This document shows, piece by piece, positions 1 to 32,947 of a DNA stretch of 32,947 nucleotides. Made by a program: the position numbers and the translations under genes. The DNA comes from a virus. The stretch lies in UHGV virus genome UHGV-0038968. One strand, written 5' to 3'. Numbering within the stretch: position 1 is the first letter of the stretch; every line of letters begins with the position of its first letter. The notes beneath the pieces are model-generated. The model saw only the letters and a list, made by a program, of their open reading frames with translations, had not been told where the DNA came from and made no database searches.

Positions 1-38
1 CTGACTGGCCTACGCCACCGGGGAAACTGGCCAGTCAG
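1..38. other. Perfect 10-bp inverted repeat (CTGACTGGCC / GGCCAGTCAG) with 18-nt spacer at the window edge
   Basis: Read directly from sequence; lies 3' of the small ORF that follows the tail fiber gene; terminator or recombination site not distinguishable. Confidence 0.4.
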
Positions 39-49
39 TAGCATGTTTC

Positions 50-214
50 TTATATCGCTGGGGCTGGCAGTATTTTCTGCATAACTTCAGGTTGCGCGTT
101 ATAAAACTCAATATAACGCGCATCATTCATATCAATCTGTGTGGAGTTTTCTTGCTCGCATGAGAACAATGCCACAACTGACTTTCCATCTGGTGTTAAT
201 TCAGCGTAAATCAT
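50..214 (-). CDS. Small ORF (54 aa, [17 protein letters not shown]...) overlapping the tail fiber stop (ATGA); possible truncated tail fiber assembly protein
   Basis: Hand-translated; below the ORF-track length cutoff; position matches where tail fiber assembly chaperones sit, but much shorter than typical. Confidence 0.25.
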
Positions 215-1272
215 ATCGTATACCCACTGATAAATATTGATGCAGAAAAACCCGTGATTGATGTGCCGTTCGGGTTCACGTCATAAAAAATTGATTGTGG
301 GGTTGATAGCAATAATTCTGCAAACTGACCATAAACCCCTATGCCAAAATTCCCAACATACCCCCCGATTGATACGTACCCGACACCGCTATTGGTGGAT
401 GCAACATCAATAATTAAACCGCCCGATTTCTCATCACCTGATGTTGCATAGATGGAACCATAGCCACTCACTTTCCTTGCATTTTTGGGAACAATCGCAG
501 CAATAGATAACTCAGTTAGCGTATTAACTGTTGCGGTTGTTGTTATTGCTGTCTGACGGTCAATATTAATAACCCGCCCGTGCTGCGTTCCTGCTTTAAA
601 TTTTGACTCTGAAATACCCCAAACACTCACCAGTGCACTGGCGGTATAGTCAGGTGGTAACGATGAACCACCATAAATCTCTGGTGCTTCAGCGGAGGTT
701 GCATTTACCGCAAGCAATGACGACATATCAGTAGTCGGATTATAAATCGCATACAAAGCAACAAATCCTGTTGCCGGAACTGTGCCCGTATCCATCCCGC
801 CTGCCCCTGTTTTCATCAGGTCTACAGATTTATTGAAATTACTCAATCGATACTGGCGTCCATCGCCATCTTCAACAATCAACTCATCGGCTGAAAATGT
901 CGCAGTAGCACTCGCGGCAGCCACTGACATTCTGGCATTTCGCGACTGCCCAACAACGCCAGAAAATGATTCTCTCAATTGAAGGTTTTCGAGAGCTGTT
1001 TTCACCGTGCCATCCGATTTGATATCGCCAAACGGATTTTTGCGGCTTAACAGCAGCGCACGAAGCGCGGTAAGCAGCTGGTCATGCCGCCCCTTCTCCA
1101 GGCTGGCACCGGATTCCTCCACCACGCTGCAAAGCTCTTCCTGCAACATGTCAAAGTAGTCATCATCCAGATCGGTGGCAGGCGTGCCGGTCTGGGGGTT
1201 ACCACGGGTAAAACCGTTCTTACCCGCGCCGAACTTATCCTTCTGCGCGGTTTTCGTGTCTATGCGATGCAT
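211..1272 (-). CDS. Phage tail fiber protein
   Basis: 353 aa; N-terminus [47 protein letters not shown] typical of enterobacterial prophage tail fibers; Gly/Ser-rich C-terminal region; last gene of the tail module. Confidence 0.75.
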
Positions 1273-1275
1273 GGA

Positions 1276-1860
1276 TTACTCCGGATATTTAAAAATTACG
1301 TAGGTATGAGACGGACAGAGTTTGTTAAGCACGCACTCGACAATGGTGTCCCCCCAGATACGCAGTGCGGAATCACAGGGATCGCCACATGTCATCCAGG
1401 TGGTGTTGGTGGCGGCTGGCATGTTGACCTGCCAGTAATACCGCCATTCCGGCGCATTCACCGCGTCAGTACAGGCCGATGAGCAGGTGAACGTGCTTTT
1501 GTCGTATCGCGTGATGGTAGCGTCTGGTCTGCCCAGGGCAGCAAGCTGTGCAAGGTAAAAATCCTCATTGATGCCGCCAGCCAGATTAACCTTCGCATCC
1601 AGCCGTTGCTGACGCTGGCGAAGGGTCTGTGTCCCTGCGGGAATACATTCATCCGGCAGACCGCACAGACGCTCCCAGCGGTTTATCAGTTCAGTGGTGG
1701 TGCGCGGATCCAGCTCCCGCATCAGGGCATCCGCACGCTGATGAACGCGGGTTAATGACGGTGCCGCACCAGCAATCGCCGGATCGCTGGCTGACCACGC
1801 CGGACCGGGCGGCAGCAGTGCCGACAACAGACGGATGTAATCATCGTTTGTCACGTCCAT
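1276..1860 (-). CDS. Tail/baseplate protein, Mu gp48-like (DUF2313, YmfQ-like)
   Basis: 194 aa; sits between baseplate J-like gene and tail fiber as in Mu-like tail modules; family assigned from memory. Confidence 0.6.
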
Positions 1861-2909
1861 GAAATCGTCCCCAGAACCGCCAGTTCATTTTTTGCAATGG
1901 AGATATTGTCCGCCGGTGCAAGCAACTGATGGCTGTATTCCCCGTTCGCACCGGAAATCGCTTCACTGATACGTGACACCTTCAGTTCTCCCTGCGGATA
2001 ACCATCACGCAGCAGGAACGAACGCAACTCGGCGGTGATGGCAGCCCGTATTTCCGGTGTGTCCGGCGTCACGCGGATATGAAAATCCACCGTATGTGCC
2101 ACCGGCCTGAACACATACAAATCAGAGCCTGCCACCGGGGCCAGTGGCCCGATATGTTGTCTTGCCGCCGTTTCCGTTGATTCTTCCGGAATGGGATTAA
2201 TCAGGTCACTGCTGGCAATCATCACACCGACAGTTCCCGTTCCCATCCAGTGACGGTATGTCCATGCGCGGGTAATGCCGGGCACTTCTTTAGCCCAGAC
2301 GACATAGTCCCCGTCAGCCCCGCCCTGCGGCGTCCAGTAATACCGCTCAATGACGCGGGCGCGCCACGTTTCCAGATCTTCAGTATCGAATCCGCCAGTC
2401 AGGGTATCTGCAACACCGGAAGACGGCAGACCATTCACCGGCGTGACCAGGATTAATGCCGTACCGTCGTCAGCGTTACCGACCGCGCCTGTAGTTGAGC
2501 AAGTGATCGGCACACGCAGGACACCACCGGAGCTGGTTGCATCGGCAGTTGCCGTGTACTGAACCAGGTCATCGCGCTGAATAACACTCCCGGCGGTCAC
2601 CTTCAGGCCATCGCTGACACCTTCCCAGCGCACATACCCGCTGGCAGCCGTGGCCCCCTTGCGCGGACACCGTTTCATCGCAGCATGTCGCGCCAGCCAG
2701 GACTCATCGCACAGGTCAGGCAGCATATTCATTGCCAGATAATCGATGTACCCGTAAACCGTATGCAGCGCCGCCGCATACACCTTTGCCCGCACGTCTT
2801 CATCCATGCGCCGGAGCGTGTCGCTGACGTCCAGCCTGGCGAATAAATCGTTACGGAGCATACTGATATTTTCTGCCAGCGTCGGGCGCTGAAATTCACT
2901 GTCCGCCAT
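1851..2909 (-). CDS. Baseplate J-like protein (Mu gp47-like)
   Basis: 352 aa; size and position in a Mu-like baseplate cluster; translation consistent with baseplate J family. Confidence 0.75.
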
Positions 2910-3324
2910 GCGTTATCGCACTCCACAGATCATCAAAAGAAATCATTACCGGTCCGTCACGACGCCAGAGAGTGATACTGTTACCCAGCTCATTAATCCC
3001 GGTGCGGCGGATATCCAGATCAATACGGGACACCACGCCGTCATCAATCATCCATTGCAGGCATTCGCGGATATACCCCCTTACCGTCTGCACCAGCTGA
3101 TTGGTCAGTTTGCTGCGCTGAAGCAGCCACAGTCGGGAGCCGTAACGGTCATTCTGTACCGCAGGCCAGGTATCCCCCCACCATCCCATCGGGACGTCGG
3201 CGTTGTCATCAGGCTCAGCCCGCCGCCAGGTAAACAGGGAAATCACCACGGCGCGGGTCAGCGGATCCAGCGGTGCGCTGGCGCAGGTGCGTTTACCGTT
3301 CACCGTCAGCCACAGTTCCATCAT
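2896..3324 (-). CDS. Baseplate protein, Mu gp46-like
   Basis: 142 aa; lies between the V-like spike and J-like genes, overlapping both neighbours. Confidence 0.6.
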   Translation of the reverse strand: MMELWLTVNGKRTCASAPLDPLTRAVVISLFTWRRAEPDDNADVPMGWWGDTWPAVQNDRYGSRLWLLQRSKLTNQLVQTVRGYIRECLQWMIDDGVVSRIDLDIRRTGINELGNSITLWRRDGPVMISFDDLWSAITHGGQ

Positions 3325-3869
3325 GCCTCCATCGCTTTATCAGGTTTGTCGGTGTTACTGCCCTGACCGTTCTCTCTGTGACGATGCCCGTTATAGGCAA
3401 GCCGCATCGCTGACATGGTGGTGCCGCCGGAGTCGCACAGGTCTTTCACCTGTCCTGTCACTTCCAGGTCCATTTCAAAACGTGCTTTAGGTGAATTGCG
3501 AAACGTGATCGTTTTACCTGCACCCTCCACCACGATCCCCTCCCGGGTCAGCGTCACGGACTGCCCCTGATCGTCATAGACAGCCACCTCACCCGTCTGC
3601 AGCCCTTTCAGGCGGTAGCGCCGGTCCGACACCGTAACAACCACCGCATGAGAACGGTCGCCATCCGGAAACAACACCACCGCTTCCGCACCGCTGTTTG
3701 CCCTTGCGGTAAAACCGTAGGGTTCAAGATGTTCAACCCCGGCTTTGGGTTCACCGGCAATCAGGGACACATCCACGGTCTGACATTTCGTGGCGGCACT
3801 GATGCTTTTCACCACGGCCCGCCCAATCAGGCCGAGGAGTTGTCGCTGCATGGCTTCAATCGTCCTCAT
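3321..3869 (-). CDS. Baseplate assembly protein V-like (spike, Mu gp45-like)
   Basis: 182 aa; position and size match baseplate V/spike proteins. Confidence 0.65.
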   Translation of the reverse strand: MRTIEAMQRQLLGLIGRAVVKSISAATKCQTVDVSLIAGEPKAGVEHLEPYGFTARANSGAEAVVLFPDGDRSHAVVVTVSDRRYRLKGLQTGEVAVYDDQGQSVTLTREGIVVEGAGKTITFRNSPKARFEMDLEVTGQVKDLCDSGGTTMSAMRLAYNGHRHRENGQGSNTDKPDKAMEA

Positions 3870-4948
3870 CAGAACGGGTCCTCCTGTACTCTGGCTTTTT
3901 TCTTTTTCCGCGCGCCGGGGGCTTCGGGTTCAGGCAGATAAGCATCAGGTGGGCCGACACGGATTTCCGTCAGGGTGCCGTTCTGGTCCTGAGTAAACGT
4001 GACTTCCGAAACAAGCAGTTCGGTATTGTCGAAACCACAGACCGGATCAAAGACAATCACCCGCTGGTTGGGCTGCCACAGCGTACCGTTACCCTGTCGC
4101 CAGCCCTGCACCACATAGGTGGTTTCATCCGTCCGCGCCGCCCGTTGTCTGGCTTCAAAGTCCGCACGGGCAATACAGCCTGCCCCCGTAGCCTGCCCTG
4201 TCTGCCTGATATACATCGGACGGTAACGGGCAATAAATGCGTCCTCTGTGCGGGCCCGCAGCGCGGTGGTGGTGGCCTCACCGAAATCATCGTCGTTTCC
4301 GGCACGCTGCCCCGCCACCTGGTAAACAGAAAACCGCTCCCGGATACTCTTCTCCGTATCGCAGGAAAGGATGTTTTCCCCGAGTACCAGCGCAGTATGT
4401 GCCCGCGTTGAGCCAATACCGCCAATCACCAGCCTGCCGTGCGGGTCGTCGTAAGCCAGTGCCTGCTGCTGACCGAGTATTTTGTTGATTACCTCAATCA
4501 CCGTTTCACCGTGATCAGGCTGAACATCAGGAATAACACCCGACGGCGCACCGCTGTTCACCACCTCAATGCCGAAAGGCGCAGCAAGCGCCTGCGCAAT
4601 CTGCACCAGCGAGCGTCCGTTAAACTGTGTCGGTTCGGCTGCACAGTCAATCAGGTCAGCCGTCAGACTACGTCCGGCAATACCGGTGCTGACCGAACGG
4701 GCATCGTAACGAACGGGAGTCGCCTCCACCCAGCCGGTGATCACCAGCTCATCACCAATCAGCACTTCCACTTTTGAACCGTTTTTAATGCGCGGCTGAA
4801 GCGTGGTGATACCCTCATCTCCCGGCCACTGGCGAGTGATCTCCACACTGAAATCCCGCGCCAGCCGTTCAATACCGGCACCGATGCGCACCGATGTCCA
4901 GCCATTCCACTCCCGGCCATTTACCCGTAGCGTGACATTGTCGTTCAT
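3869..4948 (-). CDS. Tail protein, Mu gpP (gp44)-like baseplate hub
   Basis: 359 aa; follows the DNA-circulation gene as in Mu. Confidence 0.65.
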   Translation of the reverse strand: MNDNVTLRVNGREWNGWTSVRIGAGIERLARDFSVEITRQWPGDEGITTLQPRIKNGSKVEVLIGDELVITGWVEATPVRYDARSVSTGIAGRSLTADLIDCAAEPTQFNGRSLVQIAQALAAPFGIEVVNSGAPSGVIPDVQPDHGETVIEVINKILGQQQALAYDDPHGRLVIGGIGSTRAHTALVLGENILSCDTEKSIRERFSVYQVAGQRAGNDDDFGEATTTALRARTEDAFIARYRPMYIRQTGQATGAGCIARADFEARQRAARTDETTYVVQGWRQGNGTLWQPNQRVIVFDPVCGFDNTELLVSEVTFTQDQNGTLTEIRVGPPDAYLPEPEAPGARKKKKARVQEDPF

Positions 4949-6273
4949 TGCACTGGCACCTTCAGAGGGATCACCGGCACAAAGCCGGGATGCGTAATGG
5001 CATTACGCCGGATAATGTCCGCATCACGCGCCGCGTTATCAAACCAGGTAGCCGCCAGCACCAGCGCGGGTAAAACCTCATCCGGTGTGCGCTGAATGAT
5101 CCGTGCAGACTGTTCAAGGCGCGTGTTGATATCCGCATTCAGATCTGCTTTCACCCGGCGCAGCGCCAGAAACAGCGCATCACTGGTTGTACGGGACAAC
5201 TCCTTATCAATTGCCGTATTCAGTGTGTCGCGAATGTCAGTCAGTTCTTCCCACGTCGGCAGGTCAACCGTGTTTTTCACCGCCGGTGCATTGTTTAGTG
5301 CCGGATGCGTGACGGAAGGCCAGCCAGTGCTCTGCGCGGGTGTTGTTGCCTGCCCCACTGCGGAATTCTGCATCACCGCGGAAGTTGTTGGCGCAGACAA
5401 TCGGGTGACGGCATACGCCGCTTCGCTGATTGCGGTCGTACGAAGGGTGCTGGCAACCACGTTACGCTGCTGCGTCGCCGTGGCGGTGGTTTTACTGTCC
5501 GTTTTCCAGACGCCGCGCGGTTGCAGATCGCTGCCGAGGCTGACACCGGAAAGCGTTTTGATCATGGTGACCAGGTCGCTGGCGTTACCATAAAGGCGTT
5601 TCCCGGTACGCCACATTTTCTGCACCTGCTCAACGAAATTTTTGCCTGACGATGGCGGCGGCAGAAGTACCGAGATATCCCCCTGCAACAGCCTGGCGGC
5701 ATCCGATACGGCAGAATCCACCACTTTCATCGCATCAGAAACATACCCAAGCATTGTGCTGGCATTACCGACGACATCGTTCTGCACAAAATCTGCCACG
5801 CCATCGATACTGAAACTACTGAAACTGTCACTGATGCAGTCATCCAGTGCAGAACAGGATGACATCAGCGTCTGCGCCGTCGCCGCACCTGATGTGGGGT
5901 AAGAGAGTTCTCCCGCTTCGACAAACTTCAGGTCAAAGCGGACAATACGCCCTTCACTCTTCGATGTGCTGACCCGAACTTCTCCGTCAACACAGACTTT
6001 CAGCTCACCGTAAGTCGGATGGACAAGCGTGCCGGGACCGGGTTTATTCAGCGCGTCAATCAGGCGATCGCGCTGGTCAAAGCAGTCATCTCCCACCACA
6101 TAAGCCGTAATGGACGGGCGGAAAGTGATTTTCCCCAGGTCTTCGGTATAGGGTTTGTCGCGGTTCGGGTATTCGTGCGTTTCCACACGACGGCCAGTTC
6201 CCGCACTTTCTTCTTCAACCTTAAACGGCACACCTCGAAATGACGCATCCTGAAGCCTGTCTTTCCACGTCAT
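4945..6273 (-). CDS. DNA circulation protein-like (Mu N / gp43-like)
   Basis: 442 aa; N-terminus MTWKDRLQDASFRGVPFKVEEE...THEYPNRD resembles the Mu N family; directly downstream of the tape measure region. Confidence 0.7.
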   Translation of the reverse strand: MTWKDRLQDASFRGVPFKVEEESAGTGRRVETHEYPNRDKPYTEDLGKITFRPSITAYVVGDDCFDQRDRLIDALNKPGPGTLVHPTYGELKVCVDGEVRVSTSKSEGRIVRFDLKFVEAGELSYPTSGAATAQTLMSSCSALDDCISDSFSSFSIDGVADFVQNDVVGNASTMLGYVSDAMKVVDSAVSDAARLLQGDISVLLPPPSSGKNFVEQVQKMWRTGKRLYGNASDLVTMIKTLSGVSLGSDLQPRGVWKTDSKTTATATQQRNVVASTLRTTAISEAAYAVTRLSAPTTSAVMQNSAVGQATTPAQSTGWPSVTHPALNNAPAVKNTVDLPTWEELTDIRDTLNTAIDKELSRTTSDALFLALRRVKADLNADINTRLEQSARIIQRTPDEVLPALVLAATWFDNAARDADIIRRNAITHPGFVPVIPLKVPVQ

Positions 6274-6284
6274 ATATACTCCGA

Positions 6285-6314
6285 AAATTAAAAAGCCACC
6301 TATTAGAAGGTGGC
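6285..6314 (-). terminator. Intrinsic terminator downstream of the AT-rich moron
   Basis: Minus-strand stem GCCACC / GGTGGC with 8-nt loop followed by TTTTTAATTTT, immediately after the stop at 6335. Confidence 0.6.
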
Positions 6315-6334
6315 CTTGTAATGAATTTTATTAA

Positions 6335-6865
6335 TTAGCGAGTCAGAAACAACGAATCTTTATACTTTTGCTGTTGTTCATTTAAATACTTAGCTGTTTC
6401 ATCGCTGGCAAATGGAAATATTACCGTATTTTTAGGCATGGTAATTTCTTTTTTGTCCAGCGTCAGAGTAAACATAGGAACATACTGAGCAGAGTAACGC
6501 ACCGCAGAAACGAGCTCTAGTTTAGACTCTTCAACAACACTTAAATTATCCAGGCTAACTTTCTCTTCATCTTTTTTCTTTGACGCATTTAAAGTTTTTA
6601 TTACTTTATTTAATTTCTCCTGAAAATCCTCCTTAAAGTTTTCAGGATTGCCGTCGACAACAAGAATCTGTTCACCCTGATTATCTGGAAAAATAATCTT
6701 TGCACTTATCAATTTATTTTCTTTATAAACATCACCAAGTTTTATGGCTCCTCCAGATAACTGAATAATATGTTCATCTTTAAAGGAGATGTTGCCAGAG
6801 ATTATGAGAGATGAAAAAACAGCCGCTGCTCCAAGAATTACACTTGCTGTGATATAGCCTTTCAT
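6335..6865 (-). CDS. Hypothetical exported or membrane-anchored protein (moron), unknown function
   Basis: 176 aa; hydrophobic N-terminus MKGYITASVILGAAAVFSSLIISG; Lys/Glu-rich; visibly AT-rich unlike flanking tail genes; own promoter-like and terminator elements. Confidence 0.7.
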   Translation of the reverse strand: MKGYITASVILGAAAVFSSLIISGNISFKDEHIIQLSGGAIKLGDVYKENKLISAKIIFPDNQGEQILVVDGNPENFKEDFQEKLNKVIKTLNASKKKDEEKVSLDNLSVVEESKLELVSAVRYSAQYVPMFTLTLDKKEITMPKNTVIFPFASDETAKYLNEQQQKYKDSLFLTR

Positions 6866-6900
6866 TTTTCGCCTATTAACATTTTTCTAAATGTGCATTA

Positions 6901-6928
6901 ATTCTATCACTCTATTTATGACTTACAA
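6901..6928 (-). promoter_or_regulatory. Candidate sigma70 promoter for the moron (TTGTAA, 16-nt spacer, extended -10 TGaTAGAAT)
   Basis: Hexamers read on minus strand in the AT-rich gap between tape measure stop and moron start. Confidence 0.4.
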
Positions 6929-6956
6929 CCAGCAATACCTGTGAGGGGAATCCTGG

Positions 6957-8789
6957 CTACCAAAATCGGGTATAGCCAACATCGTGATTTATATCAATGC
7001 CACTGGAGCGTGTTTCCGTAACCCGCATACCTGGTGGCATATTTATAAATGATACCTTGATCTCACCATCAACTTTTGGCGCAGAAGCTTTGTTAATCAT
7101 GAAGGGATTCGGGCCTGTGGCATCGGAGGCGTTGTTTGACTGAGCCAGATCTACCGCCGGATAAGGTGTGTATCCCCGCGCCGGTATTCCCGTCCCATAA
7201 GCATCATAAGCACCCGCGCCCCACTGCGCAGAGTTAATGGCATCGACCGTGTCACCGGAACTGTCGGTAAACCACTCAATAATTGGCTTCAGCTTATCCC
7301 ACATATCCTGAAACCACTTAACAACCGGTCCCCAGTTATTGATCACCATCCCCAGCGGCGACCAGGCAAAAACCTTCTTCAGAAGTTCCCAGCCAGCCTC
7401 AAAATAAGGACCAATGGTTTCCCAGAGCTTCTTAAAATAAGGTCCGACAACATCCCAGTTAGTGATAATTAATCCCGCAGCCAGAGCAATCGCCGTCGCA
7501 ATCATGCCAATCGGCGTCATCGACATAATCCTGCTGACAATACTGATGGCACTGCCCACGCCCATCAATCCCAGTTTCAGAATCGCAAGACCGGCAGCAA
7601 GCCCGACGACGCCGCGAATAACCCGGGGATTTTCATCCGCAAACTTCGTGAATTTTTCCCCTAACTCCCCCAGCCACTGCGTGATGTTCTTAGCGTCACC
7701 AGAAAATGCGCCGCCAATAGCCGCAAGGCCGTTAGTTGCGGTCCCCGTCATTGCCTCCCACAGGTTGGACAGCGTACCAAGCTGAGCCTGAACACGTTTA
7801 TTCAGGCTGGCCTGTTTATTCATCTTCTGCTGGATCTGATCGTAGCCATCCTTTCCTTTATCGATTAGTGCATTGACCACCTGAAGGGTTTCGGCATCAT
7901 CACCAAATATTGCCTTAAGTACACCGGTTCGCTTAACGTCGGTCAGTTTTCGCAGCTTTGCCAGTTGCCTGAACATGTTATCAAGACCGCCAAAACTCCC
8001 TTTGCCATCAGTAAAATCGAGCTGTACCCCGAGTTTCTGGCGGGCCATGATTTTATTGACGTCCCTGATTTTCTTAACGCTTAATCCGGACTGGATAACT
8101 TTTCGCAGGGCATTACCTGCCGACTCCCCGTTCATCCCCATCTGATCCATCATGACACTGATGGGGGCAAGACTCTGTGCAGCCTGAAGACCGTCCTTAT
8201 TCACCATCTTCAGAACAGAGCTGGTTTTAGTGAAGAATGACAGCATGTTGGTATCGTCCACGCCCAGATAAAACGCCTTCTGAATTGTGTCGAACAGCCC
8301 CATCATGTCTTCTGAGGCCGTTCCGGTAGCATCCTGCATCTTTGCGGCAAACTCAGCAGCCGCTTCCGGTGTTTTTTTCAGTTGTACCGCAAGATAAGCT
8401 GTCGCTTTACCCACACCACCAAGAATGTTTTCTGCCGGGATCCCCTGACGCACCAGCATCTGCATCATGTTCTGGAAATCAGCCGTTGTACCGGGTAGCT
8501 GGTTACCCAGGCCAATAGCCAGTTTATTGATGTCCTGAAAGCTCTTTCCAACCTCGCCGTTCGCATCCATCATGGCGACTTTCAGCCCGGTGGCGGCGTT
8601 TTCCTGATCAGCATAAGATTTCAGGGAAAGCGTCAGACCCGCTGCCAGTCCGCCACCAAGCGCCAGCCCACCCTGTGACGCTTCTTCCGCCTGGCGTTTA
8701 AATCCCCGGATTTTCTTTTGCATTTTCGACAGCGCGGGAGAAAGCCTGTCGACACCGGTGATCAACGCCTTAAGCTCAAATTCAGCCAT
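6957..8789 (-). CDS. Tail tape measure protein
   Basis: 610 aa; Ala/Gly-rich with hydrophobic segments; follows the frameshifted chaperone pair. Confidence 0.8.
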   Translation of the reverse strand: MAEFELKALITGVDRLSPALSKMQKKIRGFKRQAEEASQGGLALGGGLAAGLTLSLKSYADQENAATGLKVAMMDANGEVGKSFQDINKLAIGLGNQLPGTTADFQNMMQMLVRQGIPAENILGGVGKATAYLAVQLKKTPEAAAEFAAKMQDATGTASEDMMGLFDTIQKAFYLGVDDTNMLSFFTKTSSVLKMVNKDGLQAAQSLAPISVMMDQMGMNGESAGNALRKVIQSGLSVKKIRDVNKIMARQKLGVQLDFTDGKGSFGGLDNMFRQLAKLRKLTDVKRTGVLKAIFGDDAETLQVVNALIDKGKDGYDQIQQKMNKQASLNKRVQAQLGTLSNLWEAMTGTATNGLAAIGGAFSGDAKNITQWLGELGEKFTKFADENPRVIRGVVGLAAGLAILKLGLMGVGSAISIVSRIMSMTPIGMIATAIALAAGLIITNWDVVGPYFKKLWETIGPYFEAGWELLKKVFAWSPLGMVINNWGPVVKWFQDMWDKLKPIIEWFTDSSGDTVDAINSAQWGAGAYDAYGTGIPARGYTPYPAVDLAQSNNASDATGPNPFMINKASAPKVDGEIKVSFINMPPGMRVTETRSSGIDINHDVGYTRFW

Positions 8790-9200
8790 GTGTGCGTTTC
8801 TCCTGCTCTATCCTGTTTGCCTGACTGACCAGCAAGGGAATTTCACTGATCGGCATATTCAGCAATTCGAAGGGATTAATGCGCCAGTAGCTGGCGCAGT
8901 CAAAGAAGCGATCAGTGAGGTATTCAGCCGTCAGGCCTGGAGGAAAAAACCAGCCACAAGCCACGCCGCTGCATTCAGGTCTGCCGGAGACATCTGGTCG
9001 ACAGAGCTTTGCGGCACTTTCGCCAGCCGCACAATGTATTTCGACACCACATGCGCCAGAAGTCTGACGGACTCATCCTGATTCATCTGGTAGGGATACC
9101 CCAGCTCGCGGACATCCTTCCCGGTGGGTTCATCAAACTCCAGTACGGAGAGTGTCTCACCATGAGCGATAATCGGTTTCTTTAACTCAAGCTCTTTCAT
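8782..9200 (-). CDS. Tail assembly chaperone, long form made by programmed -1 frameshift
   Basis: The -1 frame stays open from the slippery site to 8782 (track ORF 8782..8964), ending next to the tape measure start; same arrangement as lambda G/GT. Confidence 0.55.
8931..9200 (-). CDS. Tail assembly chaperone, short form
   Basis: 89 aa; between tail tube and tape measure; carries a slippery heptamer near its 3' end. Confidence 0.7.
   Translation of the reverse strand: MKELELKKPIIAHGETLSVLEFDEPTGKDVRELGYPYQMNQDESVRLLAHVVSKYIVRLAKVPQSSVDQMSPADLNAAAWLVAGFFLQA
8943..8949 (-). promoter_or_regulatory. Slippery heptanucleotide T_TTT_TTC for -1 ribosomal frameshifting
   Basis: Minus-strand reading GCT GGT TTT TTC CTC in the zero frame; plus-strand 8943-8949 is GAAAAAA. 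Confidence 0.6.
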
Positions 9201-9556
9201 TACTGGTAATCCCCTTCTTCACCGTGGAACTCAAGATCAACCGTGCCTTCTTCGGCATTATGGTTCGCTTCTCCGTGCAGCCAGGCGGACGACAATACAT
9301 AGACCTGACCGTTCGCCAGCTCGGCAGTGATGGTCATCTCATCAGACGAGGTGATTTTGCTCACCGGAAAATTCTTCGGCACCTTGAAGGTCCCTTTGAC
9401 ATAAGGCGCACGGTGAGTTTCCTTGCGGTCCACTGAACCGTCCAGGCCGATGATGTCATCATTGACCGTCCTGTTCATGGGCACCTCAATGCCGCCGGTC
9501 AGCGATAGCTGCTGACCGTCAATTTTGAAATAACAGGTTCCCCCGATACGGGCCAT
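9200..9556 (-). CDS. Tail tube protein (Mu gpM-like)
   Basis: 118 aa; directly downstream of the sheath gene. Confidence 0.7.
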   Translation of the reverse strand: MARIGGTCYFKIDGQQLSLTGGIEVPMNRTVNDDIIGLDGSVDRKETHRAPYVKGTFKVPKNFPVSKITSSDEMTITAELANGQVYVLSSAWLHGEANHNAEEGTVDLEFHGEEGDYQ

Positions 9557-11052
9557 TATGCAGACTCCTCTGAATACTGAAGACGGAACTGGTTAACCAC
9601 GGCAAAAACACGCAACTGGTTAACATAGTCAGGCGGGAACAGCGTGTTCAGGCGGTTCGGATCGCTGGCATCACGCTCCACAACCAGGTACTGCTTAAAC
9701 AGTTCGTAGTTTTCCACGATCCCCGCACGCTCAAGCTGACGGTAGGTTGCCAGCAGTTCCCCTTTGATTACCGCCGGGGTGACAATCGCCTGACCGGGAC
9801 CAAAGCGGGTACCGTCGCTGGCAAGCTTGTGACGCCCGTACTTACTGGTAATGACGGATTTCAGTTTGCGCAGTACATACGCACTGGTATGCAGCGTCTC
9901 GCTGTCGAGGTAGCTGTTATCCGCAACCCCGTAAGCATTTTTCCTGTACGTGGTGACATCACGCTGAATGCGCAGCACCCCGCTTTCGACATACGCCGTT
10001 GCCACGCCATGAGACAGCAGGGTCTGCTGCTCGGTCATCGTGAACCGTTTCCCCTTCGGCGCAGGCAGCATACCCACCAGCTCACCGGTCTGCGTGGGAC
10101 GTGCCGGATCGTTGCGGATAAACACCGCTGCGCGGGCGGTACGGCTTGCCGCCAGCTCGTCGGCAGGCGTCTGGGTCTCTTTTTCGTACCCCGCCAGGGT
10201 GATGTGCTGCTGGTTAAACTGGTCACCTGCGTTCACCAGTTCTGACAGTGTGCCGGTCTTTGCCGTATACACATGACCATACAGCTGACGCGCATAGCTC
10301 CAGCGACCGCTGGTATCGTTCATCTCGGTCACCAGCGTGTTAACGGAGGCCGTGTCGTTGAACGGCAGACCGATATAATCAAACGGCTCATCCGCCATTG
10401 CAGCCACCGCGCCGGTGAGAACCGGAGCGCCCGTTCCGGCGCTCCCCGTCGCCACGGCAATCTGTACGCCCGCTGGCAGCACTTCGCCCCCACCAAAGCC
10501 GTAGTAATTGAGGCTGACAGGAATTTCATTCCCGCAAAGCCCCTTATGACGCGCGGTCAGTGTGACCACGCCTGCCGAAGATGAAGCCGTAAACGGCAGG
10601 GTCGGAACGGCATTGATGGCATCCTGGATACTGCTGGCAATCGTCGTGACGTTATCGCCGTTGGTCACCGGAGCCTGCACGCGGGTACGTCCCACATAGA
10701 CATTCACCGTGCCGCTTTCGGTTGCTTCCCCGGTCACCGTCAGCGTAACCGTTGCCGCCGCGCCTGTGGCTTCCGGAACGGCAATCACATACAGCTCACC
10801 AAACGGGTCGGTCTGGCGATAAGCCTCGACCATACGCGCCAGCTGACTTCCCGCACCACAAATCTGGCGTGCATAGTCTGCCGATGGCATCAGCACCAGA
10901 CTGTTGGCAACAATCTCTGCACCGTTATTGGCATGACCAATCAGCAGCGATGCTCCGCTGTCCTGTGCAGTATTCGCCGCCGAGTTATCCATTTCCGCAT
11001 AAAAAATCGGAACCAGCGTATTCGACGGAATGGTGTTAAAGCTTGTCGTCAT
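9556..11052 (-). CDS. Contractile tail sheath protein (Mu gpL-like)
   Basis: 498 aa; size and position typical of sheath proteins. Confidence 0.85.
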   Translation of the reverse strand: MTTSFNTIPSNTLVPIFYAEMDNSAANTAQDSGASLLIGHANNGAEIVANSLVLMPSADYARQICGAGSQLARMVEAYRQTDPFGELYVIAVPEATGAAATVTLTVTGEATESGTVNVYVGRTRVQAPVTNGDNVTTIASSIQDAINAVPTLPFTASSSAGVVTLTARHKGLCGNEIPVSLNYYGFGGGEVLPAGVQIAVATGSAGTGAPVLTGAVAAMADEPFDYIGLPFNDTASVNTLVTEMNDTSGRWSYARQLYGHVYTAKTGTLSELVNAGDQFNQQHITLAGYEKETQTPADELAASRTARAAVFIRNDPARPTQTGELVGMLPAPKGKRFTMTEQQTLLSHGVATAYVESGVLRIQRDVTTYRKNAYGVADNSYLDSETLHTSAYVLRKLKSVITSKYGRHKLASDGTRFGPGQAIVTPAVIKGELLATYRQLERAGIVENYELFKQYLVVERDASDPNRLNTLFPPDYVNQLRVFAVVNQFRLQYSEESA

Positions 11053-11206
11053 CGGTATTCACCTTTTTATTCACGCGCCGGATATCACCCGCTGCTTCAC
11101 GGCGCAGCCAGTAGTTGTTCTCGTCAACATTTCGCCCTTCGGCGGGCAAAAGGTCGCCGCGGGCAGGGTCAGGAACTGACCGCCCTTTAACAGGTTTGAC
11201 AAACAT
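11036..11206 (-). CDS. Small conserved phage protein (56 aa) upstream of the sheath gene
   Basis: Hand-translated MFVKPVKGRSVPDPARGDLL...; GAGGA 5 nt upstream of the ATG; stop overlaps the sheath start; below ORF-track cutoff. Confidence 0.4.
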   Translation of the reverse strand: MFVKPVKGRSVPDPARGDLLPAEGRNVDENNYWLRREAAGDIRRVNKKVNTDDDKL

Positions 11207-11214
11207 GAGGATCC

Positions 11215-11775
11215 TCAGGAAGGAAGGGTTATTTCGGTGTGATGTTCGATATCGCCGTCAGGCCCGTTACCGGGCTCGAGATAATCAACATCAATCGCCA
11301 GCGTTTGCAGTTCATCCAGACTGTTCAGGTCATCCTGCTGGCGGGTATCGTCTTCAGTCAGCTCGCTGATGACCGAAAAATCGAACTGATAAATCAGCTC
11401 ATGACGATTCAGATCCAGCAGCGTGCCGCCGTCATAGGTAATCGGGTTACCGCACGCTTCCGGGTTCCAGCCCAGCAGGGCCTTAAAGAGCATCTGCCGG
11501 ACATCGTCCACCACATCATACGAGGCAAACTGACCGCGCTCATCACGCCCATTACTCAGTATGACAACCACGGAGAAGCCCTCTTTCAGCTCCTGCCAGT
11601 AGTCGGTCTGGCTTTTGTTTTCTCCCGGAGAATCATCACCCGGTACCACATACGCCGCCGGGAGTCTCAGCTTTCCGACCTCCGGCAGATTTTTGAACTG
11701 TGCCGCGCCTGCCACCCGGTTTTCAAAATACGGGCAGCGGGCACGCAGCGCAGCAATAACAGGCGTCAGTTTCAT
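11215..11775 (-). CDS. Virion protein, Mu Gp37-like (tail completion/neck)
   Basis: 186 aa; between head-tail joining genes and sheath. Confidence 0.55.
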   Translation of the reverse strand: MKLTPVIAALRARCPYFENRVAGAAQFKNLPEVGKLRLPAAYVVPGDDSPGENKSQTDYWQELKEGFSVVVILSNGRDERGQFASYDVVDDVRQMLFKALLGWNPEACGNPITYDGGTLLDLNRHELIYQFDFSVISELTEDDTRQQDDLNSLDELQTLAIDVDYLEPGNGPDGDIEHHTEITLPS

Positions 11776-12278
11776 CTGTGTCGTCGCTCCGGCTTCAGTG
11801 ATTTACGCAATTCCCGCGCCAGAAAATAGCGTGTCCAGCTGCGGTTCTTTTCAAGAGTTTCCACCATGAAGTTATTACGTGGAGCCAGTCGCCAGCCGCT
11901 GCCACCGGATGCACCACGATGATGACTACGACGACGTTTTGCTCCTCCCCGGACACCAAAAAACAGAAACGCCGGATAGAAGTCACCAGAGATCATCCGG
12001 TTCCCCTTCCCGTTGCGCTGGTTAGGGGCAATGCGTGTCATAAAACCGGCTCGCTTTTTACTGGCTCTCGGCACCATATAACCAATCGAACGAGCCAGGC
12101 GTCCGGTCTGATAACCGGGGTTTTCACCCGGTGCCGACCGCGCACGGCGCATCACCAGCCGACGGGCATCACGCATATGACGCTGCCCAATCGTGACAAA
12201 CGCCCGCCGGACACGGGCGCGGTTAAAGCGCATCTCGGCGGGCTGCTGAACATCAACGTGAAAAAAGGGAGTCGCCAT
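11772..12278 (-). CDS. Arginine-rich virion morphogenesis protein (HK97 gp10-like)
   Basis: 168 aa, very basic; located in the head-tail joining block. Confidence 0.45.
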   Translation of the reverse strand: MATPFFHVDVQQPAEMRFNRARVRRAFVTIGQRHMRDARRLVMRRARSAPGENPGYQTGRLARSIGYMVPRASKKRAGFMTRIAPNQRNGKGNRMISGDFYPAFLFFGVRGGAKRRRSHHRGASGGSGWRLAPRNNFMVETLEKNRSWTRYFLARELRKSLKPERRHR

Positions 12279-12663
12279 TGCTGCCTCCGTGACTCTGCCT
12301 ACATTCGCCCAGCTCCGTACACTCCAGCAGCAGAAAGCGCCGCGACCCGTTCAGATCGCGCTGACGTTTCACCCGGTACACACTGTCACCGCAGACCACC
12401 TCATAATCAGCGGTGATCCCCCGGCGGTAACGAATGGTGATGTAATGGGTGATGGCGTCCCCGGTCTGCGCGGTTTCCTGCCAGGTGGTGGCACTGGTCT
12501 GGATAACCTTCGCCCATGTCCGGAACGCAACCGGGTATTGAGGCTCCACGCCAAAGTTATCCGCGGGCATATCCACCCGCTGGCGGATCAGGACGCGTTT
12601 ATTCAGTTCGCCGGGGTCCGGCAGAATGTAGGTTGCGCTGGTCTGCGCCTGACGAATTTTCAT
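12253..12663 (-). CDS. Head-tail adaptor / head closure protein
   Basis: 136 aa; follows the gp6-like connector gene. Confidence 0.55.
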   Translation of the reverse strand: MKIRQAQTSATYILPDPGELNKRVLIRQRVDMPADNFGVEPQYPVAFRTWAKVIQTSATTWQETAQTGDAITHYITIRYRRGITADYEVVCGDSVYRVKRQRDLNGSRRFLLLECTELGECRQSHGGSNGDSLFSR

Positions 12664-12983
12664 TGCGGAAAGTACCTGTACGGGCCGACAAGCCAGCCAA
12701 AACTCTGCGGCATGTCGAGTTTCTCCACTTCCGTAACCGAAGAGCGGTTTTCGTAAAAATGGCTGATAAGCATCAGCATCCCCAGACGAATATCATCCGA
12801 CAGGTGCAGCCCGTCCGGATCGCTGTCCGGAATGGTTTCATCCGGTGCATAGAGCTTCCGGTTCAGATACGTTTCCGTCCGCTTTTGCGCCGCACAGGCC
12901 AGCAGTTGCAGATGGCGGTCATCAGCATCGAAATCCTCATCCAGCCGGAGTTGGGCTTTAATCTCTTCCATTGTCAGAAGCAT
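12660..12983 (-). CDS. Head-tail connector protein (gp6-like)
   Basis: 107 aa, acidic; position after the major capsid gene. Confidence 0.6.
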   Translation of the reverse strand: MLLTMEEIKAQLRLDEDFDADDRHLQLLACAAQKRTETYLNRKLYAPDETIPDSDPDGLHLSDDIRLGMLMLISHFYENRSSVTEVEKLDMPQSFGWLVGPYRYFPQ

Positions 12984-12985
12984 AC

Positions 12986-13186
12986 TCAGCCCTCTTTACT
13001 GGTCGTGGCTTTTTTCTCTTTTGCCGCTTTACTTCTTTTTGCACTGGTTCCGCGCTCTGCTAACCCGGCCTGAAGTGCAATCTCCTGCACCCGGGCAGGA
13101 AGCGCCCCGTCGTCATACTCACCGGCCCGAATGACCTCAACACGCATACCGTCCGGTGACCATTTCAGATCTTGTTTCAGGATCAT
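12986..13186 (-). CDS. Small hypothetical protein (66 aa) with Lys-rich tail
   Basis: ORF between capsid and connector genes with GGTGAAG upstream of the ATG. Confidence 0.4.
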   Translation of the reverse strand: MILKQDLKWSPDGMRVEVIRAGEYDDGALPARVQEIALQAGLAERGTSAKRSKAAKEKKATTSKEG

Positions 13187-13196
13187 GATTCTTCAC

Positions 13197-13218
13197 CCAT
13201 CAGAACAGGGGCGCAGTT
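13197..13218 (-). other. Stable GC-rich hairpin just after the major capsid gene stop
   Basis: Perfect 8-bp stem AGGGGCGC / GCGCCCCT with 6-nt loop; no U-tract, so probably an mRNA stability or attenuation element rather than a full terminator. Confidence 0.5.
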
Positions 13219-13234
13219 CAGCGCCCCTGAGTGA

Positions 13235-14440
13235 TTACGCCGCAGCAATCTTCAGCAGTTTGATGGCCTGCGAATCGACCAGCATGCCGCCGGTGCGCTT
13301 GGTGGTATAAAAACCGACAAACGGTTTATTGGTGTACGGATCGCGCAAAATGCGGGTACCGATACGGTCAACGATGGTGTAACCCCGTTTGAAGTTACCA
13401 AATGCAATGGCTTTCGCATCCGCGGCGATATCCGGCATCTGCTCGTTTTCAGCGATACCGTAACCCGCCAGAGAGGACGGCTGCCCCAGTTCCAGCCCCG
13501 GACGCCACAGATAGTTACCCTCGGTGTCTTTCAGCAGACGAATGGCAAACAGGCTGTTGTTGTTCATCATGAACTTCGCACCGGTGCGATGTGCCTTACG
13601 CAGCGTGTAAATCAGTTTGATAATGGCATCAGCGGTCACTGCCGTCGCTTCACCGGATACAATATGCTGAAGTTTGCCGAACGCACGTACCTTATCGGTT
13701 TCATCCGTGGACTCATACGCCAGGAACCCTTTCGGCTTCTTGGTGCCATCACCAGTGGTAAAGGCAATTTCTTCCTGTTCGGCAAATTCGGTTGCCAGCT
13801 CGCTGTTGATCCATGCCTCCACGTTGAAGAAGGCATCGTCCAGCATTTTCTGGGTAGCCTGCGGGTTGCCGTAGATTTCCCCCATGAGAGGTTCAATCAG
13901 CTCCAGTCTGGAGGTGGCAGTCTGGGATCGCGCGTCAGTCTCGCCAACCCATCCGGAAGCCGTACCGCCCAGATTCACCAGTTTTTTGTAGTCGGAACCG
14001 CCAACGGTGATCACCGTGGCTTCCTGACGCATCACCACTTCATCTTTCAGCAGGTTAAGAATGTTGCGATCCAGTTCTTCCGGCACGGCGTAGCCACCGT
14101 CTTCATCGGTACCCACCTGCAATGCCTTACGCTCCAGATCGCGCAGACCGTCTTCACGGCCTTTACGCAGGAAGCCCACAAACGCCTCTTTATGCTCGGT
14201 GGCCAGTTTATTTTGCGCTCCACCTGCCGGACGTTTCAGCTCAAGCAGCTCTTTTTCAAGGTCGCTTTTGAGATTTTCCAGCTCGCTGAGTTTCCCGTTC
14301 AGGGTTTCCACCTGCCCGGCAAGCTTGCCTTTTTCCTGCTCAATCGCATCCACGCGCTTGTCGTTCTTTGCTTTGAAGTCGTCAAACTTCTGCTGCAGCT
14401 CCTGCGCGACCTGTTCGACATCTTTAATATCTACCGCCAT
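13235..14440 (-). CDS. Major capsid protein, HK97 family
   Basis: 401 aa; N-terminal coiled-coil delta domain (KLSELENLKSDLEKELLELK) then capsid domain; directly downstream of prohead protease. Confidence 0.85.
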   Translation of the reverse strand: MAVDIKDVEQVAQELQQKFDDFKAKNDKRVDAIEQEKGKLAGQVETLNGKLSELENLKSDLEKELLELKRPAGGAQNKLATEHKEAFVGFLRKGREDGLRDLERKALQVGTDEDGGYAVPEELDRNILNLLKDEVVMRQEATVITVGGSDYKKLVNLGGTASGWVGETDARSQTATSRLELIEPLMGEIYGNPQATQKMLDDAFFNVEAWINSELATEFAEQEEIAFTTGDGTKKPKGFLAYESTDETDKVRAFGKLQHIVSGEATAVTADAIIKLIYTLRKAHRTGAKFMMNNNSLFAIRLLKDTEGNYLWRPGLELGQPSSLAGYGIAENEQMPDIAADAKAIAFGNFKRGYTIVDRIGTRILRDPYTNKPFVGFYTTKRTGGMLVDSQAIKLLKIAAA

Positions 14441-14454
14441 CGTATTTCTCCTGA

Positions 14455-15141
14455 TTAGAAGTTCAGATTTTTCAGTGCATTCAGTGCAGAGCTCACATCC
14501 TCAGCGTCGCGCAGGGACAGTGCGCCATAGCCCCCGGCCATGAATGCTTTGGCCTGGGTACGGGAGAGTCCGACATCACGCAGGACTCTTTCGATTTTTT
14601 TCTGTTCGGGGATTTCCCCGCGGGCCAGCGCGTTCTTGACGTCGCTGATCCGCGCCTCGTCGTTAGACGGAAACGTCACCAGACTGACTTCCCAGAGGTC
14701 GATTTCTTTCAGCAGAAAGGCTTCTTTCGTCCGGTCGTATTCCCAGTCTTTCAGGACGTACCCAATAGAAAGGCCGGTTAACGAACCGGCCTTCATGTGT
14801 GCATGTGCGCGTTTTGCGAGGGGATCATCATCAATAAGCAACCGTCCCCTGACGTAAAGCCCGACATCGTCTTCCTTCATTTCGGTGTAAACACCGATGG
14901 GTTCATCCATGCGGTGCTGCCAGAGCAGCGCAGGTAACGCTTTTCTGTCACTCCACGCCCGCAGGGAAGCAGCAAATGCCCCGGACATCACCACATCATC
15001 GTGGCTGTCCTTTACACCAAAGACGGAGCCATACCCTTCAAACTCACCGGAGTCACTGACAGATTTCAGACTCAGCGGTACATCAAGACGTTGTTTCGTC
15101 TGCATTGGCGTTATCCTTCTGCTTACCGGCTTTACTGCCAT
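14455..15141 (-). CDS. Prohead protease, HK97 family
   Basis: 228 aa; between portal and major capsid genes; 5' end overlaps portal so true start may be an internal Met. Confidence 0.8.
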   Translation of the reverse strand: MAVKPVSRRITPMQTKQRLDVPLSLKSVSDSGEFEGYGSVFGVKDSHDDVVMSGAFAASLRAWSDRKALPALLWQHRMDEPIGVYTEMKEDDVGLYVRGRLLIDDDPLAKRAHAHMKAGSLTGLSIGYVLKDWEYDRTKEAFLLKEIDLWEVSLVTFPSNDEARISDVKNALARGEIPEQKKIERVLRDVGLSRTQAKAFMAGGYGALSLRDAEDVSSALNALKNLNF

Positions 15142-16324
15142 CGGAGGGTTTCGTGGTCATGTTCATCGGTGTGAGATAGACATCACCACCGGGACGCGGA
15201 TTCATATCTTCCAGGTCGCGGCAGTCATTGGGAGAGTAAATTCCCCAGTTGATCCCGGTGGCGTAGGCTTCAAAACGGGACTTCATATCCCCGCGCAGTA
15301 ACGCCCCGGCGTTAAATTTGGCGTAATAAACGCCCTGCTTACTTTTTCGTACCAGTCCGGTGTTGATCCGCTGTTCGATGCGGGTCAGATACGGCACCAG
15401 TGAATAGTTGATAAATCCCAGCCCCAGCTCTTCGATATTGTTGAAGGTGGCGCGATCGGTGTTCTGCACCATGTGCAACGGCACCCGGAACAGACGACAG
15501 ATTTCTTCAAGCTGAAACTTGCGGGTTTCCAGGAACTGGCTGTCCTCGGCGTTCAGCGCCATCGACTTCCAGTCCAGCCCCATCTCAAGGATCATCGGGC
15601 GGTGAGCATTACCAAGCCCGGTGTGACGCTCCTCAAAATCTTTCTTCAGGCGCTCATAAGCCTGATCCGACAGCGTCTGTTCTGTACGCAACACACCCGA
15701 CGTCACCGCGCCATTGCTGAACAGTCTGGCCCCGTGCTCTTCGGTCGCAGCTGCCAGCGATATTGCCTCACGGGCATAGGCGATGGGATTCAGTCCCACC
15801 AGACCGTCCAGCGTCAGCGTGCGCACATGCCAGATATCCTCCTGGCTCAGTACATCCGTGGAGCCATCCGGGAATGTGACCTGGTAGACCGGCTCCCAGC
15901 TACTGTTAAGCTTCGGTACCACACAGCCGGGATCGACGGGCAGCAGTTCAGCCACTTCGCCAAATGCTTTCACTTTGTAGGCGTAAAAGTTTCCCCGCAG
16001 GCACAGACAGGTGACCACCAGCTCCCAGAACTCCTGCGGCGTCATATAGCCATTGGGATGCGTGGAGATCAGCTTATGCAGACGTTCGCCAGTGGCTCTC
16101 TGCTTCAGGCTGCCGTTCAGGTGATACAGGTTGCAGGGCAACATCCCGACCGACTCCGCCAGCACCCTGACACAGGAAAAAACCGCCGTCAGTCGCATGG
16201 CCCGCTGGCTGCTGATCTGCTTTCCGGTATAGGTGTCGTAGGACAACCCGATGGCATCCGCCAGCTCTGCTGGCGTGGTCACCGGTGCGTCACTTTTTCG
16301 TTGAAATAATCCCGAAAAGAACAC
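15083..16324 (-). CDS. Portal protein, HK97 family
   Basis: 413 aa; immediately downstream of terminase large subunit. Confidence 0.85.
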   Translation of the reverse strand: MFFSGLFQRKSDAPVTTPAELADAIGLSYDTYTGKQISSQRAMRLTAVFSCVRVLAESVGMLPCNLYHLNGSLKQRATGERLHKLISTHPNGYMTPQEFWELVVTCLCLRGNFYAYKVKAFGEVAELLPVDPGCVVPKLNSSWEPVYQVTFPDGSTDVLSQEDIWHVRTLTLDGLVGLNPIAYAREAISLAAATEEHGARLFSNGAVTSGVLRTEQTLSDQAYERLKKDFEERHTGLGNAHRPMILEMGLDWKSMALNAEDSQFLETRKFQLEEICRLFRVPLHMVQNTDRATFNNIEELGLGFINYSLVPYLTRIEQRINTGLVRKSKQGVYYAKFNAGALLRGDMKSRFEAYATGINWGIYSPNDCRDLEDMNPRPGGDVYLTPMNMTTKPSDGSKAGKQKDNANADETTS

Positions 16325-16506
16325 TATTTACCTCCGCCGACAGACAGCTGTGTACGATCGAGATATCGCGCCACCAGCCACGACCAGAACAGGCACAGCG
16401 CCCCGGCAACAACAAAACCCGCCGGGGGATAAATCAGCCAGGCACCATATGCCAGCAAAAGCGCACCCAGCACGCCCACCAGAGGCGCGAGAATCAGCAT
16501 GATCAT
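16324..16506 (-). CDS. Small membrane protein (60 aa, two hydrophobic helices)
   Basis: GAGGT 5 nt upstream of the ATG; stop overlaps the portal start; [26 protein letters not shown]. Confidence 0.45.
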
Positions 16507-16517
16507 AATTACCTCAG

Positions 16518-18251
16518 TTAAAGCGAGCGGATCCCGTAGGACTCAATGTGGTCAGACAGCGTGTCTTCTTTCTCGTACAGCATGGCTCTGCCAACCGCCA
16601 TAATCAGCGCAACTGCACCATCGATTTTGTTTTCCGCCTGCTCTTTGACGGGTTTCACCACATCATCGTTACCCGGAATGGTTTTGCCGACCACGTTGCC
16701 GATACACCAGGTCATGATGGGATTGCCGTCATGATGAAAGCGCCCCGATTCAATTGCCGCTTCCAGCTCTTTCATCGGGTCGGACATGTTGGTGTAGTTC
16801 TGAATGATAGTGACGGGGTTCAGGTCTTCATCAGCAAGGTCATGTGACAACCCGGTCGCCCCGAAGGGGTCGATGGGTGACTCACTGACCGGGCTGATTT
16901 TGTTCGCCGCTTTGGCCTCTTCGAGGATGTAGCGATAATCCACCTCTGCACCATCGGTAACGGTCAGAACGCCCATTTCCACCCATTTCTGAAAGCGTTC
17001 GGCTGTCCGTCGATCTTCATTTTTCTCGACGCTATACACCGTGTCATACGGTACCCAGAAACGCGGGGCCACACTGTAGTAATGCGTTTTACCGTCAATC
17101 TCGCGGGTATAAAGTCGCGCCATGCTGTTCATATCCAGCTTACGCGCCAGGTCAAAGGCCAGAATGCACGGCTGCCCCTCGAACTGCTCAAGAGTCAGTG
17201 ATTTATCCTCGCAGCTCTGCCAGCTCACCAGGTTGAAATACGCCGAACGCGCCGACACCCAGATATTGAGGTGTTTTGTTTTAAAGACGTTTGCCAGACG
17301 GGCGTTATTTTTCGCACGCTGCTGCTGACTTAACAAAAATTCGCGATAAACCGACACGCCAATATTTGGATTGGCTTTTTCCAGCACCTGCGGGTCGGTC
17401 CAGTCGTCACCTTCATCAACGGTATAGATGATCCCGAACAGTTCATCGTTGGGTACCGAACCGTTGAGCATCTCGATGACTTCCCGCCGTTTGTCGTAGC
17501 ACGGCCCCTCAATGTTGTACCCGGCGGTAGTGATAGCCCACATCAGTGGCTGACGTCGCGCCCCCATCCCGGTAAGCATCGTGGTGTAAAGCGCATCGGT
17601 GGCGTGCTCGTGATATTCATCCACCACCGCACAGTGGGGTGATGAACCATCACCGGGGTTACCGATCAGCGGTTCAAAACGCGCACCATCCTCCGGACGG
17701 TTCATGTTTGAGGCGTTAACCTCAATCCCGAACGCTTCCGTCAGCATGGGTGTGCGTTTACACATCAGTCTTGCCGGACGAAAGACTTCCCATGCCTGTT
17801 TCTCCGTCGTGGCACCGGAATACACTTCCGCGCCAAACTCGTTATCACAGGCAAAACAATACAGGGCGACACCGGCAGAGATTGCCGATTTGCCGTTCTT
17901 ACGGGGGATTTCGGTATACACCTCACGGAAGCGGCGCAGCCGGGAGCCTTTATTGACCCAGCCAAACGCGCAGCAGATCACAAAGAGCTGCCACGGCTCC
18001 AGCGTGATGGGCATCCGTTTGAATGCCCACTCACCCTTGGTATGCGGCAACAGCTGAATAAATTTGGCGGCCCGTTCAGCCAGGTCCTTGTCGAAGCGGT
18101 AACGAAACGACTTACTTTTTTCCGCCATCAGGTCATCAAGATGGCGCTGGCAGGCCTGAATCACAAACTGGCAGGCCACAATCTTTCCGCGCACGACATC
18201 ACGGGCATACTGATTGGCTGCATTTACGTTGGGGTAAGATTTCCGGCTCAT
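16518..18251 (-). CDS. Terminase large subunit
   Basis: 577 aa; size and position; ATPase plus nuclease architecture expected of TerL. Confidence 0.85.
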
Positions 18252-18264
18252 GATTCGATGATTT

Positions 18265-18759
18265 TCAGATTGTCAGAAACGGGTTAGTGGCTTTCTTCTT
18301 CCCCGCCAGGCCAATCAGACGCTGGCGGCTGCTGGGGTCGAGTCCGAGCATTGCCCCCGTGCTGCTCATCTCGGACTCCTGTTCTTTTTTGGCGGTCAGC
18401 TCCGGATTTTTGACCATGCCGCCCATTGCACCGGTGATGGTGTTGCCCTGTCTGGCAATATTTTTCACGGCACGTCGCCAGAATTCATAGGCCACACACC
18501 ACCGCTCAAGTACCGCCAGGTCAGTCACGCACAGCAGGCCCTGACCGCAGAGTTCTTTGGTTGTCAGTTGCCACATGATCGTGGCGAGAGGGAGATCTTC
18601 TTCAGCGAACCACTCCGGTGGCTCAACACCTTTGATGGGCGTAAAAACAGGTTCATCTTTATTCAGGGCTCGCTTGCCGGGGTTTCCGGCCAGCGCCTTG
18701 CGCGCCGTTGGCTTGGGGCGACGCCCGGAACGCCCCGCCGTTCCAGCCATATGCGGCAC
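18265..18759 (-). CDS. Terminase small subunit (P27 family-like)
   Basis: 164 aa; basic N-terminus [30 protein letters not shown]; directly upstream of TerL. Confidence 0.75.
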
Positions 18760-18876
18760 TCCTGGTTAAATTTCATTTTTCGCGGGTATAAAAAAACGAT
18801 GGGGCGGGCAGTCCGGAAGGCGCGCGGTCGCAGAGATTTGACCTCCCCTTCCCCAGTCTGATGATGACATTAATTA

Positions 18877-19233
18877 TCACTTGAGCCGCTCACGCGCGGT
18901 CTTCGCTGCGTGACACGACCAGCACAGGCTTTCAAGGTTGCTGTCTTCATCAGTACCGCCGTGGGCCTTCGCCTTGATGTGGTCCACGCAGGACGCCTGC
19001 TTCACTATCGCCTGCCGTAGATGGTTCTGACACAGCCCTTTGTCGCGCTTAAGTATCCGCTCCCGGATGACTTCCCACTTTGTTCCGTATCCTCGCTGCT
19101 GCCGTGATTGACCAGGCTTGTAGGACTTCCAGCCTTCACCTTTGTGATTTTCACAGTAGCCAGATGGGTCTGTTGTGGTGTTGCGACAGCCGCGAACACG
19201 GCAAGCCTTTGGTGTGCGCGGTGGCATATTCAC
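18877..19233 (-). CDS. HNH endonuclease (packaging-associated)
   Basis: 118 aa with Cys/His pairs (CRVRGC...C..H, H...WSCH); adjacent to terminase as in HK97-like phages. Confidence 0.8.
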   Translation of the reverse strand: MNMPPRTPKACRVRGCRNTTTDPSGYCENHKGEGWKSYKPGQSRQQRGYGTKWEVIRERILKRDKGLCQNHLRQAIVKQASCVDHIKAKAHGGTDEDSNLESLCWSCHAAKTARERLK

Positions 19234-19290
19234 TCCCTAAAAAACATATAGCATTATCGCAGACACTTAATGAATGCCTGCTGAATGCCA

Positions 19291-19494
19291 CTAATCGTCG
19301 AGTTGCAATACACCGTGCTCAAGTGACTCTGAGTAAGCGATCAGCCCTGTGTATTCAGGGATAATCTCGCCATCATCCGCTTCGAACTCCGGGATTGTAC
19401 CAGTGGTGATGGTGTATTGGGGCTGACCATCTTCTTTCGCGAATGCTGCTAGGTCTTCAATCTGCTTAGCTGTAAGAACTACTGTCATGCTCAT
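19291..19494 (-). CDS. Small acidic hypothetical protein
   Basis: 65-67 aa, Asp/Glu-rich; GAGGT upstream of the second in-frame ATG. Confidence 0.45.
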   Translation of the reverse strand: MSMTVVLTAKQIEDLAAFAKEDGQPQYTITTGTIPEFEADDGEIIPEYTGLIAYSESLEHGVLQLDD

Positions 19495-19552
19495 ACCTCA
19501 GTTGTTAAAAAGCCCCGCTATTGCGAGGCTATGATTGACTAAAGTGATGCTG

Positions 19553-19828
19553 TCAGGTGTGGGTCCAAATGAATTTAACAATCCCAATAATGCTAGCCAG
19601 AACGCCAAAACCAAAAATAAATTGACCACATACCCCTATGATTCCCGATGCAATGGCACCGGCATTTGTCTGAGCATTTTCGTTTATGCTCGCCCCCACT
19701 AGATACATAATCAAACCAACTATGAGAGATGCGATAATCCAATGTTCCACTGCTAATACAATTACAATGCTCAAAATATCTGCTAAACCATCACTATGAC
19801 CACTCACTGCATATCCTTGCTTTGACAT
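19553..19828 (-). CDS. Small hydrophobic membrane protein (91 aa), unknown function
   Basis: Two to three predicted TM segments (ILSIVIVLAVEHWIIASLIVGLIMYLVGA, GIIGVCGQFIFGFGVLASIIGIV); visibly AT-rich. Confidence 0.55.
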   Translation of the reverse strand: MSKQGYAVSGHSDGLADILSIVIVLAVEHWIIASLIVGLIMYLVGASINENAQTNAGAIASGIIGVCGQFIFGFGVLASIIGIVKFIWTHT

Positions 19829-19894
19829 TTGAAAAATTCATCACTGGATTATAATTGTTTACACCCTTCATAGTCGTTCGAATATGATAAAAAA

Positions 19895-20431
19895 TCAATT
19901 GTGGGGGATAGCGTTATTTGACTCTCTCAACGAGTCGTAAATACGTTCACACGTCATCCCGGCGGTGTAGCGTTCGTCAGCGATTCCAGCATAACGTTTA
20001 GCTTCTGCTGCAATATCTCCGAGCATGTCGGCGAACATTCCGGCGTCGGCGTCGGTTGTTTTGCTTCGGACGGCAGCGGCAAGATCAGCGGTGTGCTTTG
20101 CGGCGTCCAGGCGTGCGGCAAGCTTTGTTGCTTCGGTACGCAACTGGCTAACAGTGGCAGACAGGCCAGCAGCAGTGGCAGCAGATTTAGCGGCTTGTGC
20201 TTGTGCATCTTTTACAGCCTCATCACGGGCAATTATGCGCCCTTGTTCAATCCAGCGTGCGGCAGTCTGCGCGTTCGCTTCCTGTGAAGATTCCATGCTA
20301 TTGTGGTCAGCCCACTTCTTTTGCCAGCCCCGCTCACTCCAGATGTTCCCGACAAGAAATGCACCAGCCAACATCAGCAAAACAATGATTGTTTTCCACC
20401 GCGCCTGAACAAAAGCAAAGACCGCTGTCAT
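19895..20431 (-). CDS. Rz-like i-spanin
   Basis: 178 aa; N-terminal TM ([14 protein letters not shown]) then Ala/Gln-rich coiled-coil-like region; follows the endolysin with 4-nt overlap. Confidence 0.7.
19954..20208 (-). CDS. Rz1-like o-spanin lipoprotein, embedded in Rz in an alternative frame
   Basis: Signal-like stretch with lipobox LLASC followed by a Pro-rich mature region; true start may be an internal codon. Confidence 0.55.
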
Positions 20432-21045
20432 ACCAGCAACGCCGCCCGCGCTTTGTTATAACGACTATTTCTGTCAGCCAGTCCATTCTGGCCACCGTTG
20501 ATGATCTGCGTTACACGGACAACATCACCTGAATACATCAGACAACCACGTAATGTGAAATACCATGCAGCAGAACGGGCTGCATGTTTCTCCTGTGTCA
20601 GCAACTCTGGTGTGCTGATCAGATCCAACTTCAGCGCCGCACCGCATTTGGCGTAGTTCTCGCGGCCGGTGATTTGAAGCAGGCCACGACCGCGATATTT
20701 CCAGCCGTCACCCTGGCTGTTATTCCCCATGCGGTCACCATAAACCAGATTGGCTATTTGCGGCTGGTGGGCTACCTGCTTACCATCGACACGCCCCAGC
20801 ATTTCACACTGATAAGGCGTCAGGCGTTTACTAAAGGTTTTCTTCAGCCCGTCTACCGAGTAGTTGAAGCTTTCCACCAGCGAGGTAAAACCAGCAGATT
20901 CATGCCCAACTTGTGCAATGAACATGGCCTGATCGTTAACTGCTGTGATTCCAAACTCTTTCATTGCAGCATCAATGTGCGGAAACCAGCGCGCAGCCAG
21001 CCCGGCGCTAATACCAGCCGCCTTTTGAAATAATTGTTGGTTCAT
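20428..21045 (-). CDS. Endolysin, glycoside hydrolase family 19 (chitinase-like lysozyme)
   Basis: 205 aa; resembles the GH19 endolysins annotated as putative chitinase in enterobacterial prophages; flanked by holin and Rz. Confidence 0.8.
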
Positions 21046-21326
21046 TAGTGCCTCAGATGATCAACCAGACGTGCAACGTTGCCTCTGACGGCCACCAGCA
21101 CGGAAAGAAAAATAGTGTTCGCCACGATAATGGGCCATGAGGAATGGGGATAAATCCCACAGAGATAGGCCAACGGAACAGCACTGTATGTAACAGTAAT
21201 CAGCCAGGCTAAACGTGAAACCCAAGGACGATGCCGCGAATCACCACGACGATAAAACATCAGAGTAATAACAACACAAGCACATAACAGCGCATTTATA
21301 GTTGCTGTCGGGTCATTTAGCTCCAC
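21045..21326 (-). CDS. Holin or antiholin-like membrane protein
   Basis: 93 aa; two to three hydrophobic helices; between the first holin and the endolysin. Confidence 0.5.
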   Translation of the reverse strand: MELNDPTATINALLCACVVITLMFYRRGDSRHRPWVSRLAWLITVTYSAVPLAYLCGIYPHSSWPIIVANTIFLSVLVAVRGNVARLVDHLRH

Positions 21327-21699
21327 CTGAACCTCCCCGGCGCGTTATGAGCGCCACCAGCGAGCCGATATCCTGATTATTCAGGAACGTCAGGATTTTA
21401 ACGGCTAAAGCAGAGACGATTACGGCACCAATAGCATCCAGAGGTTTATCACTGTATCCGGTCAAGTTCGCCAGCTTGGAGCCAACCAACCCAGAGCAAA
21501 GAATCCCGGCAATATATGACACGATAAAATATGCCAGTCGGCGCGATGCACTCAGATCTGCAGCTGTTGCTATGTAGAATACAGCCCCTGCAAATGCGCC
21601 AAATACAACGCCGTAATCAGTTCCGGTCAGCAGTCCATAAACACTGGCACCCGTCAGGGCACCACCAGCCAGCCCAGTACCGGAAATCGGATCGGACAT
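21313..21699 (-). CDS. Putative holin
   Basis: 128 aa; Gly/Ala-rich TM helices, basic C-terminal tail (RRGGSGGAK); first gene of the lysis cassette. Confidence 0.6.
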   Translation of the reverse strand: MSDPISGTGLAGGALTGASVYGLLTGTDYGVVFGAFAGAVFYIATAADLSASRRLAYFIVSYIAGILCSGLVGSKLANLTGYSDKPLDAIGAVIVSALAVKILTFLNNQDIGSLVALITRRGGSGGAK

Positions 21700-21745
21700 T
21701 TAGCCCCCTCTTAATTGCTGTTGGTCCTCTCAGAACGAGGGGAAA

Positions 21746-21770
21746 CAAAAAAGGCCGCATTAAGGCGGCC
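21746..21770 (-). terminator. Intrinsic terminator between the Q-lysis moron and the holin
   Basis: Minus strand GGCCGC-CTTAAT-GCGGCC then TTTTTT. Confidence 0.6.
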
Positions 21771-21789
21771 TTGGTAAGGTATAGTTTTT

Positions 21790-22386
21790 TTAAGATAAAC
21801 TTTGATTGATATACTCATGACACCCAAAAATAAAGGCGTTTTGTGCATCAATAAATGACTTTTTTTCTTCCGGAGTAAAATACCCTTTTGTAAAACATAC
21901 TTTTAGCGCTTTTTGAAGATCTGCCGTCAGGGTTATCAACTTACAACCTTCCTCATCAGGCCTTATTAATAGAAGTAATTTATTTTTACTTATTTCAGCG
22001 GCCTTTATTGGAACTTGAATCTCCTCAGGGAAAACACCCTTAGCCAATATATCCATATTCTTATTTCCGACCAGATGCCATTGCTCAAATGTGCTGGCCA
22101 ACATAATTACGTCTGTCACATGCTCAGCGCCAGCAAAACGTATTTGTTGCGCCAATTCTTTATTAGTATTCAAGTGAGCCTGTAATGTGGCTAAGGCAAA
22201 ATTTTCTTTGATTGCCCTGTATGCAACCCAACCAGTTATTCCTGCGGCAATAACGCCTGCAAGAGCAGTAATGAGTGTTTCAAAAGGAAAGGAAGAACTG
22301 ATTTCAATTGGCGGTAATTTTTCTATTACCAAGGTCAACTCGCCAGTAGTTTTTTCGAAAGCGTACGGTACGTTTTGCCAAGTCAT
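21790..22386 (-). CDS. Hypothetical single-pass membrane protein (moron between Q and lysis genes)
   Basis: 198 aa; one TM helix (ITALAGVIAAGITGWVAYRAI) after a ~35-aa N-terminal segment; AGGAGG 6 nt upstream of the ATG; visibly AT-rich; no family recognised. Confidence 0.65.
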   Translation of the reverse strand: MTWQNVPYAFEKTTGELTLVIEKLPPIEISSSFPFETLITALAGVIAAGITGWVAYRAIKENFALATLQAHLNTNKELAQQIRFAGAEHVTDVIMLASTFEQWHLVGNKNMDILAKGVFPEEIQVPIKAAEISKNKLLLLIRPDEEGCKLITLTADLQKALKVCFTKGYFTPEEKKSFIDAQNAFIFGCHEYINQSLS

Positions 22387-22416
22387 GAAGCCTCCTGAGT
22401 TTCAGAGGAATCATAA

Positions 22417-22441
22417 CAAAAAAACCCGCTCAATGGCGGGC
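22417..22441 (-). terminator. Intrinsic terminator immediately downstream of Q (tR'-like)
   Basis: Minus strand CCCGC-CATTGA-GCGGG then TTTTTTT. Confidence 0.6.
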
Positions 22442-22492
22442 TCTTAATGTTGTGTTGCTCAGTTCGCTTTAACGTCCCGAGCCTACCACAAT

Positions 22493-23071
22493 TTAAGCAC
22501 TTTCTTGCTCACTCTGCAACTTAAATCTGTCGCTATTTGTGCCGAATGCGTCACAAACTGGAGCGTACAGGATCGATTCTGCAAGACTTAGCCAAGTGTC
22601 AATGCGTCGACGACAGGTGATCAGCGGCCAGTCAGGATGTTTAGCCTGCAGTTCATTGGCCATCTGCAACTTGCTCTTACGAAGACGATACCGGTCAACA
22701 ATCACGCTATAGAGCGATCGGTAGTCATCATTCATCAGTACTGAAGCAATGACACCGTCCACTAACAACCCTTCTTCATCTGAACAGAACGCCAGGCCGC
22801 TTTTATTTTTGCTGTTGAGAATTTCACGCAGGTACGCTTCAAGTTCAGGCTTGGTGATACCCGCTATCTTCATCCGGCGTAGCGCTTCATTGATAGCTGT
22901 CTTGGTGATTTTCCCGGATGCCAGAAGCTGGTTAAACATGTTTCCACCACTACCACCGCCGATATAAGACCAGCGGCCCCACATGCGCAACTTGCCTTGT
23001 ATCCAGATACTTTCCAGAGTACGAAGGCGAACCATTTCACCTGATTTGCCAACTTCAGAAGGATTAATCAT
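22493..23071 (-). CDS. Late-gene antiterminator Q-like protein
   Basis: 192 aa; position directly upstream of a short terminated leader and the lysis cassette; translation resembles lambdoid Q family proteins. Confidence 0.7.
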   Translation of the reverse strand: MINPSEVGKSGEMVRLRTLESIWIQGKLRMWGRWSYIGGGSGGNMFNQLLASGKITKTAINEALRRMKIAGITKPELEAYLREILNSKNKSGLAFCSDEEGLLVDGVIASVLMNDDYRSLYSVIVDRYRLRKSKLQMANELQAKHPDWPLITCRRRIDTWLSLAESILYAPVCDAFGTNSDRFKLQSEQESA

Positions 23072-23085
23072 TTAGCATTCTCCAC

Positions 23086-24081
23086 TTACGCCAGTACGCC
23101 TATTGCCAGCGCACGATCGATAAAACGAAATATCAGCTCCAGCTGGGATCCATACTTCTCTTCAAATGCCACGGTATCCGCATGCAGCTCGTCGTGATGC
23201 TTTCTGCACAAAGGCAACACAAAGAGGTCATGCGCTTTTGTACCCATTCCACCCTGACCGTGGCCTATCAGGTGGTGGGGATCATCAGCAGGCTTTCCAC
23301 AACATGCACACGGCTGTGTCTTAACCCAGCGCGTGTACTTTTCATTAACCCAGCGGCGACGTTTCGGGCGTAACATAAAAGACTCCGGCGACTCCGGATC
23401 CACTTTCAGCGCCAGCACCTTTTTCGCTTTATCCTGGATGATGCTGGTGGCAGGAACCAAAGGCACAAGGTCACTTTCCCGGGTGACAGACGGCACAACA
23501 GGCTTCGGTAATCTCAGAGCCTTACGGGCTGCACTTTCCGGTAAGGCATCCGCCAGGTCATTACGAACCAGCCACCAGCACAGTTCCGGCATTGTCATAA
23601 CGTGACTATCATCAAAACCGAGATCCCGACGCACGACAGACAACACCCAGCGAGCACAGTTATCCGTTGCCATTGATTCCAGCCGTTCCGTGAACTGATC
23701 GCGCAGCTGGTTATCGCAGTGCCAGCACAGACGGATTGCGCCCGGAGCGTGTCGCATTGTGGTCATGTTCTCGCTGTGCCAGTCGGAATGAGGCCACTGG
23801 CAGCCTTTTTCACGAAGTAACCAGCTTTCAAGACATTCCACGCCACCAGCACGACGGATCACTGCCTCATTGCGGAACACGGCCCGAACGGCAGGATCAT
23901 CCGCCAGCGGTTGTGATGCAGCCGGAACGGCACCACTGGCGAAAGATGAATAACGTTCCGGCTCAGGCTCCAGCAGGACACGCCCCTGCATAAACAGGGG
24001 CATCAGCTCTGAACCTGGCCTGAACAATACGATCCCCATACGCGGGGCAATTTCAGGGGTCAGTAGTGCTCTCACGGTCAC
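23086..24081 (-). CDS. DUF968 (YdfU-like) protein with C-terminal Cys/His motif
   Basis: 331 aa; C-terminal CACCGK...HHLIGHG...CRKHH; DUF968 genes precede Q in other lambdoid prophages. Confidence 0.6.
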   Translation of the reverse strand: MTVRALLTPEIAPRMGIVLFRPGSELMPLFMQGRVLLEPEPERYSSFASGAVPAASQPLADDPAVRAVFRNEAVIRRAGGVECLESWLLREKGCQWPHSDWHSENMTTMRHAPGAIRLCWHCDNQLRDQFTERLESMATDNCARWVLSVVRRDLGFDDSHVMTMPELCWWLVRNDLADALPESAARKALRLPKPVVPSVTRESDLVPLVPATSIIQDKAKKVLALKVDPESPESFMLRPKRRRWVNEKYTRWVKTQPCACCGKPADDPHHLIGHGQGGMGTKAHDLFVLPLCRKHHDELHADTVAFEEKYGSQLELIFRFIDRALAIGVLA

Positions 24082-24082
24082 C

Positions 24083-24925
24083 TCAATGAACGGTATCGAG
24101 CAGCTTTAACAGCTCAGGGAATCGGGATTCGAAGAAGTGCGGCTGCGTCTCGCGCGGATTTGCGGGACTGGTGATGTTCTTGCCGAACATGCAGCCTTTC
24201 GCTGTCAGCGACCAGAATTTTTTGATGTTGTTAATCGCGGTACGGCTGTATCGTTCGCGTTGTTCAACGATCCCCAGCTTCGCCATCTGGTGATATGCCT
24301 GATTAGCCGTCAGGCGGATACCATACTGTTTCAGCAGTGCACTCAGCGACAGCGTAGGGCGACTTGAGCCATCAGGCGCGTCAGCAGGAGCATCAATGGC
24401 ATAGCGTGGTGCCAGATTCGGTAAGCCAACAGCCTCCTGGAGTTTCTGACAGGCCCCAAGCACAGATGAGTTAGACAGGTTTAACTCCCGGCGCATAAAG
24501 TCCAGCAGAATCACGCCAGCCTGCATCTTGTCAGCAGCCTGTCCGGATAATTTTTCAGGTGCGCTGGTTACCATATCGAAAGTACGGATCACCTTCAGAT
24601 GGAATGACGGGCTGATCCACATTGCATAGGCATACACCAGTTCTTTGCAGACATACGTTCCCCGTTCATTTCCCCCATGAATCACACTCACCGGGTCAAC
24701 ACCCAAATTCTGGGTGTTGGTCAATTCATGAACAAGTTCAACAGTTTGTTGGCTGGAAAGAAACTTTCCTGGCTCCTTGGTTCTGGCATTTGCACCAGAT
24801 GCTACTGCTGCGCGATGCAGATCGTTCAGGCTGTAACGTCCATAAGCATCACGACGAACTTCAATACCATCAATGACCATCAGATTATTCATACTTCGTT
24901 TCTCCTCTTGATCAGGCGGCTGCAC
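24083..24925 (-). CDS. KilA-N domain protein (antirepressor-like)
   Basis: 280 aa; N-terminal KilA-N-like region (MNNLMVIDGIEVRRDAYGRYSLNDLHRAA...SPSFHLKVIRTFD); likely true start at internal Met near 24892. Confidence 0.65.
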   Translation of the reverse strand: MQPPDQEEKRSMNNLMVIDGIEVRRDAYGRYSLNDLHRAAVASGANARTKEPGKFLSSQQTVELVHELTNTQNLGVDPVSVIHGGNERGTYVCKELVYAYAMWISPSFHLKVIRTFDMVTSAPEKLSGQAADKMQAGVILLDFMRRELNLSNSSVLGACQKLQEAVGLPNLAPRYAIDAPADAPDGSSRPTLSLSALLKQYGIRLTANQAYHQMAKLGIVEQRERYSRTAINNIKKFWSLTAKGCMFGKNITSPANPRETQPHFFESRFPELLKLLDTVH

Positions 24926-25301
24926 CCGCCGTTTTCTCGTACTTACTGATAGTGATCTCGACCTTCCCTTCCGGGATAACCGGTCCCCACTCCACCAGCA
25001 TTCTTTTCACCTGACTGTCGTCTTCCCACACACCCGCGTGGGTCAGGGCGTCAAACAGCGCCTTGTTATAGTTGTCCAGATCGCGGATCCGGTTATCCGG
25101 AGGAAACAACACGATCTCCACTGAAGCAGGTGCCGACGTTGGTTTTGGCAGACGACGTAACTGCTCAACTATTGCTGCACACGCCGCGCTCTGGAATTTG
25201 CGCCCCGCCGCGCTTATCAGGCTCTTACCTGCAAACGCCCCTTGGTTGGGGTGTCGCCAGTACGTGTTCACGCTGGGCGGAAAAGGCAGTATTAGCTTCA
25301 T
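24912..25301 (-). CDS. rusA: Holliday junction resolvase RusA
   Basis: 129 aa; N-terminus MKLILPFPPSVNTYWRH characteristic of RusA. Confidence 0.85.
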   Translation of the reverse strand: MKLILPFPPSVNTYWRHPNQGAFAGKSLISAAGRKFQSAACAAIVEQLRRLPKPTSAPASVEIVLFPPDNRIRDLDNYNKALFDALTHAGVWEDDSQVKRMLVEWGPVIPEGKVEITISKYEKTAGAAA

Positions 25302-25624
25302 ACTTTCAGCTCCCTCTCATGTAACCAGTGGGCTGCACGCAGCCTGGCGTTTTCCTCACCGGCAAGCAGTGAGCGGATAATCCCGACCGCCTCGCTGTCG
25401 TCGTCCTTCACCGCGGTATGAAGCGTTATCCCCCGGGCCACGCCACGCTTTATCGTGATGACGCCTTTTTTCTCCAGTGCGCGAAGATGCTCCACCGCTG
25501 CATTCACTGAACGGTATCCCAGCATGGTTGCCACCTCCTGATTGGTTGGCGGAAAGCCACGCTCTTTCTGGTAAGAAATCAGCATATCCAGCACCTGCTG
25601 CTGGCATTGAGTTAACGTCGTCAT
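25298..25624 (-). CDS. LexA-like winged-helix DNA-binding protein lacking the peptidase domain
   Basis: Strong resemblance to the LexA N-terminal domain (QQQVLDMLISYQKERGFPPTNQEVATMLGYRSVNAAVEHLRALEKKGVI); start chosen at MTTLTQ where ATG overlaps the upstream stop (TAATG). Confidence 0.7.
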   Translation of the reverse strand: MTTLTQCQQQVLDMLISYQKERGFPPTNQEVATMLGYRSVNAAVEHLRALEKKGVITIKRGVARGITLHTAVKDDDSEAVGIIRSLLAGEENARLRAAHWLHERELKV

Positions 25625-26118
25625 TACGCCCCCACGTAATTCCCTGACAGATACCACTCATCACTCGATACAGCGCGCTTGCTGCTTTTCCGTAAACACT
25701 GCTCACGACGCGCCAGAAAATTGTTTCGTTCTGGCTGGGAGTGGCTTTCACGGAATGCCACCATCCACACCGTTGCAGCACGACGGTATAAGCCCCTGGA
25801 CTCCAGTTCTTCCGCCTGGCGGGTCAGGCACAAAATCTCCCGCGGGTCGTTAGTGCCGACATAGAAATTGCGCACAGGTCTGGTTTCACGAACTGGTTGC
25901 GGTTCCGCCTCCTGCGCTCTCTCAGTCAGGCGCGGGAAATGTCTGCGTGTATCCCCTTCACAACGGTGAGCCACACGACCACTCTGACGTAACTTGCTTG
26001 CTGACTGAAGAACGCGCTGCCGTGAGTAACCTGCAAAAGCATCCGCAATGTCTCCGGAAGTACACCCCGGATGGGCTTCAATGAATTTCTGAACGTCATT
26101 CAAAAGACTCATGATCAC
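25624..26118 (-). CDS. PerC-like regulatory protein (putative)
   Basis: 164 aa; C-terminal LESRGLYRRAATVW matches the PerC/Pch-type motif as I recall it; N-terminal half looks winged-helix-like. Confidence 0.45.
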   Translation of the reverse strand: MIMSLLNDVQKFIEAHPGCTSGDIADAFAGYSRQRVLQSASKLRQSGRVAHRCEGDTRRHFPRLTERAQEAEPQPVRETRPVRNFYVGTNDPREILCLTRQAEELESRGLYRRAATVWMVAFRESHSQPERNNFLARREQCLRKSSKRAVSSDEWYLSGNYVGA

Positions 26119-26933
26119 CCCCTGAATCCTGCCGGGATCTGGCTGTAGTCCACGTTGTCGTAACTGGCTTTGAAGTACGGGTCCTCGCGTCTGGCTGCAG
26201 ATACCGCAGGAACTTCCCAGGATTCTTCGAAATGACGATCCGGACCAAAGAACGTGACAGCCTGTTTCACAAATTGTGTGCCGCTGTTACCCATCGCAGA
26301 TACCCAGCCCGCGTAGCGTTTCACACCTTCCAGCATGGTTTCGGGTTTTACCCCCTCATTCAAACGAGCTTTCCAGGCTTTGAGGGCTGCAGATTTTGAA
26401 TTGCCACCAGCACGTTTGGGGTATGCCAGCCATGCCTGCTCAAACTCCGGAGAGTATTCCGGTCGGTTTGAACGAACTCGCACGGACTCATCAGCAGATG
26501 CACCAACAGCTATTGGTTCATTGACTGGTTCTTTGACTGGTTCAAAAGAGTGACTGGTTCTGGGTGAATCTCCTGCACCACCCCCTGGTGCAACTCCTGC
26601 ACTACCTGGTGAATTTGCTGCACTAGATAGTGAATTATTTGCACTACCCCCTAGTGAATCTCCTGCACCATCAAGATGAAGGAGATAGATATTACTTGAG
26701 TTACCTTTTTCACCTTTCCGGGTGACTTTTTTTACCAGCCCGGAATCACAAAGGGCCGCAATATGATTCATCACAGAACGTTTGCTAATCTCGCACTGGT
26801 CAGCAATATGCTGGTAGCTGGGCCAGCACTCACCCTGATCGCTGGCATTATCAGCCAGCTTGATCAGAACCAGTTTTCGCAATGGATTACCCACTCGAAT
26901 TTTCATCGCTTTAACCATCAGCTCCATACTCAT
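26115..26933 (-). CDS. Replication initiator / replisome organiser (lambda O-like, N-terminal HTH)
   Basis: 272 aa; N-terminal HTH (LRKLVLIKLADNASDQGECWPSYQHIADQCEISKRSVMNHIAALCDSGLV); low-complexity central region encoded by iteron-like repeats. Confidence 0.7.
   Translation of the reverse strand: MSMELMVKAMKIRVGNPLRKLVLIKLADNASDQGECWPSYQHIADQCEISKRSVMNHIAALCDSGLVKKVTRKGEKGNSSNIYLLHLDGAGDSLGGSANNSLSSAANSPGSAGVAPGGGAGDSPRTSHSFEPVKEPVNEPIAVGASADESVRVRSNRPEYSPEFEQAWLAYPKRAGGNSKSAALKAWKARLNEGVKPETMLEGVKRYAGWVSAMGNSGTQFVKQAVTFFGPDRHFEESWEVPAVSAARREDPYFKASYDNVDYSQIPAGFRG
26564..26671. repeat. Five ~18-bp direct repeats (iteron-like) inside the replication initiator gene
   Basis: GGTGAATCTCCTGCACCA, GGTGCAACTCCTGCACTA, GGTGAATTTGCTGCACTA, AGTGAATTATTTGCACTA, AGTGAATCTCCTGCACCA at 26564, 26588, 26609, 26630, 26654 (spacing 24/21/21/24). 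Confidence 0.6.
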
Positions 26934-27166
26934 GCTGCACCTCCGAGATGCTTCATGTTTTTTCCGGAGCGAAAGGCAATAAGCGGCATACTGACGCGGT
27001 AATTGCGGCCCAGCGGTTCACAAATCACCTTCTGACATTCACAGTCAACCAGGCTGACACGTAGAACATGCCCTGCTGGCGTGGTGTACCACTGCCCAAC
27101 TGTGGGTGTTGATATTTTTTTACGCTGAAATAAACGGTAAATGTTGAGGAGCAACGGATTAAGCAT
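26930..27166 (-). CDS. Small hypothetical protein (78 aa, Cys-containing)
   Basis: Overlaps both neighbours by a few nt in an operon-like arrangement; no family recognised. Confidence 0.4.
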   Translation of the reverse strand: MLNPLLLNIYRLFQRKKISTPTVGQWYTTPAGHVLRVSLVDCECQKVICEPLGRNYRVSMPLIAFRSGKNMKHLGGAA

Positions 27167-27995
27167 GACGATGCCCTCCGCTGATATTCAGGAGACGGTG
27201 AATATGAAAATTAGCCTTATCCGCCAGACGAATACGTTCAGCTTGCAAGTTAAGAAGGGTTTCTACCAGAACCTGATGTGCCTGCGGATCCGAAAGAGTT
27301 ACCTTGCGCAGAGCACGTAGTGCAGTTGTTACATAACTGAGTTTATGTAAGTCTTCATCATTCAGACGAGTGAGGGCTGGGACAGTAGCCATGATGGCAG
27401 CCTCCTTGATCGGTGAAATACTTCCACCACCGGAAACGCCAATTTCGCTGGTGGTGAACTGAACGGGGTTGGCGTAACCGGTGATCAAGGAAACCGGCGC
27501 ATCTTTCGATGCCCCCGCCCAGCCCACCATAACTTTGATGTGAGCAAATGCGGACGATAAAAAAGACGCTGGCGCGTCATATATCGCCTTGATCAATTCC
27601 AGGACGCCAATCCCGGCACCCGCTTTATAAGGTGCCTGAACAGTGTAACGTCCCGGAATGGCAGAATCAATGTGCTGGTGGTCCTTCACACTCAACAAAA
27701 TCACGCCTGAATTTCCACAAAGGGCTAAAGCACTCATGCGGGTAGTCTTTGCGAAGATAGATAACGCGCTGTGTTTCTGACTCCCAACGAATAACATGAA
27801 CATAAAGTCCTCTTCCGTCACGAAACCAGCGGTTAAGTTCCTGCACAACTCGCCCCCCACAGTCAGGTAAAGTTCTCTGTGGTTACTTACAGCCAGGAGA
27901 TTTGGTAATCTGCATTCATGCCGTAACAACACGTGTTCAGCGACGCTGACCACCAGCTGTTGCGACAAACGGTTATTTGCCGTTAAACTGTTCAT
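27159..27995 (-). CDS. Hypothetical protein (278 aa), unknown function, early-right operon
   Basis: Long ORF tightly packed between the CII/YdaT-like gene and the small ORF; no motif recognised (no Walker A). Confidence 0.55.
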   Translation of the reverse strand: MNSLTANNRLSQQLVVSVAEHVLLRHECRLPNLLAVSNHRELYLTVGGELCRNLTAGFVTEEDFMFMLFVGSQKHSALSIFAKTTRMSALALCGNSGVILLSVKDHQHIDSAIPGRYTVQAPYKAGAGIGVLELIKAIYDAPASFLSSAFAHIKVMVGWAGASKDAPVSLITGYANPVQFTTSEIGVSGGGSISPIKEAAIMATVPALTRLNDEDLHKLSYVTTALRALRKVTLSDPQAHQVLVETLLNLQAERIRLADKANFHIHRLLNISGGHRHA

Positions 27996-28561
27996 GCGTT
28001 AGTTTCTCCACAACCAGAAGCAATCGACGCCACGACGCCCGGAGCTGCACACTCGCGGGCGTCATTACTTTCTGAAATGCAAAAGATTTTGTAGACCAGT
28101 GCTGCATGCTCCTGCAGCTTCGAAATTGAGAGATACAGCTCGTCGTTAATTGCTGTCTTCTCATGCGGTTCCACTACACCGTCTTCGATTGCTGAACGAA
28201 TCTGTTTTGAATAACTGCCGATCTGTTCAATGACTTCCAGCAGACGCTGGTTAATATCGGCGTTGTCCACATCCTCGACGTCAGGAAGAGACACAAAGAC
28301 GCCATTTGCAGACTGCGCCACAGCGTCAGCAATGAAGTGAGTTCCACCAGCACGTTGCAAAATCATTGCCCATCCCAGCGGGAAAATCTGATCGCCATCG
28401 GCACGAAGGCGGTTAAATAATGCGTTCTCTGTTACATCCAGCCAGTCAGCTGCTTCAGCGTAACCACCCGGCAACTTTGCGATAGTTTTTCTGACAGCTT
28501 TCACGTACCACTCAGGCTGTTTTTCTACTTTCCAGTGATGCTTACCCACGGTTAGCCTCAT
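27992..28561 (-). CDS. CII-like / YdaT-like early regulatory protein (putative)
   Basis: 189 aa; second gene after cro on the rightward operon, the position CII-type regulators occupy; assignment tentative. Confidence 0.4.
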   Translation of the reverse strand: MRLTVGKHHWKVEKQPEWYVKAVRKTIAKLPGGYAEAADWLDVTENALFNRLRADGDQIFPLGWAMILQRAGGTHFIADAVAQSANGVFVSLPDVEDVDNADINQRLLEVIEQIGSYSKQIRSAIEDGVVEPHEKTAINDELYLSISKLQEHAALVYKIFCISESNDARECAAPGVVASIASGCGETNA

Positions 28562-28592
28562 CGTTCTGTGGTTAAAAATTGAAAGTGTTCTG

Positions 28593-28793
28593 CTAATCTT
28601 TCGGATAGATATCCGGTCTTAAGTCAGATTTCGTAATTGCACCTGACGTGCATTGCTCAAGTTTTTTAGCCAGCACAAAACTGGCTTTTTTATAGCCATT
28701 GAAAACCAGCCGTAAGTAGCCAGGTGTTGAGCCAACTTTTCCGGCCAACTCGCCCTGCTGTTCTTTGGTTAAAGAGTCCCAATACGCTTTCAT
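28593..28793 (-). CDS. Cro-like (YdaS/Cro family) HTH regulator
   Basis: 66 aa from internal ATG at 28793 (MKAYWDSLTKEQQGELAGKVGSTPGYLRLVFNG...); the longer track ORF would overlap cI; divergent from cI across an operator region; GGAGGT upstream. Confidence 0.65.
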   Translation of the reverse strand: MKAYWDSLTKEQQGELAGKVGSTPGYLRLVFNGYKKASFVLAKKLEQCTSGAITKSDLRPDIYPKD

Positions 28794-28883
28794 ACAATAT
28801 GTACCTCCGGTGTACATATTACATGATTGAAATGAACCTTCAAGATACTTGTACCTTAACGGTACAAGGGTTTTAATTTCGTT
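28794..28883. promoter_or_regulatory. Right operator/promoter region between cro and cI
   Basis: Two palindromes: ATGTACC-TCCGG-TGTACAT (28799-28817) and CTTGTACC-TTAAC-GGTACAAG (28847-28868); candidate minus-strand promoter TTGAAG (28838-28843) and TAATAT (28816-28821). Confidence 0.55.
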
Positions 28884-29558
28884 ATGAAAACAATCCATGA
28901 CATCCGGCGGTCTAACGCCAGAAAATTGAGAGATGGTGTTGGCGGGAATTCTTCCTTTGCCACTATGATTGATCGCGAGCCAACCCAGACCAGCAGGTTT
29001 ATGGGAGATGGTGCTACTAAAAATATCGGTGACAGCATGGCACGACACATCGAAAAATGTTTCGACCTGCCTGTCGGATGGCTCGATCAAGAACACCAGA
29101 CAACGAACATCACAAAAAAACCTGATGTTTCAATCACTAATAAACAAATCACATTAGTCCCTGTCATATCATGGGTACAGGCCGGAGCATGGAAAGAAGT
29201 TGGATATTCTGAGGTTGATTTGAGCACAGCAGAAACGTATCCCTGCCCTGTACCCTGTGGGGAAATGACTTATATCTTGCGGGTGATAGGTGATTCAATG
29301 ATTGATGAGTACCGCCCGGGAGACATGATTTTTGTCGATCCTGAAGTACCTGCCTGCCACGGTGACGACGTTATTGCATTGATGCACGATACAGGCGAAA
29401 CCACCTTCAAAAGGTTGATAGAAGATGGGACACAGCGTTATCTCAAAGCGTTAAACCCAAACTGGCCTGAGCCTTACATTAAGATCAACGGTAATTGCTC
29501 TATAATTGGTACAGTGATTTTCTCAGGAAAACCAAGAAGATACAAAATCAAAGCCTAA
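28884..29558 (+). CDS. CI-type repressor with C-terminal LexA-like S24 autopeptidase domain
   Basis: 224 aa; N-terminal HTH region, C-terminal VIGDSM (Ser) and TTFKRL (Lys) motifs of S24 peptidases; divergent from cro. Confidence 0.85.
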   Translation: MKTIHDIRRSNARKLRDGVGGNSSFATMIDREPTQTSRFMGDGATKNIGDSMARHIEKCFDLPVGWLDQEHQTTNITKKPDVSITNKQITLVPVISWVQAGAWKEVGYSEVDLSTAETYPCPVPCGEMTYILRVIGDSMIDEYRPGDMIFVDPEVPACHGDDVIALMHDTGETTFKRLIEDGTQRYLKALNPNWPEPYIKINGNCSIIGTVIFSGKPRRYKIKA

Positions 29559-29572
29559 TCAATGTTTATGAA

Positions 29573-29593
29573 CCTGCTTCGGCAGGTTTTTTT
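29573..29593 (+). terminator. Intrinsic terminator after the repressor gene
   Basis: CCTGC-TTCG-GCAGG followed by TTTTTTT. Confidence 0.7.
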
Positions 29594-29597
29594 ATAC

Positions 29598-29631
29598 TTG
29601 ACAATGTACCTTTGGGATACATAATGTACCC
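29598..29631 (+). promoter_or_regulatory. pL-like promoter with overlapping operator
   Basis: TTGACA (29598-29603), 16-17-nt spacer, CATAAT/ATAATG; palindrome ATGTACC-TTTGG-GATACAT (29604-29622) of the same form as the right operator, plus another ATGTACC at 29624-29630. Confidence 0.6.
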
Positions 29632-29751
29632 AAGCGAAACAACGAACAGGCAGGACGCCCACGAAGTAGCCGCCTGGGGCATATGAAGTCCAGGATGATT
29701 CGTTGAGTCATGTTGTGCCACTAGGCACTCATGTTAAAGCAGGTGTATGAA

Positions 29752-30027
29752 ATGAAAGTCCAGATTTTAAACAATAACTGTGAAGTCGTTTGGTCATACG
29801 ACATAGCCGCCCCTGTAGATCAGAGCGGCGATAGCTGGACCAATGGGAAACATCAGATTATGGCTGGAGTTGTGTTCTCTTTACGCCGTGCTTTGGAACA
29901 GGCTGAAGTATTTCCATCAGACCCTGAATGGAAATGGCCTTTTTCTATTTGTCCAAATTCGGAGAGCACATTTCAGAAAATTGGTCAGAAAGTCGCACTC
30001 GAAGAGCATCAGCCAACTGTTTCCTGA
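29752..30027 (+). CDS. Hypothetical protein (91 aa), first gene of the leftward early operon; not N-like
   Basis: Start at MKVQ with AGGTG 6 nt upstream (track ORF begins 29731 without SD); no Arg-rich motif. Confidence 0.5.
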   Translation: MKVQILNNNCEVVWSYDIAAPVDQSGDSWTNGKHQIMAGVVFSLRRALEQAEVFPSDPEWKWPFSICPNSESTFQKIGQKVALEEHQPTVS

Positions 30028-30190
30028 TTTTTTCAGGTAACTCGTCGGCATCGCAGAAACAACAACGCTCGATCATGTTGAAAGCCGATTCGTAGAACTG
30101 TTTCTGCTGAGTGTCGCTGAGACAGGAAAAGAGCGACGTTACGATGATTTTATTAATTGCATTATCAAGTTCTTTTTCATCAAAAGTCAT
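29945..30190 (-). CDS. Hypothetical protein (81 aa), convergent and 3'-overlapping with the previous gene
   Basis: AAGGAAA 6 nt upstream of the ATG; overlaps 29945-30027 with the plus-strand ORF, so one of the two may be spurious. Confidence 0.4.
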   Translation of the reverse strand: MTFDEKELDNAINKIIVTSLFSCLSDTQQKQFYESAFNMIERCCFCDADELPEKIRKQLADALRVRLSDQFSEMCSPNLDK

Positions 30191-30445
30191 TTGATTTTCC
30201 TTTTATGTATACGGGCTTAAAAGGATACCACCGAGCCTGAAGTGGTGAAAAGACAGGCACATAACAGCTAAGTATTTTCAACCAGAGAGAATCCTTAGCG
30301 TTGTGGTGAATGCGGCTCAGCGCACGCGGGTTAAGGTTGAGGCTGACAGTCGACCTTCTGTGGATACCCACCCGTCTGGTGTGCAACCTTCGCCAGGCAC
30401 CGGGAGGCACCCGGCACCACAACTTTATGCTGTGTGTAGTCCTGG

Positions 30446-30490
30446 CGGTACCAGTTTGTACCCTTGCTTCCGGCTGGTACCGTCCTTTTT
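30446..30490 (+). terminator. Intrinsic terminator-like hairpin in the GC-rich non-coding region
   Basis: CGGTACCAG (30446-30454) pairs with CTGGTACCG (30474-30482), 19-nt loop, then TCCTTTTT. Confidence 0.5.
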
Positions 30491-30579
30491 ACAAAACAGA
30501 GAAGAGCATCACCGGACGACGGGCTCATAACCCAATCCATCCGGGCGGCTGCTACCGCAGGTGTTCTTCTCTGTTTTGT
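30491..30579. repeat. 15-bp perfect inverted repeat with 59-bp spacer, upstream of the yfdP-like gene
   Basis: ACAAAACAGAGAAGA (30491-30505) and TCTTCTCTGTTTTGT (30565-30579). Confidence 0.5.
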
Positions 30580-30627
30580 GGAGAAACTAATCGGCCTTGC
30601 AGGGTCGATATGATGAGGAGCAGCAAA

Positions 30628-30990
30628 ATGGCTAGCGAACGCAGTACTGATGTGCAGGCATTTATCGGGGAGCTGGACGGCGGCGTATTTGAAACCAAAA
30701 TCGGCGCAGTTCTCAGTGAAGTCGCTTCCGGTGTGATGAACACGAAAACCAAAGGTAAGGTCTCACTCAACCTGGAAATCGAACCATTTGATGAGAACCG
30801 TGTGAAAATCAAACACAAACTCTCATATGTTCGCCCGACTAACCGCGGGAAAATTTCCGAAGAAGACACCACCGAAACGCCGATGTATGTCAATCGCGGT
30901 GGTCGCCTGACTATTCTGCAGGAAGACCAGGGACAATTACTGACTCTTGCCGGTGAACCTGACGGAAAACTCCGCGCAGCAGGTCATTAA
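30628..30990 (+). CDS. yfdP: YfdP-like hypothetical protein
   Basis: 120 aa from MASERSTDVQ with GAGGAG upstream; the track's N-terminal extension from 30310 looks non-coding; size and order match CPS-53 yfdP. Confidence 0.55.
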   Translation: MASERSTDVQAFIGELDGGVFETKIGAVLSEVASGVMNTKTKGKVSLNLEIEPFDENRVKIKHKLSYVRPTNRGKISEEDTTETPMYVNRGGRLTILQEDQGQLLTLAGEPDGKLRAAGH

Positions 30991-31055
30991 TATCGTTCTT
31001 AATTAACTGATTATTTATCTCATCACTGAATATCTTTATATAGTGAGGACTTATT

Positions 31056-31880
31056 ATGTCTCAGAACTTAGACGCAACCGCAATTAATCAAATCCATGCC
31101 CTTATTTCTGCTCAGGGTGTTAATGAAATTATCAGTAAGATTGGTGCCGATGCTGTGGCATTGCCTGAGAATTTCCGCATTCATGATCTGGAAAAATTTA
31201 ATTTAAATCGCTTCCGTTTCCGTGGTGCGCTTTCCACTGCCAGCATCGATGACTTTACCCGTTATTCTAAAGATCTTGCAGATGAAGGCACCCGCTGCTT
31301 TATCGATGCTGATAATATGCGTGCCGTCAGTGTGCTTAACCTGGGTACTATTGATGAACCAGGTCACGCAGATAACACCGCCACTCTCAAACTGAAAAAG
31401 ACAGCACCGTTCTCTGCTCTGTTGTCTGTTAATGGCGAGCGTAACTCCCAGAAATCACTGGCAGAATGGATTGAAGACTGGGCCGACTACCTTGTGGGCT
31501 TTGATGCTAATGGTGACACCATTCAGGCAACAAAAGCGGCTGCGGCGGTCCGTAAAATCACGATTGAAGCAAACCAGACCGCTGATTTTGAAGATAATGA
31601 CTTCAGCGGCAAACGCTCCCTGATGGAGTCTGTCGAAGCGAAGACCAAAGACATTATGCCAGTGGCATTTGAATTTAAATGCGTTCCGTTTGAAGGTCTG
31701 AAAGAACGTCCGTTTAAATTACGCCTCAGTATTATCACTGGCGATCGTCCTGTACTGGTTCTGCGCATTATTCAGCTGGAGGCGGTGCAGGAAGAAATGG
31801 CTAACGAATTTCGTGATCTACTTGTTGAGAAATTCAAGGACAGCAAAGTAGAAACCTTTATTGGTACTTTCACCGCCTGA
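31056..31880 (+). CDS. yfdQ: YfdQ-like protein (DUF2303)
   Basis: 274 aa, [21 protein letters not shown]...; length and N-terminus match my recollection of E. coli CPS-53 YfdQ. Confidence 0.7.
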
Positions 31881-31892
31881 TTTCATTACTGC

Positions 31893-31914
31893 AAATGCCC
31901 CTGCGGGGGCATTT
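31893..31914 (+). other. Hairpin after the yfdQ-like gene
   Basis: Perfect 9-bp stem AAATGCCCC / GGGGCATTT with 4-nt loop; weak U-tract, so attenuator or stability element more likely than a strong terminator. Confidence 0.4.
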
Positions 31915-32007
31915 ATGGAAACGTAATTTACTCAATAATCGCCGGATGGTGAGGGATTCTTTTTACCAGAATTCAGCGCGGTGCAGCGCATATACGTGGA
32001 GAACAAA

Positions 32008-32544
32008 ATGTCATTTATTAAAACTTTTTCCGGGAAGCATTTTTATTATGACAGGATAAATAAAGACGACATCGATATTAACGATATCGCGGTTTCCCTT
32101 TCAAATATCTGTCGCTTTGCCGGCCATCTTTCGCACTTCTACAGCGTCGCCCAACATGCGGTTCTTTGCAGCCAGCTGGTGCCGCAGGAATTTGCTTTTG
32201 AAGCGTTAATGCATGATGCAACAGAAGCGTATTGCCAGGACATTCCCGCACCACTGAAACGCCTTCTTCCTGACTATAAACAAATGGAAGAAAAAATAGA
32301 CGCCGTAATCCGTGAGAAATACGGGTTACCCCCGGTTATGAGTACGCCCGTGAAATATGCCGATCTCATCATGCTGGCAACCGAACGCCGCGATCTCGGG
32401 CTTGATGATGGCTCTTTCTGGCCTGTACTGGAAGGTATCCCGGCAACAGAGATGTTCAACGTGATTCCACTGGCACCGGGCCATGCCTACGGGATGTTTA
32501 TGGAACGCTTTAACGAGTTATCGGAGTTACGCAAATGCGCATGA
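32008..32544 (+). CDS. yfdR: HD-domain phosphohydrolase, YfdR-like 5'-deoxynucleotidase
   Basis: 178 aa from MSFIKTFSGKHFYYD with GGAGA upstream; HD motif (H...ALMHDATEAY); length matches CPS-53 YfdR. Confidence 0.8.
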   Translation: MSFIKTFSGKHFYYDRINKDDIDINDIAVSLSNICRFAGHLSHFYSVAQHAVLCSQLVPQEFAFEALMHDATEAYCQDIPAPLKRLLPDYKQMEEKIDAVIREKYGLPPVMSTPVKYADLIMLATERRDLGLDDGSFWPVLEGIPATEMFNVIPLAPGHAYGMFMERFNELSELRKCA

Positions 32545-32897
32545 ATGTTTTCGAAATGGAAGGGTTTCTTCGTGGGAGATGTGTACCGCGAGATCTGAAA
32601 GTAAATGAAACAGATGCTGAATACCTGGTGCGTAAATTCGATGCGCTTGAAGCTAAATGTGCAGCACAGGAAAACAAAGTAATACCAGTGTCAACTGAAC
32701 TGCCACCAGCAAATGAAAGTGTTTTGTTATTCGATGCTAACGGAGAAGGCTGGCTAATTGGCTGGCGTTCTCTCTGGTACACCTGGGGACAAAAAGAAAC
32801 CGGAGAATGGCAGTGGACATTTCAGGTCGGGGACCTTGAAAACGTCAATATCACTCACTGGGCAGTAATGCCAAAAGCACCGGAGGCTGGAGCATAA
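32535..32897 (+). CDS. yfdS: YfdS-like hypothetical protein
   Basis: 120 aa; follows the yfdR-like gene with overlap; size and order match CPS-53. Confidence 0.5.
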   Translation: MRMNVFEMEGFLRGRCVPRDLKVNETDAEYLVRKFDALEAKCAAQENKVIPVSTELPPANESVLLFDANGEGWLIGWRSLWYTWGQKETGEWQWTFQVGDLENVNITHWAVMPKAPEAGA

Positions 32898-32947
32898 TGA
32901 CCACTTTTACCGACAAAGAACTGATTAAAGAAATTAAAGAGCGTATC
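32897..32947 (+). CDS. 5' end of the next early-left gene (possibly yfdT-like), truncated by the window
   Basis: ATG at 32897 overlapping the previous stop (TAATG); open to the window end (MTTFTDKELIKEIKERI). Confidence 0.35.
   Translation, partial: MTTFTDKELIKEIKERI

What the first reader, a model, noticed from the sequence alone, without database searches (positions are those of the whole stretch)
6285..6928. Self-contained moron (promoter, gene, terminator) inserted between tape measure and DNA-circulation genes
An AT-rich 176-aa ORF with a signal-peptide-like or N-terminal anchor sequence interrupts an otherwise tightly packed Mu-like tail module. It has a candidate extended -10 promoter upstream and an intrinsic terminator downstream, the textbook moron architecture that allows expression from the repressed prophage. 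The product is predicted periplasmic or envelope-anchored and matches no family I know, so it could be a lysogenic-conversion or exclusion factor acting at the cell envelope.
Basis: partly seen in the sequence, partly recalled or inferred. Interest (0 to 1): 0.75.

Follow-up and report, generated by a model that had tools for sequence, protein, structure and literature searches.

The report
Prophage moron encoding membrane-anchored protein
This is a real add-on gene cassette (a "moron") in the tail genes of an SfV-like E. coli prophage; it encodes a small membrane-anchored protein of an uncharacterised family, most plausibly a blocker of competing phages, so it is a good candidate for experiments but an ordinary kind of element.

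Summary
A 176-aa ORF (6335-6865, minus strand; GC 0.35 against 0.51-0.56 in its neighbours) lies between the tape-measure gene and the Mu gp43-like DNA-circulation gene of an SfV/SfI/SfII-like lambdoid prophage.

- **Flanking signals:** a promoter-like site lies upstream and a strong hairpin with a T-run lies downstream.
- **Accessory status:** about 1,097 of 5,426 complete E. coli genomes carry the flanking genes, but only about 173 carry the ORF. 542 have a 61-nt "empty" spacer. Others carry unrelated low-GC cargo in the same slot.
- **A real gene:** nonsynonymous differences are far fewer than synonymous ones. Homologues 41-59% identical occupy the same slot in Leclercia and Edwardsiella prophages. 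An intact orphan copy survives in Lelliottia without any phage. Relatives 24% identical sit in non-phage integrative islands.
- **The protein:** it has one N-terminal membrane helix and a confidently modelled α/β domain (pLDDT 91.6) with no relative in the PDB, Pfam, NCBIfam or PADLOC. It belongs to phrog_5485, function unknown.

The hairpin is a feature of the slot and is also present in the empty allele. The promoter is only a consensus match.

The function is inferred, not shown. The most likely role is superinfection exclusion at the cell envelope. This is a new member of a known kind, of moderate interest.

The parts
6901..6928 (-). Sigma-70 promoter-like site: -35 TTGTAA, 16-nt spacer, extended -10 TG-n-TAGAAT. 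It ends 35 nt upstream of the ATG.
   Evidence: It matches 9 of 12 consensus positions plus the TG. 8% of shuffles of the 110-nt upstream region score as well. A -35-like TTGTAW/TTGTCA lies just after the tape-measure stop codon in 6 of 7 diverged loci by my reading of the alignments, but the quality of the -10 varies.
6866..6956 (-). Upstream non-coding part of the cassette. The tape-measure stop codon is at 6957-6959.
   Evidence: Homology with the empty-site allele breaks within the last 2-3 codons of the tape-measure gene.
6335..6865 (-). 176-aa ORF, a member of phrog_5485 (function unknown), under purifying selection.
6797..6862 (-). Codons 2-23: the single N-terminal transmembrane helix, acting as a signal anchor.
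   Evidence: The 19-residue Kyte-Doolittle score is 2.09. There is no cysteine and no lipobox. The net charge is +1 on the N-terminal flank and -1 on the C-terminal flank.
6719..6784 (-). Codons 28-49: the most conserved stretch of the family, next to the membrane (N.I...G.V.LG.VY.E).
   Evidence: G39, L43, G44 and E49 are invariant or nearly invariant across 58 sequences.
6282..6317 (-). Intrinsic-terminator-like hairpin (6292-6317) and T-run (6282-6291), directly upstream of the DNA-circulation ribosome-binding site (GGAG, 6279-6282).
   Evidence: -17 kcal/mol, z = -4.9. An equivalent hairpin is present in the empty allele and in the other cargo alleles.
6957..8789 (-). Upstream flank: the tail tape-measure gene.
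   Evidence: PF10145, phrog_28 and others.
4945..6273 (-). Downstream flank: the gene for the Mu gp43-like DNA-circulation / baseplate-hub protein.
   Evidence: PF07157, phrog_184.
22493..23071 (-). Context: a Q-type antiterminator homologue that could let late transcription read through the hairpin.
   Evidence: DUF1133 and Phage_antitermQ. Read-through is inferred, not shown.

Best explanation
The region is a moron cassette sitting in a cargo hotspot between the tape-measure and DNA-circulation genes of an SfV-like lambdoid prophage with a Mu-type tail.

**What it encodes.** The product is a 176-aa protein with one membrane span. A short, positively charged N-terminus is followed by a helix at residues 2-23 that anchors the protein in the inner membrane. 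A compact α/β domain (residues about 33-171) most likely faces the periplasm.

**How it is probably expressed.** It is probably transcribed weakly from its own promoter in the lysogen. During lytic growth it would also be read as part of the Q-antiterminated late transcript. Either transcript would end or pause at the slot's hairpin.

**Proposed function (inferred, not shown).** The protein acts as a superinfection-exclusion factor. It would sit at the inner-membrane/periplasm interface and use its conserved membrane-proximal surface to bind either an incoming phage's ejected tail proteins (tape measure or tail tip) or the host component those proteins use. This would block channel formation and DNA entry, as the HK97 gp15 moron does.

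**Confidence by step.**
- Accessory moron in a hotspot: about 0.9.
- Inner-membrane anchor with a periplasmic domain: about 0.7.
- Exclusion of phages at the envelope: about 0.35-0.4.
For: **Accessory and polymorphic**
- The flanking genes occur in about 1,097 of 5,426 E. coli genomes, the ORF in about 173. 542 genomes have the empty 61-nt allele.
- SfI, SfII and SfV have an empty slot.
- At least five unrelated alternative cargoes occupy the same slot. All are low-GC (0.31-0.40). They were found in 84, 54 and 24 genomes, plus one more type seen in a single strain.

**Most cargoes are envelope-targeted**
- Four of the five cargo types are envelope-targeted by my reading of their N-termini.
- The OB-fold cargo falls in phrog_8545, annotated 'superinfection exclusion Sie-like' (E = 1.3e-43).

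**A real gene under selection**
- pN is 0.08-0.31 against pS of 0.57-0.96.
- The gene lies in the same slot in 77 of 80 IMG/VR contigs; the other 3 are cut by contig ends. It also lies there in Leclercia and Edwardsiella prophages whose tape-measure proteins are only 36-75% identical.
- An intact orphan copy in Lelliottia keeps about 60 nt of the tape-measure 3' end and the hairpin, but no phage genes remain.
- Members 24% identical lie in non-phage integrative islands beside an Mrr nuclease.

**Structure**
- One transmembrane helix plus an α/β domain, pLDDT 91.6.
- The conserved residues are not catalytic-looking, which suggests a binding protein (my inference).

**Precedent**
- HK97 gp15 is a moron next to the tape-measure gene. 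It encodes an inner-membrane protein and blocks genome entry in a way that depends on the incoming phage's tail (PMC3594210).
Against: - No experiment or transcript data exist for this gene.
- The promoter is statistically weak and poorly conserved.
- The topology call is weak. Counts of K+R on the two sides of the helix are nearly equal across the family (1.17 against 1.26).
- The 'Sie-like' label on a neighbouring cargo allele is a database annotation, and it applies to an unrelated protein.
- Sharing a hotspot does not prove sharing a function.
Confidence: 0.4

Rival explanations
1. It is a lysogenic-conversion factor that benefits the host for reasons unrelated to phages. The envelope protein would change stress tolerance, serum or bile resistance, adhesion, or sensitivity to colicins or tailocins, as lambda Bor and Lom or the prophage acyltransferase NeaT do.
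For: - The product is envelope-targeted.
- An orphan copy is retained after the prophage decayed.
- The gene stays AT-rich and unameliorated, like neaT (PMC3573123).
- Morons commonly alter the cell surface (PMC3594210).
Against: - Carriers come from cattle, humans, poultry, dogs, river water and sludge, with no pathotype pattern in the rows I saw.
- Homologues occur in environmental Leclercia and Lelliottia, in Edwardsiella, and in marine Pseudomonas-like genomes. This fits a universal pressure such as phages better than a host-specific niche.
- There is no similarity to Bor, Lom or TraT, and no lipobox.
Confidence: 0.25
2. It is a single-protein, membrane-anchored abortive-infection or late-acting defence, like lactococcal AbiP or S. 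aureus PdpSau. The domain would be cytoplasmic, would sense an infecting phage, and would then depolarise the membrane or block replication or assembly.
For: - It has an N-terminal transmembrane helix plus one globular domain, the same general layout as PdpSau and AbiP (PMC10127798).
- The topology is not settled by charge counts.
- Other prophage morons defend by targeting the tape measure from inside the cell, for example Tab (PMC10884400).
- Distant family members lie near an Mrr nuclease.
Against: - The N-terminus looks like a signal anchor (M-K then a hydrophobic stretch). A database names one homologue 'Secreted protein'.
- PADLOC models do not match.
Confidence: 0.15
3. It is a phage-benefit gene used in the lytic cycle. 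It would be made from the late transcript and would help the phage's own tail assembly, DNA ejection or lysis timing in some hosts.
For: - It has the same orientation as the late operon and would be co-transcribed with it under Q antitermination.
- In phages it is always found next to the tape-measure gene.
Against: - It is absent from most related prophages and from the viable phages SfI, SfII and SfV.
- The slot is filled interchangeably by unrelated proteins.
- The gene survives without any phage in Lelliottia and in non-phage islands.
Confidence: 0.1

Closest known systems
HK97 gp15 moron (superinfection exclusion; Cumby et al. 2012, summarised in PMC3594210)
   Same: - A single small gene inserted in the tail operon directly next to the tape-measure gene.
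- Different base composition from its neighbours.
- Putative promoter and terminator of its own.
- Product anchored in the inner membrane.
- Bacterial homologues exist outside prophages.
   Different: - No sequence relationship: gp15 is YebO-like.
- gp15 lies upstream of the tape-measure gene in a siphovirus; this gene lies downstream of it in a Mu-type contractile tail module.
- gp15's function was shown experimentally; here it is only inferred.
phrog_5485 / phrog_34391 (PHROGs v4, function unknown)
   Same: - Full-length match, E = 7e-108 over 176 of 176 positions.
- All 58 aligned family members match phrog_5485.
   Different: Nothing differs; this is the family the gene belongs to. It has no annotation, no Pfam model and no solved structure.
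Exclusion proteins anchored by one N-terminal transmembrane helix with an extracytoplasmic domain (T4 Sp, lactococcal Sie2009-type); my own knowledge, not tested here
   Same: - Size class of about 100-190 aa.
- A single N-terminal membrane anchor.
- Expressed from a phage or prophage.
   Different: - No detectable sequence similarity.
- The fold of those proteins was not compared here.
- They occupy different genomic positions.
Cargo hotspots in temperate phages (P2 moron positions 1 and 2, PMC3573123; Tai and Tab morons in late operons, PMC11364771 and PMC10884400)
   Same: - One fixed intergenic position holds alternative, unrelated, low-GC accessory genes in otherwise collinear phages.
- Several characterised cargoes at such positions are anti-phage.
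   Different: - I did not find the tape-measure/DNA-circulation position of SfV-like phages described as a hotspot in the papers searched.
- The cargoes here are mostly envelope proteins rather than cytoplasmic defence systems.

Membership tests
Moron (Juhala/Hendrix definition, as restated in PMC3594210) | Extra DNA lies between two genes that are adjacent in related phages. | tested here: met
   - Tape-measure and DNA-circulation genes are separated by 61 nt in 542 E. coli genomes and in SfI, SfII and SfV.
- They are separated by 24 nt in SfIV.
- They are separated by 683 nt in this window.
-.
Moron (Juhala/Hendrix definition, as restated in PMC3594210) | Base composition differs from the surrounding genes. 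| tested here: met
   GC is 0.347 and GC3 is 0.30, against GC 0.51-0.58 and GC3 0.56-0.65 in the neighbours.
Moron (Juhala/Hendrix definition, as restated in PMC3594210) | It has its own promoter. | tested here: inconclusive
   - The site TTGTAA-16-TGnTAGAAT is present.
- 8% of shuffles score as well, and the homologues' upstream regions give mostly non-significant matches.
- The intact orphan copy in Lelliottia argues indirectly for independent transcription.
Moron (Juhala/Hendrix definition, as restated in PMC3594210) | It has its own terminator. | tested here: inconclusive
   - A strong hairpin with a T-run is present (z = -4.9).
- An equivalent hairpin is also present in the empty allele, so it belongs to the slot rather than to this gene.
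Moron (Juhala/Hendrix definition, as restated in PMC3594210) | It is expressed from the repressed prophage. | not testable with these tools
   This needs RNA-seq or 5'-RACE on a lysogen.
phrog_5485 | Full-length, significant match to the family profile. | tested here: met
   E = 7e-108 over 176 of 176 positions. All 58 family members match.
Core Mu-type tail component | Present at the same position in all related tail modules. | tested here: not met
   It is present in about 173 of about 1,097 E. coli genomes that carry the flanks. It is absent from SfI, SfII, SfV and SfIV.
Known superinfection-exclusion or defence protein families (PADLOC, Pfam, NCBIfam, annotated PHROGs) | Sequence or fold homology to a characterised member. 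| tested here: not met
   - No hit in PADLOC, NCBIfam or Pfam.
- A profile search of PDB sequences gave nothing.
Known superinfection-exclusion or defence protein families (PADLOC, Pfam, NCBIfam, annotated PHROGs) | Blocks adsorption or DNA entry of a superinfecting phage. | not testable with these tools
   This needs plating, adsorption and DNA-injection assays.
Outer-membrane lipoprotein exclusion factors (Cor, Llp, TraT type) | Lipobox with an acylated cysteine after the signal peptide. | tested here: not met
   The protein has no cysteine at all. Only 1 of 58 family members has a lipobox-like motif.
AbiP/PdpSau-type membrane-anchored abortive-infection proteins | N-terminal transmembrane helix plus a cytoplasmic OB-fold, nucleic-acid-binding domain. 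| tested here: not met
   - The transmembrane helix is present.
- The modelled domain is a β-sheet packed against two helices, not an OB-fold.
- The topology itself could not be tested.

The most novel reading that the evidence does not exclude
phrog_5485 would be a previously unrecognised class of inner-membrane injection blockers with a fold of its own. The position between the tape-measure and DNA-circulation genes in SfV-like, Mu-type tail modules would be a dedicated exclusion hotspot. There, unrelated envelope proteins (this family, two secreted proteins, and a membrane-anchored OB-fold 'Sie-like' protein) would be swapped in an arms race with the tape-measure and tail-tip proteins of competing phages.
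Probability: 0.25. Interest if true: 0.6.

Novelty: new member of a known kind. Interest (0 to 1): 0.4.

Why it matters
If the exclusion reading is right, this small family gives a new, easily testable protein that stops phage genome entry at the inner membrane of enterobacteria. That step is poorly understood, and it matters for phage therapy and for competition among prophages.

The cargo hotspot described here would also be a simple place to look for further envelope-acting anti-phage genes. It has one fixed position, at least five unrelated cargo types and an empty state, all within about 1,100 of 5,426 E. coli genomes.

If the gene instead alters the cell surface for host-related reasons, it is a candidate fitness factor carried by common E. 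coli and Shigella serotype-converting phages.

Either way the element is an ordinary kind of thing, a moron. Its value is as a well-delimited candidate for experiments.

Tried and rejected
**Searches that found nothing**
- Pfam, NCBIfam and PADLOC gave no match for the protein. Pfam scans of all 58 family members gave only scattered chance hits.
- tblastn against 50,697 deposited phage genomes gave no match, so no isolated phage in that collection carries this gene.
- A profile search of PDB sequences gave only E = 0.66.
- Foldseek against BFVD, run with the first, poor model, gave one marginal hit: a 'Lipoprotein' of Pseudomonas phage ventosus (E = 8e-5, TM-score 0.41, rmsd 16 Å). This is too weak to use.
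- Rfam on 6000-7200 gave only a sub-threshold Phe_leader match that overlaps the terminator. I rejected it.
- A literature search for the RefSeq accession WP_000679482 found no paper.
- The window's exact protein sequence is not in the 15-billion-sequence collection.

- The AFDB Foldseek library was unavailable.
- The search for related loci with the wide alignment failed because it had no conserved stretch. With the narrow alignment it found only one species-representative genome, from Edwardsiella.

**Hypotheses tested and dropped**
- Profile comparison of the family with the three other cargo proteins showed no relationship.
- In the marine islands, the gene just upstream of the family member is not a paralogue.
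- A search for inverted repeats that might mark an invertible promoter next to the serine recombinase found nothing convincing.
- Consensus promoter scans of the Leclercia, Lelliottia and Edwardsiella upstream regions showed no clearly conserved promoter.

Full report
**1. What is in the sequence**

The finding's coordinates hold a 176-aa ORF at 6335..6865 on the minus strand. Its GC is 0.347 and its GC3 is 0.30. The tape-measure gene upstream (6957..8789) has 0.512/0.556, and the DNA-circulation gene downstream (4945..6273) has 0.558/0.598. This is the deepest AT-rich trough in the 32.9-kb window.

A sigma-70-like site, TTGTAA-16-TG-n-TAGAAT, lies at 6928..6901 and ends 35 nt before the ATG. 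A 10-pair hairpin at 6317..6292 is followed by UUUUUAAUUUU. The hairpin is a strong structure: -17 kcal/mol, z = -4.9, and 0 of 200 shuffles fold as well. The promoter match is not significant on its own. The 1.5-kb region has 2 matches against 2.9 expected, and 8% of shuffles of the 110-nt upstream region score as well.

No other ORF of note lies in the interval. No Rfam family reaches its threshold there.

**2. The phage**

The neighbours are tape measure (PF10145), DNA_circ_N, Mu gp44-like hub, sheath, tube and tail chaperone. The best-matching annotated genome is E. coli C4, at 99.7% over 2.1 kb. It shows a lambdoid prophage at tRNA-Arg/yfdC beside intS, with an HK97-type head, a P27-family terminase and a Mu-type tail. 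The window itself holds a Q-antiterminator homologue at 22493..23071.

Among isolated phages, the closest flanks belong to SfI, SfII and SfV, at 95-96% identity. So the tail module is Mu-like, but the phage is SfV-like and lambdoid.

**3. Accessory status, and a cargo hotspot**

A 2.1-kb query across the slot finds the flanks in 1,097 of 5,426 complete E. coli genomes. Only 173 of these carry the ORF (one search gives 175 with a shorter query).

| State of the slot | Where found |
|---|---|
| Empty, 61-nt spacer | 542 genomes; SfI, SfII, SfV |
| Empty, 24-nt spacer | SfIV |
| This 176-aa ORF | about 173 genomes |
| 164-aa protein with a signal-peptide-like N-terminus (phrog_8976) | 84 genomes; phage SKA5 has a gene of matching span in the slot |
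| OB-fold protein (PF12869 tRNA_anti-like), on the opposite strand | 54 genomes |
| bPH_1 domain protein | 24 genomes; 89% identical copy in Edwardsiella phage EPP-1 |
| 162-aa signal-peptide protein, beside a different tape-measure type | E. coli WEM25 |

All cargoes are low in GC (0.31-0.40). The three I compared with this family by profile are unrelated to it. Four of the five cargo types have an envelope-targeting N-terminus by my reading of the sequences. The OB-fold cargo matches phrog_8545, labelled 'superinfection exclusion Sie-like', at E = 1.3e-43.

Homology between the filled and empty alleles breaks within the last two or three codons of the tape-measure gene on one side. On the other side it breaks just upstream of the DNA-circulation ribosome-binding site.

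**4. The hairpin belongs to the slot**

The empty 61-nt allele also has a GC-rich hairpin with a T-run directly before the DNA-circulation ribosome-binding site. So do the PH, 164-aa and 162-aa alleles and every diverged homologue locus, each with a different stem sequence. The SfII record lists a 'terminator' among the features under the match.

The OB-fold allele is reversed. It has a hairpin on the tape-measure side instead.

Late transcription must therefore pass a terminator-like structure whether or not cargo is present. Read-through under Q antitermination is my inference. The moron uses this structure rather than bringing a unique one of its own.

**5. The gene family**

Only 25 proteins in 5.8 billion match the protein directly. 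They are E. coli copies at 98% identity and Leclercia or Lelliottia proteins at 52-58%. A profile search of 1.84 billion cluster representatives finds 78 clusters. The full-length ones I aligned are about 166-203 aa, and the displayed rows all begin with a hydrophobic N-terminus. The juxtamembrane motif N.I...G.V.LG.VY.E, together with Y124 and L134, is conserved across them. All 58 aligned members match phrog_5485, function unknown.

*Position in phages.* In phages the gene always lies in this slot:
- 77 of 80 IMG/VR contigs have it there, and the other 3 are cut by contig ends.
- Leclercia prophages have it there although their tape-measure proteins are only 36-75% identical.
- Edwardsiella has a 41%-identical copy in the slot.

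*Occurrence outside phages.* Two cases show that the gene is not tied to a tail:
- Lelliottia amnigena has an intact orphan copy between icd and a GATase gene. It keeps about 60 nt of the tape-measure 3' end and the hairpin, but no phage genes remain.
- Members 24% identical in marine Pseudomonas-like genomes lie in small integrative islands with serine recombinases, an Mrr nuclease and a DUF5906 protein.

*Selection and composition.* Selection is purifying. pN is 0.08-0.31 against pS of 0.57-0.96, and synonymous sites are mostly saturated. This includes the orphan copy, with pN 0.093 and pS 0.767 against its nearest relative. The enterobacterial members stay AT-rich (GC3 0.29-0.38) despite this deep divergence. 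Low GC is therefore a maintained property and not a sign of recent arrival. The same was noted for neaT (PMC3573123).

**6. The protein**

There is one hydrophobic segment, at residues 5-23, with a 19-residue Kyte-Doolittle score of 2.09. The family median is 2.22. The protein has no cysteine and so no lipobox. The net charge is +1 before the helix and -1 after it. K+R counts on the two sides are nearly equal across the family, so an N-in, C-out topology is likely but not secure. A database names one homologue 'Secreted protein'.

The conserved residues (Gly, Leu, Tyr, Glu) do not look like an active site. I infer that this is a binding protein.

**7. Mechanism**

*Shown:* this is an accessory cassette under selection, in a position that holds interchangeable cargo. 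Its product has one membrane anchor and a compact domain.

*Inferred:* it is expressed in the lysogen, the domain faces the periplasm, and the protein interferes with incoming phages at the DNA-entry step.

Five points support that inference:
- The precedent of HK97 gp15, a moron next to the tape-measure gene that encodes an inner-membrane protein and blocks genome entry in a tail-dependent way (PMC3594210).
- The envelope bias of the alternative cargoes.
- The 'Sie-like' label on one of those cargoes.
- The spread of the family across hosts and mobile-element types, which fits a universal pressure such as phages.
- The survival of an orphan copy.

None of these is a test. I put the exclusion reading at about 0.35-0.4. 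The rivals are a host-fitness envelope factor (0.25), an AbiP/PdpSau-like membrane-anchored abortive system (0.15; PMC10127798) and a lytic-cycle helper (0.1).

**8. Comparison with what is known, and verdict**

The element meets the positional and compositional criteria of a moron. The promoter and terminator criteria are inconclusive for the reasons given above. It is a member of phrog_5485 and of no characterised family.

I found no paper describing this slot as a hotspot, nor this protein. That search covers open-access text only.

It is a new member of a known kind. Its interest is moderate: it is a clean, testable candidate for a new envelope-acting anti-phage protein with an unmatched fold, in a hotspot of the SfV-like phage lineage that I did not find described in the papers searched.

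Noticed in passing
window 21790-22386 (minus strand): A second AT-rich ORF (198 aa, no Pfam match) lies in a GC trough (minimum 0.363). It sits between the Q-antiterminator homologue (22493-23071) and the holin gene (21313-21699). This is the classical lambdoid moron position downstream of Q.
   Followed up: no
window 19501-20000: Another AT-rich stretch (GC minimum 0.37) lies between the HNH endonuclease gene (18877-19233) and the DUF2514 gene of the lysis region (19895-20431).
   Followed up: no
L017 3001-3525 (Lelliottia amnigena, GCA_053585915.1): An intact orphan copy of the family lies between icd and a GATase gene. It is flanked by about 60 nt of degraded tape-measure 3' end and by the hairpin, with no other phage genes. 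The moron appears to have outlived its prophage.
   Followed up: partly
L013 1173-11500; L016 (marine Pseudomonas-like genomes): Family members 24% identical lie in small integrative islands beside a serine recombinase of about 189 aa. The L013 island also carries an Mrr-type nuclease and interrupts an FKBP gene. The L016 island carries a DUF5906 protein.
   Followed up: partly
L026 396-854 (E. coli L65): An IS200C copy has inserted between the 176-aa ORF and the DNA-circulation gene, at or near the terminator hairpin.
   Followed up: no
L001 975-1034, and SfI/SfII/SfV; L021 3223-3246 (SfIV): The common 'empty' allele is itself a 61-nt AT-rich spacer (GC 0.35) with a terminator-like hairpin. 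SfIV has only 24 nt and no hairpin. The 61-nt spacer may be the scar of an earlier cassette or a backbone attenuator.
   Followed up: partly
L025 2238-2615 (Edwardsiella phage EPP-1): An isolated Edwardsiella phage carries, in the same slot, a bPH_1 protein 89% identical to the E. coli PH-domain cargo. The cargo is far more similar than the flanks, which are about 70% identical at the DNA level. This points to recent exchange of the cassette between genera.
   Followed up: partly
L023 2235-4051 (E. coli ET791): This prophage is rearranged. The tape-measure gene is truncated to its 3' end and abuts inverted DUF2635 and sheath genes.
   Followed up: no
L012 11389-14047 (E. coli C4): The prophage sits at tRNA-Arg next to yfdC and intS. 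By my own knowledge this is the CPS-53/KpLE1 attachment region of K-12. It carries an acyltransferase-family gene beside the integrase, the usual place for O-antigen-modifying genes in SfV-like phages.
   Followed up: no

Follow-up and report, generated by a model that had tools for sequence, protein, structure and literature searches.

The P2 proteins gpE and gpE+E′ are related by a translational −1 frameshift (Christie et al. 2002, as cited in PMC3091744 and PMC5009743), and the slip site T_TTT_TTG is annotated in the genome record NC_001895. The corresponding proteins of lambda, gpG and gpGT, are produced from the heptamer G_GGA_AAG (Levin et al. 1993; Xu et al. 2004, 2013, 2014, as cited in PMC5009743), and in the account given in PMC5009743 the tape measure protein is the presumed partner of the G part, while the T part is presumed to bring in the tail tube subunit. 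For the tail assembly chaperone gp41 of Mu a −2 frameshift has been reported (Xu et al. 2004, as cited in PMC2628397). Here we suggest, with a probability of about 90%, that an SfV-like prophage likewise uses programmed −1 ribosomal frameshifting, of the P2 E/E+E′ (lambda G/GT) type, to read the gene for its tail assembly chaperone.

The window, that is, the whole stretch of 32,947 nucleotides which was analysed, derives from a Shigella/E. coli SfV/SfII-like prophage with a Mu-like contractile tail. According to Pfam and PHROG matches the tail genes are arranged in the order sheath, tube, chaperone, and tape measure, all on the minus strand. The contractile-tail context is given by the sheath gene (498 aa, 9556–11052; Pfam PF04984, PF17482, and PF17481; phrog_165), and homologues of Mu gp44, gp47, and gp48 are further Mu-like tail parts within the window. 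The tube gene (118 aa, 9200–9556; Pfam PF10618 Tail_tube, E = 2.4e-33; phrog_185, tail tube) ends in the motif TAATG, in which its stop codon TAA (9202–9200) shares one nucleotide with the ATG of the chaperone gene. The tape measure gene (610 aa, 6957–8789; Pfam PF10145; phrog_28 and phrog_17727, tape measure) is preceded by a candidate ribosome binding site, AGGAG, at 8804–8800.

The zero-frame chaperone ORF, the putative analogue of G and gpE, extends on the minus strand from 9200 to 8931 and codes for 89 aa, as stated in the preliminary description of this DNA. In RefSeq the protein is named "phage tail assembly protein", and it matches Pfam PF10109 Phage_TAC_7 ("E, or 41 or 14") with 55.3 bits at a cutoff of 25, residues 4–86 being aligned to positions 2–78 of the 79 model positions. 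The end of this match coincides exactly with the slip site. The 3′ end of the gene reads GCT GGT TTT TTC CTC CAG GCC TGA, with the TGA at 8933–8931. The slippery heptamer T_TTT_TTC, which the preliminary description had placed at 8943–8949 of the plus strand, is present there and is in phase for a −1 slip: it starts at index 251 of the ORF, which is 2 mod 3, and thus has the X_XXY_YYZ phase with the zero-frame codons GG[T TTT TTC]. The P-site codon would be TTT and the A-site codon TTC, and after a −1 slip both tRNAs would be able to re-pair with TTT. Nine nucleotides separate the heptamer from the TGA of the chaperone; the earlier figure of 12–18 nt before the stop is right when position 8931, the final base of the ORF, is taken as the end point.

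The −1 frame is open on the minus strand from 9072 to 8782 (96 codons), in agreement with the earlier claim that it stays open to 8782 at the start of the tape measure gene. The part downstream of the slip site, the putative analogue of T and E′, comprises 53 codons (8782–8943) and matches phrog_32181 (E = 4e-40). Its first codon is CCT (8943–8941), in which C8943 is read for a second time, and its stop codon TGA (8784–8782) and the ATG of the tape measure gene (8789–8787) overlap by 8 nt (ATGGCTGA). The predicted fusion, analogous to GT and E+E′, has 139 aa and a mass of 15.6 kDa (join of 9200–8943 and 8943–8782, minus strand) and reads WLVAGFF|PPGLTAEY around its junction; the tryptic junction peptide, VPQSSVDQMSPADLNAAAWLVAGFFPPGLTAEYLTDR, is long. 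The extension protein is conserved in relatives with the motif A..W...P....A.RI. In eight diverged phages the length of the fusion is steady at 138–140 aa, whereas the zero-frame product ranges from 89 to 111 aa, and the zero-frame tails past the heptamer measure 6 to 81 nt in the related loci and are without conservation.

The closest analogue is the P2 E/E+E′ pair of contractile-tailed phages rather than lambda G/GT itself. P2 is a contractile-tailed phage with the same gene order of sheath, tube, chaperone, and tape measure, and P2 E+E′ also matches PF10109 (47.8 bits, residues 7–85), the match spanning the same region as that of the chaperone in the window. The slip codons are homologous and lie at the same residue position, GGT TTT TTG in P2 and GGT TTT TTC in the window. 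The products are of similar size (91 and 142 aa in P2, 89 and 139 aa in the window), and in both the stop codon of the fusion and the start of the tape measure gene overlap by 8 nt. A downstream structure is unreported for P2 and none was found in the window. The two systems differ in the last base of the heptamer, which is C or T in the SfV-like family and G in P2, so that the A-site codon is UUC for Phe instead of UUG for Leu, and the tail module outside the chaperone is Mu-like in the window (498-aa sheath), unlike that of P2. Gene order, the PF10109 match, and the P2-homologous slip position together support the proposal of the preliminary description that a frameshift of the G/GT type backs the annotation of the tail module.

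For the extension the relationship to P2 E′ is fainter. Pfam PF06528 (Phage_P2_GpE), which scores 76.3 bits on P2, gave no match to the 53-aa extension at E ≤ 1, and hhalign of the fusion alignment against P2 E+E′ returned E = 0.022 at a probability of 2%. A profile built from 70 T sequences matched P2 E′ collinearly with 9.0 bits (E = 5.7e-5 at Z = 1). This targeted profile match and the collinearity hint, weakly, at homology of the two extensions. Neither the fusion from the window nor P2 E+E′ has a match in NCBIfam, a sequence search of the PDB with the fusion returned nothing meaningful, and a single-sequence structure model had a pLDDT of 46, too low for use.

Lambda G/GT occupies the same place, flanked by the major tail gene and the tape measure gene, and has the same presumed roles, but there is no detectable sequence similarity, and the lambda tail is non-contractile, its heptamer is a different one, and its T extension is far longer. 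Mu gp41 shares the Pfam family name PF10109 ("E, or 41 or 14") and similar sheath and tube neighbours. Mu has an unannotated gap of ∼144 nt before its tape measure gene, and our T-domain profile matches the ORF in this gap (E = 7.6e-6 at Z = 1). In Mu, however, the T-like ORF lies in the +1/−2 frame, the zero-frame protein has 144 aa, and a T-run is missing, whereas the SfV-like family uses the −1 frame. A frameshift of the Mu gp41 type (−2) was therefore rejected for our locus, since both the window and 77 of 79 relatives have the extension in the −1 frame.

The heptamer by itself is not beyond chance. The window contains 26 copies of TTTTTTY where 15 are expected, and in its ORFs of at least 100 aa an in-phase XXXYYYZ heptamer occurs about once per 385 codons (35 heptamers). 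Only two of these 35 enter a −1 frame that outlasts the zero-frame stop. The finding exceeds chance because of where the heptamer lies in the gene and because relatives have conserved it. With respect to its type, few motifs induce as much shifting in E. coli as U_UU.Y, and heptamers made up of pyrimidines only are preferred (PMC4066793).

Conservation was assessed with 80 related loci from many genera of Gamma- and Betaproteobacteria, which were retrieved by alignment of the neighbouring tube gene, so that the chaperone played no part in their selection. When the frame of the G-domain profile is taken as zero, the T-domain profile is placed in the −1 frame in 77 of 79 loci; the remaining two belong to decayed prophages of endosymbiont genomes or MAGs. 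An in-phase XXXYYYZ heptamer lies within the overlap in every one of the 72 distinct −1 loci, although these loci share phylogeny and their counts are not independent events. The heptamer is TTTTTTC in 40 loci, TTTTTTT in 24, CCCAAAG in 7, and CCCTTTG in 1. Thus, the −1 ORF, for which the preliminary description had considered a lack of conservation in relatives as counter-evidence, is present together with an in-phase heptamer in 72 distinct loci. The T-run heptamers (64 of 72) are found at the same Phe-Phe codons. In the Gilliamella/Schmidhempelia clade the T-run is broken (TTC TTY) and a new heptamer, C_CCA_AAG, is located 9 nt downstream; in Rhodoferax C_CCT_TTG takes the place of the T-run.

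Synonymous codon choice is restricted at the slip site. Where Gly precedes Phe-Phe, it is encoded by GGT in 50 of 50 cases compared to 32% GGT in the rest of the gene, and throughout the T-run loci the codon before Phe-Phe ends with T, and TTT is used for the first Phe (64/64). Past the zero-frame stop the variable sites are distributed over the three −1 codon positions as 28/48, 18/49, and 40/49 (chi-square p = 3.7e-5), and the substitution pattern in this apparent gap after the chaperone stop fits the codon periodicity of the −1 frame. An allele with the two reading frames fused in frame was found in none of the 970 copies in complete E. coli genomes, which hints, indirectly, that both products may be needed.

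The same fusion could be obtained if the RNA polymerase, instead of the ribosome, slipped in the T-run and added one U, yielding an in-frame mRNA for an identical protein (…GFFPPGL…). The site is indeed homopolymeric, with T6 in the window, T7 in SfIV/ST64B-type loci, and T8 in locus L044. Furthermore, a one-base insertion at the T-run, as it is present in three assemblies, yields exactly the 139-aa fusion, and mass spectrometry of the fusion is unable to separate the transcriptional from the ribosomal mechanism. Nevertheless, we consider transcriptional slippage to be improbable. Productive transcriptional slippage in bacteria takes place at runs of about nine or more A or T, and the T6 of the window is short for this. 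In addition, the phase of the T-run always fits the tandem re-pairing of two tRNAs, including the third base of the preceding codon, a constraint which the polymerase does not need, and the clades without the T-run carry C_CCA_AAG or C_CCT_TTG, which are classic ribosomal slip sites and not homopolymers. Finally, the homologous site of P2 is described as a site of translational frameshifting in the account given in PMC3091744.

Still less probable is that the −1 ORF forms a small gene in its own right, which would code for 60 aa and start at GTG 8964. An ORF at 8782–8964 does begin with GTG, it is listed as "hypothetical protein" in vB_EcoM-689R6 and on about 998 contigs, and the −1 ORF makes up phrog_32181. 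On the contrary, ATG, GTG, and TTG are all absent from the −1 frame upstream of the T domain in 49 of the 72 distinct loci, and none of the 72 has a start codon with an SD-like motif for the −1 ORF. In phiP27 only 21 nt of open −1 frame precede the heptamer, and the conservation of the protein starts right at the heptamer and not at GTG 8964. The notion that the heptamer is a mere conserved Phe-Phe pair and that an untranslated spacer of 141 nt separates chaperone and tape measure is hardly tenable: in-phase heptamers and TTTTTTY are frequent, as noted above, and RefSeq has no annotation in the 141-nt gap, but the supposed spacer shows −1-frame codon periodicity, encodes a protein conserved down to about 35–40% identity, and is always open in the −1 frame to the tape measure start, the synonymous positions of the heptamer are fixed, and other heptamers replace a lost T-run.

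For the programmed ribosomal frameshift we propose the following course of events, in which slippage itself, its efficiency, and the functions of the proteins are inferred. The majority of the ribosomes would reach the TGA of the chaperone gene and release the 89-aa protein. A minority would pause at T_TTT_TTC with tRNA-Phe on TTT in the P site and on TTC in the A site; both tRNAs could then slip back by one base onto TTT TTT, and translation would proceed through 53 further codons of the −1 frame to give the 139-aa fusion, which would end within the start region of the tape measure gene. By analogy to lambda G/GT and P2 E/E+E′, the shared N-terminal part may form a coat on the tape measure protein, and the tube protein may be recruited by the C-terminal extension; the slip efficiency would fix the ratio of the two chaperone products, neither of which is expected in the virion.

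The apparent signal for slippage would be the heptamer alone, as reported for P2, with neither an RNA structure nor an SD-like stimulator detectable. A downstream stimulatory RNA structure, which the preliminary description had suggested to search for, was looked for by folding and not found: the region downstream of the heptamer folds no better than shuffled sequence, with z = +0.71 (50 nt) and −1.63 (90 nt), and also +0.44. Similarly, 60 nt were folded for 60 distinct loci, and no conserved hairpin is present 5–9 nt after the heptamer (mean z = −0.45). The hairpin UGCGCCAGCUACUGGCGCA (8898–8880) of SfV-type sequences was rejected as a stimulator; it lies 44 nt downstream, falls on the conserved CASYWR codons, and is missing in SfIV-type sequences. 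Likewise rejected was an upstream SD-like stimulator, the best anti-SD duplex having about −2.7 kcal/mol in the window and family means of about −2.5 to −2.8 kcal/mol. Since no stimulatory element was found, the slip efficiency is possibly low.

As the mechanism is a textbook one, known from lambda G/GT and P2 E/E+E′, the biology is unsurprising. Yet the probable, conserved frameshift is a largely unannotated case of the P2 E/E+E′ kind. In all RefSeq and GenBank records inspected the longer product is absent or its second part is split off as "hypothetical protein", which results in the 141-nt gap, and none of these records contains the join. Therefore, the annotations lack a tail assembly protein that is probably essential. 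The word "frameshift" does not occur in the genome papers of SfI and SfIV, and we found no paper in the open-access literature that ties TTTTTTC to phage tails. Of 5426 complete E. coli genomes, 1085 carry this prophage tail module.

The set of 72 loci represents a natural series of slip-site variants within one protein family and could be used for asking how the identity of the heptamer alone sets the efficiency of frameshifting in bacteria. We further speculate that within this one family of homologous chaperones recoding signals were replaced repeatedly (T_TTT_TTC, T_TTT_TTT, C_CCA_AAG, C_CCT_TTG, and the −2 site of Mu) while access to the T domain was kept, and that the heptamer alone tunes the G:GT ratio of each module; this idea is tentative and we regard it as rather doubtful. 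If true, such module-wise tuning would mean that the G:GT ratio is set without RNA stimulators. SfV-type loci combine TTTTTTC with a 9-nt zero-frame tail and SfIV/ST64B-type loci combine TTTTTTT with a 63-nt tail. The type of heptamer seems to go with the chaperone/tape-measure module, and the SfV-type and SfIV/ST64B-type modules are found interchanged beside an identical tube gene.

The genes in this part of the window all lie on the minus strand, in the order tail sheath (498 aa, 11052–9556), tail tube (118 aa, 9556–9200), tail assembly chaperone (89 aa, 9200–8931, Pfam PF10109), and tape measure protein (610 aa, 8789–6957), with a 1-nt overlap at both the sheath/tube and the tube/chaperone junction (TAATG at the latter). 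The 89-aa ORF ends with ...GCT GGT TTT TTC CTC CAG GCC TGA, in which TTTTTTC (8949–8943, minus strand) stands in X_XXY_YYZ phase and is followed after a 9-nt spacing by the stop codon at 8933–8931. The −1 frame is free of stops from 9072 to a TGA at 8784–8782 (minus strand), and this TGA and the tape measure ATG at 8789–8787 overlap within ATGGCTGA. When re-read in the sequence, the phase, the stop distance, and the open −1 frame were as the preliminary description had put them, and its coordinates are correct. By conceptual translation, a −1 slip at the heptamer would yield a fusion of 139 aa, ...WLVAGFF-PPGLTAEYLTDRFFDCASYWRINPFELLNMPISEIPLLVSQANRIEQEKRTHG. We suggest that the site directs a functional programmed −1 ribosomal frameshift (probability about 0.9), of the type found in the E/E+E′ genes of phage P2. 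Upon the one-base backward slip, tRNA-Phe in the P and A sites would re-pair on UUU; measurements in E. coli place both U_UU.Y and all-pyrimidine heptamers among the motifs prone to shifting (PMC4066793).

The heptamer by itself is not beyond chance, and the case is made by its context and by comparison. The window contains 26 TTTTTTY motifs (15 expected), and there is one in-phase XXXYYYZ heptamer in about every 385 codons; just two of 35 such in-phase heptamers open into a −1 frame extending beyond the stop of the zero frame. We compared nine phage records, namely four close relatives and five whose fusion is only 38–44% identical to that of the window. All carry an in-phase T_TTT_TTY at the same Phe-Phe codons and a −1 frame reaching the tape measure start. 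The predicted fusion measures 138–140 aa throughout, and the zero-frame product ranges between 89 and 111 aa, with unrelated C-terminal tails.

For a selection independent of the chaperone, 80 loci were fetched via the neighbouring tube protein, and profiles of the chaperone (G part) and of the extension (T part) were searched against every stop-to-stop segment. Of 79 loci, 77 have the T part in frame −1 with respect to the G part. An Arsenophonus endosymbiont and a Pantoea bathycoeliae symbiont MAG with disrupted genes depart from this, as does one truncated locus. An in-phase slippery heptamer is present in the overlap of all 72 distinct −1 loci (TTTTTTC 40, TTTTTTT 24, CCCAAAG 7, CCCTTTG 1). 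In the seven CCCAAAG loci, from Gilliamella and Schmidhempelia (L050–L055 and L057, around 2090–2110), the T-run is broken (ATG TTC TTY) and C_CCA_AAG, the most efficient E. coli slip motif (Sharma et al., PMC4066793), lies 9 nt downstream in the same phase; C_CCT_TTG is the heptamer of a Rhodoferax locus (L076:2120–2126). Within a single chaperone family, one slip site has given way to another, a change that would be difficult to account for without selection on frameshifting itself.

The heptamer is fixed at its synonymous positions: the Gly codon preceding Phe-Phe is GGT in 50 of 50 cases, compared with 32% GGT elsewhere in the gene, and the first Phe codon of the T-run loci is always TTT (64/64). 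Past the zero-frame stop, 12 distinct SfV-type sequences (TTTTTTC with a 9-nt zero-frame tail), aligned as nucleotides without gaps, have variable sites at −1-frame codon positions 1, 2, and 3 in the proportions 28/48, 18/49, and 40/49 (chi-square p = 3.7e-5), the distribution expected of a frame that is translated. Upstream of the conserved domain, ATG, GTG, or TTG is absent from the −1 frame in 49 of 72 loci, and a −1-frame start with an SD-like motif occurs in none of the 72. The extension would therefore be reachable solely from the chaperone frame. Frame relation, heptamer, coding signal, and lack of an independent start together support the earlier interpretation as a programmed frameshift.

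The same fusion protein would arise by transcriptional slippage at the T-run. This is unlikely, however, as the run is short (T6), strictly conserved in codon phase, and replaced in some clades by heptamers that are not homopolymers. No stimulator of a ribosomal slip was found: folds downstream of the heptamer did not surpass those of shuffled sequence, either in the window (z = +0.44 and +0.71) or across 60 loci (mean z = −0.45), and anti-SD pairing upstream of the heptamer is weak. This lack of a stimulator agrees with the report for P2 and relatives (PMC3091744). An 8-bp hairpin, UGCGCCAGCUACUGGCGCA (8880–8898, minus strand), begins 44 nt downstream of the heptamer over the conserved CASYWR codons, too far for a classical stimulator; it is found in SfV-type loci and missing from SfIV-type loci (TTTTTTT, 63-nt tail).

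In-frame fused copies do exist in databases. The exact 139-aa fusion is present as a called protein in KDU40741.1 ("mu-like prophage FluMu gp41 family protein") and STK26617.1. Three assemblies carry a 1-nt insertion, an extra G or T, at the slip site (L094, L095, and L096, each 1741–1760, aligned to window 8943–8952): GCTGGGTTTTTTCC in JNMU01000013.1 and an ENA metagenome contig, and GGTTTTTTTCC in UGDR01000001.1. The insertion joins chaperone and extension into an ORF identical to the predicted frameshift product. One of these assemblies has many other broken genes, another is the metagenome contig with 3.7x coverage, and the fused form occurs in none of 970 copies in complete E. coli genomes. 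Homopolymer or other errors, or rare defective alleles, probably account for the fused copies; the normal state is two separate frames.

The closest known system is P2, where the PF10109 domain likewise ends at the slip site, the heptamer T_TTT_TTG lies at homologous GGT TTT TTG codons, the products have 91 and 142 aa, and the tape measure gene is overlapped by 8 nt as in the window. In our case the 89-aa protein matches PF10109 ("Phage tail assembly chaperone proteins, E, or 41 or 14") with 55.3 bits (cutoff 25), and the match stops at residue 86, right where the heptamer encodes Phe-Phe. The extension did not reach a match to Pfam PF06528 and, when searched with a targeted profile, resembles P2 E′ only weakly (E 5.7e-5 at Z = 1). 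Membership in the P2 family is thus firm for the N-terminal domain and the recoding architecture, and no more than suggestive for the extension. Mu shares the Pfam family, but its T-like ORF is in the +1/−2 frame, in line with the −2 shift reported (PMC2628397), and here SfV-like phages differ. This ORF (…GPEWALSLPLSRFFRHCQQAK…; L092:3553–4140, gp41 to gp42) lies within an unannotated 144-nt gap. The zero-frame end of Mu gp41 (…LATEMYDMAVA…) resembles the start of the T domain, suggesting that the shift point moved downstream in Mu.

In lambda G/GT, binding to the tape measure is the task of the N-terminal part, and the extension brings in the tube subunit (PMC5009743); by analogy, the proteins of the window may have the same roles. 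The SfIV tube protein is 100% identical to that of the window, the chaperone fusion 42%, and the tape measure 23%. DNA similarity with SfIV ends at the tube stop codon, a mosaic junction at window 9200 (L003:2898). Chaperone and tape measure are thus swapped as one module while the tube gene next to them stays unchanged, which fits the roles suggested by lambda.

The kind of frameshift is well known; the SfV-like case is new and largely unannotated. The region shares 99.7% identity with Escherichia phage vB_EcoM-689R6, 99.5% with Shigella phage SfII, 99.0% with SfI, and 98.8% with SfV, and is found in 1085 of 5426 complete E. coli genomes. Mu-like genes for tail and baseplate accompany an HK97-type capsid and terminase in this phage. 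No join is annotated in the GenBank/RefSeq records inspected (SfV, SfIV, vB_EcoM-689R6, EPP-1, AH07, F1055, ST64B, phiP27, BgVeeders33, and E. coli H10407). In E. coli RefSeq genomes (e.g., L010:970–1112, NC_017633.1) the sole PGAP call here is the 89-aa "phage tail assembly protein", with a gap of 141 nt in place of the −1 ORF; elsewhere the ORF is called a 60–63-aa "hypothetical protein" (about 1000 contigs). The extension matches phrog_32181, a family of unknown function (E 4e-40), which evidently arose from wrongly calling this −1 ORF as a gene of its own.

A 176-aa ORF (6335–6865, minus strand) separates the tape measure gene from the DNA-circulation (Mu gpN-like) gene; it has no Pfam match, and phrog_5485 (unknown function) is its sole match. 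Another in-phase heptamer, G_GGT_TTT (247–253, minus strand), stands 12 codons ahead of the stop of a 353-aa ORF (211–1272) without a Pfam match; the −1 frame after it is open for 65 codons beyond the stop and may simply be the frame of the next gene.

Follow-up and report, generated by a model that had tools for sequence, protein, structure and literature searches.

Two small genes that RefSeq lists as hypothetical proteins occupy the interval that separates lysis cassette and packaging genes in a lambdoid/HK97-like E. coli prophage. One codes for a membrane protein and the other for a strongly acidic protein, and their position raises the question of what they are, whether they act together and what each of them might do. 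The DNA analysed here is the virus genome UHGV-0038968 with its full 32,947 nucleotides, referred to as the window.

Layout of the locus

A preliminary description, made from the sequence, had placed two small ORFs between the lysis cassette and the HNH/terminase genes, and this is where they were located. They are encoded on the minus strand without overlap, at 19553-19828 (91 aa in the longest form) and 19291-19494 (67 aa in the longest form). The same arrangement is present in 10 complete E. coli genomes with 99.4-99.7% identity. In the 5' to 3' order of the minus strand, the region is composed as follows:

22493-23071, minus strand: Q-like antiterminator
21790-22386, minus strand: AT-rich 198-aa ORF
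21313-21699, minus strand: Phage_holin_8 gene
21045-21326, minus strand: Phage_holin_3_7 gene
20428-21045, minus strand: GH19 endolysin gene
19895-20431, minus strand: Rz i-spanin gene, DUF2514 (Pfam E=1e-41), the upstream boundary of the slot
19954-20208, minus strand: Rz1 lipoprotein ORF inside the Rz gene, with an LLASC lipobox
19538-19894, minus strand: AT-rich block of 357 bp (spacer, -10 box and membrane gene)
19848-19853, minus strand: candidate -10 box TATAAT, conserved in relatives
19553-19807, minus strand: membrane-protein gene in its probable extent, 84 aa, GTG start (phrog_28582)
19507-19530, minus strand: terminator-like hairpin AGCCTCGC-AATA-GCGGGGCT and T run (fold, conservation)
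19291-19488, minus strand: acidic-protein gene, 65 aa and stop (phrog_9518)
18877-19233, minus strand: HNH endonuclease gene (Pfam HNH, E=2.2e-10; RefSeq, identical prophage), the downstream boundary of the slot

The HNH gene is followed on its 3' side by a P27-family small terminase (TerS) and then the large terminase (TerL).

Coding properties of the two genes

The acidic protein consists of 65 aa and begins with ATG at 19488, with GAGG 7 nt upstream; the RefSeq start is identical. With 14 D/E against 2 K/R, a pI of 4.05 and a net charge of -12, it is as small and as strongly acidic as had been described. It matched phrog_9518 over its full length (E=1.7e-40) and is 95.5% identical to gp53 of mEp390 and 54% identical to gp56 of N15. 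Net charges between -7 and -13 were calculated for 53 members of the family, and the acidity is kept in the 54%-identical N15 branch, which is without the acidic EADDG loop. Given this conservation down to 54% identity, the charge is a selected property. In the AlphaFold2 model (pLDDT 72.7), a helix (residues 7-20) is packed on three strands, and no Foldseek neighbour of this model was found in BFVD or PDB at E<=0.001.

The membrane protein probably has 84 aa and starts with GTG at 19807 rather than being 91 aa long. RefSeq and the longest ORF place its start at ATG 19828. The shorter form is favoured because the homologues have 84 aa and share a start position that aligns with GTG 19807 (L005 and L008 types with ATG, L010 with GTG; L numbers designate loci), because AAGGA lies 6 nt 5' of this GTG, and because ATG 19828, a codon that is ATC in L010, is without a Shine-Dalgarno sequence. 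An AlphaFold2 model from an alignment of 18 sequences showed a two-helix hairpin (H8-51 and H55-90, pLDDT 83), in agreement with two hydrophobic spans in the protein. In the family, helix 1 keeps a Glu-His-Trp motif, the turn is polar (INENAQT), helix 2 is rich in glycine, and KF(I/V/L)W is conserved at the C-terminus. Of the 91-aa polytopic membrane protein described before, the assignment to the membrane was therefore upheld, whereas the length has probably to be reduced to 84 aa and the many passes to a two-helix hairpin.

A deviant, AT-rich composition had been ascribed to both genes. This is true for the membrane gene: its GC content is 0.41 (GC3 0.34) and that of the spacer preceding it 0.27, compared to 0.52 in the window as a whole and 0.54-0.59 in the Rz, HNH and terminase genes on either side. 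It is not true for the acidic gene, which with a GC content of 0.485 does not stand out from the Q and lysis genes nearby (0.48-0.54). Pairwise comparison with diverged relatives, with synonymous sites near saturation, gave a dN/dS of 0.025-0.10 for the acidic gene and of 0.06-0.27 for the membrane gene. Both are thus real coding genes under strong purifying selection. Both ORFs were found to be conserved as well as coding, and neither was shown to be a lysis accessory.

Some copies of the membrane gene are frameshifted (P0018, P0021 and L024) at T runs in ATTTTTGGTTTTGG, which corresponds to about 19600-19625 on the minus strand of the window. They run into an overlapping 43-aa frame and give products of 95-109 aa with a different hydrophobic C-terminus. 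These frameshifts could be homopolymer sequencing errors or real variants. The overlapping 43-aa ORF (19498-19629) was also considered as a separate gene and dismissed, as it had no family match and is the alternative frame of the frameshifted variants.

A terminator-like hairpin between the two genes

The hairpin at 19507-19530 folds at -21.1 kcal/mol (z -5.65) and is located immediately 5' of the ribosome-binding site of the acidic gene. It was found 5' of the acidic gene in all fetched loci but four (L012, L056, L074 and L098), behind at least 10 different upstream junctions with at least five spanin types and several endolysin types, and homology between loci breaks at its 5' edge. The stem is kept via paired changes in L023, in L100/L105 and in the L005 type. 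The N15 record annotates the hairpin as a putative rho-independent terminator. With these properties it resembles an intrinsic terminator and probably ends the transcription unit of the lysis genes and the membrane gene. Since it is the boundary where different modules join in the slot, the hairpin can usefully guide searches for cargo genes.

The interval from the T run to the Shine-Dalgarno sequence of the acidic gene is too short for a promoter, and the gene is thus probably a late one dependent on read-through. Starting directly behind a terminator, it does not look like a moron expressed in the lysogen.

Two other structural signals were obtained in this region. An outer helix pairing the Shine-Dalgarno sequence of the acidic gene with upstream sequence was present in the fold of the window, but it was discarded as it is absent from the folds of other loci. 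A sub-threshold match to Rfam STnc100 (17.9 bits compared to a gathering score of 47, E=0.39) covers 19500-19593 on the minus strand, where the membrane gene ends and the hairpin follows; the terminator hairpin alone probably accounts for this match.

The membrane gene as an AT-rich insert

The block 19538-19894 is absent in mEp390, Nissle 1917, QEC11-421, SaltyDalty and N15, in which the hairpin is situated directly 3' of the spanin genes. Megablast homology with mEp390, Nissle 1917 and QEC11-421 begins at position 357-359 of the query, i.e. at 19536-19538 of the window, and the insert is bounded by the stop codon of Rz on one side and by the 5' end of the hairpin on the other. Within the block, a TATAAT is located at 19848-19853, about 40 nt 5' of the GTG start. 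The box reads TATAAT in the window type and in the L005, L008, L010, L023 and L025 types, and TATACT in L026/L027. It is kept in all distinct post-spanin loci examined, while the surrounding AT-rich spacer has diverged. A consensus promoter scan called nothing there because no good -35 is evident. The box is a candidate -10 element of the membrane gene's own promoter, the activity of which is predicted from its conservation. The stop codon of the membrane gene is followed by a hairpin approx. 20 nt downstream in every post-spanin locus with downstream sequence. After this hairpin, a T run is found in the window, L010 and L023, and a weak one in the L005 type.

With its deviating base composition, its presence in some relatives and absence from others, the conserved -10 box and the terminator, the membrane gene has the layout of a moron, and judged by these features it is a rare moron in a known variable slot. 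The 357-bp block would have entered between the stop codon of Rz and a terminator hairpin that was already there, and this resident hairpin would now terminate the membrane-gene transcript. The membrane protein may accordingly be made both in the lysogen and late in infection.

The family of the membrane protein is tiny, with 21 clusters in 5.8 billion proteins. The protein matched phrog_28582 over its full length (residues 1-91 of 91, E=3.5e-54). An exhaustive profile search with the family alignment against 1.84 billion representatives resulted in seven matches, two of which are repetitive proteins, and neither 50,697 phage records nor 72,556 plasmids contained a match. One relative with 43% identity is encoded in the tail/baseplate module of a myovirus, which argues that the membrane gene moves independently of lysis genes.

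Independent distribution of the two genes

Whether the two genes act together had been left open before. Joint action is not supported by their distribution: 77 of the fetched loci contained the acidic gene only, 11 the membrane gene only and 20 both, and these 20 are near-identical and all of the window's prophage type. Among E. coli genomes, both genes were found in 10, while 26 of the 36 with the acidic gene have it alone, in other lysis cassettes, where it immediately follows the spanin genes. In relatives of the membrane gene from Enterobacter, the acidic gene is missing and the next ORF is one of 106 aa, one for a GvpU-like protein or one of 485 aa. The 485-aa ORF, 3' of the membrane gene in L010, has the size of the glycosyltransferase of mEp390. 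L023 has a membrane gene with 97.6% identity, then the hairpin and then sequence similar to that located 3' of the membrane gene in L010, again without the acidic gene. Given this independent distribution, the two genes do not act together; they are independent mosaic modules and no functional pair.

The same data bear on the suggestion that the membrane protein acts in abortive infection or addiction as a toxin depolarising the membrane, with the acidic protein as its antidote. Adjacency in the window would fit, and so would the small, very hydrophobic protein with its glycine-zipper-like hairpin and conserved intramembrane Glu-His pair. However, the genes co-occur in one prophage lineage only and are otherwise found each alone, a terminator lies between them, and PADLOC retrieved no match. 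Moreover, a constitutively promoted toxin without linked partner, as it would be present in the Enterobacter loci, is unlikely. A toxin-antidote pair is thus very improbable.

Taken together, an arrangement of two independent modules in a variable slot, the first being the membrane moron and the second the hairpin with the late acidic gene, seems somewhat probable to us. The second module would consist of the terminator hairpin and a 65-aa cytoplasmic acidic alpha/beta protein, the gene of which would be transcribed only by read-through of the hairpin, i.e. by Q-antiterminated late transcription.

Distribution of the acidic gene and variability of the slot

The acidic family comprises 295 clusters from Citrobacter, Enterobacter, Kluyvera, Leclercia, Klebsiella, Morganella and E. 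coli and was found on 256 IMG/VR stretches. Its members include N15 gp56, mEp390 gp53 and proteins of phage SaltyDalty and a Klebsiella phage. Only 36 of 5,426 E. coli genomes contain the gene, and many closely related phages are without it. The protein is >90% identical across genera, with non-homologous phage neighbours. In most loci, the acidic gene is the first gene after the spanin genes, which belong to several unrelated types. The lysis cassettes on its 5' side contain GH19, GH24 or lysozyme endolysins, and the small terminases nearby are of the P27, DUF1441 and Terminase_2 families. In L056 and L074, it is located without the hairpin in the head-tail module after a DUF4054 gene.

On the 3' side of the acidic gene, 38 different gene clusters were counted in 84 non-identical loci, the commonest being HNH (17 loci); the slot is thus hypervariable. 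The region between lysis and packaging genes had been proposed as a recurrent cargo site, and this comparison of the slot, together with the moron features of the membrane gene, agrees with the proposal.

Further small genes and remnants were noticed in this slot. In L060, a DUF2514 Rz gene has left a 47-aa relic of its 3' end (4236-4379) directly 3' of the acidic gene, with intact Rz/Rz1 upstream and a cspA-like cold-shock gene after the relic. The relic, seen in one of 13 loci sharing that upstream junction, is a recombination scar in the slot. Zinc-ribbon ORFs of 54-57 aa with a CxxC...CxxC pattern lie between the spanin genes and the hairpin in L090 (3770-3934, plus strand) and L060 (3686-3859, minus strand) and are another recurrent small cargo. 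In the Nissle 1917 prophage (L003, 3319-3933), the gene after the acidic gene is on the opposite strand and encodes a protein of 204 aa without Pfam match, which is possibly prophage cargo.

Another variable position is occupied in the window by the 198-aa ORF (21790-22386, minus strand), which lies between the Q antiterminator and the holin with a GC content of 0.38 (GC3 0.33). It matched phrog_18859 (E=7e-91) and had no Pfam match. The otherwise near-identical prophage of E. coli KSC1031 has two different genes (89 and 264 aa) in its place. The slot between Q antiterminator and holin is where Stx phages carry their toxin genes.

Possible functions of the membrane protein

Neither of the two proteins nor any of their aligned members had a Pfam or NCBIfam match, and the PHROG matches were without functional annotation. 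PADLOC gave no match for either protein at E<=1 and none for the aligned members, and neither protein matches any solved or viral fold. In the literature, no study on the N15 gp56/mEp390 gp53 family or on these post-lysis morons was found. For the membrane protein, a search of all of Pfam gave no match at E<=1, and thus none to known superinfection-exclusion families; among its 18 aligned members it gave noise only (e.g. DUF4064, 0.025).

The membrane protein would protect the lysogen at the inner membrane, for instance by superinfection exclusion through blocking of DNA entry. This reading is favoured by the moron layout, the mobility between phage modules and the persistence of the gene where prophages are rearranged: L025-L027 have an intact copy in a region with a truncated Rz and fragments of glycosyltransferase genes. 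We regard protection of the lysogen at the membrane, e.g. as superinfection exclusion, as a real possibility, which we infer from these features and put forward as tentative.

Since most membrane-gene loci share the holin type Phage_holin_8 plus Phage_holin_3_7, a modulator of lysis has to be considered as well. The protein would then be an accessory (antiholin-like or a timing modulator) of the Phage_holin_8/Phage_holin_3_7/GH19 cassette and be co-transcribed with it upstream of the terminator. The gene indeed lies inside the lysis transcription unit, 5' of the hairpin, and for most of the family the genes on the 5' side are spanin genes of cassettes in which these two holin families are also encoded. 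Small size, location at the lysis cassette and two transmembrane helices, with a predicted topology that is probably N-in/C-in, are also shared with class II holins and pinholins such as S21. However, the protein ends with KFIWTHT and is without the charged C-terminal tail typical of holins, no holin or antiholin was matched in Pfam or PHROG (the best holin PHROG had E=0.35), and two holin-family proteins are already encoded in the window's cassette. Phage mEp390 has the same cassette without the membrane gene, L025-L027 keep the gene without that cassette within 4 kb, and the above-mentioned relative is encoded in a tail/baseplate module. The gene's own conserved -10 box additionally suggests expression outside the lytic programme. 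A role as lysis accessory is therefore unlikely, and protection of the lysogen is the reading that we prefer.

Possible functions of the acidic protein

The acidic protein would bind a conserved host component late in infection, be it a protein of host defence, a nuclease or some other factor of the host. A host partner is favoured over a phage partner because the protein is highly conserved while its phage neighbours are non-homologous. Binding of such a host component is the mode of action that we consider most likely for this protein, though we put it forward as tentative.

Its near-constant position after the spanin genes could, instead of host targeting, reflect a function linked to lysis. 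In this case the protein might be a late accessory of lysis or of virion morphogenesis, for example a chaperone-like or timing factor. Its place as first gene behind the spanins in most loci, the copies of L056 and L074 in the head-tail module and the predicted late expression would all be consistent with such a factor. But the endolysins, spanins and small terminases around it belong to non-homologous families, its identity of >90% across hosts leaves no single phage partner that it could serve, and its absence from many closely related phages and from all but the 36 E. coli genomes speaks against an accessory as well. A late accessory therefore has a small chance of being right.

For a small acidic protein, DNA mimicry is another reading, and it had been suggested for this gene before. 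As a DNA-mimic anti-restriction or anti-nuclease protein, it would be of the kind of Ocr, ArdA, T7 gp5.9 or Ugi. Like T7 Ocr and gp5.9, ArdA, Ugi, phi29 p56 and SAUGI, it is small and has a negative charge conserved in its family, but significant similarity in fold or sequence to these proteins is lacking. Anti-restriction proteins are usually early genes, which counts against the host-defence reading in general, and in contrast to the early-expressed DNA mimics the acidic gene is predicted to be late. A DNA mimic is rather improbable.

Homologues of the acidic gene were also matched on 32 plasmids, and records of about 47 kb from Enterobacter carry it as annotated gene. The copy on Klebsiella IncFII plasmids (L108, 6990-7190) is a relic without start and with a premature stop. 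It lies near repA, flanked by queH and by a small gene with TonB-family annotation, and is not a gene of the leading region. The sequence upstream of it is the version found in the Klebsiella phage, and the relic has become fixed on many conjugative Klebsiella plasmids. The plasmid matches were therefore set aside as support for anti-restriction, as the Klebsiella IncFII copy examined is decayed.

The most far-reaching version is unlikely: in it, the gp56 family is a new class of late small acidic inhibitors of a conserved host defence or nuclease protein, held by the terminator hairpin at the end of lysis cassettes in Enterobacterales prophages, and the 84-aa protein represents a new family of exclusion or membrane defence. 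If either of the proposed activities were true, a new small anti-defence or exclusion family would be at hand. As prophages of Enterobacterales frequently contain the acidic family (295 clusters, with Nissle 1917 and N15 among the carriers), assigning its function would annotate many genomes.

Comparison with known systems

The proteins T4 Imm, HK97 gp15 and P22 SieA/SieB are small inner-membrane proteins of superinfection exclusion. The membrane protein of the window is similar to them in size, hydrophobicity, two predicted transmembrane helices and plausible expression from the prophage, but has no sequence relationship with any of them.

The morons of lambdoid phages, reportedly defined by Juhala, Hendrix and colleagues, include lambda bor and lom as well as HK97 gene 15. 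Like the membrane gene, they are extra AT-rich genes in the late region, lie between neighbours that are adjacent in relatives and have a terminator; they also have a promoter of their own, which for the membrane gene is putative. Lambda bor even shares the slot with the membrane gene. However, bor encodes a lipoprotein on the opposite strand, whereas the membrane gene is oriented with the late operon and uses the resident terminator.

The variable slot itself is already known, and annotations of the acidic family, which is widespread, go back to N15. In its present state, the finding amounts to a correct description of two hypothetical genes as cargo of a known variable region. N15 gp56 and mEp390 gp53 belong to the same family as the acidic protein of the window, and their genes have the same position after the spanin genes and the same upstream terminator hairpin; compared to N15 and mEp390, the window contains the membrane gene as an additional gene 5' of this hairpin.

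Follow-up and report, generated by a model that had tools for sequence, protein, structure and literature searches.

The locus described here lies in a viral genome of 32,947 nucleotides (UHGV-0038968; the whole of this stretch is called the window below), within a delayed-early rightward operon whose genes run in the order replication, PerC, LexA-like, RusA, KilA-N, DUF968 and Q (Table 1). All genes of the operon overlap their neighbours in like manner, and no sigma-70-like promoter was found on the minus strand between positions 24000 and 28600; the LexA-like gene has no promoter of its own and is joined to its neighbours by overlapping stop and start codons. Control of the operon is assigned to a cI-type repressor that, as a reading of the sequence alone (hereafter the sequence-only reading) had claimed, carries its own S24 autopeptidase domain (Peptidase_S24; E=1.5e-26). 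A PADLOC scan of the module returned marginal matches only, giving no evidence for a defence system. The late genes of the phage lie behind the Q antiterminator, and the window yielded no candidate site of the type bound by gp6, a truncated LexA homologue from the Bacillus thuringiensis tectivirus GIL01.

Table 1. Features of the LexA-like locus and its surroundings in the window.
Feature	Coordinates	Strand	Basis
Q-type antiterminator gene (DUF1133), last of delayed-early block	22493..23071	-	Pfam
DUF968/HNH gene	23086..24081	-	Pfam, related loci
KilA-N domain gene, same operon, overlaps RusA end	24083..24925	-	ORF call, Pfam, PHROG
RusA resolvase gene, downstream; start overlaps LexA-like stop by 4 nt	24912..25301	-	ORF call, Pfam
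LexA-like gene, phrog_362	25298..25624	-	ORF call, PF01726, PDB LexA matches, AF2, Foldseek
Predicted helical hairpin, residues 74-108 (H74-87, H93-103), after low-confidence linker 71-75	25301..25405	-	AF2; homologue conservation
Winged helix-turn-helix, residues 1-69 (H6-22, H28-35, H40-52, strands 56-58 and 66-68)	25418..25624	-	Pfam, phmmer, AF2, Foldseek
Recognition helix SVNAAVEHLRALEK, residues 39-52	25469..25510	-	Alignments; contact residues per PMC3091678
TAATG, PerC-like stop / LexA-like start, one-base overlap	25622..25626	-	Read off sequence
YfdN-type PerC-family gene	25624..26118	-	ORF call; Pfam PerC 8.8e-10; phrog_1324; RefSeq yfdN
PerC domain, residues 100-154 of 164-aa form	25657..25821	-	Pfam
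N-terminal MarR-like winged-helix region of PerC-like protein, residues 7-61	25936..26100	-	Weak phrog_1687 match
Replication-initiation gene (HTH_36, DnaD_N-like), upstream; stop overlaps PerC-like start	26115..26933	-	ORF call, Pfam
cI-type repressor gene (YmfK-like), S24 autopeptidase	28884..29558	+	Peptidase_S24 1.5e-26; RefSeq ymfK

The LexA-like and PerC-like genes are both confirmed as real, with family matches far above chance. Counted from its ATG, at which the RefSeq entry also starts, the LexA-like ORF encodes 108 amino acids, and an alternative in-frame GTG at 25657 would give a 119-aa product. The protein matches the Pfam LexA DNA-binding domain over the whole profile (LexA_DNA_bind, PF01726; positions 1-65 of 65; E=2.9e-19; score 69 bits, cutoff 23.7 bits), aligns through residues 2-69 with the E. 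coli LexA N-terminal domain 1LEA (phmmer, E=7e-16) and matches the phrog_362 profile from end to end (6e-59, residues 1-108 against positions 1-106 of 106). Sequence identity to E. coli LexA residues 2-69 is about 50%, and Foldseek superposes 68 residues of the AF2 model (pLDDT 79), half of them identical, on the DNA-bound LexA of 3JSO at 1.2 Å. The Pfam, 1LEA and 3JSO matches agree with the earlier claim of a LexA N-terminal winged helix without the S24 domain; Pfam found no S24 domain in the protein, and the chain stops at residue 108. Set beside the LexA repressor proper (TIGR00498), it has the winged helix and lacks the Ser119/Lys156 S24 autopeptidase and dimerisation domain, covering model positions 1-91 of 203 with a score of 70.8, below the equivalog cutoff of 110.95. 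It belongs to the DNA-binding-domain-only phage proteins classed as phrog_362 and, in RefSeq, as 'LexA family transcriptional regulator'. Because only the LexA DNA-binding domain is present, the protein cannot self-cleave, and its description as uncleavable holds. The 108-aa product is a stand-alone LexA-type winged-helix domain followed by a short flexible linker and a conserved two-helix hairpin.

DNA is contacted in LexA by S39, N41, A42, E44 and E45 (PMC3091678). The window protein, with SVNAAVEHLRALEK as its recognition helix against SPNAAEEHLKALAR in LexA, retains S39, N41, A42 and E45 in the alignment, as well as H46 and L47, and has V in place of E44. Across the contact region most family members read SPNAAAEHLKAL, LexA SPNAAEEHLKAL and the window protein SVNAAVEHLRAL. 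E44 is substituted in all family members, two subgroups (the one linked to DinI genes among them) have L or S instead of E45, and most members differ from LexA at one position only within the recognition helix; S39, N41, L47, R64 and G65 are invariant. The two-helix tail stands in for the S24 autopeptidase/dimerisation domain of LexA, and its pattern is kept in homologues at 38-65% identity, with no match to its structure in the PDB (Foldseek). From the model, it is proposed to be a dimerisation element. HMMER paired 'LLAGE' in the tail with 'VAAGE' of LexA, and a retained cleavage site, by which the protein might act as a substrate or decoy of S24 proteases, was considered and rejected. This reading was dropped because the AG of the window's 'LLAGEE', paired with LexA 'VAAGEP' at the Ala84-Gly85 cleavage site, is unconserved in the family (homologues show AN, VG, ER, TR, DD and others) and the region is predicted by AF2 to be helical.

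The upstream gene had been called PerC-like, a call that profile searches uphold: Pfam PerC (PF06069) matches residues 100-154 at E=8.8e-10 (profile positions 5-59 of 90; 39.2 bits against a gathering cutoff of 22.6 bits), and phrog_1324 'transcriptional activator' matches at 4.6e-77. Its start is either GTG 26118, giving 164 aa, or the likelier ATG 26112, giving 162 aa, and both lengths occur in public databases. A resembling stand-alone ORF, with MarR_2 and HTH matches under or close to Pfam cutoffs, is found at a related locus (L025). The supposed translational coupling to the LexA-like gene stands as far as the codons go, the PerC-like stop TAA (25626..25624) and the LexA-like ATG (25624..25622) sharing one base, with a Shine-Dalgarno-like GGGGG 5 nt upstream. 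It does not stand as a conserved unit: the two genes adjoin directly in 761 of about 2230 gene-bearing E. coli genomes (2222 have the gene in full) and are separated by a Dam methyltransferase gene in the remainder, as they are in mEp460, SfV and most E. coli prophages, and in other genera PerC-like matches lie kilobases away from the LexA-like gene or are missing. The coupling is incidental, since most relatives have the Dam gene in between; the PerC-like gene is a neighbour in its own right, and the codon overlap represents operon packing and no functional pair. The virulence role raised for it is weak as well, since the window gene is YfdN-like, its 162-164-aa product having a further winged helix at the N-terminus, and the PchD and PchE proteins that were tested barely activate ler. 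PerC and PchA-C activate ler/LEE, whereas PchD leaves ler unaffected and PchE raises it less than 2-fold, both being non-group-1 PerC homologues; a group-1 pch gene spans just 315 bp, or about 104 codons, and deletion of K-12 yfdN served only as a clean background (PMC5931665).

Scans for SOS boxes, through which the phage might control its own genes, brought no support for one in the window. A PSSM built on 49 boxes, in which the dinB control scored 12.8 bits, gave no match of 5 bits or more in the window or the rest of a closely related prophage. With at most one mismatch, CTGT-N8-ACAG occurs 16 times in the window, not significantly more than the 11.4 expected. Only one site, at 27877-27892, is exact; its spacer is GC-rich, and a codon-position test of whether it is coding had only 8 differences to draw on. 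No clear excess of CTGT and ACAG pairs was seen in the window at other spacings. Inverted repeats were sought in non-coding sequence within 18700-23100 and 28500-31100, and all proved to be terminators or GTAC-type cI/Cro operators, none of them a candidate operator. Because no SOS box lies in the window or the related prophage, any SOS-box targets of the LexA-like protein must lie outside the phage.

As an annotation the LexA-like gene is not new, being named in public databases and assigned to phrog_362. The exact protein sequence occurs in at least 1000 contigs under the name "LexA family transcriptional regulator", and the gene is present at 95-99% identity in 2233 of 5426 complete E. coli genomes (about 41%) and is carried by SfV, SfII, SfIV, mEp460, the Stx2a/Stx2c phages and the cdtI phage. 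The length of the family is steady at 104-108 aa over thousands of sequences, and the whole architecture of 106-108 aa is conserved across Enterobacteriaceae prophages; fragments and frameshifted fusions also occur among the database entries. A scan of genome contigs returned mostly host lexA of Vibrio and Photobacterium, with four loci (L048-L051) as the only family members. Experimental work on the family did not come up in a literature search; what it found were catalogue entries, among them pham 237 of Stx phages (PMC8136144). What is new is the conserved two-helix tail and the constant substitution of E44 alongside retained S39, N41, A42 and E45, together with the placement of Klebsiella and Enterobacter LexA-like genes behind a near-consensus SOS-box promoter with a DinI gene or a RecA paralogue.

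These latter relatives are 40-47% identical to the window protein and share its PHROG (checked for L025). Twenty-nine loci from Klebsiella, Enterobacter and IMG/VR contigs have one gene order: a terminator comes first, followed by a sigma-70 promoter that overlaps an SOS box close to consensus (e.g. TACTGTTTATTTATACAGTA); next stands a gene for DinI (Pfam 8e-22) or for a RecA paralogue (Pfam 2.6e-130), or neither; and finally there are a phrog_1813 ORF, the LexA-like gene, DUF968 and Q. In the pooled loci of the relatives, CTGT-N8-ACAG was counted 52 times, against 0-17 for other spacings. Only one clade shows the association; neither the window clade nor loci L002-L012 and L040-L045 have it. 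No description of dinI or recA linked to a gene for a LexA DNA-binding domain was found in the searched literature. The SOS-box promoter of these loci means control by host LexA, and is not proof that the phage protein binds there. These relatives in other bacteria point to a role for the LexA-like gene in the DNA-damage response, and their SOS-box promoters beside DinI and RecA genes lend indirect support to the suggested rewiring of the host SOS response by the phage, which is plausible.

The reading preferred here, with a probability of roughly 0.42, is that the protein is a RecA-insensitive surrogate of LexA, made after induction, that re-closes LexA-type operators. It would be produced only once the S24-type phage repressor has been inactivated, i.e. 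after the SOS signal, would be insensitive to RecA* and would dimerise through its helical tail. Binding to LexA-type, CTGT-containing operators is expected because four of the five LexA DNA-contact residues are kept, and in this way SOS-box promoters, whether those of the host itself or of mobile elements in the same cell, could be re-repressed after the destruction of host LexA. A precedent comes from S24 repressors, whose DNA-binding fragments go on repressing until they are removed by ClpX (PMC10584840), and ClpXP clears LexA fragments. [quoted passage not shown]

The main rival to a surrogate LexA is a regulator like gp6 with a site of its own, a drifted LexA-derived domain that would recognize a phage operator and act on phage genes (Q, late-gene timing) instead of SOS boxes; this is possible, if rather doubtful. 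The sole characterised phage protein consisting only of a LexA DNA-binding domain, gp6 is 44% identical to the host LexA domain yet recognizes another palindrome and works as a transcriptional activator (PMC6182141), a precedent that speaks against the surrogate. So do the family-wide substitution of E44, the loss of E45 in two subgroups, including the DinI-linked one, and the restriction of the SOS-box association to one clade, with no SOS box in the window or related prophage. The substitutions and the missing SOS box of the window phage equally favour a gp6-like regulator, as does a proposed dimerisation element unlike that of LexA, with which half-site spacing may differ. The LexA-like gene moreover always lies inside a block ending in Q, with DUF968 as a near-constant neighbour (downstream in nearly all related loci examined). 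Against such a regulator, the inverted repeats and the CTGT/ACAG pairs at other spacings brought out no operator for it, and the recognition helix of most members is a single position away from LexA, whereas gp6 depends on its recognition-helix lysine K38 to recognize its site.

Other explanations fit the evidence less well. A tail that binds host LexA, RecA* or another phage protein, and so tunes induction, would account for a conserved element without structural match in the PDB, and small LexA-modulating phage proteins such as GIL01 gp7 exist; this is nevertheless quite unlikely, as the DNA-binding surface is the most conserved part of the protein, with all five invariant residues, and RecA engages the C-terminal domain of LexA, which the phage protein lacks, in the solved LexA-RecA* complex (8TRG). 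Very little speaks for a model built on the earlier proposal, in which the LexA-like protein represses the KilA-N gene, as an antirepressor, via an SOS-type operator in the manner of Gifsy- and 186-type phages. LexA-controlled antirepressors are known from other phages (186 Tum and the Gifsy antirepressors), and the KilA-N gene lies two genes downstream, but it overlaps the end of RusA with no intergenic space, promoter or operator, and control through an SOS box is unsupported because the window phage has none. Its role as an antirepressor is conjectural too, the KilA-N domain having been detected alone, with no Ant or KilA-C, and the gene is missing from most related loci that retain the LexA-like gene. 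Least credible of all is a relic without function, left by the decay of a full-length repressor gene of the LexA or cI type: the fragments and frameshifted fusions among database entries would fit it, but thousands of sequences share a constant length, homologues at only about 40% identity still have the conserved tail, and the gene is kept in active phages (SfV, SfII, SfIV, mEp460, Stx2 phages) with precise stop/start overlaps.

Were SOS boxes bound, a very common prophage gene would override the host DNA-damage switch in induced cells, with possible shifts in SOS-driven mutagenesis, prophage competition and colicin or toxin release. If the off-switch proposal is true, about 41% of complete E. 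coli genomes would hold a widespread, overlooked modifier of SOS dynamics, affecting the induction of co-resident prophages, colicins and Stx phages as well as SOS-dependent mutagenesis. With an operator of its own, the protein would join GIL01 gp6 as the second case in which a phage has put the LexA DNA-binding domain to a new use, a matter of specialist interest only.

Among known systems, the N-terminal domain of E. coli LexA (residues 1-69; 1LEA, 3JSO) shares its winged-helix fold with the phage protein, which differs in lacking both the S24 catalytic/dimerisation domain and a conserved Ala-Gly cleavage site, in its family-specific two-helix tail and E44 substitution, and in being phage-encoded and read from a phage early operon with no SOS-box promoter within the window. 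The neighbouring gene passes the PerC threshold and is named yfdN by RefSeq, and its replication/PerC/Dam context is shared with yfdO-yfdN-yfdM, the gene order in the CPS-53 prophage of K-12; its product is longer than group-1 Pch proteins, at 162-164 aa, with an added N-terminal winged helix. S24 cleavage fragments, such as LexA 1-84 and the N-terminal domain of S. aureus phage CI, demonstrate that a DNA-binding domain without its C-terminal domain can still occupy operators and repress (PMC10584840). These are cleavage products with a newly exposed degron that need ClpX(P), whereas the phage protein is genetically encoded, has a different end and carries its own probable dimerisation element. 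SOS-box dinI morons are common in phages, PhiKO2, 186 and the Gifsy group among them (PMC7556043); the Klebsiella and Enterobacter relatives likewise have a DinI gene and a consensus SOS box before the LexA-like gene, whereas the window phage has neither dinI nor SOS box. By description, the protein is set beside gp6, though tectivirus and lambdoid/SfV-like phage differ, as do the clades of their hosts. The wing is completed in gp6 by a 14-residue extension, where the phage protein has a 35-residue helical hairpin, and the gp6 site is GACACAC/GTGTGAC and not the host LexA box, a palindrome at -43.5 of the late promoter from which gp6 activates that promoter.

The 108-aa LexA-like ORF matches the whole Pfam LexA_DNA_bind profile (E=2.9e-19) and, in the PDB, the N-terminal domain of E. 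coli LexA (1LEA, E=7e-16). Its AlphaFold2 (AF2) model (mean pLDDT 79) shows three helices and a two-strand wing, as expected, and fits the DNA-bound LexA of 3JSO to 1.2 Å across 68 residues (50% identity). No S24 domain was found in the protein, and the NCBIfam LexA equivalog covers positions 1-91 only, scoring below cutoff. The sequence-only reading, which saw an uncleavable LexA-like binder reduced to the DNA-binding domain, is therefore upheld, as is its claim that the phage repressor carries an S24 autopeptidase domain. The protein is a full-length member of PHROG family phrog_362, labelled 'transcriptional repressor', for which the literature search found no experimental study.

The gene is widespread. 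The exact sequence occurs on at least 1000 public contigs, named "LexA family transcriptional regulator"; the gene is present in 2233 of 5426 complete E. coli genomes, with a maximum of four copies per genome. It was also found in 60 phage records, among them SfV (orf42, annotated 'unknown'), SfII, SfIV, phage cdtI, mEp460, mEp390 and Stx2a and Stx2c converting phages. In a survey of Stx phages it appears as a pham with pfam01726, its function unmentioned (PMC8136144), and some records mislabel the protein as 'SOS-response repressor and protease LexA' or 'RecA-mediated autopeptidases'. The observation is correct, yet already in public annotation; the interest of the family rests mainly on its wide spread and on a directly testable SOS-surrogate hypothesis.

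The window holds an SfV/mEp460-like lambdoid prophage, in which the LexA-like and PerC-like genes lie adjacent on the minus strand within the delayed-early rightward operon (table). Lysis genes, HK97-type head genes and Mu-like tail genes follow downstream of Q. A closely related, RefSeq-annotated E. coli prophage, located at the tRNA-Thr gene adjoining proA, is identical to the window over 24900..26950, and its immunity genes are named ymfK, ymfT and ymfL. The immunity region of the window (28593-29558) is e14-like, with homologues of ymfK (S24 repressor), ymfT (YdaS/Cro-like) and ymfL (CII-like), and contains GTAC-containing operator-like inverted repeats at 28790-28826 and 28848-28868. Separately, a 198-aa ORF (21790-22386) without match in Pfam or PADLOC lies just 3' of the Q gene and its terminator-like hairpin (22445-22420), before the lysis genes, in the moron position where Stx phages carry stx; in strain 20A24, whose prophage is otherwise closely related, other genes occupy this stretch (a nucleoid-associated protein and a hypothetical).

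Genes of the operon in the window, in minus-strand order, with the divergent repressor, and SOS-box promoters upstream of the LexA-like gene in related loci (L numbers)
Feature	Location	Strand	Remarks
YdaS/Cro-like gene		-	First in order
CII gene	27992..28561	-	CP76
Ash-family ORF	27159..27995	-	
78-aa ORF		-	Between Ash-family ORF and replication gene
Replication gene	26115..26933	-	HTH_36, DnaD_N
PerC-like gene	25624..26118	-	
LexA-like gene	25298..25624	-	
RusA gene	24912..25301	-	
KilA-N gene	24083..24925	-	
DUF968/HNH gene	23086..24081	-	phrog_96
Q-type antiterminator	22493..23071	-	DUF1133
Repressor	28884..29558	+	Divergent; Peptidase_S24 domain
Operon of L025	L025:5209-8174		Strong terminator, TTGACC promoter overlapped by SOS box TACTGTTTATTTATACAGTA; then DinI (Pfam 8e-22), phrog_1813 ORF, LexA-like, phrog_1212 ORF, DUF968, Q
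Operon of L013-L017, L049	L013:5507-7998		Without DinI; terminator, TTGCAA-17-AATAAT promoter, SOS box; then phrog_1813 ORF, LexA-like gene
Operon of L037, L038	L038:4538-6593		Two adjacent SOS boxes; then phage RecA paralogue (Pfam RecA 2.6e-130), phrog_1813 ORF, LexA-like gene

The upstream gene, yfdN in RefSeq, scores 39.2 bits on the Pfam PerC profile (threshold 22.6), as the proposed PerC-family membership implied. Its TAA stop and the LexA-like ATG share a base (TAATG), and a G-run precedes them. With the LexA domain, the PerC profile and this overlap all in place, the original observation is confirmed. The coupling, however, stands only as overlapping codons and not as a conserved unit: a Dam methyltransferase gene separates the two in mEp460, SfV and most E. 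coli prophages, the direct junction occurs in 761 genomes against 2222 with a full LexA-like gene, and in more distant relatives PerC-like matches are kilobases off or absent. Since each gene of the operon overlaps its neighbour, the overlap reflects operon packing rather than a functional pair. The PerC-like protein belongs to the YfdN type, with an extra N-terminal winged-helix region, which occurs as a stand-alone ORF in the related locus L025 (3095..3400). Among the tested non-group-1 PerC homologues of O157:H7, PchE activates ler less than 2-fold and PchD not at all (PMC5931665). Residues 98-144 of the PerC-like protein of the window also give a sub-threshold match to NCBIfam ANR (AraC negative regulator; 23.4 bits, cutoff 32).

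LexA contacts DNA through S39, N41, A42, E44 and E45 (PMC3091678). Across the aligned homologues of the LexA-like family, S39 is invariant, N41 is kept in all but one, and A42 and E45 are kept in most, while E44 is replaced in every member by a small or hydrophobic residue. The recognition-helix stretch reads SPNAAAEHLKAL in most members versus SPNAAEEHLKAL in LexA, and SVNAAVEHLRAL in the window protein; two subgroups (SPNAVALHLRAL and SPNAAASHLKAL) have also lost E45. Beyond the winged helix, AF2 predicts a low-confidence linker (71-75) and tail helices at 74-87 and 93-103 (pLDDT about 86). The tail is a family feature, as full-length relatives at 38-52% identity share its pattern in an exhaustive HMMER search, and is most simply read, by analogy with other winged-helix regulators, as a putative dimerisation element in place of the LexA C-terminal domain. 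The HMMER alignment places 'LLAGE' of the tail opposite 'VAAGE' of LexA (the Ala84-Gly85 cleavage site). A retained cleavage site was rejected: AG becomes AN, VG, ER, TR or DD, among others, in homologues, and the two predicted helices also contradict it. In an exhaustive protein search, three proteins (P0129, P0148 and P0152) carry a tandem pair of LexA DNA-binding domains (PF01726 twice); they would amount to pseudo-dimers made of one chain, an alternative way to do without the LexA dimerisation domain.

The scan of the window for CTGT-N8-ACAG boxes, a check proposed with the sequence-only reading, gave 16 matches with at most one mismatch versus 11.4 expected, no enrichment. A PSSM made from 49 boxes of related loci (consensus exactly TACTGTATATATATACAGTA) scores a nearby host dinB box at 12.8 bits but reaches 5 bits nowhere in the window or the remainder of the closely related prophage. 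The sole exact site of the window (27877-27892, CTGTGGTTACTTACAG) has a GC-rich spacer, scores below 5 bits and is conserved in mEp460 (L001:9935). This site falls in codons 34-40 of the 278-aa Ash-family ORF or, because RefSeq divides the stretch between a DUF4222 gene and an ash gene of reduced length, in a 145-bp gap. No promoter-like site was found before the LexA-like or KilA-N gene, and inverted repeats in non-coding stretches were terminators or GTAC-type cI/Cro operators, with no other candidate operator. As no SOS-type target was found in the window, the proposed control of KilA-N is without support; KilA-N is also missing from most related loci that retain the LexA-like gene. In mEp460, good SOS boxes lie at the start of DNA methyltransferase gene gp53 (25 bits, L001:2110-2129) and inside cI-like gene gp38 (27 bits, L001:11161-11180), in regions not common to the window.

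Fifty related loci were fetched. In nearly all, DUF968/HNH lies 3' of the LexA-like gene, followed by Q wherever Q is recognisable; this constancy reflects either a conserved backbone of the nin-like block or a functional link with the LexA-like gene. The DUF968/HNH gene persists beside it even without RusA, KilA-N, Dam or PerC. One clade at 40-47% identity comprises IMG/VR contigs together with chromosomes of Klebsiella sp. and Enterobacter sp., and matches Klebsiella phages at about 77% DNA identity. It is strongly enriched in CTGT-N8-ACAG (52 pooled matches versus 0-17 at other spacings), and 29 loci have an SOS box close to the consensus on the strand of the LexA-like gene, 0.44-1.5 kb ahead of it. 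Neither the window clade nor loci L002-L012 and L040-L045 show this association. Because the box overlaps the promoter, the LexA-like gene of this clade sits on a promoter that host LexA should repress. The SOS-box-promoter operon also occurs in L048, and RusA sometimes lies between the phrog_1212 ORF and DUF968. SOS-box dinI morons are common among phages (PMC7556043); no linkage of a LexA DNA-binding-domain gene with dinI or recA downstream of an SOS box was described in the literature searched. The company of these two classic SOS modulators is guilt by association: it speaks for SOS-dependent expression of the LexA-like gene, not for binding of the box by the phage protein.

The reading best supported by this evidence, with a probability of about 0.4, is that the protein serves as a surrogate for LexA in the induced cell, shutting SOS-type operators again. 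It would appear only once SOS has been signalled, in the window phage when the S24 repressor is cleaved and in the 40-47% clade when host LexA is; RecA* would be unable to inactivate it, and its DNA-reading helix appears almost that of LexA. DNA-binding fragments of S24 repressors go on repressing until removal by ClpX(P) (PMC10584840). As the window phage has no SOS box, a surrogate LexA would have to find any targets in the host or co-resident elements. What thus survives of the earlier interpretation is the uncleavable binder, its PerC-family neighbour and the S24 repressor, without the PerC unit or KilA-N control.

The main rival, somewhat less likely, is a regulator of changed specificity like gp6, the truncated LexA homologue of the Bacillus thuringiensis tectivirus GIL01, the only characterised precedent, which binds a different palindrome and activates a late promoter (PMC6182141). 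There is room for such a change, since E44 is lost throughout the family and E45 in some subgroups, and the putative dimerisation element is new. GIL01 gp6 is 44% identical to the LexA domain of its own host, yet binds a different palindrome (PMC6182141); the phrog_362-type family is its uncharacterised enterobacterial counterpart, which has a tail of its own and a recognition helix like that of LexA.

Follow-up and report, generated by a model that had tools for sequence, protein, structure and literature searches.

The analysed window (the whole stretch of 32,947 nt from virus genome UHGV-0038968) carries, within the early-right operon of a cI/cro lambdoid phage, four consecutive genes with overlapping ends. 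These are (i) a cII/YmfL-like gene, 97% identical to e14 ymfL, (ii) an ORF of 278 codons, (iii) an ORF of 78 codons, designated p78, and (iv) the gene of an O-like replication initiator. The stop codon of the cII/YmfL-like gene overlaps the start of the 278-codon ORF within an ATGA sequence, the stop of the latter and the start of p78 share an 8-nt overlap, and p78 is joined to the O-like gene by another ATGA. The coordinates and junctions thus bear out the original prediction of two translationally coupled ORFs, which are the counterparts of orf37 and orf38 of phage SfV (95% DNA identity). Read along the minus strand, the 278-codon ORF contains, one after the other, a variable spacer, a DUF4222 gene, a conserved promoter-like site, an IsrK-like RNA with its terminator, a C4/CI-type RNA and a Shine-Dalgarno (SD)-ATG pair that opens an ORF of 77 aa (Table 1).

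Table 1. Genes, RNAs and sites of the locus, with positions in the window
Feature	Coordinates	Strand	Remarks
cII/YmfL-like gene (context)	27992..28561	-	Pfam Phage_CP76 and NCBIfam YmfL
Long open frame, 278 codons (SfV orf37)	27159..27995	-	From the ORF list; runs from the cII-like stop to the p78 start
Variable spacer (first ~49 codons of the long frame)	27847..27995	-	Between the cII-like gene and DUF4222
DUF4222 gene, 59 aa, -1 frame of the long ORF	27667..27846	-	GTG start, G-rich SD
Candidate promoter	27642..27670	-	TTGATT, 17 nt, TACACT; read from the sequence; +1 near 27635
IsrK-like RNA (equivalent of P4 seqA)	27559..27635	-	Rfam RF01394
C4/CI-type antisense RNA	27447..27534	-	Rfam RF01695, full-length match
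Downstream target of the C4 loop (equivalent of P4 seqC)	27401..27411	-	Overlaps the SD (AAGGAGG) of the nested ORF
Nested in-frame ORF, 77 aa	27159..27392	-	Position of P4 kil and Gifsy-1 anrP
p78, 78 codons (SfV orf38)	26930..27166	-	Small beta-barrel, translationally coupled to the O-like initiator
O-like replication initiator	26115..26933	-	Contains an internal origin

The longer of the two ORFs had been described as unassigned and devoid of recognisable motifs, which does not hold. Its translation matches the Pfam family Phage_ASH (PF10554) with 68 bits against a cutoff of 26 (E 1e-18), its nucleotide sequence matches two Rfam RNA families, and a DUF4222 gene is present in another frame; a profile match to a known regulatory family was found together with conserved synteny. 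In public databases the ORF is labelled "ash family protein". The RefSeq model of an identical locus contains DUF4222 (59 aa) and a 181-aa "ash" protein, and leaves the long ORF uncalled. A sequence matching the 278-codon ORF occurs in 1577 of 5426 complete E. coli genomes and, where examined, bears the same "ash family protein" annotation. The best 120 homologues are all 88-99% identical, i.e. too close for a deep alignment, and searches of PDB sequences with the 278-aa and O-like proteins returned nothing informative. The open frame does exist, but most of its sequence does not behave as protein-coding DNA.

The product of the DUF4222 gene matches Pfam PF13973 (51.4 bits; cutoff 27) and phrog_1343 (E 4.5e-36). 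The polymorphisms in its frame are distributed over the three codon positions as 2, 1 and 10 (11 synonymous, 3 non-synonymous), whereas the same sites read in the long frame yield 2 synonymous and 12 non-synonymous changes. Identity across lineages is 61-90% for DUF4222 versus 33-70% for the long frame. The purifying selection in the 5′ third of the long ORF is carried by the DUF4222 gene. The spacer that precedes it is weakly conserved with respect to e14 and shows a coding signature in no frame (polymorphic sites by codon position: 8, 9 and 8; 10 synonymous, 18 non-synonymous). A programmed -1 frameshift that would join the first 48 codons to DUF4222, at the G6 run located at about 27852-27862, was considered because these two segments are in frame in IMG/VR locus L006. 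It was rejected, since e14, L086 and L091 have no slippery site and each possesses its own SD-like motif and start codon. In L006 the nested ATG is replaced by ATA, and this locus therefore looks like a decaying or mis-sequenced copy.

The candidate promoter matches the consensus at 8 of 12 positions, which is under the threshold of the promoter scan, so that it went unreported there. It is invariant in the 32 variants of the locus aligned for the covariation tests. Promoter-like hexamers are equally placed in the P4, Klebsiella phage and Yersinia phage copies, and the homology with phiP27 begins at the -35 hexamer of this site. The IsrK-like RNA (64.2 bits, gathering threshold 50; E 1e-11) ends in an intrinsic terminator, composed of a hairpin and U6 (27559-27578). 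Its fold, considered alone, is no more stable than those of shuffled sequences (z -0.8), and the target site UGAUCAAGG (27587-27595) is unpaired in it. The C4/CI-type RNA (82.3 bits, gathering threshold 45; E 6e-15) has a predicted fold with an MFE of -45.4 kcal/mol (z -4.86) and a specificity loop, UUUCCUUGAUCA, at 27482-27493. In the 32 variants, all pairs of its 17-bp stem are maintained, 5 of them through compensatory changes; hairpin 1 is likewise 100% paired, and 4 of its 5 pairs are compensatory (9 in all).

The specificity loop is complementary to both the IsrK-like site and the SD target. Across the 32 variants, the 11 loop-SD pairs are 94% paired and 7 of them are changed on both sides; for the 9 pairs formed with the isrK site, these values are 97% and 7. 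The covariation of the loop and the isrK site amounts to 0.914, compared with 0.226 after shuffling, and none of 500 shuffles reached the observed value; in controls in which the pairing was slid, 29-50% of the positions were paired. At least eight natural specificity types of the loop, each with matching targets, can be distinguished, and the cargo ORFs are shuffled independently of loop type. As judged from Rfam matches, the isrK/C4 pair is also present in P4, ST64B, phiP27, Stx2a, TL-2011c, Klebsiella and Yersinia phages.

The nested 77-aa ORF is the protein-coding part of the long ORF. Its ATG is located 8 nt downstream of the AAGGAGG motif, and its polymorphisms by codon position are 9, 1 and 10. 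AF2 predicts a helical hairpin (pLDDT 84), for which Foldseek found only generic helical hairpins in the PDB. The ORF has no match in Pfam or PADLOC, and BLASTP produced no alignment with P4 Kil. In related loci, Rha-type antirepressor-like ORFs begin with the same "MAT" start.

Upstream of codon 202, the long frame displays neither codon periodicity nor amino-acid constraint. It has nevertheless remained open in all lineages, which are not fully independent, and also where relatives carry toxin-antitoxin genes inserted in antisense. The post hoc probabilities of such openness arising by chance are 0.067 for the spacer, 0.035 for the overlap with DUF4222 and 0.023 for the cassette, and both indels found among the variants are of 3 nt. 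Antisense to inserted toxin-antitoxin-like genes, the frame is open for 388 codons in Salmonella L091 (P 0.015, post hoc) and for 731 codons in IMG/VR L098 (P 0.0047, post hoc; 42% G+C); the other frames contain 10-27 stops across both inserts (17-27 in L098). In the relatives too, the start of the long frame always adjoins the stop of the upstream gene and its end always overlaps the start of p78. The cargo found at this insertion spot includes RNA immunity cassettes, toxin-antitoxin-like pairs and an opposite-strand SWIM-domain gene.

We infer that the long frame is a bridge resembling P4 eta, by which transcription is carried through to p78 and the O-like gene. A wider reading, to which we give slightly less than an even chance, is that it is an "anti-polarity bridge" selected only for openness, with the corollary that ymfM (SfiC) of e14 would be its version of this bridge. 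Ribosomes entering from the end of the preceding gene would accompany RNA polymerase through a hot-spot of cargo insertion, and inserted genes would be purged of codons that make stops in the bridge frame. In E. coli K-12, the SOS-inducible division inhibitor proper could be the DUF4222 protein nested in ymfM.

The immunity region of P4 (P_LE, seqA, cI RNA, seqC, eta/kil), which lies upstream of alpha, shares both Rfam RNAs, and the order in which they occur, with the present locus. Common to both loci are (i) the complementarity of loop, seqA and seqC, (ii) the SD-ATG "GGAGGCTGCCATCATGGCTAC" and the "EAAIMAT" junction, (iii) a long ORF (P4 8168-8812) that passes through the RNAs and matches Pfam Ash, (iv) a nested ORF with its own SD that ends the long ORF in frame (65 aa in P4, 77 aa here) and (v) the location of the cassette upstream of replication genes. 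In contrast to P4, which is a satellite, the cassette described here resides in a lambdoid phage, its long frame overlaps the DUF4222 gene and is also coupled to a cII-like gene, its nested ORF is not related to Kil, and p78 and the O-like initiator follow downstream in place of epsilon, orf151 and alpha.

The region is also related to c4-icd-ant of P1/P7 and isrK-orf45-anrP of Gifsy-1. In the immI region of P1/P7, a single-stranded segment of c4 base-pairs at the ribosome-binding site of the first ORF downstream, and heteroimmune types differ in the pairing bases of c4. The RNA identified here belongs to the same C4 family (RF01695); P1 is not known to have an isrK-type upstream element in the same form, and differs in its cargo genes and genome context. 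For the isrK locus of Gifsy-1, homology to P4 seqA/CI has been stated (Hershko-Shalev et al. 2016, PMC4825925). IsrK of Gifsy-1 has its own promoter and a leaky terminator; downstream of it come a structured RNA/short ORF and an antirepressor-like gene, the latter being translated through coupling (PMC4825925). The order of an IsrK-type RNA, a structured RNA and a cargo ORF is the same here, a conserved in-frame ATG (M156, 27528-27530) occupies the position of the orf45 start, and relatives of this locus carry Rha-type ORFs at the anrP position. Unlike in Gifsy-1, the orf45-like frame continues without a stop into the cargo ORF, the cargo is a 77-aa protein, predicted to be helical, and the cassette is placed inside the early-right operon, between the cII-like and replication genes. 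The modes of action of the three known systems differ: IsrK of Gifsy-1 activates translation, the P4 system acts by termination and that of P1 by a translational block.

The ymfL-ymfM-ymfN region of e14 in E. coli K-12 likewise contains an ATGA-coupled long frame (ymfM) that overlaps a DUF4222 ORF, the latter abutting the O-like gene. It has neither the isrK/C4 cassette nor p78, yet the long frame is kept. In e14, ymfM bears the annotation of a division inhibitor, while the gene called by PGAP at this place is DUF4222.

The 278-codon frame mostly overlies an RNA switch and a small gene, and we therefore regard the region as an RNA control module and not as a missing helicase loader. It is likely that the ORF corresponds, in a lambdoid phage, to the eta/kil-cI region of P4, and is neither a loader nor a conventional regulator. 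The mechanism of P4 is known from experiments; the scheme proposed here, including its direction, is modelled on P4, P1 and Gifsy-1. The cassette promoter would give rise to IsrK, and the C4 RNA would be formed by read-through and processing. By pairing with the SD, C4 would block translation of the 77-aa ORF and favour termination, and transcripts that start at the internal promoter, or that are made by a superinfecting phage of identical type, would then fail to express p78 and the O-like initiator; IsrK could titrate C4. After induction, the early-right transcripts would be translated from the cII-like gene directly into the long frame, and ribosomes crossing the terminator, the C4 structure and the targets would render the message insensitive, allowing it to reach the replication genes. 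Such bridging would explain why the frame is kept open despite amino-acid drift. Translation of eta/kil in P4 reportedly prevents Rho termination.

Several other explanations were weighed. It is very improbable that a product of 278 or 181 aa acts as a true transcriptional regulator of the Ash family and that the Rfam matches are incidental. The strength of the Pfam match, the NCBI name, the RefSeq 181-aa model, the label "transcriptional regulator" of PHROG 3960/821 and the openness of the frame in all relatives are in its favour, but no protein-level selection was seen on the Ash domain: the variable columns are distributed over the codon positions as 52, 55 and 47, i.e. without periodicity. 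In addition, the variation compensates RNA helices and the three-way RNA-RNA pairing, and the frames over the same RNAs are broken in the Yersinia, Klebsiella and TL-2011c phages. In P4, the Ash match (residues 37-161 of the long ORF) covers its Rfam isrK-like and C4 (CI) RNAs. The Pfam match is, as in P4, the conceptual translation of the two RNAs. Another possibility, which we consider unlikely, is that the RNA cassette is functional and the long frame untranslated, its openness being due to hitch-hiking or chance; only DUF4222, the 77-aa ORF (perhaps also in a form starting at M156 or V98) and p78 would then be made. Openness is improbable in three separate segments and across the unrelated antisense inserts of L091 and L098, the position of the start and end of the frame is constant, and the indels are multiples of three. 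These observations stand against the absence of amino-acid constraint in the first 200 codons, the omission of the long ORF by RefSeq, the beginning of the phiP27 ORF just 5′ of the cassette and the scarcity of stops in any frame of the G+C-rich RNA region (2 each). It is conceivable, if doubtful, that the stretch is chiefly a host-toxic module, residing in the ymfM-like/DUF4222 part or in the 77-aa ORF, which the RNAs merely silence. The 5′ part of the long ORF is homologous to the ymfM/DUF4222 region of e14, the expression of which causes filamentation; at the position equivalent to the 77-aa ORF, P1 encodes Icd, which inhibits division, and P4 encodes Kil, which is said to be toxic. The 77-aa ORF, however, has no similarity to Kil and is interchangeable with Rha-type antirepressor-like cargo, and DUF4222 is located upstream of the candidate cassette promoter and would therefore not be controlled by C4. 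The suggestion of accessory cargo, such as a toxin or defence function, embedded in the early operon nevertheless came close, since what is present is an RNA-immunity cassette that can be swapped and whose cargo ORFs are interchangeable.

The original prediction had also reported that no helicase loader was recognisable and had proposed either that one of the two ORFs substitutes for it or that replication relies on the O-like protein and host factors. The absence was confirmed: none of the early-region ORFs contains a Walker A motif, and none of the early genes matches the DnaC, DnaB or lambda-P families in Pfam, NCBIfam or PHROG. Among long ORFs, a Walker A motif was found only in an open stretch of 616 codons at about 8564(-), remote from the early region and presumably the large terminase. 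The O-like initiator contains an N-terminal HTH_36 domain, and its PHROG matches are to replication-initiator families, with DnaD-like and primosomal matches in the C-terminal region. Its gene includes five iterons (26564-26680) and three copies of TGACTGGTTC (26514-26561), and its polymorphisms (3, 0 and 13 by codon position) indicate strong purifying selection; no DnaA boxes were found in the origin region. As in lambda O/P and P22 18/12, the initiator has iterons within its own gene and follows cII in the early-right operon. It differs from them in its domain composition and in having no P, DnaC-like or DnaB-like partner. That the 278-aa or 78-aa ORF replaces lambda P/DnaC as the loader is hardly credible. 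The proposal draws on the early region being without a loader gene and on the constant coupling of p78 to the O-like gene, but this coupling extends to phages encoding DnaC and DnaB, and the same cassette and p78 precede O, DnaC-like and DnaB-like genes in phiP27, a Stx2a phage and a Citrobacter prophage. Moreover, the 278-codon ORF consists mostly of RNA genes, p78 is a small Tudor/KOW-like barrel of a narrow family with no nucleotide-binding motif and no ATPase, and the cassette is absent from e14 and Salmonella L091. In the annotations of phages SfV and 2H10, the same module likewise comes without a loader. The second proposal is the better reading: with no phage loader present, replication most likely proceeds from the O-like protein bound to its internal iterons, with host DnaB/DnaC, the host-dependent loading being deduced from the absence of a loader. 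The missing loader is a property of the O-like module, and is not hidden in either ORF.

The "ash" annotation appears to hide an antisense-RNA switch of the P4/P1 type, which immediately precedes the replication genes in SfV-like and Stx-converting phages. If the switch operates in the proposed manner, these phages possess a second, RNA-based layer of immunity with at least eight exchangeable specificities, which bears on superinfection exclusion, prophage induction and the replication of Stx phages. Pfam Ash would then be, for the most part, a family of translated RNA. Bridging by an open frame may be a general means by which phages keep an operon readable across mobile inserts, and the frame behind the SfiC/YmfM division block of e14 becomes directly testable.

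It is probable that p78 is itself related to DUF4222. BLASTP comparisons of p78 with DUF4222 gave E values of 6e-5 and 0.005, and hhalign a probability of 52% (E 1.4e-4). Two of the eight members of the p78 family match Pfam DUF4222 below threshold (best E 0.0037), and DUF4222 matches the PHROG of p78 at E 0.003. A search of the genome contigs with p78 returned one locus.

The window is an SfV-like lambdoid prophage, whose region 26100-28600 shares 95% identity with orf36-orf40 of Shigella phage SfV and 93-95% identity with Escherichia phages 2H10 and Ayreon and with Stx2c phages. The ORF overlaps of the early-right operon reported in the original prediction were confirmed: ATGA is present at either end of the pair formed by the 278- and 78-codon ORFs, which share 8 nt. 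The predicted lack of a helicase loader also held, the early genes showing no match to DnaC, DnaB or lambda P. The sole Walker A motif within the long ORFs is distant from the early genes; it lies in an open stretch of 616 codons (~8564, minus strand), presumably the large terminase gene. The same loader-free gene order from cI to Q is annotated in SfV and 2H10. This aspect of the finding is ordinary; the instructive one concerns the "278-aa gene". Under its read-through frame lie an antisense-RNA immunity cassette of the P4 type, which includes a nested ORF as cargo, and the overlapping gene for DUF4222.

Features of the early-right operon of the window and of its 278-codon ORF
Feature	Position (nt)	Strand	Remarks
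cro-like gene		minus	first in the operon
cII/YmfL-like gene	27992-28561	minus	directly before the 278-codon ORF
278-codon ORF	27159-27995	minus	SfV orf37
DUF4222 gene (59 aa)	27667-27846	minus	GTG start; another frame than the 278-codon ORF
isrK (RF01394)	27559-27635	that of the ORF	Rfam, 64.2 bits
C4 antisense RNA (RF01695)	27447-27534	that of the ORF	Rfam, 82.3 bits
nested ORF (77 aa)	27159-27392	minus	in frame with the 278-codon ORF
78-codon ORF (p78)	26930-27166	minus	SfV orf38
O-like initiator gene	26115-26933	minus	SfV orf39
PerC-like, LexA-DBD and RusA genes		minus	after the O-like initiator gene

The 278-codon ORF had been described as devoid of recognizable motifs, yet it matches Pfam Phage_ASH (E 1e-18), and its product is named "ash family protein" in public databases. 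The matching part (residues 117-210; nt 27366-27647) is filled by two RNAs, detected with Rfam at gathering thresholds (isrK and C4), and by the next Shine-Dalgarno (SD) sequence. The same pair of RNAs occurs in P4, ST64B, phiP27, Stx2a, TL-2011c, Klebsiella and Yersinia phages, and its copies in the Yersinia and Klebsiella phages and in TL-2011c lie within broken reading frames. In the long ORF of P4 (8168-8812), the Ash match (residues 37-161) covers the span of the isrK-like element and the C4 match, the latter being the CI RNA (PMC4825925). The C4 fold of the window is that of the Rfam consensus (z -4.86), and no codon periodicity was found in the cassette, where variable columns are distributed among codon positions as [52,55,47]. 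The Pfam Ash domain appears largely to be translated RNA. Annotation of isrK or C4 was absent from all records examined; in Klebsiella phage ST11-OXA245phi3.2 and phage TL-2011c, an antirepressor/Rha CDS is annotated from a "MAT" start, with the upstream RNAs unannotated. Two further Rfam matches are located near cassettes: sRNA-Xcc1 in TL-2011c (3468-3551), directly 3′ of the Rha gene, and ryfA in the Yersinia phage (1229-1527).

The homology shared with phiP27 starts at TTGATT (27665-27670), a hexamer overlapping the stop codon of DUF4222. Followed by 17 nt, TACACT and 7 nt to where the isrK model begins, it constitutes a candidate promoter (8/12 match, below what the promoter scan reported), whose sequence is invariant in 32 variants; promoter-like hexamers are found at the equivalent position in the P4, Klebsiella and Yersinia copies. 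The isrK element ends with a hairpin and U6, and contains the unpaired sequence UGAUCAAGG (27587-27595). The loop of the second C4 hairpin, UUUCCUUGAUCA (27482-27493), is complementary to this site and also to GAUCAAGGAGG (27401-27411), the SD sequence of an in-frame ATG (27390-27392). When 32 distinct variants were aligned, the stems of C4 were 100% paired, with changes on both sides in 9 pairs, the 11 loop-to-SD pairs were 94% paired (7 double-changed), and the 9 loop-to-isrK pairs were 97% paired (7 double-changed), compared with 29-50% in slid controls. The covariation score of the last pairing was 0.914, versus 0.226 in shuffles, none of which (0/500) reached this value. There are eight C4 loop types, with matching targets in each, and one type can occur with differing downstream ORFs. 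CACCACC, which forms the 3′ side of the outer stem in C4 (window 27430-27460), has an alternative partner in a downstream GGUGGUG, an arm that differs among types; this pairing is possibly a structural switch by which the C4 fold would alternate with a hairpin 5′ of the SD sequence.

The three-way complementarity and the SD-ATG sequence are shared with P4, and the seqA/seqB/seqC logic of P4 immunity is that of the isrK site, C4 loop and SD target of the window. IsrK has been described as a structural homologue of P4 seqA in a study of Gifsy-1 (PMC4825925). This type of cassette is already known from P4, P1/P7 and Gifsy-1. Four features appear to be new: the location of the cassette in SfV-like and Stx phages, between the cII-like and replication genes; its range of co-varying specificity types; the identification of the Ash family as translated RNA; and a bridging frame that persists over unrelated inserts.

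The upstream part of the long ORF overlaps the DUF4222 gene, whose product matches Pfam DUF4222 (51.4 bits; cutoff 27) and phrog_1343 (E 4.5e-36). Among 52 distinct natural variants, polymorphisms of the overlap fall at DUF4222 codon positions as [2,1,10], 11 being synonymous and 3 non-synonymous; with respect to the 278 frame, changes at these sites are synonymous in 2 cases and non-synonymous in 12. Identity in the DUF4222 and long frames is 90% and 70% to ST64B, 81% and 40% to one Stx2a phage, and 61% and 33% to e14, respectively. Codons 1-48 of the long ORF lack a coding signature in every frame ([8,9,8]). The RefSeq model of an identical E. coli locus consists of DUF4222 and a 181-aa "ash" protein. 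A G6 run (G GGG GGC; 27852-27862) just 5′ of the GTG that starts DUF4222 fits a slippery heptamer, and in an IMG/VR copy one added G at this run fuses the frames, the nested ATG being replaced by ATA; the run is more likely an SD sequence.

In the e14 prophage of E. coli K-12, ymfL is 97% identical to its counterpart in the window. When the region was aligned with e14, substitutions were found at third positions of the frame that holds the DUF4222 gene, which differs from that of the 278-codon ORF. The reference annotation at 7823-8181 (window counterpart 27667-27995) is ymfM, a 112-aa "cell division inhibitor". Nested there, out of frame with ymfM, is a 59-aa DUF4222 ORF (8002-8181; TTG start, AAGGAG SD) with far better conservation; PGAP calls this ORF in place of ymfM in other MG1655 assemblies. 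The published filamentation clone carries both frames, so either product may be responsible.

The nested ORF at the 3′ end of the long ORF has a coding signature (polymorphisms [9,1,10]), and its product, modelled with AF2 as a helical hairpin, has no similarity to P4 Kil and no informative match in family, fold or defence searches. In relatives, the ORF from the same "MAT" start has 120-185 codons and its product resembles Rha-type antirepressors; this position is occupied in Gifsy-1 by anrP. The start of Gifsy-1 orf45 corresponds to the conserved in-frame ATG M156 (27528-27530) of the window, and PHROG 4908 to M156-A278.

From the cII-like stop to the p78 start, the frame is unbroken in all lineages examined, without amino-acid constraint. 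By chance, the frame would be open with a probability of 0.067 in the spacer (from shuffles), 0.035 over the overlap with DUF4222 (from synonymous recoding) and 0.023 in the cassette, whose variants contain two indels, each of 3 nt. In a Salmonella locus (L091), two genes of the TumE and HVO_A0114 families, both on the opposite strand, take the place of the cassette, and a frame of 388 codons runs through their antisense (P 0.015; other frames, 10-13 stops). In an IMG/VR locus (L098), a 731-codon frame begins 3 nt past the upstream gene, passes through DUF4222 (out of frame), antisense inserts (42% G+C; in order, HigA-like, Gp49/HigB-like and SWIM genes), isrK and C4, and a Rha-type ORF, and ends where p78 begins (P 0.0047; 17 and 27 stops in the other frames). 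DUF4222 and p78 flank an insertion hot-spot (L091 2727-3375; L098 1021-2125), with all inserts in these two loci on the opposite strand and traversed by the open frame. In P4, translation of the long ORF eta reportedly prevents Rho-dependent termination, and the nested kil is said to be the immunity-controlled product, as attributed to Forti et al. in 1999. By analogy, translation of the long frame in the window would also prevent such termination.

A substitute for the loader had been proposed in one of the two ORFs. The second of these, p78, is found both with and without downstream DnaC-like and DnaB-like genes. Its stop overlaps the start of some type of O-like initiator gene in every locus with a downstream gene examined, and many relatives have an ordinary small gene before it and no cassette. 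These contexts make p78 a probable partner of the initiator gene, or its leader, and not a loader substitute. Its family is narrow and enterobacterial (20 cluster representatives among 1.84 billion proteins; 109 proteins in a larger collection, every one named "hypothetical"), with a weak but recurring relation to DUF4222 across comparisons.

The O-like protein has an N-terminal HTH_36 domain and a C-terminal region matching DnaD-like and primosomal PHROGs. The linker-coding part of its gene contains three TGACTGGTTC repeats (26514-26561) and five iterons of about 21-24 bp (GTGAAT..TGCAC; 26564-26680). These repeats are likely the replication origin, resembling the location of the lambda origin inside O; no DnaA box was found in 26514-26680. 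The same replication module occurs in isolated phages lacking a loader gene, and the best reading of this absence is that the O-like initiator recruits host DnaB/DnaC. Between its PerC-like gene and its LexA-DBD gene (3872-4525), SfV has a gene recorded as dam, with the product given as "phosphoadenosine phosphosulfate reductase"; it is absent from the window (25624-26118), and a Salmonella relative has a MethyltransfD12 gene at the corresponding place.

Follow-up and report, generated by a model that had tools for sequence, protein, structure and literature searches.

The replication origin of phage lambda lies inside gene O and comprises four iterons and an AT-rich region, with six iterons in the variants carried by Stx phages. 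The O gene of lambda and gene 18 of phages P22 and L each contain iterons of their own (PMC8022706), and in lambda two iterons together with the adjacent region are enough for unwinding, with O binding to the single-stranded DNA there (PMC7466680). Among Shiga-toxin phages, the Eru6 replication type has been described with its reference phage and its HTH_36 protein (PMC8951638); that description covers gene content only, with the words "iteron" and "repeats" absent and no origin proposed, and other Eru literature consulted is likewise silent on repeats. An HTH_36 N terminus combined with a DnaT-like C-terminal feature is also found in DopC and other O-like proteins, where DopC itself is a domesticated chromosomal gene reported without iterons (Brezellec et al. 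2017, PMC5509034).

Analysis of a 32,947-nt viral genome (UHGV-0038968, hereafter the window) revealed a segment, within the linker-coding middle of a replication initiator gene, that is likely to be the replication origin of a lambdoid prophage, and five repeats in this segment are very probably the sites where the initiator binds to start phage copying. The initial annotation had proposed a probable phage origin with lambda-like iterons, a proposal now supported by the position of the repeats, their covariation with the recognition helix, a copy number that changes in whole units, and independence of the reading frame. The origin is of a known kind, that of lambda-type origins within the initiator gene, but the present member is uncharacterized and no description of an origin for this initiator gene was found in the literature searched.

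As in lambda, the repeats occupy a mid-gene position, in the part of the initiator gene that encodes the linker joining an N-terminal DNA-binding domain to a presumptive C-terminal recruitment domain; they are ~18–19 bp long with internal dyad symmetry and a copy number varying between relatives, and the iterons are type-specific and accompanied by a conserved adjacent segment (PMC7466680, PMC8022706). Unlike lambda, there are five iterons of different sequence, the initiator matches only HTH_36 and not Phage_rep_O, and no P-type loader gene follows it in this phage. Moreover, the segment adjacent to the iterons is a GAACCAGTCA direct-repeat element rather than an AT-rich region, and the AT-rich stretch is found on the opposite side of the repeats, where it encodes the wing. 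The gene also resembles gene 18 of P22 and L in being a lambdoid initiator gene with its own distinct repeats, interpreted as an origin (PMC8022706). However, P22 is absent from the tblastn matches to the present N-terminal domain at E ≤ 1e-8, and the DnaB-type helicase gene (gene 12) located beside the initiator in P22 and L has no counterpart in the window. The HTH_36 gene of the Eru6-type reference phage Stx2a_WGPS2 (AP012537) is the same gene, with 98.3% nucleotide identity over 819/819 bp. The features of the locus are collected in Table 1.

Table 1. Features of the initiator gene and of the putative origin within it
Feature	Position	Strand	Basis or remark
Replication initiator gene, 272 aa	26115..26933	-	ORF, HTH_36 and phrog_270
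N-terminal winged-helix DNA-binding domain, aa 1–88 (coding region)	26670..26933	-	AlphaFold2 model
Predicted recognition helix, aa 51–63, KRSVMNHIAALCD (coding region)	26745..26783	-	Model and covariation with iterons
Moderately AT-rich, promoter-proximal flank of the iterons, encodes wing, KGNSSNIYLLHLD	26671..26740	-	Second unwinding candidate
Iteron 1 (gene order), TGGTGCAGGAGATTCACT	26653..26670	-	Motif match
Iteron 2, TAGTGCAAATAATTCACT	26629..26646	-	Motif match
Iteron 3, TAGTGCAGCAAATTCACC	26608..26625	-	Motif match
Iteron 4, TAGTGCAGGAGTTGCACC	26587..26604	-	Motif match
Iteron 5, TGGTGCAGGAGATTCACC, abuts the 38-bp conserved element	26563..26580	-	Motif match
Family-wide conserved 38-bp DNA element, CCCAGAACCAGTCACTCTTTTGAACCAGTCAAAGAACC, encodes P-RTSHSFEPVKEP	26527..26564	-	Alignment of relatives
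GAACCAGTCA direct repeats	26551–26560, 26534–26543, 26522–26531, degenerate 26510–26519	-	Spacing 17, 12, 12
C-terminal helical domain, aa 162–229 (coding region)	26247..26450	-	Model; one of at least 10 interchangeable C-terminal modules
C-terminal peptide SQIPAGFRG	26118..26144	-	8/9 identical to the E. coli DnaT C terminus, SQIPPGFRG

The initiator gene and its protein

The initiator gene is positioned in the early-right operon, after the cI, cro and CII-like genes, and is 98% identical to SfV orf39 and its counterparts in mEp460, cdtI (gp46) and Stx2a_WGPS2. The product matches phrog_270 "replication initiation protein" (E ~1e-88). The earlier designation as an O-like gene does not hold at the level of Pfam, where the scan returned HTH_36 (PF13730, E = 2.8e-11, with 43.5 bits exceeding the cut-off of 25), no match to Phage_rep_O, and DnaD_N at 23.2 bits, under its cut-off of 27. 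NCBIfam models gave nothing useful for the initiator.

The predicted structure consists of an N-terminal winged helix, a disordered linker, a C-terminal helical domain and a short tail. In the AlphaFold2 model, the N-terminal domain is formed from helices at residues 3–11, 17–28, 40–47 and 51–63 followed by a β-hairpin at residues 67–85, with a block-mean pLDDT of 62–87 across residues 1–90, and residues 91–159, which separate the two folded domains, have a pLDDT <50. A Foldseek search of the PDB produced no match for the C-terminal domain and matched the N-terminal domain only to generic winged-helix proteins, and PDB sequence searches with the whole initiator and with its C-terminal half found no relatives. 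The same C-terminal domain is joined to an unrelated N-terminal domain in an Stx1 phage. Alignment of the initiator with E. coli DnaT by BLASTP was limited to the last nine residues, unlike the situation described for DopC, and no DnaT or DnaD homology across a folded domain was found by BLASTP against DnaT, by DnaD_N (below cut-off) or by the PDB sequence searches. A tblastn search of plasmids with the C-terminal tail gave nothing informative.

Neither a helicase nor a loader gene follows the initiator gene in this phage, the next gene being that of a PerC-like regulator. In relatives, the next gene encodes a DnaC-like AAA+ loader, a lambda-P homologue or a DnaB-type helicase, and these P-like, DnaC-like and DnaB-like neighbors occur only in relatives that carry other C-terminal modules.

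The repeat array and its flanks

A scan with the degenerate 18-mer RGTGMAW-N4-TGCACYA gave exactly five matches, on the plus strand of the window and all within the minus-strand initiator ORF. Five ~18-bp repeats inside the initiator gene had been recognized in the initial annotation with a spacing of 21–24 bp, in agreement with the measured intervals of 24, 21, 21 and 24; the five-nucleotide spacer that it assigned to the consensus was in error, as the N5 pattern matches 0/5 repeats and the spacer is N4. When both strands and up to two mismatches were considered, 11 matches were found, a number reached in 0/100 dinucleotide shuffles (shuffle mean 2.9). Tandem Repeats Finder identified the same array as 26564–26668 with a period of 21 and 4.7 copies, in agreement with a general repeat search, and no second comparable repeat array in the window. 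Each 18-nt iteron is an imperfect palindrome with half-sites GTGCA and TKCAC, which are conserved among the iterons while the central bases vary. The array thus has the at least three to four direct repeats of ~18–20 bp with internal dyad symmetry, and the mid-gene placement between a DNA-binding N-terminal domain and a C-terminal domain (AlphaFold2 model), that are looked for in origins of this type. The iterons provide the codons for residues 89–124 and, together with the 38-bp element, those for residues 89–141; the iteron-encoded peptide is of low complexity (GAGDS/GSANNS-type) and falls in the predicted disordered region, as was anticipated when the repeats were first described as encoding a low-complexity linker.

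No strongly AT-rich unwinding element was found beside the iterons, and both flanks show modest stability minima. The adjoining AT-rich stretch reported initially is real, with a GC content of 38–40% in 60-nt windows over 26660–26739 compared with ~50% nearby, but it is weak and located upstream of the repeats in gene orientation. Within the origin region of this phage, stability over 40-bp windows is lowest in this upstream flank, which also lies below the locus-average stability in ~90% of 79 relatives and encodes a conserved stretch of the protein rich in Asn, Ser and Tyr. The modest depth of the stability minima is explained by the GC content of the upstream flank and of the 38-bp element (~42%). 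The DnaA box TTATNCACA has no match with ≤1 mismatch in 24894–28003 and occurs window-wide at chance counts; a DnaA box next to the iterons, as in DnaA-dependent iteron plasmid origins, is therefore lacking. A promoter and terminator scan gave nothing that exceeded shuffled controls, either within the origin or next to it. Single-strand folding of 26500–26700 did not beat shuffled sequences for either strand (z = -1.3 and -1.2), and for this reason an explanation of the region by a hairpin or RNA structure was dropped.

Plasmid iterons are known to have dual roles, in initiation and in control. The present sites could likewise serve autoregulation, copy-number control (handcuffing) or incompatibility, with opening and helicase loading taking place elsewhere in the prophage, a reading that fits the lack of a convincing AT-rich unwinding element adjoining the array and for which the search for other candidate origins, covering DnaA boxes and tandem repeats and returning nothing comparable, leaves some room. 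We consider it unlikely, however, as the location of the array matches that of the lambda, P22 and L origins (PMC8022706), the array shows strict linkage to a conserved flanking DNA element confined to this initiator family, and the window is without another comparable repeat array. An origin at the array itself is accordingly the preferred reading.

Covariation of the iterons with the recognition helix

All relatives examined carry 1–9 iteron-type repeats, typically 3–7, at the same position in the gene, and homologous initiator genes devoid of repeats were not encountered among them. The architecture is the same in 74/74 scannable relatives, where the repeats are bounded by the wing-coding sequence on one side and the conserved element on the other and have a typical spacing of 20–25 bp, and the last interval is 23–25 bp in nearly all of them; the conservation of spacing that the initial annotation had suggested checking is thus borne out. 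A first scan of viral contigs gave only near-identical copies and was used for copy number, and the scan of genome contigs was used for diversity. Copy number shifts in whole units, with five iterons in 75/80 near-identical contigs and four, six or seven in the remainder; eight are present in cdtI, and two, seven, eight or nine among protein variants, the two-iteron form being a natural variant of 250 aa.

The class of the recognition helix and the class of the iteron correspond one-to-one in 165 distinct helix-plus-array combinations, tabulated without regard to kinship. Helices of the form xRS(V/A)xxH pair with the iteron GTGMA..TKCAC (111/112), x(S/T)(A/T)VRxH with TGYCR..GGCAC (26/26), xSTVKxH with GGGGCAGGAGCTGCCCC, the Min27 type (7/7), and DRSTVR(K/R)H with GTAGGCCCAGAAAGCAC (10/10). 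Helices containing ..MRH.. pair with GTGAY..RTCAC in two separate helix classes, one from Erwinia/Izhakiella prophages and the other from Vibrio/Aliivibrio phages, and phage mEp044 (helix KRTAMRA), which is outside the 165-combination tabulation, also has GTGAY..RTCAC. The combination of an Arg-containing helix with GTGAY recurs in separate lineages. The pairing of helix class with iteron class is exemplified by Asn56 with GTGCA versus Arg56 with GTGAC. This comparative evidence argues for repeats that are specific to the DNA-binding domain of the cognate initiator.

A low-complexity, predicted disordered peptide and a polymorphic repeat copy number would also be observed if the repeats were the by-product of a Gly/Ser/Ala linker expanded by slippage, with no function at the DNA level. 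We regard this as highly improbable and disfavor it on several grounds. The half-sites are kept while the central bases vary, and the sequence of the repeats follows the recognition helix and not the composition of the linker. Unrelated linker peptides (MPPKSIAP, PSDKMSP, GMAGNGT and GGAGAA) are all encoded by palindromic 16–18-mers at equal spacing, and in Pseudomonas relatives one iteron is translated as GVVQQIHQ or GSAGAAP, with one copy inverted. With the reading frame of an iteron differing among relatives and one copy in inverted orientation, selection acts on the iteron DNA rather than on the peptide.

A conserved element downstream of the iterons

The 38-bp element following the last iteron is near-invariant in DNA among 70 non-redundant relatives from Pseudomonas, Vibrio, Shewanella, Aeromonas and Enterobacterales. 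A copy aligns in 80/80 genome loci from ~76 species, with strong conservation in the majority and a weak or incomplete match in a few, and in viral contigs the element is found only downstream of this N-terminal domain (112/112). One natural variant has the element scrambled or deleted. Assigned to the element are the three copies of TGACTGGTTC noted initially; these are present as exact copies, but they start at 26522, 26534 and 26551, one to two bases from the positions first given, and a fourth, degenerate copy, CTATTGGTTC, is found at 26510–26519. Stability across the element falls below the locus average in all 79 loci (100%), about half of which have their least stable 40-bp window within it. 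At least 10 unrelated C-terminal modules attach just after it, and similarity to other phages ends at the GAACCAGTCA repeats. Literature searches with GAACCAGTCA and TGACTGGTTC yielded nothing but unrelated primers.

The conservation of this element, taken alone, could reflect a peptide motif (RTSHSFEPVxEP), an mRNA signal, or a patch of recombination homology through which N- and C-terminal modules are exchanged. In favor of such alternatives, the peptide motif is recognizable in most members, the similarity breakpoints and natural chimeras occur exactly at the 3' end of the element, and the element is not AT-rich. Nevertheless, the major-allele frequency at third codon positions is 0.91 in the element compared with 0.54 in the conserved-residue codons of the N-terminal domain, conservation at third positions equals that at first and second positions (0.91 versus 0.91), and most substitutions are non-synonymous (T/I, P/S, F/S/L/P and H/N). 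In six of the 70 representatives at least part of the element is translated in another frame, with the frame restored by a 2-nt deletion; the 10-mer GAACCAGTCA gives both RTSH and EPV inside one gene; and distant members retain only a GAACC periodicity of ~12 nt with a different peptide. An mRNA signal has no significant single-strand structure to draw on, selection for recombination potential alone is weak, and encounters between phages of Pseudomonas, Vibrio and E. coli are rare. These alternatives are, in our estimation, rather doubtful. To judge from the alignments, the element is conserved as DNA, independently of the reading frame, and the TGACTGGTTC copies are not incidental.

Short direct repeats are associated with DNA opening and contact between initiator and strand in RK2 oriV-type iteron plasmids, in the 13-mers of oriC and in DnaA-trios. 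The present locus is similar to RK2 oriV and oriC in that short direct repeats, with a period of ~12–13 nt, come immediately after an array of putative initiator sites, an analogy that may provide a lead; the repeats in RK2 oriV and oriC are AT-rich, however, and those origins are intergenic with DnaA boxes, whereas the repeats here are at ~42% GC and in coding sequence, with no DnaA box nearby. The GAACCAGTCA repeat region is put forward as a candidate unwinding or helicase-loading region and as a module junction. We tentatively suggest, as one possible reading, that the 38-bp element is a previously undescribed obligatory part of the origin in a large family of winged-helix phage initiators across the Gammaproteobacteria, at which strand opening and helicase loading would occur. 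In the same tentative reading, the element might be bound in single-stranded form by the invariant portion of the initiator, and would have stayed constant while the iterons and recognition helices diversified into at least seven specificity classes. Such constancy would also make the element the crossover point at which origin-specificity and helicase-recruitment modules are shuffled between phages.

Proposed mechanism

The repeats, their position in a predicted disordered linker, their covariation with the helix, the frame-independent element and the modular joint come directly from sequence comparison, and from these we infer initiator binding, unwinding, helicase loading and origin activity along the following lines. 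Dimers of the N-terminal winged helix would bind to the five imperfect palindromes, which are approximately two helical turns apart, and the bound initiators would build a nucleoprotein complex resembling the lambda "O-some". This complex may then destabilize a flank, most likely the conserved GAACCAGTCA-repeat element that comes straight after the last iteron or, alternatively, the weakly AT-rich upstream segment. The variable C-terminal module would recruit the host helicase; since the phage has neither a helicase nor a loader gene after that of the initiator, recruitment is probably through the C-terminal domain and the DnaT-like tail.

Distribution and significance

Phage replication sets the dosage of toxin genes after induction, and knowledge of the origin and of the initiator binding code would allow the replication of toxin phages to be studied and manipulated. 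The family also constitutes a natural data set on how the recognition helix of a winged-helix protein reads DNA, with one helix class per iteron class, and the frame-independent element offers a concrete candidate site for strand opening and module exchange in origins without an AT-rich region. The initiator has roughly 5,600 homologue clusters. Full-length copies of the gene are present in 897/5,426 complete E. coli genomes, and its carriers include Stx2a, Stx2c and Cdt toxin phages as well as the serotype-converting phage SfV.

An iteron-like repeat array within the initiator gene

Five exact plus-strand matches to the 18-mer RGTGMAW-N4-TGCACYA, with a spacing of 24, 21, 21, and 24, lie within the initiator ORF, as the initial annotation had it, apart from its N5 spacer, which was a miscount: the N5 pattern matches none of the five repeats and N4 matches all of them. 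In gene orientation the unit reads T(A/G)GTGCA-NNNN-(A/T)T(T/G)CAC(C/T). With up to two mismatches on both strands, 11 matches were found, nine of them within the array because each repeat is an imperfect palindrome; none of 100 shuffles attained this number (mean 2.9). Tandem Repeats Finder and a second repeat finder both recovered the identical array. The three accompanying copies of TGACTGGTTC were confirmed at corrected starts (first placed at 26523, 26536, and 26552), with a fourth, degenerate copy, and the reported AT-rich stretch proved moderate in composition and located upstream of the repeats in gene direction. Two isolated iteron-like sequences outside the array, GGTGAAATACTTCCACCA (one mismatch, within the Ash-family gene ~750 bp upstream of the array) and AGTGCAATCTCCTGCACCC (half-sites one base further apart), are both within chance expectation.

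Features of the initiator region and related sites in the window
Feature	Position	Strand	Remarks
PerC-like regulator	25624-26118	minus	Pfam PerC, phrog_1324; start overlaps initiator stop by 4 nt
Initiator ORF	26115-26933	minus	819 bp, 272 aa; contains iteron region
Initiator C terminus	26118-26144	minus	SQIPAGFRG
TGACTGGTTC, degenerate copy	26510-26519		
TGACTGGTTC, exact copies	26522, 26534, 26551		starts
Conserved element CCCAGAAYCAGTCACTCTYYTGAAYCAGTCAATGAACC	26527-26564	minus	38 nt; directly after last iteron
Iterons	26563, 26587, 26608, 26629, 26653	+	starts of exact 18-mer matches
AT-rich stretch	26660-26739		38-40% GC
78-aa ORF	26930-27166	minus	conserved, unknown function, phrog_1153; overlaps initiator start
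GGTGAAATACTTCCACCA	27412-27429	+	iteron-like
AGTGCAATCTCCTGCACCC	13074-13092	+	iteron-like
S24-type cI repressor	28884-29558	+	

The initiator protein and its gene neighborhood

The initiator matches PHROG 270 ("replication initiation protein", E = 1e-88) and Pfam HTH_36 (residues 17–67, 43.5 bits), and a Pfam profile search gave no match to lambda Phage_rep_O, so that the gene is not "O-like" in Pfam terms. An AlphaFold2 model built from 20 homologues comprises a winged helix (residues 1–88) with the recognition helix at 51–63 and a β-hairpin wing at 67–85, a segment with pLDDT <50 (residues 91–159), a helical domain (residues 162–229), and a disordered tail. The iterons encode residues 89–124 and the TGACTGGTTC region residues 124–141; both therefore fall in the linker, and the proposal that the repeats encode a linker agrees with the model. 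Foldseek with this model returned generic winged-helix proteins only, and a PDB sequence search no relative.

The gene is 98–99.5% identical to its counterparts in phages 2H10, SfV (orf39), mEp460, cdtI, many Stx2c phages, and Stx2a_WGPS2. The last serves as reference for the "Eru6" replication type, whose defining paper mentions neither the repeats nor an origin (PMC8951638). Full-length copies (≥80% of the gene matched) are present in 897 of 5,426 complete E. coli genomes and partial matches in 2,718; initiator fragments are therefore very common in defective prophages. About one E. coli genome in six has this gene with its testable specificity system, as do several toxin-converting phages.

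The initiator belongs to a lambdoid early-right operon that starts from the S24-type cI repressor and continues with a cro-like ORF, CII/CP76-like and Ash-family genes, and the 78-aa ORF. On its downstream side the PerC-like regulator comes first, then a gene whose product has a DNA-binding domain of the LexA type, RusA, and a KilA-N gene; the annotated neighbors there include no helicase, primase, or loader. The flanking PerC-like gene is annotated yfdN in complete E. coli genomes, a name known from the K-12 CPS-53 prophage remnant. In cdtI the initiator is immediately followed by a Dam methylase or PAPS-reductase-like gene; in SfV such a gene comes after orf40.

Iterons co-vary with the predicted recognition helix

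Four sets of relatives were compared: annotated phages of Pseudomonas, Vibrio, Stenotrophomonas, Salmonella, and E. coli; 80 near-identical viral contigs; 80 genome loci from ~76 species of Gammaproteobacteria (N-domain identity 68–88%); and 120 viral contigs retrieved via the conserved element. All 74 scannable relatives had repeats, in the interval that separates the wing's end (…GNSSN.Y.L.L) from the conserved element. They are typically three to seven imperfect palindromes of 16–18 nt; the spacing, whose conservation the initial annotation proposed to check, is typically 20–25 bp, with the last interval almost always 23–25 bp.

The iterons fall into classes: Min27-type Stx phages carry GGGGCAGGAGCTGCCC; Vibrio D67, Aliivibrio, Erwinia, and mEp044 share AGTGAY..RTCACC; Stenotrophomonas, Shewanella, and Klebsiella-type phages have ATGCC..GGCAC; one Pseudomonas group has GTAGGCCCAGAAAGCAC; and a single contig has GTGTAA..TTACAC. 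These classes correspond one-to-one with the predicted recognition-helix residues over 165 distinct helix-plus-array combinations. GTGAY/RTCAC iterons accompany arginine at the N56 position in two separate helix classes, and the more distant phage mEp044 has the identical pairing.

The peptides encoded by the iterons are unrelated between lineages (GAGDSL, GGAGAA, MPPKSIAP, PSDKMSP, GMAGNGT); single Pseudomonas genes translate the same iteron in two frames (GVVQQIHQ, GSAGAAP), with one copy in inverted orientation. The number of copies differs by whole units, being five in 75 of 80 close relatives and otherwise four, six, or seven, with eight in cdtI and two, seven, eight, and nine in protein variants. 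These three properties point to selection acting on the DNA of the iterons and, together with the helix code, rule out that the repeats arose purely at the peptide level. Binding by the initiator would be the natural reading. Collectively, the helix code, the linker position, and the relatives' arrays support the phage origin first proposed, here putative and drawn from sequence comparison; the repeats are very probably its initiator-binding iterons.

Natural variants of the origin region (protein variants P0018, P0029, and P0037) are ready-made test cases: one carries an extra 12-nt GAACCAGTCAAA unit (EPVKEPVKEPVNEP; cluster of 311 sequences), a near-identical 250-aa E. coli variant has two iterons only (64 contigs), and a rare 247-aa E. 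coli variant has a deletion that takes the last iteron and the entire conserved element (3 contigs).

A conserved 38-bp DNA element

The TGACTGGTTC copies are part of the conserved element, which is alignable in 80 of 80 diverse genome loci (strong in most, weak or partial in few). Among 70 non-redundant representatives, synonymous sites in the N-domain are saturated (third-position major-allele frequency 0.54 in conserved-residue codons), and third positions of the element are 0.91 conserved, equal to first and second positions. Substitutions in the element are mostly non-synonymous (T/I, P/S, F/S/L/P, H/N). In six representatives (Shewanella, Parashewanella) its first part is in another frame (…HPEPVTLEPVNES…), restored via a 2-nt deletion between two copies of the 10-mer GAACCAGTCA. 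In the standard frame these copies, being 17 nt apart, are translated first as RTSH and then as EPV. The third-position conservation, the non-synonymous changes, and the frame shifts therefore place the constraint on the nucleic acid.

The element lies downstream of the initiator's N-domain in all 112 viral-contig cases with enough upstream sequence. Reduced forms are found in the distant mEp044 (TAACCAGTCA-N4-TAACCAGTAA) and Pseudomonas phage LESphi3 (CAGAACC-N6-GAACC-N7-GAACC-N6-GAACC). Folding of the region was significant for neither strand, and a DnaA box search near the iterons and element found none. A role as a functional origin component is plausible, its likelihood around or slightly short of even.

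In some chromosomal copies (L109, L142, and L144; Pseudomonas bharatica, Erwinia tracheiphila, and Ca. Phlomobacter) frameshifts or stops located in or ahead of the iteron/element region cut the initiator short, for example …HPEPVTLLNQ*, and the DNA element is still intact; these are probably decaying prophages.

A modular joint at the end of the element

The 3′ end of the element is where similarity to other phages is interrupted: N-module-only matches end at ~26518–26527 and C-module-only matches begin at 26509. In natural chimeras, Min27-type or Stenotrophomonas-type N-domains and iterons are joined to the window's C-terminal sequence directly after …SHSFEPVKEPVNEP, and at least 10 unrelated C-terminal modules follow the element in the 80 loci. 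These comparisons show the wing, iterons, and element moving together, apparently as one origin-specificity module. Genes downstream of the C-modules encode DnaC-like AAA+ proteins, lambda-P homologues, DnaB-type helicases, or nothing recognizable, a neighborhood that supports a probable replication-initiator role for the family. The initiator of Stx1a phage Stx1_14744 (L169, gene 1393–2301) combines an unrelated N-domain with the window's C-domain and has its own GGGAAAC-type iterons, followed by AT-rich ACAGAGAWTAC repeats (peptide TENTTEITSENTTE) at the junction; several initiator families may share, as a general trait, short ~12-nt repeats behind their iterons.

Comparison with known origins and a putative mechanism

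An iteron origin within the initiator gene is textbook knowledge for lambda. Iterons inside the initiator gene have also been noted as the origin in P22 and L (PMC8022706). The window's initiator is outside the Pfam lambda-O family, and its close relatives do not include P22. No description of this family's origin was found in the literature searched, an earlier mention being possible, and we file it as an uncharacterised case of known in-gene iteron origins. Two computational observations go beyond what is expected, namely the near-invariant, frame-independent 38-bp element and the clean recognition-helix-to-iteron code; to a specialist the iteron core is ordinary and the element surprising.

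The array, its linker position, the co-variation of helix and iteron, the frame-independent conservation of the element, and the modular joint are seen directly in the comparison. By analogy with lambda, N-domain dimers on the five palindromes would form an O-some-like complex, a flank of the array would then open, and the C-module would bring in the host helicase (PMC7466680, PMC8022706). Duplex-stability profiles anchored on the element in 79 loci have two modest minima, one on either side of the array. The element is below the locus-mean stability in 100% of loci, about half of which have their least stable 40-bp segment there, and the wing-coding flank is below the mean in ~90%; at the locus in the window it is this flank that holds the minimum, near 26692. 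By the standard of lambda, neither counts as AT-rich. Of the two, the element is tentatively favored as the opening site because it is conserved as DNA and lies on the side of lambda's unwinding region.

The C terminus of the initiator, SQIPAGFRG, is identical at 8 of 9 positions to that of E. coli DnaT (SQIPPGFRG) and may be a short mimic motif for a host replication partner. The match suggests a hypothesis in which the solo initiator would enter the host primosome pathway via its DnaT-like tail. Among relatives that share the window's C-domain the tails are different and end in an aromatic residue (…DYGQTDCNW, …DDFGESGENLNF).

Follow-up and report, generated by a model that had tools for sequence, protein, structure and literature searches.

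Genes and regulatory features of the locus

The immunity region of the window (the whole stretch of viral DNA analysed here, 32,947 nucleotides long) is composed of two divergent genes, the sequence that separates them, and a terminator and promoter lying past the second gene (Table 1). The first gene, named cro in the record of Shigella phage SfV, encodes a protein identical to YmfT of Escherichia coli K-12 at 65 of its 66 residues, which matches phrog_35 ("transcriptional repressor") and, weakly, the Pfam family YdaS_toxin/HTH_3. The second encodes a repressor identical over all 224 residues to YmfK of the K-12 element e14. The sequence ATGTACC-N5-GGTACAT occurs in five copies in the window, three between cro and cI (OR1, OR2 and OR3) and two on the early-left promoter (OL1 and OL2). 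The sequence-only reading that drew attention to this locus had described two cro-cI palindromes with ATGTACC half-sites, which are present exactly as it read them (OR1 and OR3), as is the same 19-bp form lying over a strong TTGACA/CATAAT promoter (OL1). Its proposal of right and left operators holds as far as computation can probe it, but OR comprises three sites and not two, while OL comprises two. The feature ends at 29642, slightly past the 29631 given earlier.

Table 1. Positions of genes, promoters, terminator and putative operators in the window
Feature	Position	Strand	Sequence and remarks
cro-like gene	28593..28793	-	66 aa; YmfT/CroE homologue; opens the rightward early (PR) operon
OR1 (putative operator)	28799..28817		ATGTACCTCCGGTGTACAT; 24.8 bits; covers the predicted PR start (28809-28813) and 2 bp at the end of the PR -10
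Predicted PR -10	28816..28821	-	TAATAT; from sequence and positional conservation
OR2 (putative operator)	28832..28850		ATGAACCTTCAAGATACTT; weaker site, 12.1 bits; centre at -43 relative to the start of cI transcription
Predicted PR -35	28838..28843	-	TTGAAG; 16-bp spacer; inside OR2
OR3 (putative operator)	28849..28867		TTGTACCTTAACGGTACAA; 23.2 bits; lies over the cI maintenance promoter, on its -35 and spacer
cI maintenance promoter (PRM-like)	28849..28877	+	-35 TTGTAC (28849-28854), 17-bp spacer, -10 TTTAAT (28872-28877)
cI-type repressor gene	28884..29558	+	224 aa; putative N-terminal DNA-binding domain (about residues 1-75); S24 domain
Intrinsic cI terminator	29570..29596	+	8-bp GC-rich stem (29570-29589), T-run
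pL-like early-left promoter	29598..29625	+	TTGACA (29598-29603), 16 bp, CATAAT (29620-29625); 11/12 match; predicted start about A29632
OL1 (putative operator)	29604..29622		ATGTACCTTTGGGATACAT; 25.1 bits; occupies the whole pL spacer and runs 3 bp into the -10
OL2 (putative operator)	29624..29642		ATGTACCCAAGCGAAACAA; 13.2 bits; left half over the end of the pL -10 and the predicted start

The motif is strongly concentrated at these two places. Searching the 33-kb window for ATGTACCNNNNNGRTACAT with up to two mismatches yields 8 strand-matches against 0.22 expected, a number reached in none of 100 shuffles, and all eight are confined to the OR and OL regions. A weight matrix built from homologous loci alone, the window being left out of its training, gives 23 to 25 bits to OR1, OR3 and OL1; the best match outside the OR and OL regions reaches 8.6 bits, and the maxima of 50 shuffled sequences average 9.4 bits, with a top value of 17.4 bits. 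The scores of OR2 and OL2 lie inside the range of the best shuffled matches and are not significant on their own; their position and half-sites, however, are kept in all relatives. Beyond the five sites, the motif scan reveals none in the window, nor any in the e14 region (15.6 kb).

Conservation of the putative right and left operators

The comparison set includes 17 loci, the window and 16 diverged relatives whose cI proteins are 73-88% identical to the repressor. Among them, half-sites and site spacing are constant and the 5-bp spacers are free. The three OR sites, which overlap both PR and the cI promoter within 90 bp, are kept in all 17. In OR1, TGTACCTCC and TACA are unchanged throughout, and the cro Shine-Dalgarno sequence (GGAGG, minus strand) lies within the spacer. 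OR2 displays an invariant TGAACC, a right half that is mostly GGTAC, and a constant distance to the cI ATG. The left half of OR3 is the same in 17/17 loci and its right half is one base off in two of them (L014 and L020), with 14 different spacers represented.

The promoters overlapped by these sites are conserved to different degrees. The PR -10 position is occupied by CATAAT, TAGAAT or TATCCT in relatives, and the TTG of the -35 (CAA on the plus strand) is kept in 16 of the 17 loci, L014 having TTT; the consensus promoter scan leaves PR uncalled, its match being only 8/12. Upstream of cI, a TNTAAT-type hexamer is found 6 nt before the ATG in 16/17 loci and 7 nt before it in L019, and the bases in between vary. 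The cI transcript starts at A28884 of the ATG and is leaderless, as follows from the identical K-12 sequence, in which the ymfK start has been mapped experimentally to the A of the ATG (leader 0; PMC4681348). The supplement of that study, searched for the PR and pL starts, gives only that of ymfK.

Past the repressor gene, the terminator, which is also annotated in the SfV record, shows a stem that varies among relatives by compensatory changes (AACCTGC/GCAGGTT, AACCCGC/GCGGGTT and GAGCCTGC/GCGGGCT). The pL-like promoter begins 2 bp past its T-run, and TTGACA...CATAAT is invariant in the 17 loci; its equivalent is annotated as a promoter in the record of phage Ayreon. OL1 keeps its half-sites unchanged, and its spacer takes at least 12 different forms among viral contigs. 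OL2 possesses a degenerate right half (G.AACA); in 119 viral contigs its left half is invariant and G[AC]AACA predominates in the right one. Homology to phages of the same immunity type stops at about position 29641, and homology to phage SfII starts at 29637. The lambda-like layout put forward beforehand is thus borne out in its order of cI, terminator and pL, but not in the spacing of its sites. Centre-to-centre distances are 33 bp between OR1 and OR2, 17 bp between OR2 and OR3, and 20 bp between OL1 and OL2, constant in all relatives, and the 23-24 bp characteristic of lambda operators is not found in this module. OR2 and OR3 abut, their centres being about 1.6 helical turns apart. Given this arrangement and the 33 bp from OR1 to OR2, pairwise cooperativity of the lambda kind should not be taken for granted.

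Linkage of the motif to the repressor gene

The idea of one motif serving one repressor at both ends of its gene gains from the invariant half-sites and free spacers of the 17 loci, and from the linkage of OL, cI and OR in viral contigs. When contigs were picked by the pL/OL composite pattern alone (n=103), the composite was found to adjoin a YmfK-homologous repressor in 102 of them, and the OR composite was present in 103/103. Module swaps provide a complementary view. In phage SfII the layout is the same, but the cI is another one and so is the motif, at OR as well as at OL: its OL displays TTGCATATNTCGCAA twice, its OR harbors related TTGCGC/CACGCAA elements, and beyond OL about 110 bp of SfII sequence precede the leader DNA that it has in common with the window. 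Pseudomonas phage BR133a presents the reverse case, having a repressor that shares the N-terminal domain only (59% identity), an OR with TGTACC-N5-GGTACA three times in the same three-site layout, and a different gene, of 112 aa, at the cro position.

The repressor protein

The S24 domain reported earlier for the repressor is clearly present: the match to Peptidase_S24 (Pfam PF00717) has an E-value of 1.5e-26 and scores 92.8 bits, the cutoff being 23.3. The segment PVISWVQA|GAW aligns with PVFSHVQA|GMF of lambda cI, which predicts cleavage between Ala100 and Gly101, and the motifs GDSM (Ser138) and TFKRL (Lys176) align with GNSM and TFKKL of lambda. The QA|G site, the serine and the lysine are invariant among 17 homologues.

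The N-terminal domain, searched alone against Pfam, has no match even at E = 10. Its residues 1-75 align end to end with residues 2-76 of the Rep protein of Salmonella phage SPC32H (PDB ID: 5d50_A; phmmer E = 5e-4), and it also matches phrog_12107/5736 ("transcriptional repressor"). A DNA-binding role is therefore putatively assigned to it, on the basis of the match to SPC32H Rep and of the correlation seen in BR133a. A single-sequence AlphaFold model of the repressor had a pLDDT of 31 and was discarded.

Proposed mechanism of the switch

The ATGTACC palindromes are very probably binding sites by which a known prophage repressor would shut both early promoters flanking its gene. We consider it highly likely that the module functions as an immunity switch of the e14/SfV type, with operators at PR, pL and the cI promoter and with RecA-stimulated cleavage of the repressor as its induction route. 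We infer physical binding of repressor dimers to 17-19-bp operators, (A)TGTACC-N5-GGTACA(T), as well as an order of occupancy among the sites. Dimers at OR1, on the PR -10 and start, and at OR2, on the PR -35, would block rightward expression of cro, the ymfL-like gene and further genes. At -43 from the leaderless cI start, OR2 would moreover stand at the position used by lambda cI to activate PRM, whereas OR3, on the -35 and spacer of the cI promoter, would set a ceiling on repressor synthesis. OL1 in the spacer and OL2 on the -10 and start would occlude pL, which is predicted to read toward the early-left, xis and int genes. Upon DNA damage, active RecA would stimulate self-cleavage at Ala100-Gly101 by the Ser138/Lys176 dyad, cooperative dimer binding would be lost and both arms would be derepressed, after which the Cro-like protein would presumably hold cI off through the same operators.

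Damage induction is documented for prophages carrying this module. In K-12, AZT raises 17 of the 22 e14 genes about 36-fold, in both arms (ymfJ, ymfH, xisE and intE; ymfT, L, M and N). This induction is lost in a lexA3(Ind-) strain and has been reported as dependent on LexA cleavage. The e14 genes form one iModulon with sulA and recN, and the iModulon study ascribes the e14 regulon to YmfT. The gene sfiC (= ymfM) is inducible by RecA441 and reported to be free of LexA repression. Phage SfIV, whose cI is identical to the window repressor, was isolated by UV induction.

Alternative explanations

The lexA3 phenotype would also be expected if host LexA directly controlled both early promoters through weak SOS boxes, the palindromes being incidental or used by Cro only, and SOS reviews indeed place ymfE, ymfI and intE under a "potential SOS box". 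Box scans nevertheless led us to drop this reading, which we now regard as quite improbable. With at most one mismatch, CTGT-N8-ACAG is absent from OR (28794-28883) and from the surroundings of pL (29560-29700), its count over the window (16 against 11.4 expected) is at the level of chance, and the 20-bp consensus has no match with up to three mismatches. The palindromes read TGT-N11-ACA, as opposed to the TGT-N10-ACA of LexA, and the reported independence of sfiC from LexA repression also speaks against direct control. Lambda induction is itself impaired in lexA(Ind-) hosts, in which RecA amplification is blocked. The lexA3 result is for this reason non-discriminating, being compatible with direct LexA control and equally with an indirect need for RecA amplification. 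Similarly small is the probability that the palindromes serve the Cro-like YmfT alone, or another regulator of the region (the CII-like YmfL homologue, for example), with other targets for the S24 repressor. Cro does accompany these operators and is a conserved protein (e.g. GYLRLVFNGYKKA), and the iModulon study credits it with the e14 regulon; BR133a, however, combines TGTACC operators and the repressor N-terminal domain with another gene at the cro position, OL directly follows cI and moves with it, and the placement of OR2 and OR3 on the cI promoter is as expected for autoregulation. To our knowledge, cI and Cro use common operators in all lambdoid switches studied, so that binding by Cro would be an addition to repressor binding, not an alternative to it.

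Of all the explanations weighed, the one we hold to be least credible, and very improbable indeed, is that the inverted repeats reflect chance or RNA/DNA hairpins, OR3 being terminator-like. It draws on a terminator scan that reports a stem-loop at 28848-28868 followed by GGTTTTAATT. Chance is excluded by the motif count, the weight matrix and the linkage in viral contigs. As for hairpins, the same half-site recurs at five sites and is unchanged in relatives, without compensatory substitutions, whereas the stem of the genuine cI terminator does covary; OR3 was rejected as a hairpin or terminator since its arms do not covary and the T-tract past it is not conserved. A last alternative, improbable as well, if a shade less so than control by LexA or by Cro alone, retains the operators as proposed and replaces self-cleavage by an antirepressor, in the style of SPC32H or Gifsy Rep. 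SPC32H Rep (PDB ID: 5D50) is inactivated by Ant, a LexA-controlled antirepressor; the N-terminal domain of the window repressor is nearest to that of this protein, and such a route would also account for the lexA3 dependence. Against it stand the full S24 C-terminal domain and the intact Ala-Gly, Ser and Lys residues, conserved in 17 homologues, and we know of no antirepressor in e14.

A bolder proposal goes beyond the repressor-operator switch with RecA-stimulated cleavage, and we advance it tentatively, as a little short of an even prospect. It holds both that the five YmfK/CohE operators, and not weak LexA boxes or YmfT, directly cause the SOS-induced e14 regulon of K-12, and that the rigid non-lambda geometry reflects a binding mode other than cooperativity between adjacent dimers. 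This geometry, with OR2 and OR3 abutting and OR1 three helical turns away, is also found in BR133a, which has the N-terminal domain alone in common. A Rep-like dimer of dimers is one possible binding mode.

Significance of the proposed operator map

In the literature searched, which did not extend to the primary papers on the SfV genome (2002) and the e14 analysis (2004), no binding, footprint or cleavage study of YmfK/CohE was found; nor was a DNA motif given for YmfK, which is called there only a "putative repressor" or "SOS-sensitive repressor". The strong damage induction of e14 has been put down, in recent work on K-12, to weak LexA boxes or to YmfT. A map of five operator sites with promoter positions offers a simpler and directly testable account. 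Its value is practical: a y-gene regulator of K-12 gains an explicit set of mapped operators, and regulon databases gain a motif. Furthermore, the same immunity type is found in roughly one complete E. coli genome in four (1324/5426 contain the module), and in Stx2c-, CdtI- and serotype-converting phages; the map should therefore predict superinfection-immunity groups and the induction behaviour of medically relevant prophages.

Comparison with known systems

The module belongs to the e14/SfV group of lambdoid prophages, whose immunity switch it forms. This is an ordinary lambda-type switch and not a novel kind of system; it was largely known already, being part of the K-12 reference genome. 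The cryptic prophage e14 (ymfK/cohE, ymfT/croE) has each of the five sites and a 90-bp OR that is 100% identical; in OL/pL it departs from the window at one spacer base of OL1 and one of OL2, and the DNA differs past about position 29704. The window belongs to an apparently complete SfV-like prophage, whereas e14 is a 15-kb remnant. Phages SfV (U82619) and SfIV match window positions 28500-29800 at 98-99% identity. Annotated in the SfV record are cI, cro, the terminator and, corresponding exactly to window positions 28799-28867, a "putative operator region"; downstream of cI the record carries no promoter or operator annotation. OR was thus annotated previously as a putative operator region, while the individual sites and the OL/pL assignment are absent from the SfV annotation.

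As in lambda, a tripartite operator separates the divergent cI and cro genes, and the leftward early promoter, which follows cI and is oriented as cI is, carries another operator. Both systems have a leaderless cI mRNA and an operator placed near -42/-43 relative to the maintenance promoter, and both repressors possess an S24 C-terminal domain, an Ala-Gly site and a Ser/Lys dyad. In contrast, the operator sequence is different, each site being 19 bp long with a free 5-bp spacer. The OR sites of lambda are 24 and 23 bp apart, centre to centre; the different spacing seen here is a difference of architecture, not of kind. OL possesses two sites instead of three and lies about 0.8 kb from OR, as compared with 2.4 kb in lambda, there being no rex genes here. 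Neither N nor cIII is reported, the cII-like gene is of the P2/186 CP76 type, unlike that of lambda, and a lambda-type N-terminal domain is not detectable in the repressor. The N-terminal domain is instead alignable from end to end with that of SPC32H Rep, a tetramer that lacks self-cleavage and is removed by Ant. The window repressor differs from SPC32H Rep by its C-terminal S24 domain with intact catalytic residues.

Identity of the module

The element is the e14/SfV immunity region, long known; an existing annotation marks its OR as a putative operator region. Shigella phage SfV is 98% identical to the region, and SfIV, the cdtI phage, a set of Stx2c-converting phages and others are 96-99% identical. 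In the SfV GenBank record the genes are labelled cI and cro, a terminator is marked 3' of cI, and a "putative operator region" maps exactly to 28799-28867 of the window; in RefSeq they are called ymfK and ymfT. E. coli K-12 carries, in its cryptic prophage e14, a YmfK that matches the repressor at 224/224 residues and a Cro that matches at 65/66; the intergenic DNA is 100% identical. Of 5426 complete E. coli genomes, 1324 contain the cassette (28590-29645) at ≥95% identity, some in as many as 3 copies; in 5 places it lies on a plasmid. By these matches, the immunity type is known and very common. Stx2c- and CdtI-converting phages also carry it. The gene after cro, a ymfL homologue (SfV orf36; 27992-28561, minus strand), matches Pfam Phage_CP76 "regulatory protein CII" and phrog_101 "CII-like transcriptional activator"; the SfIV genome paper describes SfV and SfIV as devoid of cII.

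Features of the immunity region (PR elements and operators are predicted)
Feature	Position	Strand	Sequence	Remark
cro	28593-28793	minus		66 codons, read from the window sequence
cro-cI gap				90 bp, flanked by the two genes
OR1	28799-28817		ATGTACCTCCGGTGTACAT	cro-cI gap
PR -10	28821-28816	minus	TAATAT	conserved hexamer; CATAAT, TAGAAT or TATCCT in relatives
OR2	28832-28850		ATGAACCTTCAAGATACTT	weaker site, ≤2-mismatch search
PR -35	28843-28838	minus	TTGAAG	16 bp upstream of -10
OR3	28849-28867		TTGTACCTTAACGGTACAA	cro-cI gap
cI promoter -10	28872-28877	plus	TTTAAT	TNTAAT type, conserved position
cI	28884-29558	plus		224 codons, read from the window sequence
cI terminator	29570-29589 (stem)			GC-rich hairpin and T-run, 3' of the plus-strand gene
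pL	29598-29625	plus	TTGACA-16 bp-CATAAT	11/12 to consensus; starts two bases after terminator
OL1	29604-29622		ATGTACCTTTGGGATACAT	spacer of pL
OL2	29624-29642		ATGTACCCAAGCGAAACAA	weaker site, ≤2-mismatch search

Probable operators and promoters

The sequence-only reading had described ATGTACC palindromes at both ends of the repressor gene, one of them on a strong promoter. Re-reading shows this description to be accurate, and the palindromes are real and highly non-random: ATGTACCNNNNNGRTACAT with at most two mismatches gives 8 strand-matches in the window against 0.22 expected, all in the OR and pL places. The three sites of that reading were found as described; its list was incomplete, as there are five, OR2 and OL2 having been missed. 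A weight matrix trained on relatives only scores OL1, OR1 and OR3 at 25.1, 24.8 and 23.2 bits, OL2 and OR2 at 13.2 and 12.1, and the next-best window match at 8.6. Since maxima in 50 shuffles average 9.4 bits and reach 17.4, OR2 and OL2 are supported by position and conservation, not by score.

OL1 is centred at about -19 from the predicted pL start, and OL2 lies over the last bases of the -10 and over this start (centre at about +2), the same relation as that predicted for OR1 and PR. The PR hexamers, not called by a consensus scan (8/12 match), would place OR1 over the -10 end and start site, and OR2 over the -35. In 16 of the 17 loci a TNTAAT-type hexamer lies 6 nt 5' of the cI ATG (in the remaining one, L019, the distance is 7 nt), the intervening 6 nt being variable, and a leaderless cI mRNA is therefore predicted. 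By differential RNA-seq in K-12, the ymfK transcript begins with the A of its ATG (leader 0), and ymfK is presented there among five E. coli mRNAs that lack a leader (PMC4681348). Taking 28884 as +1, the left half of OR3 provides the cI promoter -35 (TTGTAC), OR3 as a whole reaches from -35 to -17, and the centre of OR2 falls at -43. In lambda, cI bound to OR2 at about -42 activates PRM.

Conservation, linkage and module exchange

A protein-based scan (one genome per species) yielded 16 loci, from Klebsiella, Atlantibacter, Leclercia, Pantoea, Rahnella, Edwardsiella and others, with repressors 73-88% identical. In ungapped comparison, the OR sites lie at a constant 84, 51 and 34 nt from the cI ATG (two loci longer by 1 nt), and the half-sites TGTACC, TGAACC, TTGTACC and G-TAC are unchanged. 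Nearly every locus has its own 5-bp spacers in OR2 and OR3; the first three OR1 spacer bases are invariant because they complement the cro Shine-Dalgarno sequence. Every relative has the cI terminator, its stem varying by compensatory substitutions, followed in all loci by an invariant TTGACAATGTACC-N5-G[GA]TACATAATGTACC.

Searching IMG/VR with the pL/OL composite alone, without protein information, returned at least 120 contigs. Among the matches listed with ≥900 bp upstream, a YmfK homologue (70-100% identity) lies directly upstream in 102 of 103, and the OR1-OR2-OR3 composite is present in 103 of 103; most of 119 viral contigs, again among the matches listed, have G[AC]AACA as the right half of OL2.

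Two phages represent natural module swaps. SfII shares the DNA downstream of pL from 29637 onward, with different cI and cro; it has TTGCATATATCGCAA and TTGCATATCTCGCAA at the OL position and related TTGCGC/CACGCAA elements at OR. The 263-residue repressor of Pseudomonas phage BR133a has only residues 1-71 in common with YmfK (59% identity), and its divergent intergenic region carries TGTACCTCCTGGGTACA over the leftward gene's Shine-Dalgarno, then abutting TGTACCGTCAAGGTTCT and TGTACATTTCTGGTACA, the same three-site layout as in the window's OR. These swaps indicate that the motif tracks the repressor's N-terminal domain and OL the cI gene. Homology of the cdtI and Stx2c phages to the window stops at ~29641, the OL2 edge, which delimits the exchangeable cassette.

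SfII has its own operator motif (L029 620-720, 1465-1510), with TTGCATAT[AC]TCGCAA twice on the promoter after the cI terminator and the TTGCGC/CACGCAA elements between cI and cro; ~110 bp after OL follows the same leader DNA as in the window. In BR133a (vB_Pae_BR133a, L028), two CTGTATATACA[GA]AG copies (2327-2342, 2374-2388), resembling an SOS-box-like palindrome, lie downstream of the repressor gene, at the position of OL in the e14 type.

DNA downstream of pL

The pL leader (29650-29712, plus strand) contains an invariant stretch, CAGGCAGGACGCCCACGAAGTAGCCGCC, then a hairpin (CCNNN, loop GGCRTATGAAK, NNNGG) in which three pairs are replaced on both sides without loss of pairing, in as many as 5 of 10 loci; the element overlaps with a 7-codon ORF. 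This element belongs to the early-left operon, as it also follows the unrelated SfII immunity module, and could be a nut/put-like antitermination or processing element. Two convergent ORFs overlapping by 83 bp (29731-30027, plus; 29945-30190, minus) correspond to phrog_3195 and phrog_3311, conserved phage ORFs without assigned function, and recall the overlapping ymfJ/ymfI of e14 at the same place. Further downstream, on the same strand as pL (30270-30492, plus), is a full-length match to Rfam STnc100 (RF02076), with 41.2 bits (E = 1e-7), below the gathering score of 47. STnc100, a prophage sRNA family, is related to PasD in a 2026 preprint.

The repressor and damage induction

The S24 domain assigned by the sequence-only reading is borne out: residues 93-212 match Peptidase_S24 (E = 1.5e-26). 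Alignment to lambda cI C-terminal structures superposes QA|GAW on QA|GMF, GDSM on GNSM and TFKRL on TFKKL, thereby placing the cleavage site at Ala100-Gly101 and the dyad at Ser138 and Lys176, all kept in 17 homologues. Pfam gives no match for the first 75 residues. From end to end, this segment aligns with the N-terminal domain of Salmonella phage SPC32H Rep (PDB 5d50, E = 5e-4), and a TQxSR segment in the likely recognition helix is invariant in the 17 homologues.

With AZT, 17 of 22 e14 genes rise ~36-fold, among them ymfJ, ymfH, xisE and intE of the left arm and ymfT, L, M and N of the right (PMC11228462). A single co-expression module groups these e14 genes with sulA and recN. RecA441 induces sfiC (ymfM), which is reported as not LexA-repressed, and SfIV, whose cI is identical to the window's, was obtained by UV induction. 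These in vivo data fit a single SOS-sensitive repressor on both arms. The AZT study, in which induction is lost in lexA3, ascribes it to weak LexA boxes, without mention of the e14 repressor (PMC11228462). A scan for LexA boxes found no box at OR or pL, and across the window no more than chance would give. Lambda induction, too, suffers in lexA(Ind-) hosts, where RecA cannot be amplified, so that loss of induction in lexA3 is compatible with repressor self-cleavage. The operator map offers a simpler explanation for the SOS induction of e14.

Comparison with known systems

Conservation, linkage, module-swap covariation, the mapped transcription start and the conserved catalytic motifs together support right and left operators for one S24 repressor, as the sequence-only reading had proposed. 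We infer repressor binding, activation from OR2, a role of Cro and RecA-dependent cleavage. Novelty is low, the useful outcome being an explicit map of operators and promoters for a K-12 y-gene regulator. The lambda-like layout holds for the order cI, terminator, pL and fails for site spacing: centre-to-centre distances are 33 bp (OR1-OR2), 17 bp (OR2-OR3) and 20 bp (OL1-OL2), unlike the 24 and 23 bp of lambda operators.

Follow-up and report, generated by a model that had tools for sequence, protein, structure and literature searches.

In the excludons of Listeria, at the pR/pL pair of coliphage 186 and in the lambda oop-cII arrangement, facing promoters give rise to overlapping transcripts and the stronger silences the weaker; in phages, this facing-promoter geometry separates lytic from lysogenic expression. 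A 3'-3' overlap is also the geometry of type I toxin-antitoxin systems of the txpA/RatA kind, and the region downstream of a lambdoid prophage repressor is home to lysogen-acting genes such as rex and sieB. Excludons and transcriptional interference between convergent promoters have been described (PMC12288877, PMC5001618), and ymfI-ymfJ appears as a convergent excludon in an RNA-seq-based listing that also includes sieB-ydaF (PMC12288877). The ymfJ gene is induced late in the SOS response (PMC11002266), as a cI-controlled gene would behave. The sRNAs STnc100 and PasD are carried by prophages (bioRxiv 10.64898/2026.05.13.724894).

Here we analyze a locus of this general kind in virus genome UHGV-0038968, of which a stretch of 32,947 nt (the window) was available. 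A sequence-only reading had drawn attention to a plus-strand and a minus-strand ORF that overlap at their 3' ends downstream of the repressor, and had left two options: either one ORF is spurious, or the two form a convergent antisense-overlapping pair, an arrangement that can couple the expression of two genes, for example a toxin and its regulator. We find a real, conserved convergent pair of notably rigid 439-nt architecture, which belongs with the prophage accessory cassettes and with excludon-like pairs.

Results

The element that hosts the pair is an SfV-like E. coli/Shigella prophage. Sequence comparison of positions 29500-30650 gave 99% identity to Shigella phage SfV; 363 of the 5,426 complete E. 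coli genomes have this stretch at close to full length, and the cassette and its flanks occur together in about 360 of the 5,426. The pair had been placed directly after the cI terminator and a pL-like promoter, and both elements were located there (Table 1); the SfV record marks a putative terminator at the same place. The pL promoter is identical in e14, where ymfJ lies downstream, and operator-like tgtacc repeats are found inside the pL element and also at pR.

Table 1. Features of the locus; positions are those of the window.
Feature	Position	Strand	Remarks
cI repressor gene	28884-29558		Peptidase_S24 domain match
cI intrinsic terminator	29570-29597	+	8-bp stem then T-run (terminator scan); hairpin and T-run at 29570-29589; left boundary
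pL-like early-left promoter	29598-29625	+	TTGACA-16-CATAAT, 11/12 matches; upstream of plus gene
Structured 5' leader RNA of pL transcript	29637-29708	+	Covarying helices; slot flank, outside the mobile pair
Plus gene (91 aa; SfV orf33; PHROG 3195)	29752-30027	+	First gene of pL transcript; start and Shine-Dalgarno sequence kept in all clades
3'-3' coding overlap (83 nt)	29945-30027	both	Seen in every clade; conserved cores share about 29969-30003
Minus gene (81 aa; PHROG 3311)	29945-30190	-	Predicted three-helix acidic protein; between-clade pS/pN
Minus-gene promoter-like element	30222-30249	-	-35 TTCACC (30249-30244), 16-nt spacer, -10 TATCCT (30227-30222)
STnc100/PasD-like sRNA gene	30270-30492	+	Right flank; Rfam RF02076; first plus-strand terminator after pL

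Both ORFs were recovered at the lengths first reported for them, 91 and 81 aa. The plus frame is open from 29731, and the ATG at that position gives the 98-aa orf33 called in SfV; this start is not conserved, whereas the ATG at 29752, which has a Shine-Dalgarno sequence, is conserved in every relative. The minus gene was said to have a good ribosome binding site, and AAGGAAA indeed lies 6-7 nt upstream of its ATG. Each protein matches a full PHROG profile of 'unknown function', the plus protein at E 6e-70 (profile positions 1-98 of 98) and the minus protein at E 1e-55 (positions 1-81 of 81). SfV annotates the plus ORF as 'unknown', and the minus ORF is absent from its record; the 91-aa plus ORF is the usual PGAP call, and the minus ORF is called instead in phage vB_EcoM-720R4 and by PGAP in E. 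coli G5. With orf33 and both PHROG families labeled in this way, the region does not align to a known characterized gene; such an alignment is what the sequence-only reading had named as counting against it.

With few exceptions, word-based protein searches returned proteins of E. coli that are nearly identical, together with frameshift variants. A diverged homologue of the plus protein (P0040) led to contig L009, where counterparts of both ORFs, with about 60% amino-acid identity, stand convergently behind a different repressor. Searching exhaustively for relatives of the minus protein, and querying with a profile of the plus family, brought in further clades, represented by L174-L177 (P0051), L178-L180 (P0053, P0065), L184/L185 from Salmonella (P0067) and L186 (P0063), in all of which the module again measures exactly 439 nt with both ORFs open. 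Diverged homologues of the plus protein comprise P0040 and P0059-P0067. Seven diverged clades with 57-67% nucleotide identity have both ORFs open in their complete copies, and the distance from start codon to start codon is exactly 439 nt without a single indel. In SfII, an apparent 41% 'homologue' of the plus ORF turned out to be spurious: the SfII remnant consists of the first 21 codons, and the match reads through its stop.

The window and L009 align without gaps over the 439 nt between the two start codons. In the plus-only part, their 61 differences are distributed as 17, 7 and 37 over the plus codon positions (chi-square p 1e-5), and in the minus-only part, 48 differences are distributed as 14, 4 and 30 over the minus codon positions (chi-square p 2e-5); all remaining frames of the two stretches contain stops. 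Coding conservation is thus not confined to one strand, since the third-position bias is found on both. Synonymous and nonsynonymous change in relatives, a comparison that had been recommended as a check, was evaluated for the non-overlapping parts in nine between-clade comparisons among the window, L009, L098, L174 and L178. Plus codons 1-64 gave pS of 0.70-0.93 vs pN of 0.18-0.34, and minus codons 1-54 gave pS of 0.72-0.91 vs pN of 0.18-0.37, which amounts to pS of 0.7-0.9 vs pN of 0.18-0.37 in both frames; the pattern of high pS and low pN held for both parts in 9/9 comparisons, with synonymous change saturated. Inside the SfV-type clade, polymorphism stands at 8 synonymous to 3 non-synonymous in the minus-only part and at 8 to 14 in the plus-only part, which points to stronger purifying selection on the minus gene but falls short of significance (Fisher p = 0.07). 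Both ORFs are present in each of the 167 retrieved copies; the minus ORF is intact throughout, and the plus ORF is frameshifted in three, these being the only frameshifted copies.

The plus and minus ORFs are both genuine protein-coding genes, and neither is spurious. Of the two options left open at the outset, the convergent antisense-overlapping pair is the one that stands, with coding-type conservation on both strands and co-occurrence of the two genes. This corrects the annotation: the SfV record and most PGAP records omit a real minus gene.

The overlap has the reported length of 83 nt in the window and spans 74-161 nt between clades where both ends were read. Within it, synonymous change is lowered in either frame, as dual coding would predict. 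The conserved core extends to E84 in the plus protein and to M74 in the minus protein, and the two cores therefore share about 35 nt. Past the cores, the tails vary (plus proteins of 91-122 aa, minus proteins of 74-81 aa): the plus ORF has 91, 93, 107 or 122 codons before its stop, the minus ORF 74-81. Stop positions are unconserved, so that the length of the overlap itself varies.

In most phages the pair follows cI/pL, and other placements also occur. In L178-L180, where the overlap measures 110 nt, it has a Fic/Phd pair upstream and the genes for holin and lysozyme next to it; in L174 it is inserted between pL and the leader RNA instead of after the leader; and in Salmonella L184/L185 the order is repressor, HSDR_N gene, pair, then kilR and gam. 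In E. coli G5 the pair is stacked behind an SfII-type cassette and the right-hand flank is duplicated. As judged from these contexts, the pair moves between phages as one mobile 439-nt unit. That the two genes are so strictly inherited together suggests a shared process for their products.

Homologues of the minus protein were found down to 38% identity. Its distant family members P0055, P0056 and P0058 (38-41% identity) occur without a plus partner; P0056 and P0058 are encoded in the interval from the Q antiterminator gene to that of the holin, antisense to the late operon, and the context of P0055 was seen on two short contigs only. The distant homologues function without a plus partner, which indicates that the plus protein is not obligatory for the minus gene. 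No relatives of the minus protein turned up when one genome per species was scanned, and an exhaustive search of 1.84 billion representatives gave only 19 matches; the family is narrow and enterobacterial.

Profile searches with both protein families against Pfam, NCBIfam, PADLOC and PDB gave no match, neither protein has an HTH, toxin or antitoxin domain, and no similarity of the pair to PADLOC defence proteins, Bor or SieB was detected. A literature search on protein accessions and PHROG ids found no mention. Both proteins are acidic and hydrophilic, with GRAVY of about -0.4 and no membrane-spanning segment. The plus protein (pI 4.95) has 7 Arg plus Lys in 91 residues and the N-terminus MKVQILNNNCEVVW; it is modeled with low confidence as a beta-hairpin followed by two helices (AlphaFold2 mean pLDDT 54.4 from a 12-sequence alignment). 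The minus protein (pI 4.56) is modeled, also with low confidence, as three helices (mean pLDDT 57.9 from a single sequence) and contains a CCxC motif that is absent from the distant homologues.

The pair sits in a slot that is flanked by two RNA elements. On the left, the 72-nt leader is present in about 49 phage records, in none of which it is annotated as a feature, and it seems to be undescribed. Forty distinct leader sequences share two 5-bp helices with many compensatory changes (88% of cells paired); the covariation score of 0.721 compares with 0.179 in shuffles, none of 500 shuffles scored as high, and sliding the helix partners gave at most 0.161. The covariance model scores 93 bits in the window, and no Rfam family matched the leader. 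It is found in Escherichia, Salmonella, Klebsiella, Yersinia, Pantoea, Pectobacterium, Citrobacter and Providencia, with one copy per phage and not on the pR side; in L174, L178 and L186 there is no leader upstream of the plus gene. An identity with the put-type RNA of HK022 was considered and rejected, as the covariance model finds no match in HK022 and there is no boxA either.

On the right, the STnc100 model RF02076 matches over its full length (positions 1-206 of 206) at 41.2 bits, where the gathering threshold is 47, with E 9e-8. This stretch ends in a terminator with a hairpin at 30444-30484 followed by U5 (-23.2 kcal/mol, z -3.0). Its translations are the source of 'ymfH' in e14 and of a 'frameshifted hypothetical protein' in PGAP, and PGAP and EcoCyc-style records in this way render a neighboring, putative sRNA as protein. 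Between the leader and the STnc100-like element, the insert differs from phage to phage and measures 320-2750 nt; most inserts have at least one small plus-strand gene followed by a minus-strand gene. Face-to-face overlaps recur in these cassettes, measuring 63 nt for e14 ymfJ/ymfI, 39 nt for the SfII pair and 29 nt for Kati CDS3/CDS4; hhalign detected no homology of the SfII pair or e14 ymfJ to the pair studied here. The only domain result among genes of the alternative cassettes is a ClpX zinc-finger match in a small plus-strand protein.

The plus gene has no promoter of its own. For the minus gene, a motif of the form TTNMCM-N15-17-TANNNT ends 31-35 nt before the ATG in 11/12 upstream regions, against 0.25% of shuffles; the motif was defined after the sequences had been seen, and a standard promoter scan did not flag 30222-30249. 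Across these regions it takes the shape of a -35 TT(C/A)ACC, a spacer of 15-17 nt and a -10 TA...T, and it is common to all paired clades, two solitary homologues, and e14 ymfI, SfII_36 and Kati CDS4, which are minus-strand genes of other cassettes, unrelated to the minus gene. We infer from this recurrence that the element is an active sigma-70-type promoter of the minus gene. Embedded in it is an inverted repeat, ACCAC...GTGGT (30227-30246), whose loop length varies between clades and which appears in L186 in the compensatory form ACCGC...GCGGT; this one compensatory change makes another role possible, as an RNA hairpin or a regulator binding site.

Neither the terminator scan nor folding found a plus-strand terminator between 29590 and the STnc100-like hairpin, and the only plus-strand terminators are that of cI and the strong hairpin at 30444-30492. 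With no such terminator before about 30490, transcription from pL must cross the minus gene and its promoter in antisense. Three other terminator candidates were rejected. The rho-independent terminator annotated in SfV at about 30178-30210 coincides with the minus ribosome binding site and start and was not supported by the scan; the minus-strand hairpin at 30246-30227 is the inverted repeat of the promoter-like element, and its T-tract is not conserved; and the weak minus-strand hairpin at 29662-29646 is the complement of the leader RNA.

Discussion

The reading that we favor, and consider probable if far from secure, is that of a portable convergent cassette in which a lysogen-expressed minus gene and an induction-expressed plus gene are made mutually exclusive by convergent transcription. 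In a lysogen, cI would repress pL, which would fire on induction or infection and allow the plus gene to be read. The minus gene would be moron-like and expressed in the lysogen from its own sigma-70-type promoter in the right flank, with a 5' UTR of about 25 nt, pointing against pL. Transcripts from pL would run antisense across the minus gene and its promoter, and minus transcripts antisense into the plus gene, so that transcriptional interference and antisense pairing would probably keep the expression of one gene from coinciding with that of the other, as in an excludon. The prophage state would then be marked by the minus protein and lytic development by the plus protein, with the minus gene off; the plus protein may counteract or replace the minus protein when the phage goes lytic.

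As in a convergent excludon, the genes lie on opposite strands and their transcription units overlap, with 83 nt of shared coding sequence and no plus terminator before 30444. The earlier suggestion that the overlap couples the expression of the pair would follow from this anatomy and from the analogous pair of e14, and mutually exclusive expression is what we infer for the two genes.

Both genes could also be real and their overlap devoid of regulatory meaning, produced by tail-to-tail packing, drift of the stops and the compactness of phage genomes. The unconserved stop positions, the 74-161 nt range of the overlap, tails that resemble run-on sequence past the conserved cores and the solitary minus-family homologues all agree with such compaction, which we regard as unlikely but deserving of serious weight. 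It accounts less readily for conserved cores that themselves overlap by about 35 nt in all clades, or for a convergent order that has survived some 40% divergence at the nucleotide level and two or more relocations. Moreover, the lack of a terminator between the genes makes convergent transcription unavoidable when both promoters fire, and the counterpart pair of e14 has overlapping transcripts.

A narrower version of the cassette reading, offered tentatively and rather doubtful, would make the pair a two-protein lysogeny/lytic toggle, in which a minus effector expressed by the prophage and a plus antagonist made only from pL exclude each other through the overlap. The effector might exclude or abort superinfecting phages or modulate the host, and the phage's own lytic cycle would escape it. 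This would be a design of defence plus self-immunity that differs from the known examples, BstA/aba among them.

For a toxin-antitoxin-like addiction module or kill-switch, in which one product harms the host and the other, as protein or antisense transcript, neutralizes it, one could cite the strict co-inheritance as a unit in seven clades, the 3'-3' overlap shared with type I systems such as txpA/RatA, and the restriction of frameshifts to the plus gene, as might fit a costly gene. However, a type I system pairs a small hydrophobic toxin with a non-coding antisense RNA, and here both partners evolve as conserved proteins, so that neither is solely a non-coding antitoxin RNA, and with a GRAVY of about -0.4 neither is a small hydrophobic peptide. 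A type II system calls for a co-transcribed operon, a DNA-binding antitoxin and a toxin fold, whereas these genes are convergent and lack an HTH or any known toxin or antitoxin domain in Pfam, NCBIfam or PADLOC; the minus family also occurs alone. A toxin-antitoxin role is thus somewhat disfavored, and we judge it quite improbable.

The plus ORF occupies the position of lambda N, first after pL, behind a structured leader and ahead of a terminator (30444-30492) that must be passed to reach yfdP, xis and int, and it could in principle be a functional equivalent of N that acts as an antiterminator on the leader. The sequence-only reading had seen no N-like antiterminator here, and the properties of the plus protein agree: N-type proteins are basic with an N-terminal arginine-rich RNA-binding motif, whereas this one is acidic, with few Arg and Lys residues and no arginine-rich N-terminus. 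N-type antitermination also needs nut sites, boxA with a boxB hairpin, after pL as well as after pR; here no boxA-like match was found between pL and the plus ORF, the window-wide count of such matches is at chance level, and the leader is not found on the pR side. The same leader also precedes unrelated first genes (e14 ymfJ, SfII and Kati ORFs, and the ClpX-zinc-finger protein), and the plus gene does without it in L174, L178 and L186, all of which leaves an N-equivalent very improbable. That one ORF is a chance open frame antisense to the other is barely conceivable, even though annotators usually call only one of the two, since about 70% of each ORF lies outside the overlap with its own third-position bias and low pN/pS, and both stay open across the seven clades; the spurious-ORF alternative is therefore rejected.

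The slot of SfV/e14-type prophages is bounded by two conserved RNA elements and holds interchangeable cassettes with a repeated face-to-face design. The pair offers a compact and genetically tractable model for asking whether convergent overlapping genes separate lysogenic from lytic accessory expression. Should the minus protein turn out to act in exclusion or host modulation, and to have a cognate antagonist encoded under pL, similar roles would become candidates for the remaining cassettes of the slot.

Comparison with known systems

One of the closest counterparts is ymfJ/ymfI of e14 in E. coli K-12, which occupies the same slot downstream of the cI-like YmfK, between identical flanks (pL promoter, leader RNA, promoter-like block and STnc100-like 'ymfH' stretch), and is likewise convergent with a 3' overlap. 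The e14 proteins are not homologous to those of the pair (hhalign probability 0.03% for YmfJ), and as YmfI and YmfJ are themselves uncharacterized, the analogy is silent on function.

Type I systems of B. subtilis prophages, txpA/RatA and bsrG/SR4, resemble the pair in their convergent transcription and overlapping 3' ends, but combine a short hydrophobic toxin with a non-coding RNA antitoxin, whereas the pair consists of two conserved soluble acidic proteins. In comparison with morons such as lambda bor and Rac sieB, the latter convergent with ydaF, the minus gene is likewise small, directed against the operon and preceded by a candidate promoter, and its presence varies among otherwise collinear phages, in accessory hot spots (after cI/pL, with homologues in the Q-to-holin region); a classical moron is a single gene, whereas here a second, opposite gene is co-inherited. 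The pair, known here from sequence, differs from the switches of coliphage 186 and lambda in being a portable accessory cassette and not a core switch. With excludons it differs in the nature of the overlap, which includes conserved coding sequence of both proteins and not only UTRs.

Mosaic cassettes downstream of the leader RNA

Comparison of the retrieved loci revealed a mosaic hot spot, with at least 12 distinct inserts, in the slot that separates the leader RNA of the pL transcript from the STnc100-like block. Most inserts comprise at least one small plus-strand gene followed by a minus-strand gene of 63–212 aa, and in the inspected cassettes (e14 ymfI and SfII_36, with a variant in Kati) the latter is preceded by the conserved promoter-like block that also lies upstream of the minus gene in the window. 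Both SfII and E. coli G5 retain a plus-gene (SfV orf33) remnant, MKVQILNNNCEVVWA, that runs into a stop and is placed before the unrelated SfII-type cassette; this suggests cassette exchange through recombination within the plus gene, at its 5' end. The plus-gene "homologue" returned by tblastn in SfII is misleading, as it arises from this remnant.

Features of the cassette slot and of neighbouring RNA loci (window coordinates unless a locus is named)
Feature	Coordinates	Strand	Remarks
Leader RNA, structured, 72 nt	29637-29708	+	5' end of pL transcript
Mosaic hot spot, leader RNA to STnc100-like block	29626-30270		mosaic in L003, L004, L005, L171, L172, L188, L211, L226, L255, L262, L268
STnc100/PasD-like sRNA gene, strong terminator at its end	30270-30492	+	41.2 bits, below the gathering score of 47; E 9e-8
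"Putative rho-independent terminator"	30178-30210 (SfV record 25034-25066)	+	SfV annotation
C4 antisense RNA	27447-27534	-	Rfam, above gathering score
IsrK Hfq-binding sRNA	27559-27635	-	Rfam, above gathering score
Plus-gene remnant	L004 1594-1662 (SfII); L172 2057-2103 (E. coli G5)		first 21 codons
73-aa protein, ClpX-type C4 zinc finger	L172 1826-2047; also L238 and ~30 similar loci		Pfam PF06689, E 1e-10

RNA features and terminators

The leader RNA, present once per phage, is conserved among temperate phages from eight or more enterobacterial genera. Its core, AGGCAGGACGCCCACGAAGUAGC, is invariant, and its two helices are rich in compensatory changes; the covariation score of 0.721, compared with 0.179 for shuffled data, was reached in none of 500 shuffles. 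No phage record carrying this RNA annotates it as a feature, it has no Rfam entry, and a search for it in HK022 found none. As a guess, the leader RNA might aid the passage of pL transcripts through the terminator at ~30490.

Translations of the STnc100-like stretch account for both "ymfH" of e14 and the PGAP "frameshifted hypothetical protein" (30303-30613), which are probably mis-annotations. A terminator scan of the window returned nothing at the site annotated in SfV, which is AT-rich and coincides with the minus-gene Shine–Dalgarno sequence and ATG start. On the pR side, the C4 antisense RNA (82 bits) and IsrK (64 bits) matches fall in the operon, within or adjoining the SfV "immunity region" orf37/ash gene.

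Gene calls and slot proteins

In several clades the plus ORF extends to 122 aa (homologues P0040, P0059-P0064 and P0066; L009 3001-3369 and others). The added C-terminal residues are fairly well conserved, but this probably reflects no more than their being encoded antisense to the conserved minus gene. Gene callers pick the long plus ORF in these clades and miss the minus gene, and the minus family is therefore under-represented in protein databases.

Genes of the slot inserts gave no match to known defence families. The ClpX-type zinc-finger protein is often encoded by the first gene past the leader RNA, ahead of the plus/minus pair; by mimicking the N-domain of ClpX, such a small phage protein might disturb substrate recognition by ClpX. 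A slot protein of 164 aa in L188 has two hydrophobic segments and, judged by eye, resembles SieB in this respect.
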